From sequence record ON528725: DNA of 64,000 nt; one strand, written 5' to 3'. The translations under genes and the position numbers were made by a program. The notes under the pieces are model-generated. The model was not told the origin of the DNA. It ran no database searches and saw only the letters and a list, made by a program, of their open reading frames with translations. This stretch comes from Shigella phage ESh15. Numbering within the stretch: the stretch's first letter is position 1; each line of letters starts with the position of its first letter. Of the stretch, positions 1 through 64,000 are shown in pieces.

Positions 1-417
1 ATTAACTGACAACATATCGGTTTTTAAGAATTCGTCAATATAAAAACGTGGTTTATTAGGGTCTGCAGTGATATTGAAATTGAATTCTACATCAAAAGCG
101 CCGCCATAACCAGTGATATCTGTGATTAGAAAATCACAATCATAATAATCAATTAATGAATCAACCACAAATTCATTTTCAGACCAGAAATATTTACGAG
201 TGTTATACGCGTTATCTTTATACCATAATGGAACAAACTTAAATTCCGGGAAAAGACGTTCACATTCTTTAATATCAGATGCATTACGTGGATATGTAAT
301 CACATCACCTGGATTAGCACGGTGCAAATGAAGTTGGAAGTTGCCATCCTTAAGGATAGCATACTGTCCAGTTTCATAAGACCGCATACTCAAGATTGGT
401 ACGCGGAAAATAGCCAT
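1..417 (-). CDS. hypothetical protein, N-terminal part only (gene runs past window start); occupies the position where T4 has beta-glucosyltransferase
   Basis: ATG at 417..415 overlaps gene 42 stop (TAATG); open frame to window edge (MAIFRVPILSMRSYETGQ...); not in ORF track because it has no stop in window; no family recognised. Confidence 0.45.
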   Translation of the reverse strand, partial: MAIFRVPILSMRSYETGQYAILKDGNFQLHLHRANPGDVITYPRNASDIKECERLFPEFKFVPLWYKDNAYNTRKYFWSENEFVVDSLIDYYDCDFLITDITGYGGAFDVEFNFNITADPNKPRFYIDEFLKTDMLSVN

Positions 418-1133
418 TAGTCAAGGAATCCTTTAACATAATCAAAATCACGTTCAAACACATGGGCACTTACCATGGTATGAGTATAATCACCAACTTC
501 TACACCGCATTCGTTAGCGATATAATGAAGTAATTTTCCTTGGAGATAAAAATCCAACTGCATAACAACAGCACAGTTCTGAGAACGCATATGACAGTGT
601 GTATAAAGCTTACCATCACGAATATAATAAGTCACTGAGTCAGTACATGGATATTCAAGCGTTTCGTCTGAATCAAGCAAAGCCTGATCAGAACTTTCTA
701 GAATTTGGAACACAACTCTTCGAGAGTTAGGCTTCTCTTTAAGTTCTTTTAGAAGAGCTGGTAATTGAGCCGCAATGCGAGGACCATAGAAAGTGTTGAA
801 GTTCGCAGGCAAAGCATCTGATTTTGGTTTAGAAATAAATTTAGCGACATTAGGATATGCCTTAAACGCTTCTTCTGCATCAGTACCACCAGAAATCATA
901 AACTTCCAGAAGTCTTCGGCATATTCATAAGAGATGCGGTTAATACGTGGGTCGGTCATTTTGAATGATGATGGAGTGTCAACAACTACTGTCATAGACC
1001 CAATTTCATTACAACGTCCAATACGAGAATCAGTTACGAATTCCGGGTTTTCTAAAATTTCACGATTGACTGCTTTAAATGCGGTTTGAAAATCTGCGGC
1101 TTTGATATATTTCATTGTGTTATGTTTTCCCAT
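417..1133 (-). CDS. 42: dCMP hydroxymethylase-like protein (thymidylate synthase superfamily)
   Basis: 238 aa; active-site-like P-C-T-x-x-V-x-Y-x-I-R and SRR motifs; position equivalent to T4 gene 42. Confidence 0.6.
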   Translation of the reverse strand: MGKHNTMKYIKAADFQTAFKAVNREILENPEFVTDSRIGRCNEIGSMTVVVDTPSSFKMTDPRINRISYEYAEDFWKFMISGGTDAEEAFKAYPNVAKFISKPKSDALPANFNTFYGPRIAAQLPALLKELKEKPNSRRVVFQILESSDQALLDSDETLEYPCTDSVTYYIRDGKLYTHCHMRSQNCAVVMQLDFYLQGKLLHYIANECGVEVGDYTHTMVSAHVFERDFDYVKGFLD

Positions 1134-1175
1134 GTTTACCTCAATACAATTTATTATATACTCAATTCGTAAAGC

Positions 1176-1415
1176 TTATTTGAATTTCTTGACAATGTTG
1201 ATATAACGTAAAGCTTCAGCATCGATACTTCCAAGAACACTATGAAGGAATGCATCAGTGTAGTATTCCAATTGAACCGGTTCTTTAATCACTTTAGCCG
1301 CTTTGGTTTCAAACAGGCCCATAAGGGCCTTTTTAAGAATTTGTTCGTTAGTGTTCAGTTTTATAGTCAAAATCTCTTCATTAAGTTTATAATTAAAAGT
1401 TTTTCTAGAAATCAT
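1176..1415 (-). CDS. hypothetical protein (79 aa)
   Basis: ORF with 4-nt overlap to upstream gene; hydrophilic, so not an Imm-like membrane protein. Confidence 0.45.
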   Translation of the reverse strand: MISRKTFNYKLNEEILTIKLNTNEQILKKALMGLFETKAAKVIKEPVQLEYYTDAFLHSVLGSIDAEALRYINIVKKFK

Positions 1416-2572
1416 TCCGGGTACCTCAAAGCGTCATCAGAGTTAGTTATATCAATAATAGATATGGAGTTTTCTGCTAACCCGTTTTTAGATAATTGAC
1501 GTTTATAATATCTTTCACAATATGTACACGTTGACCCACAGATTTCATTGGCACAATCAAAATCCGGATGTCTGAACCACCTTTTTTCTAAAAAGCCATC
1601 TAACAAAGAGGTTTCAATATTTACTGTATGTGAAAACTCAGTCTCATTTTCAAGAGTGAAAATAGTCTCTAAAGGCTTCCACAGTTCTAACAAATTACCT
1701 TCAAACTTTTCAGAAGCGTATGCTTCAAGAACTTTCAAAATGTAGTCTGTGCTACCTGTACGTCCTGAAACTTTGAATTGAGTGATACCAATATCATTAT
1801 AAAGTTTCAAATCTTGAGGACGAACAAAACGAGTTCTCAACCAGTTAAATGGGTCCGTATCACGAGCTTTAATGCAGTGTTGCATTGGATATCCATTTAA
1901 GGATTTAGCATCATCAGCTGTAACATCAGTACTATGGAAAATATAGCAAGAGTCACGATAGCTACAATGTGTTGTATACCCTTTACCAGCATTAGAACAG
2001 AACTCATTTACAAGAACTTCAAATATTATATTGTTCTTATTGCAAAACTCTGCTGCACGCTTCAGGAAAGAAACTGAACGGTTCTTATGAATTCCGCAAC
2101 AGACTTTTTTGATGTTATATTGGTCGTGCAAGTATTTGATTTGAGTTACGGCATCAACATGTAGAATTGTTGAAACTTCAATCTCAATATCTTTATTGAC
2201 TTCACGAACAATTTCCATAACAACAGGGTTAGCGATAGTAATACGCCATACGCCTATTGACCAAAGATACTGAACATAATCCTGAATAGCTTTCTTCTTC
2301 CACTCAACTAGTTCTCTTTTTGAACCAGGATTTATCGTGTTGAGTGTATAGTTAAAGCAAATACCTAATTCATTACAACGTTTAACATAGTCTTCTAACA
2401 TCTTTTTGTCAACGTCAGGAAGCCTAAAATCAGGTCTGGCTGCTACAAAAGCCATTTCTCTTGTAGAGCCGTATACTTCATTTATCAAGCTATTAGGATA
2501 AGTTTTATTGAGCTCTACGATTTTATCAAGAAGAGCTAAATCAAAATTCGTTCCGATTTTAAAAGTATTCAT
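1412..2572 (-). CDS. Cys-rich protein with C-terminal CxxxCxxC cluster, possible Fe-S enzyme; fold unassigned
   Basis: 386 aa; C-terminal C-x4-C-x3-C-x2-C (DFDCANEICGSTCTYC) plus several other Cys; weak resemblance to U32-type TIM-barrel proteins (FNYTLNTI segment). Confidence 0.6.
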   Translation of the reverse strand: MNTFKIGTNFDLALLDKIVELNKTYPNSLINEVYGSTREMAFVAARPDFRLPDVDKKMLEDYVKRCNELGICFNYTLNTINPGSKRELVEWKKKAIQDYVQYLWSIGVWRITIANPVVMEIVREVNKDIEIEVSTILHVDAVTQIKYLHDQYNIKKVCCGIHKNRSVSFLKRAAEFCNKNNIIFEVLVNEFCSNAGKGYTTHCSYRDSCYIFHSTDVTADDAKSLNGYPMQHCIKARDTDPFNWLRTRFVRPQDLKLYNDIGITQFKVSGRTGSTDYILKVLEAYASEKFEGNLLELWKPLETIFTLENETEFSHTVNIETSLLDGFLEKRWFRHPDFDCANEICGSTCTYCERYYKRQLSKNGLAENSISIIDITNSDDALRYPE

Positions 2573-2630
2573 TTTTGCATCTCGCGTTAATTGATGCGAT
2601 GGGTTTTTTTTGCAGGTCTTACTTAAATTA

Positions 2631-3032
2631 TTATAGATTCGGTTTATACGATTTAAATGTTTCGAATTCGCCTTTATTCATAAGAGCTTTGAATTCGTCA
2701 GGACGCATAGCTTTGTCGTCGATAATCCAATCATATACTGGTTTATGTGTTAGCAAATTATGGTACTTCAAACCAATGTTTTCCAAGTTCTGAATCAGAC
2801 TTGGGAGAATGTCAATTGCTATACGACCAGGACCTACTGACTTCATACCACGAGCAGTGTAAAGCGTTATGGTATGCCCTGCATCATACAGGGCATTAAT
2901 GGCAGACACCATTTCGACGTCTGGTTTGAAGTTCACGTAATCACGATTGTTATTCCATTCCGTGATGCAATCATCGACATCAAAACAAAGATTAAGCATG
3001 TTTTCTACACGGTGCATTAGATTCGTTCCCAT
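2631..3032 (-). CDS. HAD-like phosphatase (small, KdsC-like)
   Basis: 133 aa; motif I-like FDVDDCIT, TARG, C-terminal WIIDDKA acidic motif; alternative start at 3017 overlapping upstream stop (TAATG). Confidence 0.5.
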   Translation of the reverse strand: MGTNLMHRVENMLNLCFDVDDCITEWNNNRDYVNFKPDVEMVSAINALYDAGHTITLYTARGMKSVGPGRIAIDILPSLIQNLENIGLKYHNLLTHKPVYDWIIDDKAMRPDEFKALMNKGEFETFKSYKPNL

Positions 3033-4705
3033 TGATGAGTGATATCGCCACCGATTGGACGATAGGAAACACCAGTTTCTTTATCAGTTAGTACCCATTT
3101 ACCAGGATTTTTTGTAATCAGAGTAGCCGTTACAGGTTCTGCTACGTCATAACTAATAGAGCCGTCTTGAAGTACACGACCCATGTTACGTAATTGCTTA
3201 GTCAGAAGTTCCATACCTTTATAATATGCTGCTACCGCTTTAAGTGGATTATTCTTGAAATAACCACCTAATGCAATCCAGATAATTGCTACTGCCAAAT
3301 GATGATACTCGTTAAACGAACTCATCTTTCCATATTTGTAAACTAGTGGATTGATGTTAATAGTCACATTACAAGTTGTTTCATCAATAATAAACTGGCC
3401 CCAGGTCGGATTAGCGTTGAATTCATCATAACCTGAAACAGCATAAAGCACTTTAGCTTCATCATACAATTTTGGCCCGTAAATCTTGGTTTCACCAAAA
3501 TATCCACGAGGGTCGATAAACTTGACTTCGCCGTTATCAGTAATCATGGTATTACTGAAGTTCGGGTCACCGTGAATAACAGAGTACTGTCCCTGAGAAC
3601 GGTTATGATAGCGAATAAGATGTTCTAAAGCTTGTTTCAACATTGGCTTCAGATGTCCAATCTTAGTGTAGTTCACGTGTGTGATTTTACCAAATGAATC
3701 AATCAATGGCTGAATGCTTTCACAACGATCAATAACTTTCGTATAGAATTCTTTAGTGAAATCACGACGAACAGTTTCAGGACTTACAAAATAAGTGTCT
3801 GTGCTGAATTTCAGTGCATCTAAAATTACATCAACAATTTGTGGACGAGCAAGACTTGATTTGGATTTAATATATTCAAATGCTGGCTTACCTTTAATAC
3901 GTTCCATAATAAAGTGGCCGCCAGGATGATAACTTACAATCTGTGGAACTGAATCTGATTTAACTTTCTTATACCAATTGACTTCATCTTTTTGAAGTGC
4001 AACGCCCTGTTCTGTTAAAGCAATCTTTGTTACCGTTTCTTCGCCAATTTCAACTGCATTAAAACTACGATTAAGTTCACGAACTTCATGAGCTTTTTCA
4101 AGTTTAGGCATATCACCAAGGTCGATGATATTCATAAGCTCTGATTTATTGAATGCGCCGCTGTAAAGGAATTCTACGAAATCACGTCCTTTGCAGTATT
4201 CATGAATTTCCTCATCAGTAGAACCCATATAGAATTCCCAGTCTTTGAACTGATAAATTCCTACAACATTACCACCTGTTGAACCTACGTTAGTGATATT
4301 TTCACCGTCGAAATTATATCGACATTCGTCACCCTTAACATAGATTGCGTTAACATTCCAAGACCATGAACCAAAATCAGGAATAATATCGCACCAGTTA
4401 ACAACTACGTTATGGCCGTCTAAATCTTTATGTAATTTAGCAAGAGCATAAGCAGAACCATACGCTTCATCAACTGTACGAATAGTCACATTGAACCCTT
4501 CTTGCTCACAATAAGCTCGAACAGTTTCAGCAAATTTTGAATGAACTACTACAATAATTTCATCTGCACCAAGGTCAGAATAAATTGTATACAAATTGCT
4601 CAGAATAGTGTCTTGTTTATAGTTCACAAGAACTTTTGGAATATGGTGAGTAATTGGATATAAACGAGTTGCCAATCCAGCACCAAGAATAACAGCTTTT
4701 TTCAT
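3017..4705 (-). CDS. bifunctional sugar-1-phosphate nucleotidyltransferase (N-terminal) / APH-ChoK-type sugar kinase (C-terminal)
   Basis: 562 aa; N-terminal ILGAGLATRLYPIT resembles RmlA/GalU G-x-G-T-R-L-Y-P-I-T; C-terminal HGDPNFSN (H-x-D-x4-N kinase catalytic motif) and FIDPRG. Confidence 0.7.
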   Translation of the reverse strand: MKKAVILGAGLATRLYPITHHIPKVLVNYKQDTILSNLYTIYSDLGADEIIVVVHSKFAETVRAYCEQEGFNVTIRTVDEAYGSAYALAKLHKDLDGHNVVVNWCDIIPDFGSWSWNVNAIYVKGDECRYNFDGENITNVGSTGGNVVGIYQFKDWEFYMGSTDEEIHEYCKGRDFVEFLYSGAFNKSELMNIIDLGDMPKLEKAHEVRELNRSFNAVEIGEETVTKIALTEQGVALQKDEVNWYKKVKSDSVPQIVSYHPGGHFIMERIKGKPAFEYIKSKSSLARPQIVDVILDALKFSTDTYFVSPETVRRDFTKEFYTKVIDRCESIQPLIDSFGKITHVNYTKIGHLKPMLKQALEHLIRYHNRSQGQYSVIHGDPNFSNTMITDNGEVKFIDPRGYFGETKIYGPKLYDEAKVLYAVSGYDEFNANPTWGQFIIDETTCNVTININPLVYKYGKMSSFNEYHHLAVAIIWIALGGYFKNNPLKAVAAYYKGMELLTKQLRNMGRVLQDGSISYDVAEPVTATLITKNPGKWVLTDKETGVSYRPIGGDITHQWERI

Positions 4706-4746
4706 GTTGAAGTCCTCATTGGTAAGTAGATGTATTGTACACTATT

Positions 4747-4890
4747 CTAGTTAAAGCATTCATACTTTGCCTGTAGACCAATCATAATCCATCCAATTAC
4801 AAGTGTTGGAATCATTACTGGAACCGTTAAGCTCCAGTAGATAGTCATGACAAGCATCAATAGTAAAAGTCCTATTGTTATTGCTTTCAT
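4747..4890 (-). CDS. small hydrophobic membrane peptide (47 aa), below ORF-track cutoff
   Basis: ATG overlaps stop of SIS gene (ATGA); translation MKAITIGLLLLMLVMTIYWSLTVPVMIPTLVIGWIMIGLQAKYECFN; coordinates approximate. Confidence 0.35.
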   Translation of the reverse strand: MKAITIGLLLLMLVMTIYWSLTVPVMIPTLVIGWIMIGLQAKYECFN

Positions 4891-5522
4891 TGTTCGCCTC
4901 GTAACATGGCACCTAGTGCACCGCCAGGGTGGAACTTAAGGAAGTCATTAGAGGTAAATCCACGTTCAGACGAAAGGTTGATAGCGAACGTATCGATAAG
5001 CGCTAACAACAATGTAGTGGACATGGTCGGAGCTAAAGAGTTCTCGTCAACTTCTACCGCGATACCAGTACAGAACGTATAATCAAAAAGAGCTTCGTAT
5101 TCTTGTGGAATGTCAGGGTTACAATGTAACAGAATCTGTTTAACCTGAGGACGAATCATACGAAGATGTTTAGCAACACCTATCATTTCTTCAGTCTTAC
5201 CAGAACGACTAATATGAATCAACACATCATTAGGCGCAATGAATCCTGCATCACCGTGAGAATAATGCCCAGTGTTCAAGTACATACTCGGGATACCGAG
5301 TGAAGCAAATGTCTCAGAAGCTTTAGTTGCAATATTAGCATTCTTACCAACACCTGTAATAATTACTCGGCTTTCATAATTACTAAGTCCAGGGCGTCGA
5401 AGAGTTTCTAGAATAGCATTATAACGAGCAGGGTTTTGACTAATTACTTTGGCCATGGTGGCAAGAGATGAAGCTTGTTTTACGATTGCGTCAATAGCGA
5501 TAGTGATTGGTGTAGTTTTCAT
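4887..5522 (-). CDS. SIS-domain sugar-phosphate isomerase (arabinose-5-phosphate isomerase KdsD/GutQ-like)
   Basis: 211 aa; VIITGVGKNANIATKASETFASLGIPSMYLNTGHYSHGD resembles the KdsD SIS core (GxGKS...HGD); no CBS domains. Confidence 0.7.
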   Translation of the reverse strand: MKTTPITIAIDAIVKQASSLATMAKVISQNPARYNAILETLRRPGLSNYESRVIITGVGKNANIATKASETFASLGIPSMYLNTGHYSHGDAGFIAPNDVLIHISRSGKTEEMIGVAKHLRMIRPQVKQILLHCNPDIPQEYEALFDYTFCTGIAVEVDENSLAPTMSTTLLLALIDTFAINLSSERGFTSNDFLKFHPGGALGAMLRGEQ

Positions 5523-5562
5523 ATTTCTCTCATTTAATTAGTTGGCCGTCCTTGGCATTATA

Positions 5563-8274
5563 TCAAAAATCGAACATATCGAACAGAGATGCTTTCTTCT
5601 CGTAATCGAGTTTCGCTGCTGATGTGAATCCTTCAAGTGGTTTAATAAATGTCTTCTCAAGGAGAACAGTGTAGTCCATCCAATGAAGTACGTCGTCTTT
5701 AATTAAATCTGTGATTTCAGTACCAGAAGGCCATGCGATACATTTATCACCGAATGGGTTTCCATCACGTAAAGGCAGAACGTATACCTTTTCGCCTTCT
5801 ACAACTTGTGGAGCATCAATATTACCTTTGATAGCTCGGTTATATGTCAGAATTCCACGAATATGGAACGGACATTTAGGACCAGGGAATCCACCAACAT
5901 CATATTTAGCAATGTTATTCGCAGAAGATACCGACGCGATGCTAATATAATTCAATTGACGGAATTCTTTTTCAAACTCTTTAAAATATTCTTGTAATGA
6001 TTCTTCACCTTCTTGAAGCATACGACGAATACATTCTTTAAGAGCTTTCTGTACTGCTTTAGGGGTCGAAGATTTCTGAGTCTCTAGACCCATGATTTTG
6101 AGTTTAGGCTCAGCGTAACGAGTACCTTCCATATCCCACACGTTTAATGCGTAACGTTTCTTACCAGTCCAGAATCCACCAATACCTTTAGAACCGAGCG
6201 GAGGACCAGCGATAGCTTCTCGGTCCATGAACATTAAGTGTTGTTTATTGTTCATGTATTCACACATTTCACGGAAACCTCTATCAATAGCAGGTTCCAT
6301 ACGTTCACGAGCGAACTTATCTAAGAAGTCTACCCAATGGTTGGTATCACGGAATTTAGATTCACCAACCTTATCAATAATTTTATCTGCAGATACATAA
6401 ATGGAGTCTGTATCACCATATAGAACGAAAGCTTCACCTTCTGTACCACAAACTTCGTTCAGATATTCATTAACTTTACGTTCAATCCACTGTAAAGCCA
6501 TTTGACCAAATGTTGTGATTGCAGTAGCATTACGCAAATCGTAATAACGGAACCAAACGTTTCCAAGTGCACCATAAAGCGAGTTGATGAGCAATTTACG
6601 GTTAATCTGTGCAGTCATACCTGCAACTTCAGTACGTTGAGCTCTAAACAACATTTCATTAAGAGATTTAGCAGACAACTTTTTAATCTTTTCTTTAATC
6701 TCGTCAGTGAAGTCGAAACGATAATCAACATCTAATGGTTCGTCAACAGAAAGATTAGGATTATGCAACGCCTCTTTAATTATTTCACCATTACGTTGAG
6801 CTGCAAGCATGTAACCTTTATGTTCTTTACGTTGATTAAAGACCTTAGTGATTTCAGTTGGAACTACACCGTCACGGTCTTTATAATACATCATGCCGTT
6901 AGGAGAGCAACTGTACACATCTGAAGGACGTTCAGCGATTGCGTTAATATAATCATGCAATGGAGCTACTTTAAACGTTCCTGCTATTGTTTCTGGGCTA
7001 ATATTCACTTGGCGAATAATACTTGGATACAGAGATGTAAGGTCGAAACTCATTACGTATTTGTATCGATTTGGAATAGGTTCCTTAACAAAAGCGCCAG
7101 GATAAGGTTGAACCGGGTGAGAACGACCTTGTGGAATCACCTTGTTCTGCTCTTTAAGGCTATTAAAAATAATAGCATCCCATGTTTTAATTGGGCTAAA
7201 CACAGATTGAATCTGTATCTTAGCATAATAACCCATGTCCAAACTCAAGTTGATGAACTGACGCTTAGCATCAATTTGCAATACACGATACACGTCGATA
7301 ATGTTATAAGAAATATATCGTTGGTGATTGCTTTCACGAAGCTTAGAAATAGGGCCGTCATATTTCAGTTTACCAACGTTCAATTCAAATTCTGAAATGT
7401 AATCCAGAGAATACGACGGTTGATTGGTAAAAGAGAATTTTTTGTAAAGGTCAATGTAATCAAGAACAGAGATACCGAACAATGTAATGATTTCACGAGA
7501 ACCATACATGTTTTCGATAACTTTAACACGAGTTTTACGATGTGGTGATAAACGTTTCGCAGTAGATTCGCCAAAAATATTCTTGATTCGGTTATACACA
7601 TATGGAATATCAAATGACTCAACGTTCCATCCAGTCAAAATGACAGGAGTTTTCTGTTGCCAGAAGTTGAGATATTCCATCAACAATTCTTTTTCGTTAT
7701 CGAACGGCATATAAACGATTTTGTCGATAATTTCGGATGGAACTTCATCACCACCTTGTTCTTGAAGCTTAGCAGCGATTTCAATAGACCATTCTTCTAC
7801 ATTACCATATGGAGAATTCAATAGATCAAATACGTAGAACCTGTCGTCAATTGAGTCATAATGGGTGATAGCATCAATCGGATGTTTTGCTTGTGACGGC
7901 TCAGGGAACCCATCCGGAGATGTTACTTCGATGTCGAAGTTAGCCACACGAATTTTTGTATGGTCGTATTTGATTTCATAGTTATAAGTGTCAGACAAAT
8001 ACGCCAATTTGAAATCGTCCATGCCAAGTGCTTCAAGTCCGATATCTTCCATGCGTTTAATCCATTGGGAGGCATCACGCATATTAGCGAACAACTTACG
8101 AGTACACGGCTTACCGTAGATATCGAAATATTTCGTAGCCTGACTTTCTGGACAATGAGCAAACAGTGATGGTTTATATTCTACTTCACGAGTACGTTCA
8201 CGGCCATTAGAATCGATGTAACGTTCAAAAATTGAATCACCAATCTGTTCAACCGTTAAGTAAAATTCTTTCAT
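5563..8274 (-). CDS. 43: DNA polymerase (family B), RB69-type
   Basis: 903 aa; exonuclease FDIE motif, polymerase YGDTDS motif; N-terminus MKEFYLTVEQIGDSIFERYIDSNGRERTREVEYKPSLFAHCPE as I recall for RB69 gp43. Confidence 0.97.
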   Translation of the reverse strand: MKEFYLTVEQIGDSIFERYIDSNGRERTREVEYKPSLFAHCPESQATKYFDIYGKPCTRKLFANMRDASQWIKRMEDIGLEALGMDDFKLAYLSDTYNYEIKYDHTKIRVANFDIEVTSPDGFPEPSQAKHPIDAITHYDSIDDRFYVFDLLNSPYGNVEEWSIEIAAKLQEQGGDEVPSEIIDKIVYMPFDNEKELLMEYLNFWQQKTPVILTGWNVESFDIPYVYNRIKNIFGESTAKRLSPHRKTRVKVIENMYGSREIITLFGISVLDYIDLYKKFSFTNQPSYSLDYISEFELNVGKLKYDGPISKLRESNHQRYISYNIIDVYRVLQIDAKRQFINLSLDMGYYAKIQIQSVFSPIKTWDAIIFNSLKEQNKVIPQGRSHPVQPYPGAFVKEPIPNRYKYVMSFDLTSLYPSIIRQVNISPETIAGTFKVAPLHDYINAIAERPSDVYSCSPNGMMYYKDRDGVVPTEITKVFNQRKEHKGYMLAAQRNGEIIKEALHNPNLSVDEPLDVDYRFDFTDEIKEKIKKLSAKSLNEMLFRAQRTEVAGMTAQINRKLLINSLYGALGNVWFRYYDLRNATAITTFGQMALQWIERKVNEYLNEVCGTEGEAFVLYGDTDSIYVSADKIIDKVGESKFRDTNHWVDFLDKFARERMEPAIDRGFREMCEYMNNKQHLMFMDREAIAGPPLGSKGIGGFWTGKKRYALNVWDMEGTRYAEPKLKIMGLETQKSSTPKAVQKALKECIRRMLQEGEESLQEYFKEFEKEFRQLNYISIASVSSANNIAKYDVGGFPGPKCPFHIRGILTYNRAIKGNIDAPQVVEGEKVYVLPLRDGNPFGDKCIAWPSGTEITDLIKDDVLHWMDYTVLLEKTFIKPLEGFTSAAKLDYEKKASLFDMFDF

Positions 8275-8334
8275 TTAATTTCCTTTAGACGAGTTATTGT
8301 CTTTTGTTTGTTGATGAACTTATTATACTCCAAA

Positions 8335-8350
8335 TGGGACCGAAGTCCCA
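8335..8350 (-). terminator. UUCG-tetraloop hairpin between regA and gene 43 (terminator or RNA stability element)
   Basis: minus-strand UGGGAC-UUCG-GUCCCA then UUUGG, followed by TATAAT-like element about 40 nt before the gene 43 RBS. Confidence 0.4.
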
Positions 8351-8355
8351 TTGCT

Positions 8356-8724
8356 TTAATTACCAATTGTATATTTTGCTTTCAAAGTCCAGTCATCTTT
8401 CTGTTTAAAAGAGATAACACGGAAGTTATTAGTCAGGCCAAACAGATCTTCACGAGCAGAGTCTTCAATAACAATTAATCCCCAGTCTTCAAGCAACTGA
8501 GCAATCGAATCACGTCGCTGATAGTCTTCACCATCAATATCAACCTGACGTCCGTCCATACGCAGCATTTCTTTAAAGTGGACGATGTAATATTTACCTT
8601 GCTTTTGGAGGATATGACAGGACTGATAAAGGATTTTATCCTTGTTATTAGCGATGCCCATACGGGTTAGAGTCTCTTTGACTTTCAGAAAATCTTCAGG
8701 GTTCTTCAATTTAATTTCAATCAT
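8356..8724 (-). CDS. regA: translational repressor RegA
   Basis: 122 aa from MIEIKLKNPEDFLKVKETLTRMGIANNKDK, near-identical in pattern to T4 RegA; ORF-track start at 8733 is probably over-extended. Confidence 0.9.
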   Translation of the reverse strand: MIEIKLKNPEDFLKVKETLTRMGIANNKDKILYQSCHILQKQGKYYIVHFKEMLRMDGRQVDIDGEDYQRRDSIAQLLEDWGLIVIEDSAREDLFGLTNNFRVISFKQKDDWTLKAKYTIGN

Positions 8725-8726
8725 TT

Positions 8727-9290
8727 TTACCATTCCAATGCTAATTTTTTAAATTGTTTTTGTTCTTTCACATTTTTTGTAACTTCTTTGAGAAACTCAT
8801 CAGTGACCATGGCCTTCAGTTCTTTAAGGACTATTGGCAACTTGTTATTTTTTTCAAGGAGCCGCTTATACTCGGTAGCATCATTCATGTTGATTGTGTA
8901 ATGTTTCATCAACAGTTTGATAACTAGTAACTCTGAAGTGTCTTCGACTAGTTTAGCCCATTTAGAGAATCGACGACCACGCGGAATTGCCGCCATCATA
9001 TAGTTGAAGTGCGCTTCATCACTTAATTCAGAACCGACTAAGTTCATCATGTAAACGGCTGGCATACATTCTGGGAACTGGGATAATGAGTTCTCAACCA
9101 TAAATTTTGAGTAGTCGACCTGAGCAATTGACATAGATTTCTTTTCATTAATAGCATTAATGATTTTAAAGAATTCATTCTCAGGTTTTTCTTTAAACAT
9201 ATCAGCACATTTTTGAATCGCATCAGCGTCATTAGACTTCCATGCAATTTGGTGCTCGTTAAGCTGGACGTCATCATCGAATAAGTTCAT
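8727..9290 (-). CDS. 62: clamp loader small subunit
   Basis: 187 aa, same length and N-terminal pattern as T4 gp62; synteny regA-62-44-45. Confidence 0.9.
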
Positions 9291-9291
9291 A

Positions 9292-10254
9292 TTATTTCCA
9301 AGTCAGTTCACAGGTCAGTTGAAGAAGCATATACATAACATGTAATTCAATATTACTTGCTAGTCCATGAAACTTATTATTTTCGCCTGCAATTTCGTAA
9401 AGCGAAATAATACTTTTACCAGGTGCAACTTGGTCATAACATTCTGAAACTAATTTATCGATGAACCACGAATAATCTGCAGCATATTTTGGAGCTAATG
9501 CACGAAGCTGTTTGATATCTTTGTTCTTCATTGCTTCGATAACATCAGAGACTGTGCCACGGTCATTAGTTACGATAGACAGAATACCTGCATCAAGAAC
9601 ACCTTTAGACGAGTACTGGTCTAATTGGCCGATTGTGCGACGAAAGTCTGGGAAGTTCTTTTTAACCAGAGCTGCAACAACTTTCATATCAGCGATTTCG
9701 ATATTTTCGTTCTTACAGATTTCAACCATACGATGAATCATTTTCTTCATCATCGAGATTTTATCTTCTTCAGTCGGACGACCGAATTCGATAACTCGAC
9801 AACGGCTACGTAATGGTTCAATAATTCCGTCAATATTGTTAGCAGTGATAATAATAGAGCAATTACTAGAGAATTCTTCCATAAACGTACGAAGGTGACG
9901 TTGTGATTCAGCGAGGCCACTACGGTCAAATTCATCAATAACAATAACTTTAGGCTTGCCTTCCATTGAGACTGAACGAGCGAATGCAGTTAACGGACCG
10001 CGTACAAAATCAATTTTACAATCAGAACCGTTGACGAACATCATTTCAGCATTGATATCGTTACATAATGCTTTTGCTACGGTTGTTTTACCTGTACCAG
10101 GAGAAGGAGAGTGCAAAATAATATGAGGAAGTTTTCCTTTAGATACTAAAGACTTGAATGTTTCATGGTCATATGCAGGCAGAATACATTCGTCAATGGA
10201 AGAAGGACGATATTTCTGTTCTAGAATGTGTTCTTTGGAATTGATAGTAATCAT
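9292..10254 (-). CDS. 44: clamp loader large subunit (AAA+ ATPase)
   Basis: 320 aa; Walker [11 protein letters not shown], Walker [12 protein letters not shown] motif; GAGGA RBS. Confidence 0.95.
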
Positions 10255-10329
10255 GTAATTTTCCTCATTATCATTAATCTGGAGGATTTCTCCTCCATAA
10301 TCGTACTACATTAAACGTAAAGCTTTGAC

Positions 10330-11016
10330 TTAGAAGTCGTGAGTAGAATCGGCTTCCATTGCAATAACATAACTTACTTGAGAGCTTTCAAACTTAGCTG
10401 CAACTTTATCACCAGCTCCCCACAACATTACTTTATAGTTACCTGGCTGGATTTTCATATTAGCCATATTGATTACGAAGTTAAAGTTATTAGAACCATC
10501 ATAATCGGTAAGAGTCAAAGAATACTTAGGACGAGTTAGTCCAGAGTCTTCAACTTTATTATAACCATTGATAACAATTTTACCATCTTTATTTGTAATA
10601 GCAATTGTATCAATCTGGAGACCACGTGAAACTCGAAGCAATTGTTGAAGGTCTTCAGCTTTAATTTCAGTAATAACGGAAGCTACTGGGAACTGAATTG
10701 GCTTATTAGGGAACACTATAGTGCTCTTGTCAGCAGCAGGCCAATAAACTGTGGAACGTGTATCTGCAATTTTAATATTGCCATCGGTGTGCATTGAAAT
10801 TTCAGCATCATCAGACACTAGACTCAAAATGCTTAAGAAGCTATTCAAATCATAAAGTGCTACATCAAAATCAATTTCATCAGAGATATTTGCTTCCGCA
10901 TAAGTGGTGCCATTAACCGCACGGGTCATAATAAATTTACCTTGACTCAACAGAATGCCGGAGTTAATAGAGGCAAAGTTTTTCAGAATAGCGATAGTAT
11001 CTTTAGACAGTTTCAT
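10330..11016 (-). CDS. 45: sliding clamp
   Basis: 228 aa from MKLSKDTIAILKNFASINSGI, matches T4 gp45 length and N-terminus; ORF-track start at 11031 over-extended. Confidence 0.95.
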   Translation of the reverse strand: MKLSKDTIAILKNFASINSGILLSQGKFIMTRAVNGTTYAEANISDEIDFDVALYDLNSFLSILSLVSDDAEISMHTDGNIKIADTRSTVYWPAADKSTIVFPNKPIQFPVASVITEIKAEDLQQLLRVSRGLQIDTIAITNKDGKIVINGYNKVEDSGLTRPKYSLTLTDYDGSNNFNFVINMANMKIQPGNYKVMLWGAGDKVAAKFESSQVSYVIAMEADSTHDF

Positions 11017-11056
11017 TTTATTTCCTTTCAAGACAATTCAAAGTTTAAAAAATTTA

Positions 11057-11473
11057 TTATGCAGCAACCATCTGCTTTTTAATAGCTTCAGGCAGTGATT
11101 CAATATATTCTGGAATTTTAGAAGCAACAATTTCACCAGCTGCAATTAGTTGTTCGTCGGCATCAACACAATAGAAATCTTCCAGGCGCTCAGAACCATC
11201 TTTATCAAGAACGATTTTTCCACCAGCTTCAATAGAATCTTTATAGTGCTTACGCATCAGATGAATCCACATATCAGATACATCGTTATCAATAAAACCA
11301 TAAATCATAAAACGAGTTTCTTGTGGCAAAGATTGAAGCTTTTTAGCACTTGCGTCATCACAATGCAGGACCCATGCTTTACGAACACGATTATGGTTAT
11401 GCGGGTTAGCGTCAGTACGGATAGAAGTAACTTTCAGATCAGCAGCAGTGAAACCTTTAGCAGTAGTAAACAT
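11057..11473 (-). CDS. rpbA: RNA polymerase binding protein RpbA-like
   Basis: 138 aa ORF in the T4 rpbA position between 45 and 46; call by synteny only. Confidence 0.5.
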   Translation of the reverse strand: MFTTAKGFTAADLKVTSIRTDANPHNHNRVRKAWVLHCDDASAKKLQSLPQETRFMIYGFIDNDVSDMWIHLMRKHYKDSIEAGGKIVLDKDGSERLEDFYCVDADEQLIAAGEIVASKIPEYIESLPEAIKKQMVAA

Positions 11474-11485
11474 ATTATTTCTCTC

Positions 11486-11686
11486 TTATTCGTAGAAGTC
11501 AGTAACTGTCCATGCGGAATTGCGATTAGACATTATTTTATTATACTCATCTTTAAAAGCAGATTTGAGCATTTGTTCAGTAACAATATGTTCTTCACCT
11601 GAAAACGTATTGGTCAAAACATATTTTTTAATTTCAGGGACAACGAGAAGATGTTGACCGGTTGAATACTCCATGTTGTTCTCCAT
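11486..11686 (-). CDS. hypothetical protein (45.2 position)
   Basis: 66 aa ORF, synteny. Confidence 0.45.
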   Translation of the reverse strand: MENNMEYSTGQHLLVVPEIKKYVLTNTFSGEEHIVTEQMLKSAFKDEYNKIMSNRNSAWTVTDFYE

Positions 11687-11728
11687 TTAATTTGATGTGG
11701 TCATTATAACCACATCGTGTTAAAGCGT

Positions 11729-13417
11729 TTATGAAACAGTCATCACAGTAAATCGTCCAACTTTGCTCATCCGAAGATGTTGTCCATAAGCTTGTGGGTC
11801 ATGGTCTCTGTGACTAATTATAAACACGTTTGCATCGGTTAGAGAGTTAAGAATTGTTGAAATAGCTTTAATACCTTCAGAATCAGTCGCGGAATCCATG
11901 ACTTCGTCCATAATTAATGTATTGATTCTAACACCAGAAACCTTTTCAGCAATATCTCGCCATGTAAACAACAATGCGATATCGATACGTGCCTTTTCAC
12001 CTTGACTAAATGAAGCATAACTAAAATCTTCACGGCCACGGGATTTTATAGATTCATTGAATTCTTCGTCAATAGAAAACACGTAATCAGCTTCCATGAT
12101 TTTAAGATAATGGTTAATCTGCTTGTTGAACAGAGGCACATATTTTTTAATGATAGCACCTTTAATACCAGAATCTTTTAACATATCTGTGATAATACCA
12201 CGATGGTATTTTTCAAGAACGATATCTGATTTTGTTTTAATGATTTTATCAAGTTCTTTTTGAAGCAAAGCTATCTCATCGGCATGGTCGATAAATTCCG
12301 CCGAGGCTTGCTCTATTGCAGCTTTAACTTTCTTAGCTTTATCAATAGTGGCAATCATTGCTTGTTTCTTGGTACGGATATCGGATGCAAGGTCCTGTTT
12401 AGTCTTAACATTAGCTCGATATTCGTCCACTAGGACACTCAGATTATCTCTGTGGCAGGTAAGTTGCTCGAATGAGTGATTACATTCATGAAGCTTATCG
12501 GTAATCTTAGAGACAATAGGGTCACCCTGGTGCAACTGTGATGCACAAGTAGGACATGTGCCACCGTCATGATACATCTTAATAACTTTGTTATATGAGT
12601 CAATTTTAGATTTAATCAAGAATGCTTCTTGTCCTATCTTGTTGAATGCCTCAGTAGGGTCTTCGTCAAGAACAATATTAAGTAGACGCTCGTTAGCTTC
12701 TTCGATTTCTGCTTTTAATGAACGAGCTTCTTTGGCTAGGTCGTCATACATATTCTGTAGACGCGCTACATTATCACCAGATAATTTCTTTTGACGTTCG
12801 ATATTCTCGTTATAAATCTTAATTTGTTGGATAATACCATCTTTCTTGGCATCGAGAACTTGTCCCTGGGAATTAAGTTCGCGAACTTGAGACTTATTGA
12901 TTTTATCCATTTCAGCAAGTGTGCCGACTTCTAAAAGGTCTTCGACAAGTTTTCTACGAGCAGGGGTGCTAAGAGCCATGAAAGGGGTATACCCTGCCGT
13001 CCCAAGCACAACGATTTGTTTAAAAGACGCATATGACATTCCGATGCTACGTTCAAATTCTTCTTGGAAGTCGCGACTGCTGGCAGATTCATCAAGACGA
13101 ACACCGTCAACGGAGATTTCGAAAATATTGGGCTTTTGGCCACGTTTAATGAAGTATTTTTTATCATCGAATTCCATCCAAAGCTCAACTAAGAGCTCTT
13201 TCTTGTTCGTGCTATTAATGATTTGTCCTTTCTTAACATCACGAAATGGTTTACCGAAAAGTCCGAAAGTAATGGCTTCTAACATCGTAGATTTACCACC
13301 ACCATTTTTACCAGTGATTAATGTCTTTTGGACTTTATCTAATTGGATATCGATAGGATTCCCACCTACCGACATGATGTTTTGATAACGAACACGATTT
13401 AATTTAAATGATTTCAT
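11729..13417 (-). CDS. 46: recombination nuclease subunit (Rad50/SbcC-like ATPase)
   Basis: 562 aa; Walker A GKNGGGKST, coiled-coil middle with CPTC zinc hook-like motif, C-terminal signature/Walker B region. Confidence 0.95.
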   Translation of the reverse strand: MKSFKLNRVRYQNIMSVGGNPIDIQLDKVQKTLITGKNGGGKSTMLEAITFGLFGKPFRDVKKGQIINSTNKKELLVELWMEFDDKKYFIKRGQKPNIFEISVDGVRLDESASSRDFQEEFERSIGMSYASFKQIVVLGTAGYTPFMALSTPARRKLVEDLLEVGTLAEMDKINKSQVRELNSQGQVLDAKKDGIIQQIKIYNENIERQKKLSGDNVARLQNMYDDLAKEARSLKAEIEEANERLLNIVLDEDPTEAFNKIGQEAFLIKSKIDSYNKVIKMYHDGGTCPTCASQLHQGDPIVSKITDKLHECNHSFEQLTCHRDNLSVLVDEYRANVKTKQDLASDIRTKKQAMIATIDKAKKVKAAIEQASAEFIDHADEIALLQKELDKIIKTKSDIVLEKYHRGIITDMLKDSGIKGAIIKKYVPLFNKQINHYLKIMEADYVFSIDEEFNESIKSRGREDFSYASFSQGEKARIDIALLFTWRDIAEKVSGVRINTLIMDEVMDSATDSEGIKAISTILNSLTDANVFIISHRDHDPQAYGQHLRMSKVGRFTVMTVS

Positions 13418-13662
13418 ATGTATTCTCTTCGAATGAAGTCCTCTACATATTTTAACATGTCATCTCTATCAGCAAAATATTCATCTAGTTCTGCATACAT
13501 AACAACACCTGGTGCATACTCACAGGTAACATACATTGTTCCAAAGAAACGAGGAGTTGTCTCCTCGTAATTCTCAGTCCATTCAACGATACCAATATAA
13601 CCGTCACCAATACTAAATTCGTGACGATGGATTTCATAGTCAGTCTTCGTCATTATACGCAT
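13414..13662 (-). CDS. hypothetical protein (46.1 position)
   Basis: 82 aa ORF, 4-nt overlap with gene 46. Confidence 0.45.
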   Translation of the reverse strand: MRIMTKTDYEIHRHEFSIGDGYIGIVEWTENYEETTPRFFGTMYVTCEYAPGVVMYAELDEYFADRDDMLKYVEDFIRREYI

Positions 13663-13897
13663 CCTCGATACATGCTTCAGCCATTTTAAGAATAGAGCCA
13701 GGAGTATCGTTGTCCATTATATTAAAGCTAAATTCAATAGCCCAGTCGGTACAGACATGAACGGCTTTAACTTCATTGCCTTCAACGCGTAATGGCTCAA
13801 TCCAATACTTGATAGTGTTCTCGAATCCATCATCATCTTTAACGTCTATTTCAACTTCAAGTCCGAGCCCAGCATTGTTAAATTCATCTAAAGTCAT
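13640..13897 (-). CDS. hypothetical acidic protein (46.2 position)
   Basis: 85 aa ORF overlapping neighbours. Confidence 0.45.
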   Translation of the reverse strand: MTLDEFNNAGLGLEVEIDVKDDDGFENTIKYWIEPLRVEGNEVKAVHVCTDWAIEFSFNIMDNDTPGSILKMAEACIEDAYNDED

Positions 13898-14913
13898 TGT
13901 GTTGCCTCAATATAAAGTTCGTTAGAATATTTGACCAGCGCTTCTCTGTCTTCGTCTGAGATATCTGGAATCGCGTCAATATATTCTTTAATGATATCTT
14001 GAAGTGATTTAATCTCGATTTCCTGGTCGTCATCAGATTCAACACTGTTATCAACTTTAGAAACCATACGAAGAGAGTGAACTACTTTTTCAAGTTCAGA
14101 TTCAAACTTAGTCAACTCTGAATCAATTTCTGATACTATAACACGTACGGCTAGATTAGTATAATCAGAATAATTGATTTTGCCTTTAAATGGATAAGTG
14201 ATTCGTCGATGCCACGTTGTTTCATTAGGAATAAATTCCATACGTTCAACATCAGTGTCAAATACCCAGAATCCGCGAGGATCATTCTCGTCACCTGCAG
14301 TAAGGGTCCATGGTGTCCCAATATATTTGACGTTAGCAGCTTCAGAGATTGTGTGGAAGTGGCCGGACCAGACTTGTTTATAGGTCTTTAAGAAATCAGG
14401 TTCAAGCCCATGAGACTTCATTCCTTTATAGAAATAAAAGCCATTCAGTTCCCAGTGACCAACACAATACGCAGCAGAAGAAGTCTTGATGTGCTCTAAG
14501 ATTTCACCTGTATTTTCTTCACACATCCATGGAACGATATCAATCAGACATCCGTCAAAATCTACAGTAGTTGGATGTTCGTAAATAGTAAAGTTTTCAA
14601 ATTGAGTTAACAATTCAGAAACAGTGTTAGGTGTTATTGTATTCTTAAACGCCATGTCATGGTTTCCTATCGTGACATGAACGTGAATGCCTGCTTTAGA
14701 AATCATATCAACGATTTCACGATTGAATTCCATTGTACGATGTGTGATTGCTTTACGGACGTCGAACCAATCACCGTACTGAATCCAAGTTTTAATCCCG
14801 TGTTTCTTAGAGTATTCAATTGCTTGACGAATACCATCACGTTGAATATCTTGAACCCATGGGTCATCTTGTTTGACTCCGATATGGAAGTCGCCTAAGT
14901 GCAAAATTTTCAT
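13894..14913 (-). CDS. 47: recombination nuclease subunit (Mre11/SbcD-like phosphoesterase)
   Basis: 339 aa; MKILHLGDFH, GNHD and HWELNG phosphoesterase motifs; matches T4 gp47 length. Confidence 0.95.
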   Translation of the reverse strand: MKILHLGDFHIGVKQDDPWVQDIQRDGIRQAIEYSKKHGIKTWIQYGDWFDVRKAITHRTMEFNREIVDMISKAGIHVHVTIGNHDMAFKNTITPNTVSELLTQFENFTIYEHPTTVDFDGCLIDIVPWMCEENTGEILEHIKTSSAAYCVGHWELNGFYFYKGMKSHGLEPDFLKTYKQVWSGHFHTISEAANVKYIGTPWTLTAGDENDPRGFWVFDTDVERMEFIPNETTWHRRITYPFKGKINYSDYTNLAVRVIVSEIDSELTKFESELEKVVHSLRMVSKVDNSVESDDDQEIEIKSLQDIIKEYIDAIPDISDEDREALVKYSNELYIEATQ

Positions 14914-14959
14914 ATTATTTCCTCATTAGTTAATTCATTCTATCATCCGTTTATAAAGC

Positions 14960-14983
14960 AAAAAAGGAACTCCGAAGAGTTCC
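14960..14983 (-). terminator. rho-independent terminator
   Basis: minus-strand GGAACUC-UUCG-GAGUUCC followed by UUUUUU. Confidence 0.6.
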
Positions 14984-15156
14984 TATCCACATAGTACACC
15001 GTACAGAGGCTCATTTGAACTTTTAAATCGAATGGGCTTGTACGTAATAGTTCCTTCGGCTTTAGCTTTATCATAAGACTCTTTAAAACATCTCATTCTT
15101 TCTGCTTTGCCTTTACGGATTTTATCGAAATTTTCAGAAGTCGGGATGTTCGTCAT
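14983..15156 (-). CDS. small hypothetical protein (57 aa), below ORF-track cutoff
   Basis: ATG with GAGAGGTG RBS; MTNIPTSENFDKIRKGKAERMRCF...; ends at the terminator. Confidence 0.4.
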   Translation of the reverse strand: MTNIPTSENFDKIRKGKAERMRCFKESYDKAKAEGTITYKPIRFKSSNEPLYGVLCG

Positions 15157-15195
15157 GCATAAGCACCTCTCAGAAAATGCCTAAATCGATTTCTC

Positions 15196-15417
15196 TCATC
15201 GTTTCCACCATTTCTTAACTTGAAATGAATCAACCCACACGAGTTGTTTTGGGTCTGCCTTTACAATAGGCGGACAAATTTCTGTAATAGAACCGTCGTG
15301 ATATTCCTTTTCGGAAATTTTAACACAAAGAGGACCACCCAATTTAATGGTGAACCCTGCGTTCAGCTTCAGACGTTTAAACTTTGTTTGAACTAGCGCC
15401 ATTAATGATGTCCTCAA
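15196..15417 (-). CDS. hypothetical protein
   Basis: 73 aa ORF; note that no alpha-glucosyltransferase-sized gene lies between 47 and 55. Confidence 0.4.
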   Translation of the reverse strand: MRTSLMALVQTKFKRLKLNAGFTIKLGGPLCVKISEKEYHDGSITEICPPIVKADPKQLVWVDSFQVKKWWKR

Positions 15418-15700
15418 TAGCCTGACGAGTAGTAATCCACTGGATTTTAATTAACTTGTCATTATATGGTTGTCGTAGAATATCCCGAGATTTCTTAATA
15501 GCATATTCGTAAGCTTCGAAGTTGTTTTGAATTGCTGCTTCTTGAGCATGAGCATAAAGTCGATTTAGTTCAAAACGATTCTTTTTAAGAATCTTTTCGG
15601 ATTTTTTACGTGCTTCAGCTTCATTTTTCTTTTGTATTTCTTGTAGCATTTTAGCTACTGCATCTTCTGCTTCTTTATTTTCAATAATCTCGGTAGTCAT
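15377..15700 (-). CDS. hypothetical coiled-coil protein
   Basis: 107 aa ORF. Confidence 0.45.
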   Translation of the reverse strand: MTTEIIENKEAEDAVAKMLQEIQKKNEAEARKKSEKILKKNRFELNRLYAHAQEAAIQNNFEAYEYAIKKSRDILRQPYNDKLIKIQWITTRQAIEDIINGASSNKV

Positions 15701-15701
15701 A

Positions 15702-15917
15702 TTATCTCATTAAATTAAAATAAAAACGTCCGTCCTCTTCAATACAGAACTCGTACTCAACTGGAGTCCCATTTATCGAAAATGACACGTCATGTGGGTT
15801 CAAAGGGTCGATGTCAAAATTAATTTTAAATTCTCGACCCAACAGTTTTACCAAATAAGGGATTGCTTCGTCAAAAGGTTCTTCTAAGTAGTTAGAGATG
15901 TCAATTGTCGTCCTCAT
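15702..15917 (-). CDS. hypothetical protein
   Basis: ORF-track 15702..15995; likely start at internal Met 15917 to limit overlap with gene 55. Confidence 0.4.
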
Positions 15918-16458
15918 ATAAAAAATCCAAACTAGGCGAATCGCTAACAACTTCCTTCTTTTCAGCCCCAGGAGCTTTATAAGCGGATTCTTCATAATGC
16001 GTCATTTTATCGTAGATGTCTTGAATAAACGTTTCATCTACCAACGCTACCATATCATCGTCATGACTGTCGTAGACATTATGAACGAAGTAACTATATT
16101 TCTTTGCAACTTCCTTACGTTCTTTTTTGATACGTTGGACAAAAGCATTAAAACAAGCTCGAGTTATGTATGCATGTGGGTTATTGTACTTAGTTTCGTC
16201 GAAATTATGAAGTCCCTTAATAGAGGCTTCAATCCCATCTGCAATCATCTCCTGCTTCCAAGACTGGGTATATCCTGAAAAGTTGAAACGTTTGGACAGG
16301 CCTTCGGCGATAAGCATAATTGCTAAACCGATGGTATCATTCTGACGAATAATTTTGTTTGGGTCTTTATTATTTAAGAGCTCCTTTTTCCACTCGATTA
16401 TAGCGGCGAGAAGCTCTTTATTATTCACATAGTTATTTTTAGGTTTTTGTTCAGTCAT
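15901..16458 (-). CDS. 55: late-transcription sigma factor
   Basis: 185 aa; [10 protein letters not shown]...[52 protein letters not shown] matches T4 gp55. Confidence 0.95.
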
Positions 16459-16613
16459 AAGTACCTCTTAGCTCAATTCATAGGTCTATTATATCATAAT
16501 ATTTAGAGACCTATCTTAAAGCACGAGATACTATCAAAGATACATAACTTTTATAAAGTTGACGACTTAAAATTCACCAAACTTTTCTTCGGTTATAGCA
16601 ATTCGAGATAGTT

Positions 16614-16841
16614 TCATTCTAATTCCTTTGCTGCAAATAAGGCAGCATCCAACGAATCAAATTGGTCAACGAAATCAATATTCAACGCATCGTCAACCGT
16701 AGCATATAACCACCACTGTTTGAATTCATATTCTAGGATAAATCCAGGCCCTTCAATCTGAGGAAGACCTAGACTATTTGTACCAACTTCGTAACCAGCT
16801 AGACGCAGGTCATTAATCAAAGTTTCTGTTAATACACTCAT
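16614..16841 (-). CDS. hypothetical protein
   Basis: 75 aa ORF. Confidence 0.45.
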   Translation of the reverse strand: MSVLTETLINDLRLAGYEVGTNSLGLPQIEGPGFILEYEFKQWWLYATVDDALNIDFVDQFDSLDAALFAAKELE

Positions 16842-17170
16842 TTTACCGCCTTAACAATTTTCAGGTCAACGAATTTTTTCTTACGTTGATTTTTCATACG
16901 ACGGATAGTCTTTTCAGAGATTTCATGTTTCTGATAAGCTTTAGATTCAACACCAAATGCAGCAACGTCAAATTCAGAAAGAATATATTGTACTAGAATT
17001 TCGCGAATAGAATTACGTCCAATTTTCTGGTCGTGTTTTTGCATGATTTCATAAAGACGGAATTCCCACGCGTCAAGAACTTGAGGAGTAACAATATTGC
17101 CGGATTCCAGAAGAGCAACAACTTTATCGAAAGCGAAAGAATTAACTACGTTTTTGATTTTAGTAGACAT
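16838..17170 (-). CDS. hypothetical protein
   Basis: start at internal Met with GAGGAAAATAAT RBS; ORF-track start 17218 runs into the promoter region. Confidence 0.45.
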   Translation of the reverse strand: MSTKIKNVVNSFAFDKVVALLESGNIVTPQVLDAWEFRLYEIMQKHDQKIGRNSIREILVQYILSEFDVAAFGVESKAYQKHEISEKTIRRMKNQRKKKFVDLKIVKAVK

Positions 17171-17207
17171 ATTATTTTCCTCGGTTATTTTATTATCCAA
17201 CGAGAGA

Positions 17208-17236
17208 ATTATACTCATCTCTCAAGAGTTGTATAT
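17208..17236 (-). promoter_or_regulatory. sigma70-type promoter-like element with palindrome-flanked -10 (repeat copy 1)
   Basis: minus-strand TATAAT flanked by GAGAGA/TCTCTC inverted repeat; about 40 bp near-identical to the element at 47360..47400. Confidence 0.4.
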
Positions 17237-17475
17237 TATTTTTTAAGCATGAAAAGTAAGTAATTTGTATCACGTGGAGTAATATCAACACCCATATCAA
17301 AGATGCCTTTATAGATTGGGTATTTGTTTTCGGTTGTATCGAAGCTGAAACTATTTCCATCACAACTAACAGTAATAGCATCTGTTAAAATGTCATACTC
17401 AATCCTAACAATTGAATTCCCAATTTTAACGTCGAGGTGTTTTTTGAATTTGATAAAATCTAATTCTTGGGCCAT
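17236..17475 (-). CDS. hypothetical protein
   Basis: 79 aa from internal Met with GAGGAAAATATC RBS. Confidence 0.45.
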   Translation of the reverse strand: MAQELDFIKFKKHLDVKIGNSIVRIEYDILTDAITVSCDGNSFSFDTTENKYPIYKGIFDMGVDITPRDTNYLLFMLKK

Positions 17476-17537
17476 GATATTTTCCTCATTTAAGACGATA
17501 GGAAGATAATAACATGTCTTCCTATCGTTGTACATTA

Positions 17538-17750
17538 TTAACCGAACTTTTTAGCGCCTTTCCAGCCTTCGTACATAGCTGCACAAGTCAGTAGTACAGC
17601 GTGCTGGCATTCTTTGTATTTGTAAATCCAGAACCAGCGTAAAAAGTCTTCATCCTCAACACCATTGAGTTTCATGTTGGCAAAGAATTCTGCACGTTCT
17701 TCACGAAGTTGCCATGACACAATATTTTCAGGATTCATTTTATATTCCAT
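17538..17750 (-). CDS. hypothetical protein
   Basis: 70 aa ORF. Confidence 0.4.
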   Translation of the reverse strand: MEYKMNPENIVSWQLREERAEFFANMKLNGVEDEDFLRWFWIYKYKECQHAVLLTCAAMYEGWKGAKKFG

Positions 17751-17962
17751 GCCCCATTTTCATCGATGAACTTAATCCAGTCATTTACGGACCATTTAGT
17801 TGTATCACCCTTTGGATTAACATTTAAAGTATATAATCCCTGCTTAAAAAGCATTCGTTTGATATTCATAATTTCCTCAACTGTAACGATAACATTCGTT
17901 AGCTTTACGTTTGGCTTCAGTATGAGAAGTATTATAATCATAATCTTCTTTACTGTAAACAT
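17735..17962 (-). CDS. hypothetical protein
   Basis: 75 aa ORF. Confidence 0.4.
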   Translation of the reverse strand: MFTVKKIMIIILLILKPNVKLTNVIVTVEEIMNIKRMLFKQGLYTLNVNPKGDTTKWSVNDWIKFIDENGAWNIK

Positions 17963-18170
17963 CTTTTTTCAACTTACGAACTTCTTTGCGGAGTTGTCGA
18001 TTCATTTCGTTCTTGACTTCAGAATCAACGCCTTTCATACGTTTCCATTTATCTGAGCGGAAGATGTTTTCAACCATGTCTTTGTGGCTAACACCATCAG
18101 GAGCTTTACGCTTACCAAAATAGTCGTAATCGCGAACTTTCAAATCTTTACGACGATATGTTTTACCCAT
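17877..18170 (-). CDS. hypothetical basic protein
   Basis: start at internal Met with GAGGTA RBS. Confidence 0.4.
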   Translation of the reverse strand: MGKTYRRKDLKVRDYDYFGKRKAPDGVSHKDMVENIFRSDKWKRMKGVDSEVKNEMNRQLRKEVRKLKKDVYSKEDYDYNTSHTEAKRKANECYRYS

Positions 18171-18177
18171 AAGTACC

Positions 18178-18426
18178 TCAGAGGTTGATTGATACAATGC
18201 GTTTGATAAAATTCACTTCACTTACTGAAAGGTTTTTAAGACCGATTGATTCTAAACGCTGAGTAAGCGTCAACATCGGGATATAATCCCAATGAGTTTT
18301 ATTTGCTTGATAAGTACGAACGCCATTAGCAATTTCAACATGCAAATCTGAAATGGTAATGAATACCAGACGCTCATCATTAACTTTAAGGGTTAGAACA
18401 ACTTTCTTTGAATCTAAACTAATCAT
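18178..18426 (-). CDS. hypothetical protein
   Basis: 82 aa ORF. Confidence 0.4.
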   Translation of the reverse strand: MISLDSKKVVLTLKVNDERLVFITISDLHVEIANGVRTYQANKTHWDYIPMLTLTQRLESIGLKNLSVSEVNFIKRIVSINL

Positions 18427-18605
18427 AGTTTAATTTCCTTCGCGATTGAACAGAAGATACCACGGTCACAAAGCAGTTCACCAATTTCTGGATATTTGAT
18501 TGAACGATACCAAACATCCAGGCTTGAAATTCTGGTTATCCGTACTGCATTACCGTTGACAGAATAGTACTGGTCAACCTTAATTTCTTTATCTTCAATT
18601 GTCAT
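18423..18605 (-). CDS. hypothetical protein (60 aa)
   Basis: internal Met with GAGGAAAATAAA RBS; GTTTAC -35-like element just upstream. Confidence 0.4.
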   Translation of the reverse strand: MTIEDKEIKVDQYYSVNGNAVRITRISSLDVWYRSIKYPEIGELLCDRGIFCSIAKEIKL

Positions 18606-18740
18606 TTTATTTTCCTCTATAGTAGTTGGTTTAATCTTAACACATCTATTGAGGATGTAAACTGTTTTATGAAAATATTTTTGATTTGAGAGGGGCACAA
18701 GGAGATAGTGAAGTGAAGATTCCAATGGATTATATTAGAA

Positions 18741-18772
18741 ATGAGATAAAGAAGACCAGGCGGCACCTGGTC
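18741..18772 (-). terminator. rho-independent terminator
   Basis: GACCAGG-UGCCG-CCUGGUC perfect 7-bp stem followed by U-rich tract; overlaps stop of upstream gene. Confidence 0.55.
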
Positions 18773-19094
18773 AATCTTCTATGATATCAGAGTCGTATCC
18801 TAATGAAATCAAGGACTTTTTAAACTCTGCAATATTCTTTTGTTTCTTATCATTTAAAAATATGACAGGATAACGAATATTAAGTGAAGTGAATCCTGCA
18901 CGTTTAGCAAGAGATACGATTAAAGGACGGTCATATTCAATCTTACCATTATTAGTGAGGACTTTATAAAATGTATAAGGAGCATTGAGCTCCTTTAAAA
19001 GTTTTGTAACAGTATAACATCCTGGACAACGTCCAACTTCTTCAGGGATGCCATAAATTTCAATCTTGTTCTTTAAGTTCGAGTTTTGTTCCAC
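18771..19094 (-). CDS. glutaredoxin-like protein (NrdH-type)
   Basis: IEIYGIPEEVGRCPGCYTVTKLL redox CxxC motif; probable GTG start; overlaps end of 19060..19377 ORF in another frame. Confidence 0.5.
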   Translation of the reverse strand: MEQNSNLKNKIEIYGIPEEVGRCPGCYTVTKLLKELNAPYTFYKVLTNNGKIEYDRPLIVSLAKRAGFTSLNIRYPVIFLNDKKQKNIAEFKKSLISLGYDSDIIED

Positions 19095-19377
19095 GAGAAA
19101 TAATTCCTTGGTAAGCCCAATAAGGAGGATTAACAGAATCCTCACCAGAGTTTTCTTCAGGAAAATAAACCTGGATAACAAATCCAGATGCATCAAAGGT
19201 AAAATAAACCGTAGGCAGTTCACCTAACAATTCGGCACGAGCGTTAATTTCTTCGAGATCTCGTTCACGTCCAGCCCAAAAACTAGGATTTAGACTACAT
19301 TCGTAAAAATAATAGTCATTACCGAACATATCAAACCCCTTCCAACTCTCTACCACGTACTGCTCAAAACTAATCAT
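19060..19377 (-). CDS. hypothetical acidic protein
   Basis: 105 aa ORF. Confidence 0.45.
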   Translation of the reverse strand: MISFEQYVVESWKGFDMFGNDYYFYECSLNPSFWAGRERDLEEINARAELLGELPTVYFTFDASGFVIQVYFPEENSGEDSVNPPYWAYQGIISRGTKLELKEQD

Positions 19378-19379
19378 AA

Positions 19380-19595
19380 TTAAGCCTTTTTATCAAGAAC
19401 AGAATTCAGTTTGTTAGTAATTTTGTCCAGACGCTCATTGAACTCACTAGAAGATAAGCCCTTTTCTGGAGAAATTAAACTAATCACGAAAAATACACCA
19501 GTAAAAGGAATAAGAAAAATAGCTCCAACTGCCATAAACAAAAAGAACGTTACAGTTGTAAGAAAATCAGCTAAACCTTTACGAAATTTATACAT
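19380..19595 (-). CDS. small membrane protein
   Basis: 71 aa; long hydrophobic segment FLFMAVGAIFLIPFTGVFFVISLI. Confidence 0.5.
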   Translation of the reverse strand: MYKFRKGLADFLTTVTFFLFMAVGAIFLIPFTGVFFVISLISPEKGLSSSEFNERLDKITNKLNSVLDKKA

Positions 19596-19706
19596 ATTTA
19601 CCCTTAATTAATTAACCAAGCATTGATAAGCAAACCATATTGCGAATAAAATTCTGGACCAAAATGAAAAATCATATCATTTATAGTATCCATAATATAA
19701 TTCAAT

Positions 19707-20177
19707 TTAATCATGTTTCCACACCCCATCGGTATTTGACCAAAGTCGCTGATTATCTGATCCTCGCCACAGCTTTTTGGTCGGAAGATTCTTCTCATAC
19801 TTCCCATCAATAATAACATCAACATATTTAAGCATTTCTAGTTGTTTAATATCTTCAAAATTATATCCTGTCCACAACCAAATGCTTTTATTGGGATAAA
19901 GATTTTTAATAGTTTGAACCACAGAGTGAATCACATCTCTGTTATCAGGATAGAGAGGGTCTCCTCCAGTTATAGTCAATCCTTCTATATAATCATTATT
20001 CAAACATTCAATTAATTGTTCTAGTGTTTCACCAGTGAATGGAATACCATTTCTAGCATTCCATGTTGATTTATTATAACACCCTTCGCATTTATGCAAA
20101 CACCCTGTAACGAAAAGAACAACCCTACAACCAGGGCCGTTCACAAAATCGCAAGGATAAAATCTATCATAATTCAT
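19707..20177 (-). CDS. nrdG: anaerobic ribonucleotide reductase activating protein (radical SAM)
   Basis: 156 aa; Cys-rich N-terminus CDFVNGPGCRVVLFVTGCLHKCEGC. Confidence 0.9.
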   Translation of the reverse strand: MNYDRFYPCDFVNGPGCRVVLFVTGCLHKCEGCYNKSTWNARNGIPFTGETLEQLIECLNNDYIEGLTITGGDPLYPDNRDVIHSVVQTIKNLYPNKSIWLWTGYNFEDIKQLEMLKYVDVIIDGKYEKNLPTKKLWRGSDNQRLWSNTDGVWKHD

Positions 20178-21991
20178 TGGTGTTTAACCCTATGCATGAT
20201 TTCTTTATTTTTACCGAGATTAAATCCGCGTTCGTTAGGATTTCCCAAATAACCGCAGGTCCTTCTTATAGTGTTCATCTTTTTAGGATCAGTTTCTCCA
20301 CAAACTGAACAAACAAATCCATTTTCAGTAGGAGTCATTTCATGAGTACTTCCGCATGTAAAACATTTATCCACTGGCATATTAACACCAAAATAATCTA
20401 AATGTTGCGCAGCATAATCCCAGACAGCCTCAAGTCCCTTTAAATTGTTTTTCATATCTGGAAGTTCAACATAAGAAATGTGACCACCTGTCGCAATGAA
20501 ATGATACGGCGCTTCACGAGAAATCTTTTCAAACGGAGTAATATTTTCTTCTACTGAAACATGGAAACTATTAGTGTACCAGCCTTTATCGGTAACATCT
20601 TTTACGCTTCCATATTTTTCAGTATCAAGTTTACAGAAACGATAACAAAGGTTTTCAGCAGGAGTAGAATATAAACTAAAAGCAAATCCAGTTCTTTCGG
20701 TCCACTGTTTAAGATGAGCATTCATTTTAGTTAAAATTTCTTGTCCAATATCACGACCAACAAGAATATTCAATTCATGAATACCAATGTATCCTAAAGA
20801 CACTGAACTTCTACCGTTTTTAAATAACTCAATTATATCGTCGTCAGGTTTAAGACGAACCCCAAATGCACCTTCTTGGTAAAGAATAGGAGCAACAGTA
20901 GCTTTAACTCCTTTTAAGGAACTAATTCTACACATCAAGGCTTCAAAGCACAGATCCATTCGTTCATTAAATAATTCGATAAATTTCTGTTCATTGAACT
21001 GTGTTCCAATATAAGAATCTAATGCGATACGAGGAAGATTCAGTGTTACAACACCGAGATTATTACGTCCATCAAGAATTTCATTACCAGTCGAATCTTT
21101 CCATACGCTCAAGAAACTACGGCAACCCATTGGAGAAACTGGAACTGAAGAACCGGTAATAGCTTTATTATTCTTAACAGAAATAATGTCAGGATACATT
21201 CTTTTGCTTGCACACTCTAGAGCGAGTTGCTTAATATCATAGTTCGGATCATCTTTATAAAGATTAACACCCTCTTCAACAAACATAACAAGTTTAGGAA
21301 AAATAGGAGTTATTCCATCACGGCCGAGACCTTTAATACGATTTTTCAGAATTGCTTTCTGAATCATTCGTTCAGTCCAATCGGTTCCTGTCCCAAATGT
21401 TATAGTAACAAAAGGAGTTTGACCGTTTGAACTAAAAAGAGTATTTACTTCATATTCATAAGCTTGGAATGCGTCATAGACATCTTTTTCTGTTTTAGAT
21501 TGAGCATAATTCAGAATGTCTGGTATTTGCCATTTTTCTGCATCTTCAACATGTTTAGCGTATGTACGTTTAACATAAGGAGAAAGAACTTTATCGACAT
21601 TTGCAAATGTAGTTCCGCCATACTGATGTGAAGCAACCTGTGCAGTAATTTGTGCCATAATTGCAGTAGCAACACCAATCGATTTAGGCGTTTCAATTTG
21701 AGCATTGCCTAATTTAAATCCATTCTCAAGCATCCCCTTTAAATCGACTAAACAACAATTAGTAAACGGAAGAGCAGGAGAATAATCAATATCATGCATG
21801 TGGATAATTCCACTTTCATGCGCATTCATAATAAAAGACGGGACCATATTTTTGGCAATGTGCTTAGACACAATACCAGCCATAAGGTCCCGTTGAGTTG
21901 GAAAAACACGAGAATCTTTATTAGCATTCTCGTTCAAAAGATCTTTATTAGTTTTATAAATTAATCCTTCAATTTCTTTTTCAATTTTCAT
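20174..21991 (-). CDS. nrdD: anaerobic ribonucleoside-triphosphate reductase (class III)
   Basis: 605 aa continuous ORF; C-terminal glycyl radical motif RRTCGYLG and Zn-ribbon cysteines CFTCG...CSVCG. Confidence 0.92.
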   Translation of the reverse strand: MKIEKEIEGLIYKTNKDLLNENANKDSRVFPTQRDLMAGIVSKHIAKNMVPSFIMNAHESGIIHMHDIDYSPALPFTNCCLVDLKGMLENGFKLGNAQIETPKSIGVATAIMAQITAQVASHQYGGTTFANVDKVLSPYVKRTYAKHVEDAEKWQIPDILNYAQSKTEKDVYDAFQAYEYEVNTLFSSNGQTPFVTITFGTGTDWTERMIQKAILKNRIKGLGRDGITPIFPKLVMFVEEGVNLYKDDPNYDIKQLALECASKRMYPDIISVKNNKAITGSSVPVSPMGCRSFLSVWKDSTGNEILDGRNNLGVVTLNLPRIALDSYIGTQFNEQKFIELFNERMDLCFEALMCRISSLKGVKATVAPILYQEGAFGVRLKPDDDIIELFKNGRSSVSLGYIGIHELNILVGRDIGQEILTKMNAHLKQWTERTGFAFSLYSTPAENLCYRFCKLDTEKYGSVKDVTDKGWYTNSFHVSVEENITPFEKISREAPYHFIATGGHISYVELPDMKNNLKGLEAVWDYAAQHLDYFGVNMPVDKCFTCGSTHEMTPTENGFVCSVCGETDPKKMNTIRRTCGYLGNPNERGFNLGKNKEIMHRVKHQ

Positions 21992-22461
21992 TTTAAACTC
22001 TTTCTAAGCTGCTTTTTGAATGAAGCTATTAATTGTGTTTTAGTATCAGATTCATTATATTCAAATCCTCTTTGAAGCATCTCGGTCATCATTTCCTCTT
22101 TACCTAGTCTTGAGAACTCTTTAGTTTTGTCTGGAACAAAATTAGGATGGATATTATTATCAGAATAATCTTGTTTCAAATAAGCAAGAAGAGCTTCAAG
22201 CCATTCGAGGTAATCAACGTTTTGACCTTTCAAACCGGAACGGTTGAACTTATGCTTCATTTGACCTTCTGCTGCGTTGCACAGATTACAGAGTAATCCA
22301 CGAACTCTACCGGCTTTTGGCCCGTTTAATTCATGGTCGTGGTCAAGATGGTTACCTTGAACATCAGGGTCTAATTCACGGTGGCAAATAGGACACTTAC
22401 CGTTCTGTGCATCATAAAATTTTTGTTTTTCTTCTTTATATTTTGCGCCTGATAATAACAT
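21988..22461 (-). CDS. 49: endonuclease VII (Holliday junction resolvase)
   Basis: 157 aa; CPICHREL...HLDHDHELNGPKAGRVRGLLCNLCN Zn-binding His-Cys box. Confidence 0.9.
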   Translation of the reverse strand: MLLSGAKYKEEKQKFYDAQNGKCPICHRELDPDVQGNHLDHDHELNGPKAGRVRGLLCNLCNAAEGQMKHKFNRSGLKGQNVDYLEWLEALLAYLKQDYSDNNIHPNFVPDKTKEFSRLGKEEMMTEMLQRGFEYNESDTKTQLIASFKKQLRKSLK

Positions 22462-22496
22462 GATAAACCCTTACCTTAAATAGATAAGGGTATTTA

Positions 22497-22910
22497 TTAA
22501 CTTAAACGTCTTTCTAAATATTCAATGTATTCTGCGGCTGCTTGCATCAGGTTACCTTCATAGCCGTCGTTATTTTCTTGTCCGGCTAATTTAGCTAATG
22601 CATAAGAAATTCGTTCACCTTCGAATTCGCCAAGTCCACCATCACAAACTACTTGGTCAATTTCTTCGAGTTCATCTATTGAATGGGATTCCCAGAAGCA
22701 CCAAAGAGAAGTATCACGGTCATAGATGCAAAGTTTCTCACCTGTGTTCAACATCACTTCGATAATGCCATGGTCGCCATAACCATCTTCGGTAGTAGTA
22801 CCAATTACCTTGATGATTGTTCCTTTCTTTAATTCAGGAAACTTGACTTGTAGTTCTTCGTCTTCTTTAACAATCTTGAACCATTTACCGCGAGTTTCAG
22901 AAATATTCAT
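22497..22910 (-). CDS. hypothetical protein
   Basis: 137 aa from internal Met; ORF-track extension to 23048 unlikely. Confidence 0.4.
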   Translation of the reverse strand: MNISETRGKWFKIVKEDEELQVKFPELKKGTIIKVIGTTTEDGYGDHGIIEVMLNTGEKLCIYDRDTSLWCFWESHSIDELEEIDQVVCDGGLGEFEGERISYALAKLAGQENNDGYEGNLMQAAAEYIEYLERRLS

Positions 22911-22911
22911 A

Positions 22912-23082
22912 TCAATATTCTCTATAAAAGTTACGATGAGAACGTTTAGCTTTGCGAAGCTGACGTTTAGTAGGACGAACTGTAAATGGTTGTCCAGAGA
23001 AAAAATTCGGATCGGTTTTAATAAGCAAATACCAATCATGCTTGCCATTTTTTAATAAACGGTACAATAATTTAACTTGCAT
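22912..23082 (-). CDS. small basic hypothetical protein (56 aa)
   Basis: ATG start with purine-rich upstream; ORF-track used a TTG further upstream. Confidence 0.3.
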   Translation of the reverse strand: MQVKLLYRLLKNGKHDWYLLIKTDPNFFSGQPFTVRPTKRQLRKAKRSHRNFYREY

Positions 23083-23210
23083 AATAATCTCTTCCCATTT
23101 CCATATCAATTAATTCATTTATTGAAGGTTCATCATAACATGGTTCTTCGTCGTTGTAAACAGTTTCGACGTCTGGCTCGACAGTCTCCCATCGAGCAGA
23201 ATACCACGGT

Positions 23211-23567
23211 TTAACCCCGGAGTTTATTGAGCTCTTCATAATCAATCCAGGATTCTAGCCCTGACGGAAGGTCACATTCAATGTTCCACAGAAGCTCTTC
23301 AATGGCTTGCAGGCGATTATATTCTTCAACGGTAATGGTAACCATTGGTGCAACCGGTTCTGCCTTTTTAACCATCATATCGTTCATAAGGACGTAAAGG
23401 TCATCACGAACGACGGTGTCGTTCCAACCCCATGATTTGGCTTCGTAAGCTAATGATGAAGGGAGCACATTTAAAACTTCAATAATAGTTGGAGCATCAG
23501 GACCAAGTTCATTGGCACAAACTTCGTATACATCTTGGAAATCTTTAAGATTTAATGAATATGTCAT
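23211..23567 (-). CDS. hypothetical protein
   Basis: 118 aa ORF. Confidence 0.45.
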   Translation of the reverse strand: MTYSLNLKDFQDVYEVCANELGPDAPTIIEVLNVLPSSLAYEAKSWGWNDTVVRDDLYVLMNDMMVKKAEPVAPMVTITVEEYNRLQAIEELLWNIECDLPSGLESWIDYEELNKLRG

Positions 23568-23827
23568 TTAAAATATTCTCGTAGTTGGTCAAATCCACCA
23601 ATATGACTTCCATCAGGAGCAAATACTTGAGGCATAGTCAATCCAACTTGTGATTCACGTCCAAGCTTAACCAGAAGCTCAGCAATTTTCTCATCATCGA
23701 ACACACCTTTTTCTGGCATCACGTTAATGAATTCGAACGGCTGTTTCTTAACAGTCAACAATCGTTTCGCATTATCACAATAAATGCATTTATGAATAGT
23801 AGAGTCATACCCGTACACTTTAAACAT
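23564..23827 (-). CDS. nrdC: glutaredoxin/thioredoxin
   Basis: 87 aa from MFKVYGYDSTIHKCIYCDNAKRLL, CxYC active site; matches T4 NrdC pattern. Confidence 0.85.
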   Translation of the reverse strand: MFKVYGYDSTIHKCIYCDNAKRLLTVKKQPFEFINVMPEKGVFDDEKIAELLVKLGRESQVGLTMPQVFAPDGSHIGGFDQLREYFK

Positions 23828-24233
23828 TATTTTTCCTTTCATCGATTAAATATGCAACGCCAAATACAATACATGTAATAAAACCTGTGATACAGATAGA
23901 AACCAACAACACTGTACCAAAGAACCAAATGATGTTATCTCGAGTATTTTGCTGAATATCCATCTCACGAATTTCTATAGCTATAGTATCACCTTTATTC
24001 AGAAGCGTATAAAACGATGGTGATACATGCCTGTCAAAAACTCGTCCTTGCTCATCTTTATAGACTGCAATAAATTCTAATTTAGAATATTTTCCTGTAG
24101 ATTGACCTGAGATTAATTCCACTACCTCCACAGGAATTACTTTAGTTTCCATGTAAGTATTCTGGCTGTTCCAAATGAATGGAATAATAGCAAAAACTAA
24201 AGCTGCGATAAAACAACGAAGGCTATATCTCAT
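23820..24233 (-). CDS. membrane protein
   Basis: 137 aa; N- and C-terminal hydrophobic segments. Confidence 0.45.
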   Translation of the reverse strand: MRYSLRCFIAALVFAIIPFIWNSQNTYMETKVIPVEVVELISGQSTGKYSKLEFIAVYKDEQGRVFDRHVSPSFYTLLNKGDTIAIEIREMDIQQNTRDNIIWFFGTVLLVSICITGFITCIVFGVAYLIDERKNNV

Positions 24234-24508
24234 TATAATGTTCTCTCAAATTTGTGGAAGCATTTACGGCATTTCAATTTCAAGTTATCACTAGTCCAGT
24301 TAACCAATTGGACTTGGATAGTTCCACATTCCGGACACGGGTGTTTTGCTGCCGATTTGGCAGCATTTTCACGTCGTTCAACCATTTTCATTATTTCGTT
24401 CCATGCAGGAGGAACGAACTCTTCTTCACCGTGGATTTTATCTCGCTGAACAAATTCAATCTTTGAACTATCATCAATAAACTTAACTAAGCCATGATTA
24501 GTGCTCAT
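24233..24508 (-). CDS. zinc-ribbon protein
   Basis: CPECG...CRKC pair; start at internal Met with GAGGA RBS. Confidence 0.45.
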   Translation of the reverse strand: MSTNHGLVKFIDDSSKIEFVQRDKIHGEEEFVPPAWNEIMKMVERRENAAKSAAKHPCPECGTIQVQLVNWTSDNLKLKCRKCFHKFERTL

Positions 24509-24537
24509 ATCAATATCCTCTAGAAGACGTAGGTTCA

Positions 24538-25479
24538 TTATAACACCTCAATGGCATTTCGTAAACCATCCGCTTTCGCATTCAGAGCTTTTAACGATTT
24601 AGTTTGTTCTGCAATCTGGGCTTCGACTTCTTTCAGACGAGATTTGAGGTACTCACGTTCTTCGCTCAGGTTATCAACCTTTTCAACTTTAGGTTCTTTA
24701 GGCTTATACTCGTTAGGGTTCTTCAGTTTAATTTGAATTCGAGAACTGAATAACATTGAACCGGTATCTTCGGTTTCGTCATACATTTCTACCACGTCCA
24801 TGATTCTTAACATCATGCGAAGTTTATAAGACAGCGAACGAACGGTTTTATTGTGCTTCTTAATTTCTTCAGCTTTCATGGTGCCAAGATTACGTGAGTA
24901 ATAATAAGGAACCTGGATATCAATTGATAATGATGCGTTACCATTACCTGTTGGTTTGAATACTGCAGTAACCCAATCTTTAACATGAACTTTATTTGTA
25001 CGATCATCACCGCCTGTGAATAATTTACATGAATGTTTAAAAAGCATATTCACTTGGTTATTGAATTCACAAGCAAATTTATCAGCAAATTTAGTTTCAG
25101 GAATGGTAGATAACCAATCAGCCAAATGAGTCTTTTTAACATCATTAACAATAGTGAATTCAACCAAATCTGTTTTAGATGTCACAGATTTAATAAAGCT
25201 CGGCTTCATAAAGTTTTTAATGTTATCGCGAGCTACAGTAGAAGATAATAAACGAGAACGTTTGAACCATTGAAGCAGTGTCCCTAATGAATGAGAATAT
25301 GCATTTTGAGTATCTTTACAGATATGATTTTCTTGGCCTGTGTATGTACCAAAATCGCGAAGAATACCACTTACTACAACTCGGTGTGGAACATCAAATC
25401 CTAGTGCGCCAGTAGCGCGCTGAGCATGAACGTTAGCGATAAGACCGGCAAAGTATTCAATGTAATGTGAACGTGTCAT
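24538..25479 (-). CDS. hypothetical protein with C-terminal coiled coil
   Basis: 313 aa ORF. Confidence 0.5.
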   Translation of the reverse strand: MTRSHYIEYFAGLIANVHAQRATGALGFDVPHRVVVSGILRDFGTYTGQENHICKDTQNAYSHSLGTLLQWFKRSRLLSSTVARDNIKNFMKPSFIKSVTSKTDLVEFTIVNDVKKTHLADWLSTIPETKFADKFACEFNNQVNMLFKHSCKLFTGGDDRTNKVHVKDWVTAVFKPTGNGNASLSIDIQVPYYYSRNLGTMKAEEIKKHNKTVRSLSYKLRMMLRIMDVVEMYDETEDTGSMLFSSRIQIKLKNPNEYKPKEPKVEKVDNLSEEREYLKSRLKEVEAQIAEQTKSLKALNAKADGLRNAIEVL

Positions 25480-25541
25480 AATATTTTCCTCTCGTTAAGA
25501 TAGATTCATTATACTCCAACCATCCTTGGTTGTAAACTGAT

Positions 25542-26498
25542 TTATGATTTTAATGCATTCATTGCGTTAAAAAGTTTAGAGTACTGCAACTGGAGATTGG
25601 TCACCACCTGTTGAGCATCACGAAGCTTAGCTTGTGCCTTATCAAGTTCAGCAGACAGTTGGTCTACAGTAGCCTTGATTTGATTGTAATGATAATCTTC
25701 AGCCGGAAGAAGGTCATTAGAAACATTTAGTTTTACTGCCGACAGTTTGCACACATTTGGCGAACCTTTAAACATACCAGATTGTGCTGGAGAATATGCG
25801 CCTAGAACCTCTGCATTACCGACTGGTGTTGCTGTGATATTGCCTTCAAACAATGCATTTTCCTTTTTAAGATTTTGATAGTATTCAGAGTCTTTGTGCC
25901 ACCATGGTGCAGGAACCTTTTTACCAATAGATACACGAGCCTGGATAGCGATATGGCCCTTATTCTTGATAACGTCGATAATATTAAGCTCACGAGAATA
26001 AATTGCTTTAATCTCGTGGATATTATCACCTAAAACTTCCAACGCTTGGTGGAATACACGAGCAACGTTATCATTCTTAGGTTTATACGTAAGAGTGAAC
26101 TCATTCTCACTGATAACCATGATTTCTAACTTATCGTAAGTATATTTCAAATGTTTCATGTTAATTGCTTGAGGACGAATACGAGAAGCAATGGCCATCA
26201 GATTGTTAAGGTTATTCCGGAACTGCTTAGCGAAATATTGTCCTTCACCGCCAATACAAAAATTACGAAGTTTCTGTTTAGCCAGTAAACGACTGAACTC
26301 ACCGTTTTTAATGAACTCTTTAACTGGTGTGTTAGTAACGCATTCGAATTGAGTAAACTTACGAGAAGTAATCCCGTAATATGAACAGATTTCCTCAATC
26401 TCTTCAGGAGTCTTTACAGGCATACGGATAGGATTAGGTCCTGGAGTATATGCGTTCGAGGTAAATTCTTTGATAAGTTCTCTACGTGTAATAGCCAT
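25542..26498 (-). CDS. hypothetical protein with C-terminal coiled coil
   Basis: 318 aa ORF; upstream motif TTATACTCCAACCATCCTTGGTTGTA shared with next gene. Confidence 0.5.
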   Translation of the reverse strand: MAITRRELIKEFTSNAYTPGPNPIRMPVKTPEEIEEICSYYGITSRKFTQFECVTNTPVKEFIKNGEFSRLLAKQKLRNFCIGGEGQYFAKQFRNNLNNLMAIASRIRPQAINMKHLKYTYDKLEIMVISENEFTLTYKPKNDNVARVFHQALEVLGDNIHEIKAIYSRELNIIDVIKNKGHIAIQARVSIGKKVPAPWWHKDSEYYQNLKKENALFEGNITATPVGNAEVLGAYSPAQSGMFKGSPNVCKLSAVKLNVSNDLLPAEDYHYNQIKATVDQLSAELDKAQAKLRDAQQVVTNLQLQYSKLFNAMNALKS

Positions 26499-26553
26499 TT
26501 TATATTCCTCATGTTGAAAAATTTATTATACTCCAACCATCCTTGGTTGTACA

Positions 26554-27549
26554 TCATTCCTTAAGAAGTTTTACTACTTGAATAAGATTAGCTCGTTCTG
26601 TTTTATTTTTACCGTTTAAGCCTGCTAATCGTGAGATTTCATCGTCAGTCTGTTGAATAGTTACATTAAGTTCGTTAATCAAAGTTTCAAAGTATTTGAT
26701 TTGCTCAGCATGTTTTGATTCAAATTTCTGAACAGGAATAACGTCTTGGTTTAGTTCGTCAATAAGGTCTTTAAGAGCATCTTCTTGGTTTATATCATAT
26801 TCAACTTCTTTTATTTCTTCAACGAGCTCGTCTTTATATCTAACGTCTTTTAGTCCTGGAGCTGGTCCTGAAATCTCTTCTTTAAGAGTACAAACATACC
26901 CAATACGGTATCCAATGCCGTCTCGCTTGATATCAACTTCGTCGATAAATCCACAATGTTTAAGTCCAGAGCCGATTATGTCAAAATATCCTTGACGTCG
27001 TCCTTCAAACGTTACACGAACTACTAATACAGTTTTGCCACCAACCTTTTGAAGCTCACATTTATAAAAGTTTGTTGAACCTGAATAACGCGGATGAGTT
27101 TTAAAGTTCATCTGACGATCTAGGCCCATTTGTAAACGTGCTGTTACAGCCATAAAACGTGTTTGGTTCTCGTTAAGATGAGCAACAATCCATTTCAAAG
27201 GCATTTTACACTGTTCACGACCGAACAAGTCAGTACGTCCTAGATTACGCAGGATGTTGTTAGAGTTAATCATCGACAGAACGTTAAGTTTATTCAGCGC
27301 GCTGAAGATTCCATCAGCCATTGATTTTCCATAACCTTTACACGCTTTAATAAGTGCTCGTGGCAGATTAGTATAGATTTCAGACGGCATATGAAAATCA
27401 AATTTACTAGTCAGTAATTGATGAACTTGGATAGCGATTTGCTCATAATTAAGTGCTCTGCGATCATTATGGTCTTTAAACCACACTTTAATCTGTGAAG
27501 CACATAAACCGTTAATTTCATGTTTTACCGCATCAGATGTAATACTCAT
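26554..27549 (-). CDS. hypothetical protein with C-terminal coiled coil
   Basis: 331 aa ORF. Confidence 0.5.
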   Translation of the reverse strand: MSITSDAVKHEINGLCASQIKVWFKDHNDRRALNYEQIAIQVHQLLTSKFDFHMPSEIYTNLPRALIKACKGYGKSMADGIFSALNKLNVLSMINSNNILRNLGRTDLFGREQCKMPLKWIVAHLNENQTRFMAVTARLQMGLDRQMNFKTHPRYSGSTNFYKCELQKVGGKTVLVVRVTFEGRRQGYFDIIGSGLKHCGFIDEVDIKRDGIGYRIGYVCTLKEEISGPAPGLKDVRYKDELVEEIKEVEYDINQEDALKDLIDELNQDVIPVQKFESKHAEQIKYFETLINELNVTIQQTDDEISRLAGLNGKNKTERANLIQVVKLLKE

Positions 27550-27611
27550 AACTATTTCCTCAGATTGAATTGGAACTCAAAACCATTATAACCCTTCCTT
27601 GGGTAAAGCGT

Positions 27612-28139
27612 TTATGCGTGAACCGTCTTTAAACGTTCTTCAAATTTCCGAAGAGTACTAATACGTTCTGCTTTCTGTTTTGTATAGTTTGCAATACGTT
27701 CTGAAGTGAGAGCGTATCGTTCGTTTACTGTTTCTTTCATGAAGTCAGGGATTTCACGAGAAGCTTTAATTTCATCAAACTTATCAAGTACTGCCTGATC
27801 TTCAGCGATTAAATTTTCGTACATCTCGATATCTTTCTTGATGAAGTCGATATCTTCCTGGGTTACTTTGGATAAACGAGATGCTTTATCCTTTTTGTAC
27901 TGCTCGTTAGTTTCACGAGACCAGAATAATGTACGTTTTTTGTTAGTGTTTTTGTAGACTTCCACAATTCCAACTGAATCGATGATAACAATCCAATTCC
28001 AGCGAGATTTGAAAATCTGACCTCCATCCACGGTAATCTCGTTACCATAAGCAACATCGTTAAAGAACTTGCTTTGTGCTTCAGATTTAAATTTACCGTC
28101 GTTATAATTTACCAGGTTGAAAATATCTTTAGCGTTCAT
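27612..28139 (-). CDS. hypothetical protein with C-terminal coiled coil
   Basis: 175 aa ORF. Confidence 0.5.
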   Translation of the reverse strand: MNAKDIFNLVNYNDGKFKSEAQSKFFNDVAYGNEITVDGGQIFKSRWNWIVIIDSVGIVEVYKNTNKKRTLFWSRETNEQYKKDKASRLSKVTQEDIDFIKKDIEMYENLIAEDQAVLDKFDEIKASREIPDFMKETVNERYALTSERIANYTKQKAERISTLRKFEERLKTVHA

Positions 28140-28166
28140 GTTTTACCTCCAGTAGTTGATAGGTCT

Positions 28167-28195
28167 ATAATAACATAACCATAGACCTTGTAAAC
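28167..28195 (-). promoter_or_regulatory. T4 early-type (sigma70) promoter
   Basis: minus-strand GTTTAC-N17-TATTAT; inverted repeat AGGTCTAT/ATAGACCT around the -10. Confidence 0.5.
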
Positions 28196-28197
28196 AA

Positions 28198-28485
28198 CTA
28201 AAAGAAACTTTTTTCGGTATTTTTTCCACTGAACCAAACAGACTTCGGGATTTTTTGTAATTTTTCAGATTTAAGTTTCTCTTCCTGTTCTTTCTTATAT
28301 ACACCCTTGTCGTACTGGAGCATCTCTATGGCATTCTTTTGCAAACGATCTAAGGTAATTAAGGCTTTAGTTTTTCCTTTCAAGGAAGAGTCCTGGCGAA
28401 CCTCCTCGCTATATTGCATAGTAGAACTAACCATACGATGAGCATAGAGTTCGACTGCGGCTTTAATTTTTTGCATAAAATCCAT
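28198..28485 (-). CDS. hypothetical protein
   Basis: 95 aa, AGAGGA RBS. Confidence 0.45.
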   Translation of the reverse strand: MDFMQKIKAAVELYAHRMVSSTMQYSEEVRQDSSLKGKTKALITLDRLQKNAIEMLQYDKGVYKKEQEEKLKSEKLQKIPKSVWFSGKNTEKSFF

Positions 28486-28623
28486 AACATATCCTCTTTA
28501 ATTTGTACATCATTATTTTTAAATATTTCTATGCCCTCAGTAGGTTCCTGGTGTCCTTCTTTGAGATAAGCCATATGATTATTCATCTTTATGGCTTTTG
28601 TTACCTCAGGACTTCCTGTAAGC

Positions 28624-29616
28624 TTATTTCAGTAAAGTTACTTCGGAGATTTCCTCCCAACCATCTTTATCAGTTGAAATAAAATCTGCTACATAAAGAG
28701 CCGTACGTAATGATACATTGCGAAGACGAGATACGTTAGTCTTCATCCAGGACAATGCTTTATACGTTTCAGCATCAGTCAGACCACGTTTCTGCATCAT
28801 GTCAGTAGATAATATTACATCTTCAACTCGAACCATAATCTCTTCATTAGAGTGTACTCCAAGGTCCAAATAAACTGAACGAGATACTAAAGCTTGAAGG
28901 TGTGGAGCAAGTTTCGAACCACGTTCTAACTCTTTATCGATATCAACGTTTGTAATGAAAACGATAGTACCTTCAAACTCAAATTCTTTATCGATACCCT
29001 TATCATCAAGATAAGATGATGCAGTGCTCCAGCAAACTTTGCGTTTATCACCGGTATCTAATGCTGCTTTAAGAAGGTTCAGGATGTCCATATCTGAGAA
29101 TACGTCAACGTCGTCGATTAAGAGAACGCTGTCTGCATCACGGTTGAGCCAAAGTTGTTCGTAAAGGCCAATACCAGAGATTTTACCATTAATGCTTTTG
29201 TATTTGATGAAACCATTATCATTAGCATTATTAAGTGCTTTATCCAGAGAATACGTCTTACCAATACCAGCTGCACCTGAAATAATGAGTGAACGAATTT
29301 TGCCATCGATAATGCCATTCGTCATCATGTTCATTACTTTAAAGCGTTTGTTGATACGAGTTTTCATATCTTCAGTGCTTTCAACAACTGCAACTGGAGA
29401 TGTTTCAACTCCTTCCATTACGATGTCTGATTTGAAGACCCATACTCCACGTTCAGAACCATCAATCATAACGAAAATTTTACCATCACCTAAGTGGGAA
29501 CATTCAGGATTAAGCTTTGCCGGGAACCATGTCTTTGTGGCAACATAAGAACCAGAAATTTCGTTATTGCGATAGATACCTTTTTTGATTTGAACGTTGA
29601 ACATTTTATTCTCCAA
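28624..29616 (-). CDS. P-loop ATPase (AAA-like)
   Basis: 330 aa; Walker A GAAGIGKT, Walker B VLLIDDVD. Confidence 0.55.
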   Translation of the reverse strand: MENKMFNVQIKKGIYRNNEISGSYVATKTWFPAKLNPECSHLGDGKIFVMIDGSERGVWVFKSDIVMEGVETSPVAVVESTEDMKTRINKRFKVMNMMTNGIIDGKIRSLIISGAAGIGKTYSLDKALNNANDNGFIKYKSINGKISGIGLYEQLWLNRDADSVLLIDDVDVFSDMDILNLLKAALDTGDKRKVCWSTASSYLDDKGIDKEFEFEGTIVFITNVDIDKELERGSKLAPHLQALVSRSVYLDLGVHSNEEIMVRVEDVILSTDMMQKRGLTDAETYKALSWMKTNVSRLRNVSLRTALYVADFISTDKDGWEEISEVTLLK

Positions 29617-29643
29617 ATTTACTCATTTCGTTTCGATAGGTCT

Positions 29644-29672
29644 ATAATAACATGTTTAAAGCAAAAGTAAAC
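29644..29672 (-). promoter_or_regulatory. T4 early-type (sigma70) promoter
   Basis: minus-strand GTTTAC-N17-TATTAT upstream of the ATPase gene. Confidence 0.5.
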
Positions 29673-29674
29673 AA

Positions 29675-29893
29675 TTATTTGCGACGAGATTTTTTGGTAA
29701 GAGGTTGAAAGAACACTGCTTTACCGGCCGGGGTTAAGGTGACCCGTAATGCATTACCGATTCCTAAGGATGCTTTAACTAGACCTTTAGCTTTCAGTTC
29801 ACCGAATGCTTGACGTTGGTCTGCATCACGAGTGTTAACCATAAGACCTTTATCACCTGCTTCACGAATCATTTCTAACATTTTGGTTTTCAT
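29675..29893 (-). CDS. hypothetical protein (72 aa)
   Basis: start at internal Met with GAGGAGAA RBS; ORF-track start runs through the promoter. Confidence 0.45.
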   Translation of the reverse strand: MKTKMLEMIREAGDKGLMVNTRDADQRQAFGELKAKGLVKASLGIGNALRVTLTPAGKAVFFQPLTKKSRRK

Positions 29894-29921
29894 TTTGTTC
29901 TCCTCTTGTTTTGATAGGTCT

Positions 29922-29950
29922 ATAATAACATATCCTAAAAGCATGTACAC
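29922..29950 (-). promoter_or_regulatory. early-type promoter-like element
   Basis: minus-strand GTGTAC-N17-TATTAT. Confidence 0.4.
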
Positions 29951-29972
29951 TACTTTTTAAAAATATTTTAAC

Positions 29973-29998
29973 CCCCTAAAGGGACCCGAAGGTCCCCA
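29973..29998 (-). terminator. UUCG-tetraloop hairpin (terminator/processing element), repeat family member
   Basis: minus-strand GGGACC-UUCG-GGUCCC-UUUAGGGGG; near-identical to the element at 48291..48316. Confidence 0.45.
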
Positions 29999-30001
29999 CA
30001 T

Positions 30002-30268
30002 TTACTTATCGCACTTAGCAACATAATTAGGCATATCACAGAATACAGAGCGAGTAACTACTCGACCCTTTGACCATGCTTCAGTTGCTTGTCCTGCCGT
30101 GCTATTAATATAGCTTGATTTAATGTTCTCAATACCCTGAGAATGTGATGCATTTACCGAACCGTTGGAAGGTGCAGAAGACTGGTTACCACCAGCTCCT
30201 GTACCTGTGGTAGCACCAACAGAGAATGCCATCATTACTGCGAATAAACCAATTGCTAATTTTTTCAT
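30002..30268 (-). CDS. secreted small protein
   Basis: 88 aa; signal peptide MKKLAIGLFAVMMAFSVGA, two Cys near C-terminus. Confidence 0.5.
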   Translation of the reverse strand: MKKLAIGLFAVMMAFSVGATTGTGAGGNQSSAPSNGSVNASHSQGIENIKSSYINSTAGQATEAWSKGRVVTRSVFCDMPNYVAKCDK

Positions 30269-30299
30269 ATTTACCTCAAGTTAAGGGTTATTTATCTAC

Positions 30300-31289
30300 T
30301 TATTTATAGTAAGAATTATGATTTTCGAGATAGACTTGCTCAAGGAAATCATCCCAGAAACTCATATCTACTTTTTGTTGCATACCATTCTTGGTAGCTT
30401 GTTCTGATGCATGTTCAACTTGGTCAACGATATCTTCTAGGAATTCTTGTACAGTTTTAAATGTATGTTTACCAAGCTTAACATCGAGAATAAATGGAGC
30501 GTCCTGAAGCGGGTAAACTAGGTCGCCGGTTTTGTAAATTTCCAATAATTGAAGTCCACCACGACATGCATGACTCAATGCTTTCCAGTCAATACCTTCG
30601 TTAGCTTCTGCCTTACGAGCACGTTCACCATAGTTCTCTTCCAGTTTAACCAGGATAGCATTGAACTCTTTATTGGTTAACGTGTCTTGGAATTTACGGT
30701 CTAACAGACTATAGAATGTTTGCTTACCTGTTTTCTCGTTTTCGGTTTCAACCCATGAAGCAAATTCACCTACAGGCAGAACATTCTTCATATGTGATAA
30801 ACGAATTACTGCACCATTATCAAAGTATTGTCCCCATTCATTAGAACGTTTAAGGGCTTGTCGAAGAACAGCCAGTCGAGAACCCTTGACACCGTATTTA
30901 GAAGCTTGCTTACGGACATACCCTAAATAAGATTTCATGTTAGTGGTATAGAAACGAGACCTGTTATCTTGAATATACTTCCATACATCAGGCAAATCAG
31001 ATTTAACTACTAGACTTTGTGGAGTGTGAAGCATATCTAATGCGACAGTTTCACCATCTGCAGCTAGTTTAAAGAAATATTTGAGACTATACAACTCATG
31101 GTCCACGTCGTCTTTTGTGTTCTTAGAAGATGTGTTATTCGTGTTCTTGCTCATATGTTCTTTAACGTTACCGGTCAAAATATCACGAGCATGAGGGACA
31201 TAAATTTCTTTAAAATCGACGTCAGATTCAGGAGTAGACGTTCCATAAAGGTGGCTACCAAAGTAGCCTTTCATAATTGTTTTCATCAT
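30300..31289 (-). CDS. nucleotidyltransferase-fold protein (Pol-beta superfamily)
   Basis: 329 aa; N-terminal GSHLYGTSTPESDVD fits G-S-x10-D-x-D. Confidence 0.45.
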   Translation of the reverse strand: MMKTIMKGYFGSHLYGTSTPESDVDFKEIYVPHARDILTGNVKEHMSKNTNNTSSKNTKDDVDHELYSLKYFFKLAADGETVALDMLHTPQSLVVKSDLPDVWKYIQDNRSRFYTTNMKSYLGYVRKQASKYGVKGSRLAVLRQALKRSNEWGQYFDNGAVIRLSHMKNVLPVGEFASWVETENEKTGKQTFYSLLDRKFQDTLTNKEFNAILVKLEENYGERARKAEANEGIDWKALSHACRGGLQLLEIYKTGDLVYPLQDAPFILDVKLGKHTFKTVQEFLEDIVDQVEHASEQATKNGMQQKVDMSFWDDFLEQVYLENHNSYYK

Positions 31290-31759
31290 TTAGCCTTATA
31301 TTCAAGAGTAGGACAGACTTTTTCTTTACGAGCTTTAAGGTATTCACCTATTAATGATTTCTTACGTTCAATAGGCTCAAGTCCATTTTTAATTCGTTCT
31401 TGGTTTTGTGCAATGAGCTCAACTTCTTTATAATACTTCCGCTCTCTGTATAAGTCGATTAGCCACGGTATGCCTAATACTAAAACTATAGAAATACCAA
31501 CACATAATGCAATGAATAAAACACCTACACCAATTGAGGCCGGAACTAATGTCCATAAACTACTAAAGACAAAGAATTTAGTTAAAATTTCCTGGCCAAT
31601 GATTGTGGCTGCTGCTAAAATCGCAAATCCAATAATCGAAACAAACAATACTGGGAGAAACGTTTTCCAAAAATAAACACACAACGTTTTCGGACGATTC
31701 CATGTACTATTGAACGCGGCATAAATTTTAAAATGCCAAGAGTTTTCATTGATAATCAT
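31286..31759 (-). CDS. membrane protein
   Basis: 157 aa with several hydrophobic helices. Confidence 0.5.
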   Translation of the reverse strand: MIINENSWHFKIYAAFNSTWNRPKTLCVYFWKTFLPVLFVSIIGFAILAAATIIGQEILTKFFVFSSLWTLVPASIGVGVLFIALCVGISIVLVLGIPWLIDLYRERKYYKEVELIAQNQERIKNGLEPIERKKSLIGEYLKARKEKVCPTLEYKAK

Positions 31760-31768
31760 AATAATTCC

Positions 31769-32299
31769 TTATTTCAAAGTTGGGATAATGGAATCAAGAT
31801 AAGCTTTAAGAGCAACTGCTTCATCTTTGTCTAATGTAATGATATGTTGACGAAGGTCATCAATTTGGCGAATAACTACGACATCGCCGTCTTCATAAGA
31901 AGGATTAACGCTCAGGACCGTTGTAGAGTCAGGGTTGACCAGATTTGTAATAAAAGCATTACGGCATTTAGACCATTGAAGTTTGGCCTTTTTGACTGTT
32001 TCAGATTCCATGAATTCTTTCACCTTAGTGACGAATGTTTTCCAATTATTAATAGAAAAACATTCGTCTTCAGTTTCGATATTAACCCCACTATAAAGCC
32101 CGTGATAAAAACGAACTTGAAGGTCTTCGTCAATGTTAATTACAGATGCATGGCCCGGTGGATTGAGCTTCAAAATCTTGTCCAGTTCCATAGGAAGAAT
32201 AGTAACAGCATCATCTTCTTGTGTCAGAACGTAAGCGTAACCACGTTTTTCGATACATAAATCACCAAACAACTCAGTTGTTTCAATTACAGTTTTCAT
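31769..32299 (-). CDS. hypothetical protein
   Basis: 176 aa from ATG with GGTGA RBS; ORF-track start is TTG. Confidence 0.45.
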   Translation of the reverse strand: MKTVIETTELFGDLCIEKRGYAYVLTQEDDAVTILPMELDKILKLNPPGHASVINIDEDLQVRFYHGLYSGVNIETEDECFSINNWKTFVTKVKEFMESETVKKAKLQWSKCRNAFITNLVNPDSTTVLSVNPSYEDGDVVVIRQIDDLRQHIITLDKDEAVALKAYLDSIIPTLK

Positions 32300-32644
32300 A
32301 TTATTCACCAATTAAAGTTTCAACAAAATTCACCAAATCATTCAGACAAGCATCAACCTGATTTTCATAAAAGTCTTCGTTATCATTTACCGCATGATAA
32401 GCTACATCATTCAAATCTGAATCGGCTTCACGTAAGTTACGGATAAGTTCCATCAGTTTATTAGCTTGTTCACGGGTCATTTTACCATACTCGTTTCAAT
32501 AAGATTCACTATGCCGTTTACCATGTTATAAGTAAACATCGGATAATTGTATTGTACTACAACATAAGCGATAAGCAAAAGTTTCATTTTGTTCTCCGTT
32601 TGTTTTGATAGGACTACTATAACATAGTCCTACCAAGATGTAAA

Positions 32645-32878
32645 CTACCGATTGTGTTTTAAATGTTGATAAAGTTCTTCAACTTGTTTAGGGTCCAAAA
32701 CAATTAAGTCATTTTCTTGGCGAAGATAAATCCATCCCTTATCCCCAGGACCATTTTTACAAAACATCACCACCATATCATCATCTTCAGCGCTTTCAGG
32801 TAAAAGTTCAAGTACACCGTCTTCAGATTTTCCAGTATAATCGTAAAGCATAATGTCCTCACATAATCTCGTTAACAT
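32645..32878 (-). CDS. hypothetical protein
   Basis: 77 aa ORF. Confidence 0.4.
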   Translation of the reverse strand: MLTRLCEDIMLYDYTGKSEDGVLELLPESAEDDDMVVMFCKNGPGDKGWIYLRQENDLIVLDPKQVEELYQHLKHNR

Positions 32879-33038
32879 ACATTTGCAATTCGGTGTGGGC
32901 GTCGGCCATCTTTTTCATAGCTCTGTTAATGTCGATGTCTCCATCTTCGCAACCATGAGCATTTTCCCAATCGGATACAGAATTAGCATACTCTTCAATC
33001 AAAAACATCAACTTAGAAATCTTTTCTTTACGTGTCAT
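32859..33038 (-). CDS. hypothetical protein (59 aa)
   Basis: internal Met with GAGGAGAA RBS. Confidence 0.4.
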   Translation of the reverse strand: MTRKEKISKLMFLIEEYANSVSDWENAHGCEDGDIDINRAMKKMADAHTELQMYVNEIM

Positions 33039-33042
33039 AACG

Positions 33043-33094
33043 TTCTCCTCTAGTAAGTAAAGACTACTATAACACAACCTGAGGAGAAGTAAAC
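33043..33094 (-). promoter_or_regulatory. promoter enclosed by SD/anti-SD inverted repeat
   Basis: minus-strand GTTTAC then TTCTCCTC ... 8-bp perfect partner GAGGAGAA that is the downstream gene's Shine-Dalgarno. Confidence 0.5.
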
Positions 33095-33139
33095 TGATAG
33101 ATGCCAAAAAGCCCCAACCATAAGGAAGGGGCTAGTAAA

Positions 33140-33442
33140 TTAGATAGATGTAGGCTCTAATTTTATTTTCATGAACTCAGCAAATTGTCTGGCAGTTTTT
33201 ATGCCTTGTTCATGACATTCAAATGCATCATCACAGGGGCTATTTTTGTAATGCTTTGCCATATACTTATAGAATTTTTCAGAATTCTCGACATTTTGAA
33301 TTTCAAACAAAGTATATACGTTTTTAATCCCTGATTCCATAAAGTTATCAAAATATGGGTCAATATGTGCAGTACCAACGATAGGAGTTGTTGCTGCAAA
33401 AAACCCCAGCATCGCTATGACAGCTATCGCTCTTAAGGCCAT
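33140..33442 (-). CDS. rI: lysis inhibition regulator, periplasmic
   Basis: 100 aa; signal peptide plus DPYFDNFMESGIKNVYTLFE...CDDAFEC pattern as T4 RI. Confidence 0.8.
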   Translation of the reverse strand: MALRAIAVIAMLGFFAATTPIVGTAHIDPYFDNFMESGIKNVYTLFEIQNVENSEKFYKYMAKHYKNSPCDDAFECHEQGIKTARQFAEFMKIKLEPTSI

Positions 33443-33454
33443 ATAGGCCTCCTG

Positions 33455-33667
33455 TTAATTTTGGCCAGTATTTATTTTTCGCCTTTGGACGGCCTTAACA
33501 TCTGCGAGGTATTTTTCCAGCTTGCGCTTGCGTGTATAATCAGCTTTAGAACCAGTTTGACGGATATCCTCGTTTAAATGAGAAATAGAATGTCCTAATT
33601 CTCTTCGGATTTCATCCAATTGGGTTACAGTAAGATTACGAAGTTGTCTTTCGTTTAATTGCTGCAT
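33455..33667 (-). CDS. hypothetical protein
   Basis: 70 aa ORF between tk and rI. Confidence 0.45.
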
Positions 33668-33694
33668 ATATACCTCTTGGTTAGATATTAGTAT

Positions 33695-34276
33695 TTATAA
33701 CAACCCTGTCAAATCATTCCAATGCTTCCGGCATAATGACACGTATCTATCGGTATCACCAATTTCAATTTGACTGCCATCTGTAATTGGAAGTCCGTCT
33801 TCCGTGACTCTAGCTACCATTGTGGCCTTTTTACCACAATGACAGACACCTTTAAGTTCAACAAGCTTATCGGCAATAGCCATTAATGCTTGAGAACCTT
33901 CAAATAGATTACCTTTAAAATCTGTTCGTAGTCCATATGCCATTACTGGCACATTGTATACGTCAACAATACGACTAAGTTGATACACCTTTTCAGTAGT
34001 TAAGAACTGAGCTTCGTCAACAAATACACAGTGAATATCCTTTTGTGCCGCAGCCCATTTATAGAATTCAAAGACATCCATATCTTCGGTAATTATATTG
34101 GCATCCTGACGAATACCAATACGAGAGACTATTTCACCTTTTGAATCACGAGTATCAATAGCCGGTTTAAGAACTAATACACCCATGCCACGTTCTTTAT
34201 AGTTATGTGCGGCAGTAAGTAATGAAGCAGACTTACCAGCGTTCATAGCGGCATAGGTAAAAATTAAACTAGCCAT
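33695..34276 (-). CDS. tk: thymidine kinase
   Basis: 193 aa; P-loop YAAMNAGKSASLL, C-terminal CHCGKKA...CRKH zinc motif. Confidence 0.92.
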   Translation of the reverse strand: MASLIFTYAAMNAGKSASLLTAAHNYKERGMGVLVLKPAIDTRDSKGEIVSRIGIRQDANIITEDMDVFEFYKWAAAQKDIHCVFVDEAQFLTTEKVYQLSRIVDVYNVPVMAYGLRTDFKGNLFEGSQALMAIADKLVELKGVCHCGKKATMVARVTEDGLPITDGSQIEIGDTDRYVSLCRKHWNDLTGLL

Positions 34277-34285
34277 AAGAGTCCC

Positions 34286-34468
34286 TTATAGTGAATTCAC
34301 ATAGTCAATGAGTTCTTGTTCTTTCCTGTCAAATGATTCCAACAATGCTTGATATTCTTCATCTGTTAAAGGAGCATATTCATCGTACGCATTGGTGGCT
34401 GCTTGCTCATCCAATAGGTCATGGATAAGTTCGAACAGTTTAGCTTTTTCTTCTTTAGTCAATTTCAT
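34286..34468 (-). CDS. hypothetical acidic protein
   Basis: 60 aa ORF. Confidence 0.4.
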   Translation of the reverse strand: MKLTKEEKAKLFELIHDLLDEQAATNAYDEYAPLTDEEYQALLESFDRKEQELIDYVNSL

Positions 34469-34959
34469 TTAGGTTCCCAATCAACAATCACAATTTCTAG
34501 TTTAGTGGAATACGTATCTAAAATCTCTTCGATGACATCCCAGTTTCCACCACCAATACCTGCACCAATTCTTGGCATATAAATTACAGGCTTTGTTATC
34601 TTATTCTTTCCGAATTTATTTAATTCTATTATACAATTCATTAAAGCAGAGTACTCAAAATTAGGTCCCGGCTCAAACTGTGTATAAAGATTAAAGCAAT
34701 AAGCTTTATGGGTCTTAAAATATTTTTCATAAACCGAATAAGACCCGAGTTTAGACTCGTCTCCGAATTCGGTTTGAAGTTTATCGGCTTCCAGAATTTT
34801 TGGATAAGCCTTTGCTAATTGACCTGCTACACCAGCGCCCATTGTATGAAAACAATTACACCCATGAGCAATATTATTACCTTTAGAAAACAGGGCGACA
34901 ATATCGCCCTTGATATAGTTTTTAATCACTTGCTGCAAGTCCTCTAGTATAAGAGTCAA
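34465..34959 (-). CDS. possible macro-domain-like protein
   Basis: 164 aa; Gly-rich segments HGCNCFHTMGAGVAGQ and GAGIGGGNWD; assignment tentative. Confidence 0.3.
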   Translation of the reverse strand: MTLILEDLQQVIKNYIKGDIVALFSKGNNIAHGCNCFHTMGAGVAGQLAKAYPKILEADKLQTEFGDESKLGSYSVYEKYFKTHKAYCFNLYTQFEPGPNFEYSALMNCIIELNKFGKNKITKPVIYMPRIGAGIGGGNWDVIEEILDTYSTKLEIVIVDWEPK

Positions 34960-35269
34960 CTAGACGGTCCACCATAGAATTGCATGCTGCCTTATCTTTA
35001 GGTTCCGCCACCGAGCATTCTAATATTTGCCATTTTTTATAGTATCTTTTAATTAAGGTAGACGCCTTGAACCTACTAGACGCCCCATCTTTTTCTCCGT
35101 CTTTATATGCGTATAACAATTTTTGTGAAAAATCTACTTTACACTCTTGACTTTTACCACAATAATCAGACGCCGTTCTGTTTGTATACTCCGTTACATC
35201 AGTATATGTAGTATTAGCAAGAGCGTTAAATGAAACCAAGCCAACTATTAAAGCTAACATTTTGGTCAT
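34922..35269 (-). CDS. secreted hypothetical protein
   Basis: 115 aa with N-terminal signal peptide. Confidence 0.45.
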   Translation of the reverse strand: MTKMLALIVGLVSFNALANTTYTDVTEYTNRTASDYCGKSQECKVDFSQKLLYAYKDGEKDGASSRFKASTLIKRYYKKWQILECSVAEPKDKAACNSMVDRLVDSYTRGLAASD

Positions 35270-35808
35270 TCTTTTATTTCCAGTAGTTTATTTGATTTAA
35301 GGTAATTAGCCTTTTCTAGGACTTCAGAAGCATATTTACTTCCAGCACTTGTCTTCCATCCCGCATTATATGAGGATATGGCTTTCCTTATATCCCCGTT
35401 ATGTATATTTAACCAATAAGAAAATTCGATATAAGCCCATCTTGCTGAATTAGACCGCTTAGATAGCATTTTCTTAATTTGGGCATCAGTCATATTATAA
35501 CCAAGCTGGTTAATTCTTGCCCTCATTGTTGGTAGATAGTTTTGGAACATTCCATACGCATGGTGACCTTTCTTATCTTTAAGATTAATACCGGCGGATG
35601 ATTCTTGCCATAGTATTGCGGCCATTATGTATCCAAGTCCTTTCTTATGCATATTTTCATGCGTTTTAAATTTTCCGTCCTTAGAAAACTGTTCCCCAAA
35701 CTGATAAGCATAATTCAAGTTATCGAGTTGGACATTACTAAAAGTATGCTCGGAGCTATGTGCTGATAACGAAAGAGCAAATAGACCAGCGAGTAGTGCT
35801 TTTCTCAT
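35266..35808 (-). CDS. secreted lytic transglycosylase-like protein
   Basis: 180 aa; signal peptide; WQESS ... YGMFQ motifs typical of SLT-type domains. Confidence 0.5.
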   Translation of the reverse strand: MRKALLAGLFALSLSAHSSEHTFSNVQLDNLNYAYQFGEQFSKDGKFKTHENMHKKGLGYIMAAILWQESSAGINLKDKKGHHAYGMFQNYLPTMRARINQLGYNMTDAQIKKMLSKRSNSARWAYIEFSYWLNIHNGDIRKAISSYNAGWKTSAGSKYASEVLEKANYLKSNKLLEIKE

Positions 35809-35816
35809 GTTTACCT

Positions 35817-36275
35817 CTAGATTTTAATCACTGCTTTAGAAGCTTTTCCTGGTAGTCGTTTACTGTTAATAATAGCCATTCTGCATTGAAGAGTCTTCAT
35901 TTTGAATGCCGGATTTTCGCGACAAACTGTAAGTCCTAACCAAAGATTTCCATCAGTTATTTCTAAACGGCCTGGGCGATATTCGACACCTTCGACAAAA
36001 TCTTCATCAACATCTGGACGTGCCGGCATTGATAAAAATTCTGCAACTTCTTTAACATGATTTTTTACTTTATGAAATAATTCAAAAACGTAATTCTCAT
36101 CTATTTCTCTCTGGATGGCACGATCTAAGAGATGTTGAGAATACTTGATATGAAAGCCTGGTAGTCCAAGAGACTTTGCAGCATCTTTTATACCGGCATT
36201 TATTTTGCGGAACTCCGTTTCAAAGATTCGACGGAGTTTATTACGACGGATAAAAACTTCCGAATTGATAGTCAT
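35817..36275 (-). CDS. regB: sequence-specific endoribonuclease RegB
   Basis: 152 aa; MTINSEVFIRRNKLRR...YSQHLLDRAIQREIDE matches T4 RegB. Confidence 0.85.
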   Translation of the reverse strand: MTINSEVFIRRNKLRRIFETEFRKINAGIKDAAKSLGLPGFHIKYSQHLLDRAIQREIDENYVFELFHKVKNHVKEVAEFLSMPARPDVDEDFVEGVEYRPGRLEITDGNLWLGLTVCRENPAFKMKTLQCRMAIINSKRLPGKASKAVIKI

Positions 36276-36281
36276 TTTGAT

Positions 36282-36332
36282 TTCTCCTCTAGTTGACAGG
36301 TCTATAGTAACACAACTAGAGGAGAAGTAAAC
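36282..36332 (-). promoter_or_regulatory. promoter enclosed by 13-bp perfect SD/anti-SD inverted repeat upstream of regB
   Basis: minus-strand GTTTAC-TTCTCCTCTAGTT-(19 nt with TACTAT)-AACTAGAGGAGAA-ATCAAA-ATG. Confidence 0.55.
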
Positions 36333-36336
36333 TACT

Positions 36337-36546
36337 TTATTCTTGGAACGGTGTGAGTTTTCCAGCTATCGAACAAATTTCTACCATCGCAGGATAAAAC
36401 TCTTTCACTTGTTCAAGGCGCTGGACAGCGTACCGCATTTCGCCTTCTTCAAGACAAGCCGCCTGGTCATCGAGCAAATATTTGTGGTAACCTGTACAGG
36501 CTTCGCTAATGATACGTTGGAATTCTTGCAAACTTTCAATTTTCAC
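36337..36546 (-). CDS. hypothetical protein
   Basis: 69 aa, apparent GTG start. Confidence 0.35.
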   Translation of the reverse strand: MKIESLQEFQRIISEACTGYHKYLLDDQAACLEEGEMRYAVQRLEQVKEFYPAMVEICSIAGKLTPFQE

Positions 36547-36812
36547 TAGTATTTTTCCTCGGGTCTAAATACTGCACGACAGGCCCACATGCTGGCTTCT
36601 TTTAGATGTTGCTTAGCGTACTTAAGAGCCTGCACTGCATCCATATCTTCTTTGGTTTGTTGCTCTGTTTCATTTTCTTTCAAGATATATGCTTCTTCAA
36701 TCAGAGCATCAAACATCAATCCAAGACGGACTTCAGCATCTTTAATAGCGTTCACTTTACTAATTTTATCATCGGTATGCGGCTTGTAGCCTTTGATGTC
36801 TTCAATTGACAT
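36546..36812 (-). CDS. hypothetical protein
   Basis: ORF-track 36546..36980; start likely at an internal Met (MSIEDIKGY...), coordinate approximate. Confidence 0.35.
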   Translation of the reverse strand: MSIEDIKGYKPHTDDKISKVNAIKDAEVRLGLMFDALIEEAYILKENETEQQTKEDMDAVQALKYAKQHLKEASMWACRAVFRPEEKY

Positions 36813-37026
36813 AAGGAATTTCCTCATCGGTGGCAAGGTCATATTCGACCAATTGGATAGGCTCATTAATACCATATCCACGTACAGTGATATCAGTTGT
36901 CGGATAGTTTCCAGTAATATCACCCATTCTAAATGCTTCAATGAATGATTGCTCGCCTGAGCAACTAAACCAGGCGGCAAAACATTTTAAAACATCTTCA
37001 GACCCTTCTATAATCAATTTAGCCAT
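36802..37026 (-). CDS. hypothetical acidic protein
   Basis: 74 aa ORF. Confidence 0.4.
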   Translation of the reverse strand: MAKLIIEGSEDVLKCFAAWFSCSGEQSFIEAFRMGDITGNYPTTDITVRGYGINEPIQLVEYDLATDEEIPYVN

Positions 37027-37388
37027 TATAGACTCTCAGTAAAGGTACGAGCGATAACGTCGCGCTGCTGTTCCGGAGTCAGAGAGTTAAAGCGAACTGC
37101 ATAACCGGATACACGGATGGTCAGTTGCGGATATTTTTCCGGATGCTTAACTGCATCTTCCAGAGTTTCGCGACGCAGAACGTTAACGTTCAGGTGTTGA
37201 CCACCTTCAATTTTAACTTTAGGTTGATGTTCAATTTCAATTTCACGGGCATTCAAACCGTAGAAAATTTCCGGGTCTACAATAGCGTCTTCTTTAAAAG
37301 TCTTAGAGACAATAATCCGGGCTTGAGTACCGTCTTCAAAATAAATAGTGCCTTTGTGTGTGCCTTCAAGAATTTGATATGCTTTCAT
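37026..37388 (-). CDS. autonomous glycyl radical cofactor (GrcA/YfiD-like)
   Basis: 120 aa; C-terminal glycyl radical domain ...[32 protein letters not shown]. Confidence 0.8.
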
Positions 37389-37394
37389 ATAACC

Positions 37395-37703
37395 TCAATT
37401 AGAAAATAAATTTATCCAAGTTTTTTCTTTAATCAAAAATGGGTCGGAATTAAACGCCATTAAACTTTGAGTGGTTAATCCCTTAAATGGCCCATCAATA
37501 AATTCCATTTTGAAATGCGGAATACTAGTCATCAACCGTGCATTAGGAGCAGTACAAAGAACCTGCTGCCCTGCGAACGGACCTTTAGTCAAACGATATC
37601 GTTTAGGTTTAAAATGGTAAATCTCGTAATTTTCTACAAGAGCCCTTTTATTGCATACTGGGCTGTTATAACAATACTCAAAAACTTCAATAGTGGTCAT
37701 CAT
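37395..37703 (-). CDS. hypothetical protein
   Basis: 102 aa ORF. Confidence 0.45.
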   Translation of the reverse strand: MMTTIEVFEYCYNSPVCNKRALVENYEIYHFKPKRYRLTKGPFAGQQVLCTAPNARLMTSIPHFKMEFIDGPFKGLTTQSLMAFNSDPFLIKEKTWINLFSN

Positions 37704-38239
37704 TGCATTCCAATCACAAAAAATTGAGGACGAGCATTACCGCCTATGCAATATTTGCTTTTGCAACAGTGTTGGACTGTTTTAATATGTACATTGTAAA
37801 TCTTATCCATATCAGGAGCTTTAATAGGCTCGTCAATTATATACAGAATACGAGAAAGCGTTAATCCACGGAATTTAGAACCTTCATTGCCAATAAAACT
37901 ACGAACAGAATCAGTAAATAAACGGAATCGAATATCGTCGCTAGAATAACGAGAAAATTCTTTTTTAATGTTGCCAACAGAAATTTTAGCATAAGCTGAA
38001 GTATTAGAAAGAACAATAACTGTTCCACCATCATACAGCCAATTAACAGCGAAATTAGTTACTGCGGTCGATTTACCTGATTGTCTGCCGCCGTCTAAAC
38101 GAAGTGTACAGTACTGCTTGAGTACGTCTTCAAATGGTGGGACATAACCGTTCTTACAAATTTCTTCTACTCTAGCATCAGAATGGTGTGTAAAAGCATT
38201 CATCAGGGATAGATAAGGTCCAGTTAAAAATGTTCTCAT
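37700..38239 (-). CDS. P-loop NTPase (possible small kinase)
   Basis: 179 aa; Walker A GGRQSGKST. Confidence 0.45.
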   Translation of the reverse strand: MRTFLTGPYLSLMNAFTHHSDARVEEICKNGYVPPFEDVLKQYCTLRLDGGRQSGKSTAVTNFAVNWLYDGGTVIVLSNTSAYAKISVGNIKKEFSRYSSDDIRFRLFTDSVRSFIGNEGSKFRGLTLSRILYIIDEPIKAPDMDKIYNVHIKTVQHCCKSKYCIGGNARPQFFVIGMQ

Positions 38240-38412
38240 TTAGTTTCTCTTAAGGTTGGGGCCATTCCGTGGCACATGTTAGGTCCTTCGACTCGCTATG
38301 TAAACCCATTACCGCACTTGGGCTCGACCTTATTACAGGTTGGAAAAGGTACATCACTCAGAGGACTCGACGTTCGTGAGGAGAGGTTGCGTTTCCCTTT
38401 ATTAGGCAAGAA

Positions 38413-38742
38413 TTATACTCTAGGCTTTTGAGCTTGTTTGGTATTGGATTCCCACGCTGCTTTAGTAATTTTGTTAGCGGCATAGCCAAAGGCATTAGAT
38501 AGAACACCTTTAGAGTTGAATACATCCAATCCAATAAGTACACCGGCTGCGTTAAATTTAGGAGCAAAGTATGCATTAGTTTTAGAAAGAGCTTTTTTCA
38601 ATTCAGGGTCTTGAACCAAGCCATCAAAAACGCCTTTACCATTTACTTTATATGTTACTTTAGGATTTTTACCTTCTTCGATAGCAGCTTTCTGTTCCGC
38701 AGATAATGTAACTTCAGTGATAAATTCTTGATACGTTTTCAT
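38413..38742 (-). CDS. internal protein with capsid-targeting sequence
   Basis: N-terminus MKTYQEFITE matches the T4 internal-protein targeting sequence. Confidence 0.7.
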   Translation of the reverse strand: MKTYQEFITEVTLSAEQKAAIEEGKNPKVTYKVNGKGVFDGLVQDPELKKALSKTNAYFAPKFNAAGVLIGLDVFNSKGVLSNAFGYAANKITKAAWESNTKQAQKPRV

Positions 38743-38783
38743 ATGTTTCCTTTAAATGTAAATAGGCCTAAGTATAGGCCTTA

Positions 38784-39362
38784 TTAATTACCACGGGCCG
38801 CATTAGCGACGGCGTAAGCGTACTGAACATTAGCGTCTTTAAACGTACCTTTAGATGTATCTATTTCTGCCTTAAAGCCACCTTTAGCCATAACATCGGC
38901 AAATTCTTTACGGAAAGCCATTGCATCAAGACCTTTCCATGATGATTTATGCTTGGCAAATTCAAGACCAGCGTAGTTGACAGCTTTAGCTAATTTATTA
39001 TCAATAACCCATTTACCGGCTTTAGGCACAAACTTCGGGCCTTTTTGTTTAGAGAACAGTTTTAAATTCCAGCGACGAAGGTCACTGTCGGCTTTAACAA
39101 AAGCTGCGTCTAAGTTACTAGCAACAACATCTTCAATATGAGCAAATTTAAGTCCGTCAACTTCAATATTTAGATCGTTACGCCAGCGTAGTCCTTCCCA
39201 AGCGAAGGCTTTAAAATCAGAAGCCTTTGTAGCTAAGTACCGTTCAATAGGAGCTGTTTTAGGGTCAAAGCCGTTTCCGCCACGATAATTCCACTCGTCC
39301 TTATTAATGCCTTGAGCTTTTCCTGCAAAGGCCTCGGCGATAAATTCTTTATATGTTTTCAT
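38784..39362 (-). CDS. internal protein with capsid-targeting sequence
   Basis: N-terminus MKTYKEFIAE. Confidence 0.7.
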   Translation of the reverse strand: MKTYKEFIAEAFAGKAQGINKDEWNYRGGNGFDPKTAPIERYLATKASDFKAFAWEGLRWRNDLNIEVDGLKFAHIEDVVASNLDAAFVKADSDLRRWNLKLFSKQKGPKFVPKAGKWVIDNKLAKAVNYAGLEFAKHKSSWKGLDAMAFRKEFADVMAKGGFKAEIDTSKGTFKDANVQYAYAVANAARGN

Positions 39363-39388
39363 TTTTGTTCCTATTCTTTTAATTTATG

Positions 39389-39703
39389 TTATTCTTTAGG
39401 GAAGTTTTTAGAGTATGCGTCATAAAGTTTATTACCGATGCGACGGAAGACTTTAGCTGCAAAACGGTTTTCAGGGTTTTTAATCATGATTTGCATCATG
39501 TAAGTTCCTGCATCCGAAAGAGCTTCTTCATAGTACCCGTTAATTTCTTTAAGAGTCCTACGTTTACCACCAGGACCATCAACAGTAATTTTCCATTTAC
39601 CTGTAGAAGTGCGGCTCGGTGGCTCAACTTGTTCAATCCAAATATAACCACCTTCAACGCGTTGGTTGGCGGATTCTGCAATAAATTCTTTATACGTTTT
39701 CAT
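39389..39703 (-). CDS. internal protein with capsid-targeting sequence
   Basis: N-terminus MKTYKEFIAE. Confidence 0.7.
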   Translation of the reverse strand: MKTYKEFIAESANQRVEGGYIWIEQVEPPSRTSTGKWKITVDGPGGKRRTLKEINGYYEEALSDAGTYMMQIMIKNPENRFAAKVFRRIGNKLYDAYSKNFPKE

Positions 39704-39766
39704 TTTTGTTTCCTTGTTTGTTTTGATAGAGTAATTATACCATATTAATACTTAAGCGTAAACAAT

Positions 39767-40027
39767 TTAAGCTTTACCGCCAGAAATAATTCCGAAGTTG
39801 TTAAAATCGTATCCAATATCGTCAACATCTACTTTAGGACTTGCTACAACATAAGCAATTTCACTACGTTTTGCATAGGTGTTGATTTCTTTACCATCGC
39901 CACCTAAGAAAGAATACCCATTACGTTTTAATGAGCCAAAGTCTTCCTCATCACCAATGAAAGCTTTAACTTTAAATTTTGGGTCTTTGGCATCTGCTTC
40001 AGTGATAAATTCTTGATACATTTTCAT
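39767..40027 (-). CDS. internal protein with capsid-targeting sequence
   Basis: N-terminus MKMYQEFITE. Confidence 0.65.
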   Translation of the reverse strand: MKMYQEFITEADAKDPKFKVKAFIGDEEDFGSLKRNGYSFLGGDGKEINTYAKRSEIAYVVASPKVDVDDIGYDFNNFGIISGGKA

Positions 40028-40033
40028 TTTTCC

Positions 40034-40447
40034 TTAGTAAATTGATTTACCATAGTATTTGTACCAAGTCGGACGTTGAGCAATTTTTTCATCTAAGCGT
40101 GCTTGACTTATCGCAATGGACGCTTCGGACGGGACATAATTATTACGAAATTCGGCAGGGATGTCGGAAATATCCTGGACAGTCGTGTCCTTGATTTTGA
40201 AACCACGTTTCAAACATTCAGCGATTAGCTCGATTTGGCGTAAACGTAAAAATTCGAGTTTGTCGTAAAAGAATGTTACGTGACCCTTGCCTAAGATAAA
40301 TGTTGGAGAGATTTTAAAATCCTTTACACGTTTACCGTTTTGAACATGTTTACGGACTGCACCAAATACGCGTGGTAATTCACGATACTCAGCCATAAGA
40401 TGTTGGTCGGTCAGTTCAGAAACAAGTGTTAAATTGATACGAGTCAT
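40034..40447 (-). CDS. denV: endonuclease V (pyrimidine dimer DNA glycosylase)
   Basis: 137 aa from [34 protein letters not shown], matches T4 DenV. Confidence 0.92.
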
Positions 40448-40450
40448 AAT

Positions 40451-40504
40451 TTCCTCCAAGTAGTTGATGAATGTATAGTATCAAAACCCTTGGAGGAAGT
40501 AAAC
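40451..40504 (-). promoter_or_regulatory. promoter enclosed by 10-bp SD/anti-SD inverted repeat upstream of denV
   Basis: minus-strand GTTTAC-TTCCTCCAAG ... CTTGGAGGAA-ATT-ATG. Confidence 0.5.
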
Positions 40505-40505
40505 A

Positions 40506-40787
40506 CTATTTTTCTGAAGCGCCTGAAATATATTTTTCAAGACGTTGTTTCATCAGCGAGCCGTTCTTAGCGATTTCTTCCGGTTTATCGCACATACGCA
40601 ACAACGCTTCAAGCTTAACGATATCACTGGTGCGCTCAAATTTGCGAGTATCTATCTTACTGGCAAGTTCAGAAATACGTGCTAATAGACTTTCAGCTTC
40701 GACCAAAGCTGCACCTAGCTTAGTTGCAAATGTGTCAGTAGCTTCGTTAAGAATAGATTCTGATAAAAATTCACTATATGTTTTCAT
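40506..40787 (-). CDS. internal protein with capsid-targeting sequence
   Basis: N-terminus [10 protein letters not shown] from internal Met; ATGA overlap with lysozyme stop. Confidence 0.65.
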
Positions 40788-41272
40788 ATATACGCTTTCC
40801 AAGTTCCTGTTTTAAATGTTGAGATTACGCGTTTCGCGCGATTAGGTGTCTGACGATACCATTTAGATTGGGCTAGATTTACTGCCGCTTCGTCCCAACG
40901 TTTCTGTTGAAGCATACGAAGAGAATTAGTAAAACCGGCGACGCCTGCTACACCCATTTGGAAGACCATATTGACTAATGCACATCGACGAACTGCGTCT
41001 AAAGAATCATATACCGGTTTAAGTTTAGCATTACCCAAGATTCCGCGAACGGCTTTATCAACATCTTCATTAAATAGCTTTTCAGCCTCATCAAGGGTAA
41101 TTGTACCGTTGCATTTACGACCGATCATTCTGTCAAGTTCAGTTTTAGCTACGGCTAAAGACGGGTTCTTTGTTACCAAATGGCCTATGCCAATAGTCCA
41201 AAAGCCTTCGGTGTCTTTGTATAAAGTCAGTCTAAGACCTTCGTCATTACGAAGCATTTCAAATATATTCAT
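40784..41272 (-). CDS. e: lysozyme (endolysin)
   Basis: [33 protein letters not shown]4 lysozyme catalytic E11/D20/T26 context. Confidence 0.95.
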
Positions 41273-41273
41273 A

Positions 41274-41299
41274 ATACCTCCCACGTTTATAGGAGGTAT
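41274..41299 (-). promoter_or_regulatory. RBS-sequestering hairpin upstream of lysozyme with late-promoter-like loop
   Basis: minus-strand AUACCUCC-UAUAAACGUG-GGAGGUAU then ATG; loop carries TATAAA. Confidence 0.55.
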
Positions 41300-41306
41300 T
41301 TATTAC

Positions 41307-41765
41307 TTATAGGAGGGTAGTGAGCACCTTATATAATGATTTGCCCATCACATATTCCCATTGAGAAGGTTTAATTAAAGCGAATGCATCAAATTCAGGA
41401 ATTTGTCGTCCGTCTGGGAATGTATGATAGGAATTACAAACACTGTTTCTGAATTGCTCGTGCTCTACAGGGATGGTATATAGGAACAGATGAATATTCT
41501 TATTGTCTGAGTAATGATGTTCACCTAGGTCTTTCAGGAAGGCAGGGTCATATTGTGTAAACCCAGTTTCTTCTTCGCATTCACGAATAGCGGCTTCGAT
41601 AGGAGATTCGCCGGGTTCGACACGGCCTTTAGGAATATCCCACCGATGAGCTAAAGAACCTTTAGGACGAGAACCAGTTACACGCCCCATGAATAACTCT
41701 TTATCTTTTGTCATGAAGATAATACCGGCTGATAGTTCTTTCACTTTATTTTTCTTACTCATCAT
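41307..41765 (-). CDS. nudE: Nudix hydrolase
   Basis: 152 aa; Nudix box GRVEPGESPIEAAIRECEEETG. Confidence 0.85.
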   Translation of the reverse strand: MMSKKNKVKELSAGIIFMTKDKELFMGRVTGSRPKGSLAHRWDIPKGRVEPGESPIEAAIRECEEETGFTQYDPAFLKDLGEHHYSDNKNIHLFLYTIPVEHEQFRNSVCNSYHTFPDGRQIPEFDAFALIKPSQWEYVMGKSLYKVLTTLL

Positions 41766-42006
41766 CTCGGTCCCATGATTTGGCCATTAATTCGGACATA
41801 AATTCTTCAATGCGCGTTTCTTTAGATGGACTTTCACTATTAGAGACCGCAAGTTTGTAATCTGCAATAGGACTGAACAAATCAAGGTCCATATTAAGAT
41901 CGTCTTTGATTTTTTCTTCTGACACATCTTTATCATATGTGTACAGATAACTATCACATGATTCTGATTTAATGTAAATTGCTATACTCATCTCAAATTC
42001 CTGCAT
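41755..42006 (-). CDS. hypothetical acidic protein
   Basis: 83 aa ORF. Confidence 0.4.
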   Translation of the reverse strand: MQEFEMSIAIYIKSESCDSYLYTYDKDVSEEKIKDDLNMDLDLFSPIADYKLAVSNSESPSKETRIEEFMSELMAKSWDRDDE

Positions 42007-42479
42007 TCGGTAATAAAACGTTCAACTTCATTATTCTTGGCCTTTATCTTGTCTTTACGTTCCTGTAAACTACTTTTAACAAGATTAATAATGATGCCTA
42101 TAGTACCTCCACCAATAATACCACCAATAATACTTACGATAGTAGATGCTAATAAGATAGCGATAATATCTGGTATGGCAAAGGCGCTTACTTTAGTACT
42201 AAAAAACCATACCGATGGTACAAATATAATCCATCCTGTTATCCATTGGCACTTATTGAAAAACTTTTCAAGCTCAGCTTGAGTTGTTCGTATTACTTCA
42301 TCGATAGGTTGATATCCATTAATGTATCTGTTCACAATAATACCTGCTGGCTGGTCGATTTTAAATTCTTGGCAAATACGTTTCACTAAGTAGGATGGAC
42401 ATCCTGTCCAATCCACTGAATAGTACGAAATACCTTCGTTGCCGTCGTCAATATTAGACCAATATGTTTTGTTAATCAT
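41988..42479 (-). CDS. membrane-anchored hypothetical protein
   Basis: 163 aa; C-terminal hydrophobic Gly/Ile-rich segments. Confidence 0.45.
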   Translation of the reverse strand: MINKTYWSNIDDGNEGISYYSVDWTGCPSYLVKRICQEFKIDQPAGIIVNRYINGYQPIDEVIRTTQAELEKFFNKCQWITGWIIFVPSVWFFSTKVSAFAIPDIIAILLASTIVSIIGGIIGGGTIGIIINLVKSSLQERKDKIKAKNNEVERFITECRNLR

Positions 42480-43165
42480 TACCAGCCTTCCATAGGGAAT
42501 TCCAGATAAACTTGAGCATTGACACGAATTTCATTAGTAATCTTTTTAACTCGGTCTGTATTACGAGATACACGTCCGAACCAACGCCATCCGTTACTAA
42601 TTGCACGAGAACCAGTGTGCCATGTTTGCCAATCAAACTGAAGAAGAGTACGGTCTGGAGCTTCCCATTTCTCTAGTTCACCTTTTTCAATTTTTTCGAG
42701 GACTTCTTTGTGCCACTGGCGATAGATAAGTTCGCCATCAGGAATCTGACTGAACTCTGCAGTTCCTGTTGCAAAATGAGTAGGACACACGTCAGCGTTA
42801 ACAAGACCAAGAATATGTTCAGAATGGTAACGAGGGTTGTCATAGTCAGGTTGTCCTGCAGTAATAAAGTGTTGACCAACCGGAATATCCGGGCGTGGTA
42901 CATCGTCATGGTGATAACCTGGTATAGCAGGGTACCAACCAGGCATCAGCATATGAACCCGAGAATCAAATACAACCTGGTCGGTGTTCCAATCATCTGG
43001 CAAGTTCATGATGAAGCTGCGAGTAATAGGACCGCCGTTATTATAAGCAAATTCTAAACTACAGTTGAAGAACATAGGCTCGTTCTTGATTTTATCATTA
43101 GAAATACCGCCGGCAAAACCACCTACTGCACGAGCTTGACTATTAAACACTTTAGAACTATTCAT
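42479..43165 (-). CDS. hypothetical protein
   Basis: 228 aa ORF, His/Asp-rich patches; no firm family. Confidence 0.45.
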   Translation of the reverse strand: MNSSKVFNSQARAVGGFAGGISNDKIKNEPMFFNCSLEFAYNNGGPITRSFIMNLPDDWNTDQVVFDSRVHMLMPGWYPAIPGYHHDDVPRPDIPVGQHFITAGQPDYDNPRYHSEHILGLVNADVCPTHFATGTAEFSQIPDGELIYRQWHKEVLEKIEKGELEKWEAPDRTLLQFDWQTWHTGSRAISNGWRWFGRVSRNTDRVKKITNEIRVNAQVYLEFPMEGW

Positions 43166-43166
43166 A

Positions 43167-43472
43167 TTATTTTCCTCGACATTCTTTAATGAAATTTTCT
43201 AGATTGGTAGATTCAATAGCTTTTTTACGAGCTTCTGCATGTTCTTCTTCAGACAATTTACATTTATAATTAACCCAGACGTTATGGTCAAAACTAGTCG
43301 TGGCATATAATAACAAAGCCCCGACGAATAATAAAAACGGTGATAAGAATACAAAACCAGGAACACCATCCATATCGTAAGCCTTTTGTAATACTGCAAC
43401 AGAAAGAGTTGCGTAAAAAGGTGATGCAAATATTGTTAAAAGACCAATTCGGTTGGTTTCTGTTAATTTCAT
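43167..43472 (-). CDS. membrane protein
   Basis: 101 aa, two hydrophobic helices, GAGGAGAA RBS. Confidence 0.5.
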   Translation of the reverse strand: MKLTETNRIGLLTIFASPFYATLSVAVLQKAYDMDGVPGFVFLSPFLLFVGALLLYATTSFDHNVWVNYKCKLSEEEHAEARKKAIESTNLENFIKECRGK

Positions 43473-43542
43473 AATATTCTCCTCATGTTTTAATAGGACT
43501 ACTATAACATAGTCCTATAATTGTGTAAACAGTTTTGTGAAG

Positions 43543-44499
43543 TTATTTGAAAGGTTTTACCATATGGAAATTTTGTTTGAAACGTTTTACATAATCGTCA
43601 TGTCCTAAGCTTTGGTACATACTTACAACTTTGCTGTAGTTTTCCCAAGCGTATTCACGGAACCAGCCTGACGTGATTGAAGTACAGACCTTTTCAAGAG
43701 CCATCATAAAACTATCACGTGGATGGATTTTAAAGTCATTAGGAATCTGAGAACGTTCTAATGCTAGTACACATGATTCTTCGTATACACCGGCCAATTT
43801 GACCATTTCTGGTAATGATTCGAACTTCTCGCGTGAGGTCATGACTTCAGAACCATCTTTCATGTAAAACGTATAAGCAGGGCGGTCTGTTAGTGCAATG
43901 GCTTCGTGAATAGTATCATGATCGTATGTGTAGATGTCATCTTTAAAGAATGCGCTTTTAGAAGTGTCAAGAACCGGGTGAGCATAGTTCAATGTTTCTT
44001 TCTGGCGTTTAAGCATAATTTCAGTAAGTTCATCGTTCAGTGTAACACCTTTACCACGAAGATACTGAATATGGTTCATAGTCTTTAAAAAGAATGGATT
44101 ATTTTTCTTGAAACGATGAGACATCTTAATTGCAAGACACATCTCAGGAGTTGCCCAGTAAAACCCGTTCAAACGATCTTTAGTCAAATTTTTCTTGGCG
44201 TATTTTAAAAGGTCATAAGAAGACGTGAAATCTTCAGGAGTGAGTTCACCAACTAATTCACGGACATTAGTGATTGCCGGAACAATATATGCTTCAAAAT
44301 GAGTTTCGCGTCCATTATGGAAGCATTTGAAAACTTGGACATCAGGGTTATCTTGGTGAACATATACACCCATCATTTGATTTTTGAATGCATTCCAAGA
44401 ACCTTGGTCCGCAATAAAGTCCCAATCACTATTTTTGATAGCGCTAGAATCAATAAGGCCGTGATAGTGAAGTGCACGAGAACCAATAACTAACATCAT
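43543..44499 (-). CDS. hypothetical protein
   Basis: 318 aa ORF. Confidence 0.5.
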   Translation of the reverse strand: MMLVIGSRALHYHGLIDSSAIKNSDWDFIADQGSWNAFKNQMMGVYVHQDNPDVQVFKCFHNGRETHFEAYIVPAITNVRELVGELTPEDFTSSYDLLKYAKKNLTKDRLNGFYWATPEMCLAIKMSHRFKKNNPFFLKTMNHIQYLRGKGVTLNDELTEIMLKRQKETLNYAHPVLDTSKSAFFKDDIYTYDHDTIHEAIALTDRPAYTFYMKDGSEVMTSREKFESLPEMVKLAGVYEESCVLALERSQIPNDFKIHPRDSFMMALEKVCTSITSGWFREYAWENYSKVVSMYQSLGHDDYVKRFKQNFHMVKPFK

Positions 44500-44524
44500 A
44501 ATAATTTCCTCAAATTTAGATTAC

Positions 44525-44776
44525 TTAAATTTCACGACATGCGATATTATATTCATCCCAGAGGTCATCATGTGAAGCCTCTACCAATGGAACGATTGTA
44601 CCATTTATGTCTTCATTATAAGGACAAATTGTACAGTGCGCATCTTCGAATCGGATGCCTTTGTGTTCAGATTTTTTATAACGCATATCGAATATCTTTG
44701 CAAACTTTTCACGAGTAATAGTTTTAGCAACTACTTCGGTTCCGATACTTTCGTAATAAATCATTGTGGACTCCAT
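44525..44776 (-). CDS. hypothetical protein
   Basis: 83 aa ORF. Confidence 0.4.
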   Translation of the reverse strand: MESTMIYYESIGTEVVAKTITREKFAKIFDMRYKKSEHKGIRFEDAHCTICPYNEDINGTIVPLVEASHDDLWDEYNIACREI

Positions 44777-44827
44777 TTAATTTGATAGGACTACTATAAC
44801 ATAGCCCTATCTTGTTGTAAACTGTTT

Positions 44828-45025
44828 TTAGCAAGAATAACTAGATGATACCCAGCCTTGAACAGTAATACTATTATTTGATAACGAGATCGCGTCCTGG
44901 AGATTCAGACCTGCGTTATCTTCAATCCATAATGTAACTTCTTCGCGTTCTTCTGTTGCAATTTGGAACAGGTTTTCCAGAGCAGCTACTGCCGTACGTA
45001 CAGCACAATCTAATTCACGAGACAT
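44828..45025 (-). CDS. small protein, paralog family with C-terminal WVSSS..C
   Basis: 65 aa ending GWVSSSYSC. Confidence 0.45.
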   Translation of the reverse strand: MSRELDCAVRTAVAALENLFQIATEEREEVTLWIEDNAGLNLQDAISLSNNSITVQGWVSSSYSC

Positions 45026-45034
45026 ATTGTTTCC

Positions 45035-45307
45035 TTAGCAAGTGTGAGAAGATGCAACCCAACCGCCATCTTCAAGGCTCAGGTTGTAGTCGTATTGGTA
45101 AACGTCAGCCCATTCAGCATAGCCGTTTTTTGTACAACGTTCAAGATCGGCTTTAAGATGTCCTGGTGAATGATAGGTTCCACCCATACCATAAGCTGGA
45201 TACAAGTCAAATGTTGTGTTTTGTTTATTGGCAATTTCTTTGGCTGCCTCAATAGCTGCATAGATTTTTGCTACGGCTTCAGCCAGTTCGGTTTGTTCTT
45301 TAGACAT
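45035..45307 (-). CDS. small protein, paralog family with C-terminal WVSSS..C
   Basis: 90 aa ending GGWVASSHTC. Confidence 0.45.
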   Translation of the reverse strand: MSKEQTELAEAVAKIYAAIEAAKEIANKQNTTFDLYPAYGMGGTYHSPGHLKADLERCTKNGYAEWADVYQYDYNLSLEDGGWVASSHTC

Positions 45308-45316
45308 AATGATTCC

Positions 45317-45622
45317 TTAGCACAATGCAGAAGACGAAACCCAAGCACCTTCAGTAATAACGTAACCATTACCTTCACGCTTAACGTCGCCACCATTATT
45401 TTCAATTTCATTTTTCATCCACTGGGATACGATTTCACCCTTAGGATAATAAGTACGACCGCTACCATAATCACCTACAGAAAATGATACAGCATATTGG
45501 TCTGCGATCTTTGTTGCTTCTTCTTCGATACGTTCAGCTTGATTCAGAAGTTTATAAATTGCATCTGAAGCGGATTTGGCATCATTAAACTCTGGCACTT
45601 TAATTTCAATAATCTTACTCAT
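45317..45622 (-). CDS. small protein, paralog family with C-terminal WVSSS..C
   Basis: 101 aa ending GAWVSSSALC. Confidence 0.45.
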   Translation of the reverse strand: MSKIIEIKVPEFNDAKSASDAIYKLLNQAERIEEEATKIADQYAVSFSVGDYGSGRTYYPKGEIVSQWMKNEIENNGGDVKREGNGYVITEGAWVSSSALC

Positions 45623-45720
45623 TTTCTACATTCCTTAATAAAGTTTTCGATTGTTTCATTTTCACGTCTAGCTAGGAGTTCATTATAACTAATCATTTGA
45701 GAAGCGTAAACAGCATAAAT

Positions 45721-46143
45721 TCAGTTAAGGCTTTTGCATCTTATCTCCTTAACGAATTCCATGGCTTCATTGTATTCATACTTTTTAACAGCTTCATCAT
45801 ACTGAGCTTGGGCTTTTGCGCACTGAACTTTCCATTCTCTTAATCGGGCTCTGTGATGACGGCCTTGGTGCCAATATCCTGCCCAATTAATAGGCATTAA
45901 TAAAAACGGTACAATAAGTGGTGCGACGAACATTAATGAAAATGCTGCATCAGACGATATAACTTCACTAGAATCTAAAACAGCTCCTATAATCATAAAG
46001 ATTAAAAATGCTAAAGCTAAAATAGGACCAAACAACACCTCATTAGGAATTAATTTACGTTTGTATTCGTATGCCCAGGGCTTAATTGGCATGTACAGGG
46101 TTGGCTTTGACATATTCTCTACATTCCATAATAAATTGCTCAA
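45721..46143 (-). CDS. membrane protein
   Basis: 140 aa ORF; true start probably an internal Met (about 46092-46113) given overlap with upstream gene. Confidence 0.4.
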   Translation of the reverse strand: MSNLLWNVENMSKPTLYMPIKPWAYEYKRKLIPNEVLFGPILALAFLIFMIIGAVLDSSEVISSDAAFSLMFVAPLIVPFLLMPINWAGYWHQGRHHRARLREWKVQCAKAQAQYDEAVKKYEYNEAMEFVKEIRCKSLN

Positions 46144-46705
46144 GGATTAAATTGTTAGTGAAATTAGGACTAACAACCATAGTTTCATAAAGCGCATCAA
46201 TAGCACTTAAAGCATCAACTCTTTTAAGCAAAGGCTTGCCTTCATACATAGTTTCAGAATCTACGATTAGCGTAAAGTAATATTTTTTATTATCGACTAG
46301 AACTTCAGTATCGATATAAAACATGTTAGACCTTAAAAGCTTATCTCTAAAACCATAATAATCTTCAGAGCGTTCGCTGATATATTCCCATTCAGTGTTT
46401 AAACAACAAACAGACCATGTAGGAGCAACGAAATCAGTGAATCTAATATCATGGTCTGCAACTAGTTTAGCAATAGCTCCGATATCATGAATCATAATAC
46501 CTGGGGCTAATAAAGATTTTCTGCTATGGCTAGCCGTTTTCTCAGTAGTCTCATAAGAAGACGACCAGTACCATTTACGTCCGGTTGCAACATATCGTAA
46601 TGAATCAACTAAAGACGTAGGTGGATTTACCTTATCTCGGAACTCTTCGAACATTGAGTCAATATCATTATTTTGGTTTCGCATGTTAACTCCTTTATTA
46701 TCCAA
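46082..46705 (-). CDS. hypothetical protein
   Basis: 207 aa ORF. Confidence 0.5.
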   Translation of the reverse strand: MDNKGVNMRNQNNDIDSMFEEFRDKVNPPTSLVDSLRYVATGRKWYWSSSYETTEKTASHSRKSLLAPGIMIHDIGAIAKLVADHDIRFTDFVAPTWSVCCLNTEWEYISERSEDYYGFRDKLLRSNMFYIDTEVLVDNKKYYFTLIVDSETMYEGKPLLKRVDALSAIDALYETMVVSPNFTNNLILEQFIMECREYVKANPVHAN

Positions 46706-46735
46706 AAAAGGAGGACCGGAGTCCTCCGTATTATT

Positions 46736-47329
46736 TTATTTCAAAGAGTTAATATATTCTTGTACATCAGCAGAAGTTGTTTCGACACCAGCTGGAGTGC
46801 CATTGAATGTTTCAACACGAGTCAGAGTGTCTTCGATATCAACCTTAGTCAGTGCAGCAATTTCGATTACATCATCGGCCGTAGAGATACCAAGGGCATT
46901 GGCTGCTCGAGTTTCACGAATGTATTCGAGTTTGATTGCCAGATTCTGACGAGCATCATCAAGTTCAACCACCTTACGAGCAATTTCAATTCGCATAGCG
47001 GCGTACCCGTCAGCTTTTGTATTAAGTTGTTCGGCTGTTCGACGATACAGAAGTCCAAGCTTAGCATGCATGGTAACATCTTGTCCTTCAGCCAGGAGCT
47101 TACGAATTTCACGTTCTTTAGAAGCGGCTTGCTTGTTCTTTTCATTAACAAGTTCGCGAATACGTTTTTCTTCATTAATAGATTTAACAGAAGCCGTTTT
47201 TAGTTCTTTGATTTGGGTAATCAACTTATCTGCGGCTGCGTTATACTGTTCTTCGACAGTCAGATTTTTAGCCATAGCAGTACCCAGTTTAGTGCGGATG
47301 AATTCAACAAGTTTCTTCAGTGTGTTCAT
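46736..47329 (-). CDS. coiled-coil protein (PspA/IM30-like pattern, tentative)
   Basis: about 197 aa from internal Met; long heptad-rich helices. Confidence 0.35.
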
Positions 47330-47370
47330 ATTATTACCTTTCAATTGGTGGTTTATTATCCAACGAGAGC

Positions 47371-47400
47371 ATTATACTCTGCTCTCAAGAGTTTGTAAAT
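47371..47400 (-). promoter_or_regulatory. sigma70-type promoter with palindrome-flanked -10 (repeat copy 2)
   Basis: minus-strand ATTTAC-N18-TATAAT; GAGAGC/GCTCTC inverted repeat around the -10. Confidence 0.45.
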
Positions 47401-47627
47401 TATTTTTTAATCAAATTGACATAAAACTTAGCGTCTTCAGGGTGCATGCCTTCGCAGTATTCTTCAACCATGAACTTCTTAACAGCTTCATAAGGACCAC
47501 TCAGATTAAGCTCAGTTGTCCAAAACTTGGAATCTTGGGCTGAATCGATATGAACTTCAGGGTGTCGGTTGCGAATAACTTCTTCGGTGTATTCATAATC
47601 AACGACATCAATACTAACTTTAGCCAT
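47400..47627 (-). CDS. hypothetical protein
   Basis: 75 aa ORF. Confidence 0.45.
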   Translation of the reverse strand: MAKVSIDVVDYEYTEEVIRNRHPEVHIDSAQDSKFWTTELNLSGPYEAVKKFMVEEYCEGMHPEDAKFYVNLIKK

Positions 47628-47906
47628 TTTGTTTTCCTCTTGATTTGATGTGATTACTATAACATAAACTTACTTAGATGTAAATTATTTCAACGTCACC
47701 TTTAGCTGCTTTATAACCTTCAGCCCAAGATATAACAGAGTTTTTATCTGAGGATTCAAATTCAGGCATTGGACTTTCACCAATATTCACACAGTATGTT
47801 TCTTCATTTTCATCGAACCAAATAATTAAAGTAGTCATTTTGTTTACTCCACTGTAGTTGATAAGTCTATAGTATCACCATCCTTGGTGCTTGTACATCA
47901 TTATTT

Positions 47907-48212
47907 TTAATTTTTCCAACTTAACAACTTGTAGTGTCCTTCATTCATACGTGGTTTATCCCAAGAAATACTAATATATGATTCGCTGTCAATAGAAGTC
48001 GCCGGGTTTTTCTCTACCGTAAGACCTTCACTTTCTAACCATTCAATAGTGTTTGCGCATAAATCTGAAGAACACCTCATCGGAAACTGGCAAGATTTTT
48101 CACCTTTAGCTGCAGTGTTATACATCTTTTCTAAAATACGCTTTTGCACGTTTTTAAAAATAGTTTCAGCAGATTCTTCAGATTTTTTATTCAGTTCAGT
48201 GTAAAGACTCAT
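47907..48212 (-). CDS. hypothetical protein
   Basis: 101 aa ORF. Confidence 0.45.
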   Translation of the reverse strand: MSLYTELNKKSEESAETIFKNVQKRILEKMYNTAAKGEKSCQFPMRCSSDLCANTIEWLESEGLTVEKNPATSIDSESYISISWDKPRMNEGHYKLLSWKN

Positions 48213-48290
48213 AATATTCTCCTCATGTTTTGATAGGTCTATAATAACACATCTATGGAAGAAGTAAACAACTTTTTCAGTAAGTTATAG

Positions 48291-48316
48291 ACCCCCTAAA
48301 GGGGACCGAAGTCCCC
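48291..48316 (-). terminator. UUCG-tetraloop hairpin (terminator/processing element), repeat family member
   Basis: minus-strand GGGGAC-UUCG-GUCCCC-UUUAGGGGG directly after the stop of the 48322..48942 gene. Confidence 0.45.
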
Positions 48317-48321
48317 ATTCT

Positions 48322-48942
48322 TTACTTACGAGTTTTTGCATACTGAGCAGCGTCAGCAGCCAAACGACCTGCCTGACGAAGTTTTTCTTTAATCTCATCA
48401 TGAAGTGGTTGAGTATACTTCAAACCTTCGATAGTCAAATAAAGACGATAAAGGTCTGGGGTATCAAGGTTGTTGATATGTTGGCCATTACGAAGAATAT
48501 TAAATTCACGAACGAGTGAAGATGTATCGGATTCAATATCACGAACAAGCGAAGATAGTTGTTTATATTTTTTTTCCAGGCTAGAAGTATCAAACTTAAG
48601 AGCAGGAGCTTTAGGAGTTGCTTTTACTTCCGGCTTAGGCTCAGGTTTTGCTTTAGGGGTCGTAGGTTTAGGAATGGTAGGAGCAGGTTTTACTTTAGGC
48701 GAACCAGATTTAGCAGAAACACCACCACTAACAATATCTTTGAATGCTTTAGAAGCTCTGTAATATTCTTTTTGGCTGGAAGTGTCGATACCGTACATGG
48801 CTTGAACGTTTTTGAAAAACTCTGTACTAGTTTTTGTACCAGAAATAGCATCGTAAGCAGCTTGCCATTTCTCTTTTGTCATACGTACACCGGCTTCGGT
48901 GATTACTTCCGTTTCGGCTAAAAATTCATTAAAAGTATACAT
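48322..48942 (-). CDS. internal-protein-like with capsid-targeting sequence
   Basis: N-terminus MYTFNEFLAE; Pro/Lys-rich linker. Confidence 0.55.
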   Translation of the reverse strand: MYTFNEFLAETEVITEAGVRMTKEKWQAAYDAISGTKTSTEFFKNVQAMYGIDTSSQKEYYRASKAFKDIVSGGVSAKSGSPKVKPAPTIPKPTTPKAKPEPKPEVKATPKAPALKFDTSSLEKKYKQLSSLVRDIESDTSSLVREFNILRNGQHINNLDTPDLYRLYLTIEGLKYTQPLHDEIKEKLRQAGRLAADAAQYAKTRK

Positions 48943-48977
48943 TGATGGTCCTTAGAAAGTAGGTTTATTGTTTACTA

Positions 48978-48985
48978 TATTTATA
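48978..48985 (-). promoter_or_regulatory. T4 late promoter TATAAATA
   Basis: exact TATAAATA on minus strand about 35 nt upstream of the 48942 start. Confidence 0.6.
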
Positions 48986-48990
48986 CAAAA

Positions 48991-49014
48991 AAGCCCCAAC
49001 CTTTCGGAAGGGGC
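48991..49014 (-). terminator. rho-independent terminator
   Basis: minus-strand GCCCCUUCC-GAAA-GGUUGGGGC followed by UUUUUU. Confidence 0.6.
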
Positions 49015-49020
49015 TATATA

Positions 49021-49318
49021 CCTTGTCGGGGTTTCCACCTACTAAGGCAAGTGTTTGTACGAAACGCCGGGACTCGAACCCGGTTATTAAGCAGTTGACG
49101 CTACTCAATATTTTTAAAAGGCCATATCTCGACCATATCCGAACGTTCCGTCAAAAACGCTACTCGGCTTACGGCAAAGATATTTCCTCGAATCGATAAT
49201 TCGGTGCGCCGTTTCTGCTGTGATGTAAGGGGATATTAACGAATCATAAAGATTTATTAAGACCAGTCCTTACTCAGGGAACATCAGTCCGACGTCTTGC
49301 CGGTAGCGACCCGGCTTC
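49021..49318 (-). ncRNA. non-coding region with tRNA-like elements (degenerate tRNA remnant and/or small stable RNA)
   Basis: no ORF; minus-strand CCGGG-TTCGAGT-CCCGG T-arm with an acceptor-like CGGAACG/CGTTTCG pairing but no canonical cloverleaf or CCA; several other stem-loops. Confidence 0.35.
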
Positions 49319-49663
49319 TTATTTTGGCATATCATCAATTTGTTCTCGACGCCGACGCCATAGATTAATCGCTTCATTGGCACATTCTGCGTTTGGTATA
49401 TGACGGCAATAATATAATGATTCGCGTTTCTGGAACCGATGTTGCAATGGAATTTCGTTTAAAAGGTCTTTACGGTCAAAGTATTCAAAACTAGTTAACC
49501 CAGAACGGTTTTTAAGAAACTTCCAATGTCCGAATTCATTTTGAAAATAAACGTAATCAGCGTGTTGATATAACGAATTAATCAACCGGTCGGAAATAAC
49601 TGTATCCTGTTCGTTAAAATAAAACGTTAAATCATGAACTACCAAATAAATATTGCCTTTCAT
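49319..49663 (-). CDS. hypothetical protein
   Basis: 114 aa from internal Met with GAGGAAAAT RBS; begins 18 nt after tRNA-Arg. Confidence 0.45.
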   Translation of the reverse strand: MKGNIYLVVHDLTFYFNEQDTVISDRLINSLYQHADYVYFQNEFGHWKFLKNRSGLTSFEYFDRKDLLNEIPLQHRFQKRESLYYCRHIPNAECANEAINLWRRRREQIDDMPK

Positions 49664-49681
49664 ATTTTCCTCACTTGAAGT

Positions 49682-49758
<77 letters not shown>

Positions 49759-49761
49759 GAT

Positions 49762-49836
49762 TGGTGACCCTGGCTGGTTTCGATCCAGCTACCTATCAGT
49801 TATGAGCTGACAGCTCTCCCATTGAGCTACAGGGCC
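49762..49836 (-). tRNA. tRNA-Met or tRNA-Ile2 (anticodon CAU)
   Basis: hand-folded cloverleaf: acceptor GGCCCTG/CAGGGTC, D-arm GCTC-AATGGGA-GAGC, anticodon loop CTCATAA, T-arm GCTGG-ATCGAAA-CCAGC, encoded CCA. Confidence 0.8.
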
Positions 49837-49915
49837 TAAATAACTTTCTATTATGAAAGGCACTTTATAGCACCTTTGGTAATAGAGGGTATGAATTAAT
49901 AATAACACATAATTC

Positions 49916-50431
49916 TTAAAGCAAATCAATCATTTTAACAGTCGGCAAAACAATTTCTTCTTCAATATAAGCGAATTCAACACGTTCAACTACACGCAAG
50001 AAATCGTAATCATAGTATTCAGAAGCATAGCCAAGAATATCAATAAGTCCTTGAGATATCTCATCGCCTTTCACAAAGAACAGGTCGAATACGCGGGCTT
50101 CGTCTTCTTCAGATTTATCACCAAGGTCTACTTCGATACCAAAGACCTTTTTAATAAATTCCGGTTGGAGTTGGTCTGAGAACAGTCCTTCAACCAAGTA
50201 TTCATAGATTAAAAGCGAGCAATCACTGAATGGTGTATTGCCACAGTAACGTTCAGCTTTAGTGCTGGAATGTCGGCTCTTAAATTTCTTCAAGAGGTAT
50301 TTGAACTGTTGGAGCTCATGCTCTCCCACTTCAAACAATGTTTTGGTTTTATAGTTGTCACCATCATTTTCATAGGTAGTGACATCAATTACGTAGCCCT
50401 TAGGAATTGTACTGCCTAAACAAATATTCAT
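49916..50431 (-). CDS. hypothetical protein
   Basis: 171 aa ORF. Confidence 0.5.
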   Translation of the reverse strand: MNICLGSTIPKGYVIDVTTYENDGDNYKTKTLFEVGEHELQQFKYLLKKFKSRHSSTKAERYCGNTPFSDCSLLIYEYLVEGLFSDQLQPEFIKKVFGIEVDLGDKSEEDEARVFDLFFVKGDEISQGLIDILGYASEYYDYDFLRVVERVEFAYIEEEIVLPTVKMIDLL

Positions 50432-50435
50432 TTAC

Positions 50436-50726
50436 TCACCGTACCATATTAATGTAATTATATTCAATGCAACGTAATTTCAAAGGATTCTTGAAAATAT
50501 CATATTCAAGAGGGCCTTTTTCTGTTTCAATAAAGAAATCAAAGTTCACACTATTAAATTTGCGGTCTTCCCAAAGTAATTTAACTTGCGAAGATGAACG
50601 GTCGATATAAACCTTTTCAACCTCAAAGTTAGTCAGAATACCGTAGTCATCGACTAGTGCTTTAGCTGCACGTTGATCGCTTTCATATCCATTCTCAACG
50701 GATTTTACCTTAGCATAAAGAATCAT
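50436..50726 (-). CDS. hypothetical protein
   Basis: 96 aa ORF. Confidence 0.45.
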   Translation of the reverse strand: MILYAKVKSVENGYESDQRAAKALVDDYGILTNFEVEKVYIDRSSSQVKLLWEDRKFNSVNFDFFIETEKGPLEYDIFKNPLKLRCIEYNYINMVR

Positions 50727-51103
50727 GAGTGTTCCACCATTTCAAAGGTATGAGCATCAACAATATGATACCAGTCAAAATTTTCTTCTGCTTTTTTATA
50801 AATTTCGCGAAGAGCCTCAACAGTTTTTCCTGTAGCAACAAGGTCGTTAATACCGCCAAGAGGATAACAGTCGTAACCGGCAAACAGAAGGAAATTAATA
50901 GTTTCTGTAGGGGCCGGATGCAGTGTACCATTGTCATCGACTACTTCAAAGAACATATAACCAGGCGATTTAGATTTAATCCAAGCCCATGCTTGAGCTG
51001 CTGAATCAAATGGTCTGCGTATCAAACGACAATCAGGGTCTTTAGAAGGATTTGCTTCAAAATCCGCATATACATGATATTTCATTTTACTCACCTTTTG
51101 CAA
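50723..51103 (-). CDS. hypothetical protein
   Basis: 126 aa ORF. Confidence 0.45.
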   Translation of the reverse strand: MQKVSKMKYHVYADFEANPSKDPDCRLIRRPFDSAAQAWAWIKSKSPGYMFFEVVDDNGTLHPAPTETINFLLFAGYDCYPLGGINDLVATGKTVEALREIYKKAEENFDWYHIVDAHTFEMVEHS

Positions 51104-51272
51104 TTTTATCCATAACGATAGCGATTAAGCCGATTAGAAATGCTACTACCAATGAGATAGAATTTTCTGTTGTTGTCAGTAGTCCACAAATGAATCCTAC
51201 AAACATCGAAAAACTAAAAGCCATTGAAGCAATTACTACAGCAACATTACGAATCAGTTCAGCGCGTTTCAT
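51087..51272 (-). CDS. small membrane protein
   Basis: 61 aa, hydrophobic. Confidence 0.4.
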   Translation of the reverse strand: MKRAELIRNVAVVIASMAFSFSMFVGFICGLLTTTENSISLVVAFLIGLIAIVMDKIAKGE

Positions 51273-51341
51273 TTTATTCTCCTCAGTAGTTGATAGGGTA
51301 ATAGTATCACTACCCTATCTAAAAGTAAACGGTTTTATAAA

Positions 51342-51650
51342 CTATTTTATTCCGCGTGATGCAATCGTATTCTGCCGTTTAACGCCAGTTTGTTTAAAGT
51401 TATGATTGTCGAGTTGATCGGTACGAGCAACTCCGAATGATGATTTAATCTTAGCTTTAGATCCTTTAGTTATAGAAATAAACATCTCGGGAGCCCCTTT
51501 CTTAAAGTCCGAAGCAATTACTTCAACACCGTTCTTAGCAAGTGACCTCAGAATTGCTTCCGCATACTCATCATCAAGACCCGCTTGAGTATGAATAACG
51601 AATGTCTTTGGTGCAGCTGCTTCACAGATAAATTCTTTAAATGTTTTCAT
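51342..51650 (-). CDS. internal protein with capsid-targeting sequence
   Basis: N-terminus MKTFKEFICE. Confidence 0.65.
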   Translation of the reverse strand: MKTFKEFICEAAAPKTFVIHTQAGLDDEYAEAILRSLAKNGVEVIASDFKKGAPEMFISITKGSKAKIKSSFGVARTDQLDNHNFKQTGVKRQNTIASRGIK

Positions 51651-51713
51651 TTTATTTTCCTAATTAATTTTGATAGGACTACTATAACATAGTCCTATCA
51701 GCATGTAAACTAC

Positions 51714-52001
51714 TTACAGAAGAGTTTTTGCAATAATTTTAAGCTGAGCTACAGAAATATGCTTAGCTTTAAACAGTGCAGTCTCTTCAGCTGGAGAGAT
51801 AACAATAGTAGCGCCATCTTTCTTAGCAGACCATCCATCACCTAAGTAAACAGTACCTTTTACTTCTTCGCCGTCAACCAGACTAATCATTGGTTTACCC
51901 TCACGTCCTTTATTTGCTTTAATAACTTCGGAAGTAAGGGTTGCTTCAGTCAGAGTAGAAACGTTAGCAACAGGTGATATAAATTCTTTATAGGTTTTCA
52001 T
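51714..52001 (-). CDS. internal protein with capsid-targeting sequence
   Basis: N-terminus MKTYKEFISP. Confidence 0.6.
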   Translation of the reverse strand: MKTYKEFISPVANVSTLTEATLTSEVIKANKGREGKPMISLVDGEEVKGTVYLGDGWSAKKDGATIVISPAEETALFKAKHISVAQLKIIAKTLL

Positions 52002-52078
52002 TTTATTTCCTTGAGGTCGTTTATTTGATAGGATGATAGTATCACACCGTCATCCTTATGTAAACTGTTTTGTGAAAA

Positions 52079-52764
<686 letters not shown>

Positions 52765-52768
52765 TTTA

Positions 52769-53503
52769 TTACCTTAAGATTGTTTCAATTTTAGAATAAA
52801 GCTCTTCTAAAGAGCCGTCGTTTGTAATAACTAAATCGCCTTCTTCAATAGGCAACCCAGCTTCTGTAATATGTTTATCTGTGGATTCCATACCGGAGCG
52901 AACCACATGAATAACTGTAGCACCCATCGCTCTAGCGGTTTCCATTTCATGGACTTGACGTGTATCGGTTACGACATAGTAATCGAAATCACTTCCAATA
53001 TAATCCATATAGTTTAATGCAAAAAGCTTAACCCAATACATACGGTCAAATAAATTAACGACAACATCCGTACCGAGGGCTTGCATAAGACGGCGGATTG
53101 ACCATGTGTCGTTGATATTATTTATAGCTTCACGCAGGGCTTCATATGGTTTAATATCTAGATATGAATATCCACCTTCTAACGATGATAATACTTTAAC
53201 ATTATTAATTGGTAAATATTGACTTTGTAAATAAATTAGCGTTTCTTCCAATAATTCAATAACATCCAACTTATTGAGATTTAATGGTGTTTCACGATCG
53301 TATCCAACACCTTCAAAGTATTCGTATTTCAACTCGGTGAATACATCAGGGTTTTCAGCATGTTTACGACCCCAGGCTATTGCTAGAGCGTCTTTAATCG
53401 GATATGCTAATTGATATTTTACAGATTTAAAGTTTGAATTGATGTAATCAGCAGTAGTGTCTTTACCACTACGTTTGATGCCACTTAAAAAGATTAGCTC
53501 CAT
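52769..53503 (-). CDS. 1: deoxynucleoside monophosphate kinase
   Basis: 244 aa; P-loop FLSGIKRSGKDTTADY; C-terminus matches T4 gp1 pattern. Confidence 0.9.
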   Translation of the reverse strand: MELIFLSGIKRSGKDTTADYINSNFKSVKYQLAYPIKDALAIAWGRKHAENPDVFTELKYEYFEGVGYDRETPLNLNKLDVIELLEETLIYLQSQYLPINNVKVLSSLEGGYSYLDIKPYEALREAINNINDTWSIRRLMQALGTDVVVNLFDRMYWVKLFALNYMDYIGSDFDYYVVTDTRQVHEMETARAMGATVIHVVRSGMESTDKHITEAGLPIEEGDLVITNDGSLEELYSKIETILR

Positions 53504-53556
53504 AGGTTTTCCTCATATAATTTATGAGCGATTATAACATACGGAGCTAGAAGCGA

Positions 53557-54141
53557 TTAACGCAAGGAAGGGTGTCTAGAAATGGATTTAGATTCGACCG
53601 CTTGACGTGGTTGTTGAGATACAATGACTTCACCATCTTTTTCTATCGTCATATACGCGAAGTGAATAGTTGCTACGCACGTAACGGCAGGGTCAGAGTC
53701 TTCAGTGTAACTAAATTCAATTTCGCTCAAATCGGAAATCCATGGTTTATAGAAATTTGCCGTCAAAACGACTTCTGTCTTATTGTTGTTTAAAATGTGC
53801 AAAGTAACAAACTCAGGACCATCGGCATGGGCCGTATTATGACCTGTTATATAGTTATTAGTGCTGAGCATCCATTTATACATGTTCATCCAGGACGTCA
53901 TGTCTTCATCAACTATAAATCGTACAATAAAAGGGTCATATTCAAATGTAGTGCCTGCACGCATTGCACGTCCTAACCCCATTGTGCCCGTCACAGTTTC
54001 AACAACAGGAATTCTCACACCAGGTAATGGAGCCGTTTGGGCATTGAGCACAAAACCTGAAGTTCGTGTACTATCCGGGATATCCACAACAAAGTTTGTT
54101 ATATTTGTTTGGTTAAAAATCTGTCTCGCTGGACGAGTCAT
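53557..54141 (-). CDS. 3: tail completion / sheath stabilizer protein
   Basis: ATG with GAGG RBS (ORF-track start is GTG 6 nt upstream); synteny 1-3-2-4. Confidence 0.6.
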   Translation of the reverse strand: MTRPARQIFNQTNITNFVVDIPDSTRTSGFVLNAQTAPLPGVRIPVVETVTGTMGLGRAMRAGTTFEYDPFIVRFIVDEDMTSWMNMYKWMLSTNNYITGHNTAHADGPEFVTLHILNNNKTEVVLTANFYKPWISDLSEIEFSYTEDSDPAVTCVATIHFAYMTIEKDGEVIVSQQPRQAVESKSISRHPSLR

Positions 54142-54243
54142 AAGCACCTCAAAAACGCTTTAATAAAAATGCAGTATAATGGTTTTAGGTCTCTTCCATT
54201 AATCCGGTTCAACAGAATATCAGAAGAACGGAAGAGAATAGAA

Positions 54244-55065
54244 TTAAGATTTCCAAACAGTATTCGCAGAGAAACGTTTTCCTTTTGACATAAACTGCTG
54301 AGTAGGTAACATGATTATGTTAGCCCAGTCTTTAGGAGCTATTTCTGTTATTGTTCCTCTAATGTGGCCTGGCAGGTATGCTTTAATCATTTTGTCAGCA
54401 CCTTGAAATCCTTTCACCTTGCTCCAGTCTATCTTCAACTTTGTGTTATTAGTAATTGTAGTTGTGCTAGCATATTGCTTCAGCAATTCTTCAAGAAACT
54501 GTTGACGTGCTTTAGGCGGGATATAGTGCAAGTTTAACCCATACATCAAATTATGTTTACCTAATCCTAAATAAATAATCAAAGGATATCGGTCCCAATA
54601 TGGCAGAGTATCTTTATGTTTAGCATCATACACGTAAGTATAAATTTTGCCTGGCGTAGGCTTGACTACTTTATGACCTTTTACACTTTTCTTAATTGTT
54701 TCAACAAACCACTTAGTTGATTTGTTGTTTACTGCTGCGCCTTCATTTCTAATCTTTTCTCGTATTGAACTGCGAAACGAGTTTATCATCAGAAGTTGAC
54801 GTTCTTGTTTATTGAGTTTATTTTTAGGTTTAGATTCAAGCGTTTCAATTTTCTGTGCAGTCTTAATAGATGATGCATATCTAGACATTGCAGATGTAAA
54901 AGACGAGTATTTTATTCCTTTTGATTCTGCAAATGCTTTTGCAGTGATTCCTTTCTCTTTAGCTTTCTTGTATTCTAATCCTATCTCAATCCATTTTCTT
55001 TCATTCATAGACTGAGCAATCTTAGGGGCTTGTACGCCTTCAGATATAATTTGGAATATGCTCAT
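54244..55065 (-). CDS. 2: DNA end protector protein
   Basis: 273 aa, basic; synteny and length as T4 gp2. Confidence 0.75.
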
Positions 55066-55067
55066 AA

Positions 55068-55517
55068 TTACCCCTTGTATCCGAGTTTCCTAAGTCCGTC
55101 TTCGGTTAGAACTCGAAATTTTATATTTCTCTTTTCAGCAACAGCTGAAGCAGCTTTCCATTTGTCACAGTTCACAGACCAGGTATATATTTCATTCATA
55201 TAACGTTTCTTTGCTGCGGTAGTAAGATTTGCAGGCTTAATAGGTGGTTGAGTTTCTTTCTTTGGTTTTATTTCTACAAAAAACTCTTGACCTGATGCAT
55301 CTTTCATCCATATGTCCATATAGTATCGACGTTTCTTACCTTCAGCATTACAAAAATATGGAATTACTGCTGTTTCACTACCCCATGCAATAATTTCTGG
55401 ATTTTTATCCAACCATTCGAAAAAGAATTTTTCCCAGTTTGAACGATACGTTATTTTGGTATGGTCTCCACGGTATTTTTTTAAATTTTTTGGGACCCAT
55501 TTACCAGAGTAGGCCAT
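55068..55517 (-). CDS. 4: head completion protein
   Basis: 149 aa from [11 protein letters not shown] with AAGGAGG RBS; ORF-track 5' extension unlikely. Confidence 0.8.
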
Positions 55518-55528
55518 GTTGTCCTCCT

Positions 55529-55536
55529 TATAAATA
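55529..55536 (+). promoter_or_regulatory. T4 late promoter TATAAATA for baseplate operon
   Basis: exact TATAAATA about 43 nt upstream of gene 53 start. Confidence 0.65.
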
Positions 55537-55543
55537 GTATTAT

Positions 55544-55551
55544 TATTTATA
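55544..55551 (-). promoter_or_regulatory. T4 late promoter TATAAATA for gene 4 (divergent)
   Basis: exact TATAAATA on minus strand about 27 nt upstream of gene 4 ATG. Confidence 0.6.
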
Positions 55552-55578
55552 CCAATTTCATATTGGAAGGAGACTATT

Positions 55579-56154
55579 TTGTTATTTACATTCTTCGACC
55601 CAATAGGATATAGTGCTAAAACAGTTGATAAGAATGCACCTACTATTCCTATGACAGACATATTTCGTAACTATAAAGAGTACTTTAAGCGTGTTGCTGC
55701 CAATTATAGATTACGTTCTTATTATATTAAAGGCTCTCCGCGTCCTGAAGAACTAGCAAACATAATTTATGGCAACCCTCAATTATACTGGGTCCTTTTG
55801 ATGTGTAATGATAACTATGACCCATATTATGGTTGGATTACATCTCAGGAAGCAGCGTATCAAGCTTCTATTCAGAAATATGCAAATGCTGGCGGAGACC
55901 AAATTCTTTATCATATTAACGAGAACCGTGAGAAATTTTACAATTTAGTTTCATATCCAGACGAGCCTTTAGTGTGGTACGATAAAGGTGACGAAGCTCG
56001 CAAATATCCGCAATATAAAGGGCCTTTAGCTGCTGTAGATACTTATGAAGCGGCAGTATTAGATAATGAAAAACTTCGTAAAATAAAAATTGTTGCAAAA
56101 GAAGATATAAACTCGTTTATTACTGATTTGATTCGTGAGATGGAGATTGCATAA
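55579..56154 (+). CDS. 53: baseplate wedge protein
   Basis: 191 aa; MLFTFFDPIGYSAKTVDKNAPTIPMTDIFRNYK matches T4 gp53; apparent TTG start codon with AAGGAG RBS. Confidence 0.9.
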   Translation: MLFTFFDPIGYSAKTVDKNAPTIPMTDIFRNYKEYFKRVAANYRLRSYYIKGSPRPEELANIIYGNPQLYWVLLMCNDNYDPYYGWITSQEAAYQASIQKYANAGGDQILYHINENREKFYNLVSYPDEPLVWYDKGDEARKYPQYKGPLAAVDTYEAAVLDNEKLRKIKIVAKEDINSFITDLIREMEIA

Positions 56155-57887
56155 TGGAAATGATTAGTAGTAGCCTTAATTGGTTCGTGGGTGTTGTCGA
56201 GGACAGAATGGACCCATTAAAACAAGGGCGAGTTCGAGTTCGAGTCGTTGGTCTTCATCCGGCACAGAGAGCACAAGGTGATGTGCAAGGTATTCCTACA
56301 GAAAAACTTCCATGGATGACTGTTATTCAACCTATTACGTCTGCATCAATGTCAGGTATTGGTGGTTCTGTTACAGGTCCTGTTGAAGGAACTCGAGTAT
56401 ATGGTCATTTCTTAGACAAATGGAAAACAAACGGAATTGTACTTGGTACATATGGCGGAATCGTACGTGAAAAGCCTAATAGACTTGAAGGTTTTTCAGA
56501 CCCGACAGGCCAGTATCCACGACGTTTAGGTAATGATACGAACGTATTAAACCAAGGTGGTGAAGCTGGTTATTATTCAAACTCTAACGTAATTCAAGAT
56601 AACAACTTAGATTATGGTATAAACCCAGATGATACAGATTTAGCAAATATTCCAGAAGATGATGACCCTAATTTTACAATAACAGAAATGTTACGTCGTG
56701 ACGAAGGTCTTCGTGATAAAGTGTATTGGGACCATCTCGGATATCCTACAGTAGGTATTGGACACCTTATCGTAATGGAAAAGACCCGAGATATGTCTCG
56801 AATTAATAAATTGTTATCTGATCAAGTAGGGCGTGAAGTAACAGGAAATCCAGGAACTATTACATTAGAAGAAGCAACAGCGTTATTTGAGAAAGACCTT
56901 GCTAAGATGCAGAAAGACATTCGTTCTAATTCTAAAGTAGGTCCTGTTTATGCTAAAATGAACAGATCTCGTCAAATGGCATTAGAAAACATGTGCTTCC
57001 AAATGGGCGTTGGTGGTGTAGCAAAATTCAATACTATGCTTAAAGCAATGGCCACAGGTGATTGGAAAACTGCATACAAATCTGGGCGCGATTCATTATG
57101 GTTCCAACAGACTAAAGGACGTGCTTCACGCGTAACAACAATTATTTTAACTGGTAACATGGAATCATACGGTGTTCCTGTTAAAACACCACCTTCACCA
57201 GGAGTTGGTGCCGATTTAGTTACTAGAAATACCGATTCAGAAGACCCAGCCGGTCCTCCTGTTCCATTAGATTCACGTATCCTTTTTAAAGAACCGGAAT
57301 CAAGTTATCGCGGTGAGTATCCGTATGTTCATGCTATGGAAACAGAAAGTGGTCATATCCAAGAATTTGACGATACTCCAGGTAATGAACGTTATCGATT
57401 AGTTCATCCAACAGGGTCATATGAGGAAGTTTCTCCATCCGGGCGTCGTACTCGTAAAACTGTAGAAGACCTTTTTGACATCACTAATGGTGATGGGAAC
57501 TTCTTGATTTCTGGTGATAAACTTGTTAACGTTGGTGCTAATGAAATATATTATAACATGGCAGACCGCCTCCATCAAATAGACGGCAATGACACAATCT
57601 TTATTCGTGGTAACCAAACTAAAACTGTTGAAGGCGATGGAACTCTTTACGTTAAGGGTAATATCAAAATAGTTGTTGACGGAAATGCAGATATTCTTGT
57701 TAAAGGTGATGCTAAAACTCAGGTCGAAGGGAATCATGATTACACCGTCAACGGAAACGTTAAATGGACTGTTAATGGTAATGTTGATATGACTGTTGCC
57801 GGGGATTGGGCAGAAACAATGTCTACAATGAGCTCAGTAGCTTCAGGACAATACACTGTTGACGGATCTCGTATTGATATTGGGTAA
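56154..57887 (+). CDS. 5: baseplate hub subunit and tail lysozyme
   Basis: 577 aa; OB-fold N-terminus, lysozyme domain (FTITEMLRRDEGLRDKVYWDHLGYPTVGIGHL), C-terminal beta-helix repeats (VxGxxxxx). Confidence 0.95.
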   Translation: MEMISSSLNWFVGVVEDRMDPLKQGRVRVRVVGLHPAQRAQGDVQGIPTEKLPWMTVIQPITSASMSGIGGSVTGPVEGTRVYGHFLDKWKTNGIVLGTYGGIVREKPNRLEGFSDPTGQYPRRLGNDTNVLNQGGEAGYYSNSNVIQDNNLDYGINPDDTDLANIPEDDDPNFTITEMLRRDEGLRDKVYWDHLGYPTVGIGHLIVMEKTRDMSRINKLLSDQVGREVTGNPGTITLEEATALFEKDLAKMQKDIRSNSKVGPVYAKMNRSRQMALENMCFQMGVGGVAKFNTMLKAMATGDWKTAYKSGRDSLWFQQTKGRASRVTTIILTGNMESYGVPVKTPPSPGVGADLVTRNTDSEDPAGPPVPLDSRILFKEPESSYRGEYPYVHAMETESGHIQEFDDTPGNERYRLVHPTGSYEEVSPSGRRTRKTVEDLFDITNGDGNFLISGDKLVNVGANEIYYNMADRLHQIDGNDTIFIRGNQTKTVEGDGTLYVKGNIKIVVDGNADILVKGDAKTQVEGNHDYTVNGNVKWTVNGNVDMTVAGDWAETMSTMSSVASGQYTVDGSRIDIG

Positions 57888-57890
57888 TAT

Positions 57891-58406
57891 ATGGCACAAA
57901 TACTTCCTTTAAATACCGACTTAGGAGAAGACATGGAAGGGGCGTCTATTGACGTCCTTTTTACTCCACAGTTAGAAACAACCGAAACTTTAGTGTCAAT
58001 AAATATAATAGATTATGAACCGACACAAGGCATTACGGTAGATGGTAATCATTTATATGGAACATATGAAAGTGTATTTAGCTTTTCTTCAGACGCATTG
58101 AAATATCGATTAAATGATGATTTTAAAACTGCATCTTCATGGGATGATTTACCGAAAGATGAATCCACACAGTTATATTTGTGGAGAGCTCCTCAGAATC
58201 TTCGTAAAGTGTTTAGTTATACGGTTGAAATGATTTATAACTACCAAGAAGAAAGTTCATCAGGCGGTTCTAGAAGTGACTCTGGTACAGAACCTCCACC
58301 GGCTCCAGTACAAAAAACTCTTACTAAGGTTTATACAAAAACTATAGTAGGAAATTGGAGCAAATGGGCACAACAATTACGAAACTATGTTTATATGAGG
58401 CCATAA
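57891..58406 (+). CDS. 5.1: hypothetical protein (5.1 position)
   Basis: 171 aa ORF, synteny. Confidence 0.6.
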
Positions 58407-58408
58407 AA

Positions 58409-58702
58409 ATGTCTGGCTTAAGTTACGACAAGTGCGTTACAACAGGTCATGAAGCATGGCCTCCTACTATAATAAATGCTTCCCAATCTAAAGTGTTCAC
58501 CGGCGGTATTCCTGTTCTTGTGGCAGGAGACCAAATAACACCTCATACAGAAATTAAAAAACCATACGAGACTCATGGAGGTGTTACTGAACCTCGTACA
58601 TCTAAAGTATATGTCACCGGTAAAAAAGCCGTTCAAATGGCTGACCCAATTTCATGCGGGGATACTGTTTCTCAGGCCTCGTCAAAAGTCTTTATAAAAT
58701 AG
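58409..58702 (+). CDS. 5.4: PAAR-repeat spike tip protein
   Basis: 97 aa from [19 protein letters not shown]; same length as T4 gp5.4. Confidence 0.8.
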
Positions 58703-58710
58703 GAATTAAA

Positions 58711-60684
58711 ATGGCAAACACTCCTGTAAATTATCAGTTAGTCAGAACAGCGAATGCTATTCCCGAGATTTTTATCGGGGGCACATTTGCCGAAATCAAA
58801 CAAAACATTATCGAATGGCTCAATGGACAGAACGAATTTCTTGATTATGATTTTGAAGGTTCACGCTTAAACGTATTGTGCGACCTTTTAGCATATAACA
58901 CTCTTTACATCCAACAGTTCAGTAATAGTGCAGTGTATGAAAGTTTTATGCGTACTGCAAACTTGCGTAGTTCTGTTGTACAAGCGGCTCAAGATAACGG
59001 ATATCTGCCTTCATCTAAATCAGCAGCGCAAACAGAAATTATGCTCACATGTACAGATGCATTAAATAGAAACTATATCACCATTCCACGTGGTACTCGT
59101 TTCTTAGCATATGCTAAAGATACTTCTGTTAACCCGTATAACTTTGTTTCTACTGAAGATGTCATTGTAGTTAAAGACAAAAATAACCAATATTTTCCAC
59201 GTCTTCGATTAGCTCAAGGACGTATTGTTCGCACTGAATTAACATTTGATAGATTAAAACCTATCATTATTCGTGATAAGAATATTGACCGTAATTTGGT
59301 TAAGTTGTATGTTGACGGAGCAGAATGGATTAACTGGACTCGTAAGTCGATGGTTCATGCTGGTTCTACATCAACAATCTATTATATGCGTGAAACTGTT
59401 GATGGTAACACCGAATTTTATTTTGGTGAAGGCGAAATCTCTATTAACACATCAGAAGGTGCGTTAACATCTAACTATATTGGTGGCCTTAAACCTGTTC
59501 AGGGTTCTAAAATCGTAATTGAGTATATTTCTACTAATGGCGCAGATGCTAACGGTGCTGTAGGATTTTCTTATGCTGATACATTAGCTAATATCACGGT
59601 AATCGATATTAATGAGAACCCTAGCAATAACCCAGACTTTGTCGGGGCTGATGGTGGCGGTGACCCTGAAGATATTGAACGTATTCGAGAATTAGGCACA
59701 ATTAAACGCGAAACTCAACAACGTTGTGTAACCGCTTCCGACTATGACACATTCGTCTCTGAGCGGTTTGGTTCTATTATTCAAGCAGTTCAAACATTCA
59801 CAGATTCATCTAAACCAGGGTACGCATATATTGCTGCTAAGCCTAAATCTGGATTGTATTTGACTTCTGTTCAACGCGACGACATCAAAAACTATTTAAA
59901 TGATTATAACTTAGGGACTATTACTCCTGTTGTTATTTCGCCTGATTATTTGTTTATCAAAATGAATATCAAAGTTACATACGCGTTGAATAAACTCCAA
60001 GAATCAGAACAATATCTTGAAGGGCAAATTATTAATAAAATTGACCGTTATTATATTGAAGATGTAGAAATTTTTAACTCATCATTTGCAAAATCTAAAA
60101 TGCTAACTTATGTCGATGATGCAGATATTTCTATTATTGGTTCTTCGGCTACTATTCAAATGGTTCGCGAAGTACAGAACTTTTATAAAACGCCTGAGGC
60201 CGGTATTAAATACAATAATCAGATTAAAGATAGATCGATGGAATCTAATATATTCTCGTTTGATTCGCACAGACCTAATCCAGAAAATGCAAACGAAACT
60301 ATTAAATACGGTGTTCGCATAGTATCTTCCGACCGTAATGACCGTGGCATAGGTCAAGTTATTATTGGTCCATTTGCAGACGGTGATGTTGTTGAAAACG
60401 AAAATATACAACCTTATACAGGTGATGATTTTAATAAACTTACTGTTACTGACGGACGAAACAAATACTATTCAATTGGTGAAGTGAATTATCCTGCCGA
60501 TTCGATTTATTGGAACATTGCTAAAATTGACCTCACTTCAGATCGTTTTGAAGTTCAAACAATTGAACTTTATTCAGACCCTGCAGATGATATTATTTTT
60601 ACAAAGGATGGTTCTTTAATCGTATTCGAAAATGACTTACGTCCTCAGTACTTAACTATAGATTTGGAGCCTATTTCACAATGA
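58711..60684 (+). CDS. 6: baseplate wedge subunit
   Basis: 657 aa from MANTPVNYQLV with AGGAA RBS; synteny. Confidence 0.9.
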   Translation: MANTPVNYQLVRTANAIPEIFIGGTFAEIKQNIIEWLNGQNEFLDYDFEGSRLNVLCDLLAYNTLYIQQFSNSAVYESFMRTANLRSSVVQAAQDNGYLPSSKSAAQTEIMLTCTDALNRNYITIPRGTRFLAYAKDTSVNPYNFVSTEDVIVVKDKNNQYFPRLRLAQGRIVRTELTFDRLKPIIIRDKNIDRNLVKLYVDGAEWINWTRKSMVHAGSTSTIYYMRETVDGNTEFYFGEGEISINTSEGALTSNYIGGLKPVQGSKIVIEYISTNGADANGAVGFSYADTLANITVIDINENPSNNPDFVGADGGGDPEDIERIRELGTIKRETQQRCVTASDYDTFVSERFGSIIQAVQTFTDSSKPGYAYIAAKPKSGLYLTSVQRDDIKNYLNDYNLGTITPVVISPDYLFIKMNIKVTYALNKLQESEQYLEGQIINKIDRYYIEDVEIFNSSFAKSKMLTYVDDADISIIGSSATIQMVREVQNFYKTPEAGIKYNNQIKDRSMESNIFSFDSHRPNPENANETIKYGVRIVSSDRNDRGIGQVIIGPFADGDVVENENIQPYTGDDFNKLTVTDGRNKYYSIGEVNYPADSIYWNIAKIDLTSDRFEVQTIELYSDPADDIIFTKDGSLIVFENDLRPQYLTIDLEPISQ

Positions 60685-63600
60685 CAGTAAAAGCGCCAGC
60701 AGTCACAAGTCTCAGAATATCCAAGTTGTCCGCTAACCAAGTTCAAATACGCTGGGATGACGTTGGTGCTAATTTCTACTATTTTGTAGAAATCGCTGAG
60801 ACTAAAACGGCAGACGGGGAAATAATTCCCCCTGCCAGCTATAGATGGATAAATTTAGGATATACTCCTAATAGCAACTGGTTCGAAAGTAGCTTAGACC
60901 CATTAACTTCTTATATTATTCGTGTATCAACTGCCGCCGAAGGCTTCGAGAGATCTGATTGGGTATATACCGAAATATTTGAATCATTTCAGACTAACGC
61001 GTATACATTTCAACATATGATTGAAATGCAATTGGCCAACACTTTTATTAGAGAAAAATTTACAAATAACAACATGGCTTATGTCGATTTTAATAACGAC
61101 ACTATAATGGCAGCTCTAATGAATGAATCGTTCCAATTTAGCCCTGCTTATGCGGATATTTCATCTATTAAAAATTTCATTATTGGCGAAAATGAGTATC
61201 ATGAAATTCAAGGTTCGATTCAACAGGTGTGTCATGATATAAACCGTGTTTATTTGATGGAATCTGAAGGAATTCTTTATTTGTTTGAACGGTATCAGCC
61301 TGTGGTTAAAGTCTCTAATGATAAGGGACAAACCTGGAAATCGGTTAAATTGTTTAATGACCGTGTAGGGTACCCTGTATCAAGAACAGTGTATTACCAG
61401 ACAGATTACACCACGTATGTTCTTGGGTATGATAAATTATTTTACGGCCGTAAATCAACTGACGTTCGTTGGTCTGCTGATGATGTGAGATTTAGTTCTC
61501 AAGATATAACATTTGCTAAAATTGGTGATCAGTTAAATTTAGGATTTGATGTAGAAATATTTGGTAACTACGCATCATTACCTGCTAACGTATCACGTAT
61601 TGCAGAAGCTATCGTTTGTAATGATGATTATGTATATGTTGCTGCTCGAGATAAAGTTCGGTTTATTAAAACTAGTAATGCCCCTATTGATTCAGACCCG
61701 TTATCTCCAACATATTCCGAACGTTTGTTTGAACAAGAAACATTTAACATCACAGGTAACCCTAAGGCAGTTTGTTATAAAATGGATTCTGTCGGTGGTA
61801 AAATATTTGCACTGATTATCGGTGAAGTTGTTAATCTTAACGATGACCCGAGGACTACTCCTATTGTTGATTCTGCTGATAAGGGTATTTACGTTCTAGA
61901 CCATGATGCTGGCACATTTAAACGTGTGTTTGGTAATACTGAAGAAGAACGCCGTCGTATTGAACCAGGGTACACCAGTATGTCTACTGATGGTGTTGAG
62001 TTATCTATTTCATCTAGTAATTTTAAATTTCTAGAATCGGATATTGTTGATGACCAAAAAACACAAGTCAAGTACGGTTTAATCGGTGCTGTTAAATATG
62101 AGTATCCTCGTGAATGGCTGGCTGATAAACATTATCATATGATGGCATTTATTTCAACTGAAGACTCTCAATGGGAATCGTTCACTCCCCAACCAATGGA
62201 ATACTATGCTGAGCCATTCTTTAGTTATTCTAGAAAGTCTGGTACTCGTTGTTGGATTAATAACTCAGACAAGGCCGTTGTAATTTATTCTGATTTACTT
62301 TACACTAAGGTTATTGAGAATCATCCACTTAGTTCTTCAGACCGTGAAGTTCATGAATATTGGAAGGACGGTGACTGTACAATAGTGATGCCTAACGTAG
62401 ATTTCACTGGATTTAAAAAATATGCTTCCGGTATGATTTTCTATAAATCATCAGGTGAGATTATTTCTTATTATGATTTTAGTTATCGTGTTAGAGATAA
62501 TGTTTCTATAATTTGGAAGCCTACTAATATATTCTTAACAGCATCATTACAAAACCAAGAAAAAGATACCACATGGACTCCTGTAGAAGAGAACGGTATT
62601 GCAGACCCGGATTTACGACCATTGCTCACTACAATGATGCCAGAGTCTTATCTTTTAGATAATACAAACTTTGAAGCATTCTGCGAGGCTTATATTCAGT
62701 ATCTTTCTGACGGTTATGGGACCCATTATAACAACCTTTTAAATCTTATTAAAAATCAATATCCGCGAGAAGAACATGCGTGGGAATACTTATGGTCTGA
62801 GATTTATAAACGAAACATTTACTTAAACGCCGAAAAACGCGATTTAGTGTCTCGTTTCTTTGAATCAAGAAGTTATGACTTCTATTCAACTAAAGGAACT
62901 GAAGCATCATATAAATTCTTGTTTAAAGTGCTTTATAACGAAGATGTTGAAATTGAAATTGAATCTAGTTCCGGGACCGAATATGATATCATCATTGAAT
63001 CTGATTCGTTGACAGAAGATTTGGTCGGACAAACCATATACACCGCGACAGGACGTTGTAATGTGACGTATATCGAGAGAAGTTACTCTAAAGGTAAATT
63101 ACAATGGACCGTAACAATTCACAACCTCTTAGGTCGTTTAATCCAAGGACAGGAAGTTAAAGCTGAAAGACTCCCTGGTTTTGAAGGTGAAATTGTTCGT
63201 GGTATTAAAGGTAAAGAGCTTTCTCAGAACAACATCGATTATATAAATCGTGGTAGAGCATACTACGTAATGAAGATTAAATCTAAACTTCCATCGTCTC
63301 GTTGGAAATCAGACGTATTACGTTTTGTTCATCCGGTTGGATTTGGATTTATCGCAATTACCCTTCTCACAATGTTTATTAACACCGGATTAACACTTAA
63401 ACATGTTGAAACCATTATTAATAAATACAAAAACTATAAGTGGGATTCTGGATTACCGACTAAATATGCAGACCGAGTGGCTAAATTAGACCCACAAGGA
63501 AATGTTGAGTTTGACCCTATTACAGGTAAAGCGATATATGAAATAGGCCCTATGGCTGGTCAAGATTATCCATTGCCTGAAGATTATAACGCTGAAAACA

Positions 63601-63779
63601 ATAACTCCATATTTCAAGGTCAACTTCCATCGGAACGACGTAAACTGATGAGCCCATTATTTGATGCGTCCGGAACAACATTCTCTAGATTTAGAGATTT
63701 AGTTGAACAACGGTTAATCGATAATGTAGGAAATCCAAGAGACCCCGTGAATCCACCACAGGTTAAATTAGATGAATGA
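60681..63779 (+). CDS. 7: baseplate wedge initiator
   Basis: 1032 aa, same length as T4 gp7; 4-nt overlap with gene 6. Confidence 0.9.
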   Translation: MTVKAPAVTSLRISKLSANQVQIRWDDVGANFYYFVEIAETKTADGEIIPPASYRWINLGYTPNSNWFESSLDPLTSYIIRVSTAAEGFERSDWVYTEIFESFQTNAYTFQHMIEMQLANTFIREKFTNNNMAYVDFNNDTIMAALMNESFQFSPAYADISSIKNFIIGENEYHEIQGSIQQVCHDINRVYLMESEGILYLFERYQPVVKVSNDKGQTWKSVKLFNDRVGYPVSRTVYYQTDYTTYVLGYDKLFYGRKSTDVRWSADDVRFSSQDITFAKIGDQLNLGFDVEIFGNYASLPANVSRIAEAIVCNDDYVYVAARDKVRFIKTSNAPIDSDPLSPTYSERLFEQETFNITGNPKAVCYKMDSVGGKIFALIIGEVVNLNDDPRTTPIVDSADKGIYVLDHDAGTFKRVFGNTEEERRRIEPGYTSMSTDGVELSISSSNFKFLESDIVDDQKTQVKYGLIGAVKYEYPREWLADKHYHMMAFISTEDSQWESFTPQPMEYYAEPFFSYSRKSGTRCWINNSDKAVVIYSDLLYTKVIENHPLSSSDREVHEYWKDGDCTIVMPNVDFTGFKKYASGMIFYKSSGEIISYYDFSYRVRDNVSIIWKPTNIFLTASLQNQEKDTTWTPVEENGIADPDLRPLLTTMMPESYLLDNTNFEAFCEAYIQYLSDGYGTHYNNLLNLIKNQYPREEHAWEYLWSEIYKRNIYLNAEKRDLVSRFFESRSYDFYSTKGTEASYKFLFKVLYNEDVEIEIESSSGTEYDIIIESDSLTEDLVGQTIYTATGRCNVTYIERSYSKGKLQWTVTIHNLLGRLIQGQEVKAERLPGFEGEIVRGIKGKELSQNNIDYINRGRAYYVMKIKSKLPSSRWKSDVLRFVHPVGFGFIAITLLTMFINTGLTLKHVETIINKYKNYKWDSGLPTKYADRVAKLDPQGNVEFDPITGKAIYEIGPMAGQDYPLPEDYNAENNNSIFQGQLPSERRKLMSPLFDASGTTFSRFRDLVEQRLIDNVGNPRDPVNPPQVKLDE

Positions 63780-64000
63780 TTCAAGTGTTATCTATCGTGC
63801 AATAGTTACATCAAAATTTAGAACAGAGAAAATGCTGAATTTTTATAATTCAGTCGGGGATGGAGATGATAAGAACTCCATTTATATTACGTTTGGACGT
63901 TCAGAGCCTTGGGCGTCAAATGAAAATGAGGTGGGCTTCGCCCCACCTTATCCTACAGATTCTGTTCTTGGTGTTACTGATATGTGGACCCATATGATGG
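63772..64000 (+). CDS. 8: baseplate wedge subunit, N-terminal part (runs past window end)
   Basis: MNDSSVIYRAIVTSKFRTEKMLNFYNS matches T4 gp8 N-terminus; start overlaps gene 7 stop. Confidence 0.9.
   Translation, partial: MNDSSVIYRAIVTSKFRTEKMLNFYNSVGDGDDKNSIYITFGRSEPWASNENEVGFAPPYPTDSVLGVTDMWTHMM

Follow-up and report, generated by a model that had tools for sequence, protein, structure and literature searches.

Three adjacent small genes of Shigella phage ESh15 (ON528725), together with a predicted nucleotidyltransferase gene on the same strand, suggest a previously undescribed two-part enzyme–partner module, in which the small proteins form a family without recognisable relatives. We consider it probable that the small genes and the enzyme gene work together. 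The window (the whole stretch of DNA analysed, 64,000 nucleotides) belongs to an RB69-like T-even phage (Mosigvirus), and the 2.8 kb surrounding the trio is 97% identical to RB69, ESh27 and p000v. The initial annotation had described three adjacent genes of 65, 90 and 101 aa with a common C-terminal ending, and all three, with their C-termini, were confirmed on the minus strand as follows.

45317..45622, minus strand, Cys-tail paralog 3 ('type A'), 101 aa, C-terminus ...GAWVSSSALC
45035..45307, minus strand, Cys-tail paralog 2 ('type B'), 90 aa, C-terminus ...GGWVASSHTC
44828..45025, minus strand, Cys-tail paralog 1 (degenerate), 65 aa, C-terminus ...QGWVSSSYSC

Paralog 3 has an N-terminal helix and a hairpin (F-S-V-G-D-Y-G-S-G-R-T-Y-Y-P) and corresponds to RB69ORF138c+139c, a pair split by a frameshift in the RB69 reference. 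The hairpin of paralog 2, the counterpart of RB69ORF137c, reads P-A-Y-G-M-G-G-T-Y-H. Paralog 1 (RB69ORF136c; phrog_4882) is the most degenerate of the trio, having kept the helix and the tail without the Y-G-x-G-x-T-Y hairpin; its orthologs in three other loci (L010, L022, L031) retain W-x-SSS-x-x-C. RB69ORF136c to 139c are 'hypothetical' in the RB69 annotation and carry no T4 gene names.

Pairwise BLASTP within the trio gave E values of 9e-6 (90 aa versus 101 aa), 2e-3 and 7e-4. The family HMM (188 sequences) detected paralogs 3, 2 and 1 at 1.9e-24, 1.3e-22 and 7.5e-4, respectively, and the phrog_899 profile matched paralog 3 (1.8e-22) and paralog 2 (2.2e-18). Judged by sequence, the three open reading frames (ORFs) are paralogs, and a chance match is ruled out. 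The G-x-W-V-[SA]-S-S-x-x-Cys tail is confined to these three ORFs in the 64-kb window, where, of 162 ORFs with 60 aa or more, 5 end in Cys, the trio included. Nothing above threshold was found for the trio in Pfam, NCBIfam or PADLOC, and the PHROGs entries in which it is placed (phrog_899 and phrog_4882) are both labelled 'unknown function', so the family is indeed as unfamiliar as it had first appeared. Matches of paralog 3 to Peptidase_S78_2 (E 0.0036; 17.8 bits, short of the cut-off of 24) and, weakly, to E217_Gp32 were dismissed as noise.

Homologs were collected by word-seeded searches (~55 clusters) and then by an exhaustive HMM search, which returned 648 clusters (50% identity) at E<=1e-3 and 93 at E<=1e-10, with nearly all matches extending to the last residue of 70-140-aa proteins. 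Cys was the final residue in 181 of the 194 family sequences retrieved, and these 181 kept Trp at -7 (179/181), Ser at -4 (180/181) and Ser at -3 (178/181) nearly without exception; Ser or Ala occupies position -5, and Gly predominates at -9/-8. The terminal Cys is thus conserved as proposed, and alignment of the homologs, which might have shown the tail similarity to be peculiar to the trio, shows instead that W, S and S are each kept in at least 178 of 181. The tail is the most conserved part of the protein, above the helix, which itself holds a conserved A-x-x-I-A-[DE] segment. A second motif, Y-G-x-G-x-x-[YFW], was seen in 176 of the 188 family sequences; YGMGGTY and YGSGRTY are the commonest of its Y-G-x-G-x-T-Y forms.

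This second motif defines subtypes, represented in the window by paralog 3 ('type A', GDYGSGRTYYP), paralog 2 ('type B', AYGMGGTY, the commonest subtype across the family) and the hairpin-less, degenerate paralog 1. Related phages contain a 'type C' (...GFWFSSSMSC) and a 'type D' with the W-x-S-S-(S)-C unit twice, once internal and once terminal; internal W-x-S-S-x-C repeats also occur in four homologs (P0075, P0138, P0143 and P0158). The distance from Ser-Ser to Cys varies from 0 to 3 residues across subtypes, with Cys nearly always last. Family proteins are ~65-110 aa long and acidic (median pI 4.4), and the terminal Cys is the sole Cys in about half of them. In some phages a single paralog carries a frameshift (RB69 ORF138c/139c and P0048), which indicates that individual copies are dispensable. 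The common architecture is an amphipathic N-terminal helix, the Y-G-x-G-x-T-Y beta-hairpin, a variable acidic/aromatic loop and the G-G-W-x-[S/A]-S-S-x-x-Cys-COOH end. When the family pattern was run against 185,579 bacterial and archaeal genomes, no relatives of the small proteins were found; the family is phage restricted, and the module occurs only in virulent phages. The initial annotation had been silent on the Y-G-x-G-x-T-Y motif, the size of the family, its phage-only spread and the adjoining nucleotidyltransferase gene.

The 101-aa protein was modelled with AF2 (31-sequence alignment; pLDDT 92) as a long helix (residues 15-43), the Y-G-x-G-x-T-Y hairpin, a short helix and three strands. 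The N-terminal helix first noted in all three proteins is borne out by this model for the longest of them. The predicted tail is a strand (93-96) plus one helical turn packed on the domain, unlike a free tail. The model has no fold similarity to MenA1 (8AN5) or AbiEi (6Y8Q), and the sequences are not similar either; it shares no fold with the phage nucleotide-signal sponges Tad1, Tad2, Acb2 and Acb4 and has no fold match to acyl carrier protein (ACP) or the ThiS/MoaD beta-grasp carriers.

The enzyme gene lies on the same strand as the trio, 329 bp downstream and beyond a further small ORF.

44525..44776, minus strand, intervening 83-aa ORF, phrog_3723, function unknown (profile match)
43543..44499, minus strand, partner gene, 318 aa, DUF7277+DUF7275, RB69ORF134c (Pfam and predicted fold)

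On the basis of its modelled structure, the 318-aa DUF7277+DUF7275 protein is a predicted Pol-beta-superfamily nucleotidyltransferase with a MenT/AbiEii/ANT(2'')-like fold. Its structural relatives are the MenT1 toxin (10.1), ANT(2'') (8.7), TglT/MenT3 (8.6) and MenT4 (7.9), with other nucleotidyltransferases, including LnuA, scoring lower than MenT4. Both the nucleotidyltransferase fold and the hG[GS] and [DE]x[DE] motifs that define Pol-beta enzymes were found: G6-S7 and D25-x-D27 (hG[GS] ... DxD signature) are invariant in the enzyme family, as are K125, H128, H194, D195, H198, E240, E241, E248 and R249 in both enzyme subfamilies. Because the catalytic residues are invariant across two subfamilies, the enzyme is probably active. 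The family comprises more than 2,200 clusters (90% identity) and is strongly conserved, with 45-76% identity between distant phages, and its members have a pI of 5.4-8, neither basic nor toxin-like. Pfam scans of 33 enzyme homologs (E<=5) returned DUF7275 and DUF7277 only and no nucleotidyltransferase family, which rules out membership of PF08843/DUF1814; identity with RlaP (PF10127) is likewise ruled out at the sequence level. RNA-repair genes lie near the enzyme gene in several loci (Rnl1 and PNKP in L003, RNA ligase 2 in L038, a kinase and a ligase in L039); the RB69 annotation shows none among the neighbours displayed for this region.

Loci were collected with the Cys-tail pattern from IMG/VR (28) and metagenomes (10), by exact look-up, and, in the reverse direction, by the enzyme from GenBank phages (12 loci). 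Every Cys-tail locus with enough flank (48/48) has an adjoining DUF7277+DUF7275 gene on the same strand; the four without the enzyme are contigs that end no more than a few hundred bases past the last Cys-tail gene. Conversely, 48 of 54 enzyme-gene loci have one or more Cys-tail genes on the strand of the enzyme, at gaps of -37 to 1303 bp. The syntenic lineages comprise Mosigvirus and other T4-like genera (Escherichia, Klebsiella, Enterobacter, Yersinia and Aeromonas phages, including CC2-like ones), Acinetobacter Lazarusvirus, Phapecoctavirus, jumbo phages of 360 kb and 371 kb, Pseudomonas Otagovirus, with up to five Cys-tail copies beside the enzyme, and Stenotrophomonas Menderavirus, in which the order is inverted and the array lies downstream of the enzyme. 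The genes abut in unrelated short contigs (gaps of 1 bp in L007, 16 bp in L033, 16 bp in L051, and 49 and -37 bp). Across 11 divergent loci, the Cys-tail and enzyme families are the sole gene families common to all, and the adjacency is kept in phages that have no other neighbouring genes in common. Much of the sample consists of related T4-like phages, independent support coming from ~8-10 truly divergent loci, and part of the synteny may reflect shared descent, not selection. These arrangements suggest that the Cys-tail array and the nucleotidyltransferase gene form a conserved module.

The other 6 of the 54 enzyme loci (Vibrio KVP40, Vibrio K460, Streptomyces Wakanda, Gordonia Yvonnetastic, Mycobacterium prophi86-1 and roseophage DSS3_PM1) lack a Cys-tail gene and carry one to three tandem copies of a different small family (phrog_8206/18295/13591; motifs GGEGxGxxYW and GWYAS[YF]xGG). 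The two small families were never seen together in an enzyme locus; with one or the other beside the enzyme, a small partner array appears in every enzyme locus examined. This suggests that the Cys-tail family is the enzyme's partner in the proteobacterial-phage branch. Over a short collinear stretch the two families resemble each other (G-x-G-x-x-Y ... G-W-x-[AS]-S), and the aligned Ser is the sole invariant Ser of the second family. Homology between them is not supported: hhalign aligns the GW-x-[AS]-S segments with a probability below 1% (E 0.07-0.34), which is not significant, and the similarity serves as no more than a lead.

The module resembles the pairing of a nucleotidyltransferase with a small partner in MenA-MenT and MntA-HepT, yet it lies outside those families. 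As in MenA-MenT and AbiEi-AbiEii (DUF1814 superfamily), the small protein is encoded directly upstream of the enzyme or abuts it, and, as with the MenA families, the partner family varies between enzyme branches. Unlike MenT and AbiEii, the phage enzyme has no sequence match to DUF1814/PF08843 or another nucleotidyltransferase Pfam family and possesses a DUF7275 domain that is long, helical and highly conserved; the Cys-tail proteins differ from MenA1 and AbiEi in fold, in forming arrays of one to five paralogs and in being limited to virulent phages. MntA-HepT (a type VII toxin-antitoxin) and GlnD-PII also set a Pol-beta-type nucleotidyltransferase beside a small protein, and the Cys-tail protein has invariant Tyr, Thr and Ser in the hairpin and near the C-terminus, but no HepT (HEPN) or PII homology was detected, and a terminal Cys is not a known feature of either system. 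RlaP (PF10127), an RNA-ligase-associated nucleotidyltransferase of phages and bacteria and likewise a phage Pol-beta-type enzyme, invites comparison through the RNA-repair genes near the DUF7275 gene in several loci. Damaged RNA 3' ends are reported to be extended by 1-2 nucleotides by RlaP (bioRxiv 10.64898/2025.12.29.696909). The window enzyme differs in having no PF10127 match, the RNA-repair linkage is found in few loci only, and the portions of the published accounts consulted do not mention a small-protein partner for RlaP.

Our preferred explanation, held tentatively, is that the tail of the small proteins engages the catalytic cleft of the enzyme, as acceptor or pseudo-substrate. The small proteins would be dedicated protein partners (substrates or regulators) of the nucleotidyltransferase. 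Their nucleophile-rich tail, with two invariant Ser and a terminal Cys offering a thiol and a free carboxylate, would dock in the cleft and there either accept a nucleotidyl group or, as a pseudo-substrate, gate the enzyme; the Cys thiolate and carboxylate could chelate the catalytic metal, and the divergent bodies of the one to five paralogs might confer differing downstream specificities. The only regions conserved among the divergent paralogs are the tail and the hairpin, with their nucleophiles Tyr, Thr, Tyr, Ser, Ser and Cys. Protein-targeting Pol-beta-fold enzymes modify hydroxyls of small partners: GlnD acts on a Tyr of PII and MntA on a Tyr of HepT. Control of MenT toxins falls to small, unrelated partners whose genes lie immediately upstream, and in the 7.4-kDa MenA1 a single helix suffices for that control (PMC11375011). 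The initial proposal that the tail serves a shared post-translational chemistry or as a recognition tag fits the W/S/S/C conservation, the terminal position and the enzyme linkage; any modification is putative.

If the tail does dock in the cleft, we lean slightly toward an acceptor over a plug, and the substrate or pseudo-substrate version is hard to separate from a regulatory one. A more specific version, in which the enzyme nucleotidylates the invariant tail (on Ser-Ser or the terminal Cys) of the diversified proteins to give conjugates, or an eliminated or rearranged tail, that act on host targets, we regard as doubtful; it would amount to a new phage-encoded post-translational modification system, its 'cassette' being a constant tail carried by variable bodies. 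Against the preferred explanation stand the AF2 packing of the tail on the domain, the apparently separate promoters of the trio and the enzyme gene and the unrelated 83-aa ORF that parts them, an enzyme that is neither basic nor toxin-like and has no nucleotidyltransferase Pfam match, and the frameshifting of single paralogs.

The small proteins could instead be antitoxin-like regulators whose N-terminal helix binds the enzyme and switches it off or on, the Cys tail serving for stability, for redox or metal sensing or as a degradation signal, outside the active site. The MenT1/3/4 toxins are the enzyme's closest structural relatives, a small acidic protein upstream of and abutting the enzyme follows the classic antitoxin-toxin order, and the helix carries the conserved A-x-x-I-A-[DE]. 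MenA1 acts on MenT1 by inducing auto-phosphorylation, and the swap of partner family between enzyme subfamilies recalls the unrelated MenA families (PMC11375011). Arrays of two to five anciently diverged paralogs would nonetheless be unexpected for an antitoxin; conservation peaks in the tail and not in the helix, the enzyme is not basic, and the genes are found in virulent phages only, the pattern scan having returned no bacterial toxin-antitoxin-like copies. We judge such regulators unlikely. We would also give a low probability to independent host-takeover or anti-defence proteins (an acidic nucleic-acid mimic, a small-molecule sponge or an oligomer bridged by metal through the terminal Cys, for example) that lie next to the enzyme gene through co-inheritance in an early-gene block. 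Small acidic products (pI ~4.4), early-promoter-like sites and a hypervariable early region would suit them, tandem diversification with occasional loss is typical of conflict genes, and, with only one Cys in about half of the members, metal or disulfide binding would need to be intermolecular. The adjacency, however, persists without other common neighbours and even with inverted order, and PADLOC, Pfam and NCBIfam hold no match for the trio that would mark it as such.

Ribosomally made precursors with a chemically processed tail are very improbable. The S-S-S-x-x-C-COOH ending resembles those of AviCys and lanthipeptide precursors, in which Cys is last, Ser(-3) to Cys(0) is the AviCys spacing and the motif is occasionally repeated internally; the W-x-S-S-x-C repeats of some homologs would then be multi-core-like. 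A lanthionine- or AviCys-like ring would form if Ser were dehydrated and then attacked by the C-terminal Cys, or self-cleavage at Ser-Ser would release a short Cys-ending peptide, and the nucleotidyltransferase might, speculatively, activate Ser for elimination. Yet the Cys-tail protein is ~90 aa and predicted to be compactly folded throughout, tail included, not divided into leader and core; its Ser-to-Cys spacing ranges from 0 to 3 residues between subtypes; and none of the known modifying enzymes (dehydratase, cyclase, HFCD flavoprotein/decarboxylase or radical-SAM) is encoded among the 8 neighbouring ORFs scanned in the window or in the L003-L007 neighbourhoods surveyed with Pfam. The same low standing applies to carrier proteins in which a persulfide, acyl or other group would ride on the thiol of the terminal Cys, a built-in swinging arm. 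Their size, acidity, invariant Ser-Ser with a terminal thiol, and adjoining nucleotidyltransferase recall small acidic acyl-carrier subunits, in which a Ser is loaded by a nucleotidyltransferase-type holo-synthase (CitX/MdcG), an argument that has analogy alone as its basis. Against it, the fold matches neither ACP nor the beta-grasp carriers, the proteins end in Cys and not in the Gly-Gly of ThiS/MoaD and combine a long helix with a small sheet, and no partner metabolic enzymes are conserved nearby in the 11 divergent loci. By analogy, RiPP-like, sulfur- or acyl-carrier, sponge and DNA-mimic functions may be conceived, with no positive support beyond that.

The arrangement of the locus adds detail to how the trio may be expressed. 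The junctions between paralogs are repeated as TGC TAA GGAA(T/A)CA(T/A)T ATG, i.e., Cys codon, stop, 9-nt spacer and start, and promoter-like sites lie on either side of the array.

45682..45710, minus strand, sigma-70 / T4-early-type promoter-like site, TTTACG-17-TATAAT (consensus match only)
45308-45316, minus strand, spacer GGAATCATT, matching the arrangement at 45026..45034
45026..45034, minus strand, 9-nt spacer GGAAACAAT separating paralogs 2 and 1 (read from the sequence)
44793..44821, minus strand, second early-type promoter-like site, TTTACA-17-TATAGT, with TG extension (consensus match only)

The TAA stop and the spacer together form TAAGGA, placing the stop codon inside the Shine-Dalgarno of the next gene, and the repetition of junctions with the stop inside the ribosome-binding site points to tandem duplication and translational coupling. 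The site at 45682..45710 lies directly past the stop of the upstream e.3-like gene and ~60 nt ahead of the first paralog, a position and orientation that suit the trio. The site at 44793..44821 separates the trio from the 83-aa ORF and the nucleotidyltransferase gene. The 83-aa ORF (phrog_3723) intervenes between array and enzyme gene in some T4-like lineages only and is for that reason probably not core to the module.

Searches for DUF7275, DUF7277 and the RB69 ORF names found no papers in the literature collection covered, and no functional annotation was found for the Cys-tail or the enzyme family; the lack of T4 gene names for the RB69 ORFs may explain how they escaped study. Both families occur widely among large virulent phages that infect Proteobacteria, with hosts including Escherichia, Klebsiella, Enterobacter, Acinetobacter, Aeromonas and Pseudomonas, and many of these phages are therapeutic candidates. 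The W-x-S-S-S-x-x-Cys end beside a MenT-like enzyme offers a sharp and cheaply testable hypothesis. Should the enzyme act on tRNA or other RNA ends like its structural relatives, the module would bear on the ways in which phages manipulate or repair the translation apparatus in conflicts with AbiE/MenT-type and anticodon-nuclease defences; should it modify the small proteins, viruses would be shown to have a new kind of protein modification.

Cys272 of the enzyme (KVCTSITSGWF), whose loss from the second-family-linked enzymes other than that of DSS3_PM1 is confounded by their overall divergence, is kept in all compared Cys-tail-linked enzymes and might pair with the terminal Cys of the small proteins.

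RNA-repair genes (T4-type RNA ligase 1, polynucleotide kinase-phosphatase or RNA ligase 2) were found within a few kilobases of the nucleotidyltransferase gene in several unrelated phages, a pattern similar to that of the RlaP nucleotidyltransferases (PF10127), which are linked with RNA ligases. Beside distant homologs of the enzyme, the adjoining Cys-tail family was replaced by a second small-protein family (phrog_8206/18295/13591; motifs GGEGxGxxYW and GWYAS[YF]xGG..DGPT.EV), encoded in one to three tandem copies in phages of Vibrio, Streptomyces, Gordonia, Mycobacterium, and roseobacter. The two families did not co-occur at any locus. Positions in the compared phage and metagenome loci (L) are as follows.

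L003:2689-5478, RNA-repair gene(s) near the nucleotidyltransferase
L038:1830-2810, RNA-repair gene, likewise
L039:45-917 and 8494-8573, RNA-repair genes, likewise
L038:5217-5609, second partner family
L039:4594-4893, second partner family
L040:4600-5420, second partner family
L041:3360-3656, second partner family
L054:4491-4856, second partner family
L056:4109-5204, second partner family

Two further small open reading frames (ORFs) lie near the module. One separates the Cys-tail array from the nucleotidyltransferase gene in only some T4-like lineages. The other encodes a small acidic protein of about 80 amino acids (...SES.D.Y...SW..D). Of 11 divergent loci, 5 have a member of this family close to the module, and in a 371-kb jumbo phage the Cys-tail genes directly follow it; the family is possibly a third, loosely associated module component.

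44525-44776, minus strand, 83-aa ORF (phrog_3723) with conserved R-F-E-[DE]-A-H-C
41755-42006, minus strand, acidic protein
L003:7741-8001, acidic protein
L031:7751-8014, acidic protein

The window lacks a further type of Cys-tail paralog, which has an internal motif copy (D-W-[LQ]-S-S-(S)-C-Y-G-E) and a spacer-less terminal one (W-x-x-S-S-C); the W-x-S-S-C-type motif thus acts like a short module, able to occupy an internal position.

L010:7024-7248, doubled-motif paralog
L018:6294-6527, doubled-motif paralog
L029:6250-6477, doubled-motif paralog
L052:2904-3122, doubled-motif paralog
L055:2913-3131, doubled-motif paralog

The family profile had a borderline match (E value, 0.042) to lacto-N-biose phosphorylase residues 647 to 704 (DYGKGRGVY ... 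AAWSSSNPEC), with both motifs collinear, involving residues 40 to 101 of the 101-aa protein (window 45317-45622); structure searching gave this match no support.

In the reference genome of RB69, a frameshift divides the ortholog of the 101-aa protein (ORF138c/ORF139c, L001:6320-6626), which ends in WVSSPALC, with Pro in place of Ser. P0048 (75 aa), from another phage, is a frameshifted form of the 90-aa paralog. Single Cys-tail copies therefore seem dispensable, unless these frameshifted records contain sequencing errors.

Upstream, an indel in the e.3/e.4 region sets window 45623-46143 apart from RB69 L001:6411-6982 and breaks their alignment into two pieces. The e.3-like ORF and first paralog overlap in RB69, unlike in the window, where a spacer of about 100 bp with a promoter-like site separates them. 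In the related record JK45, the e.4 homolog is labeled "sulfurtransferase" (record label only).
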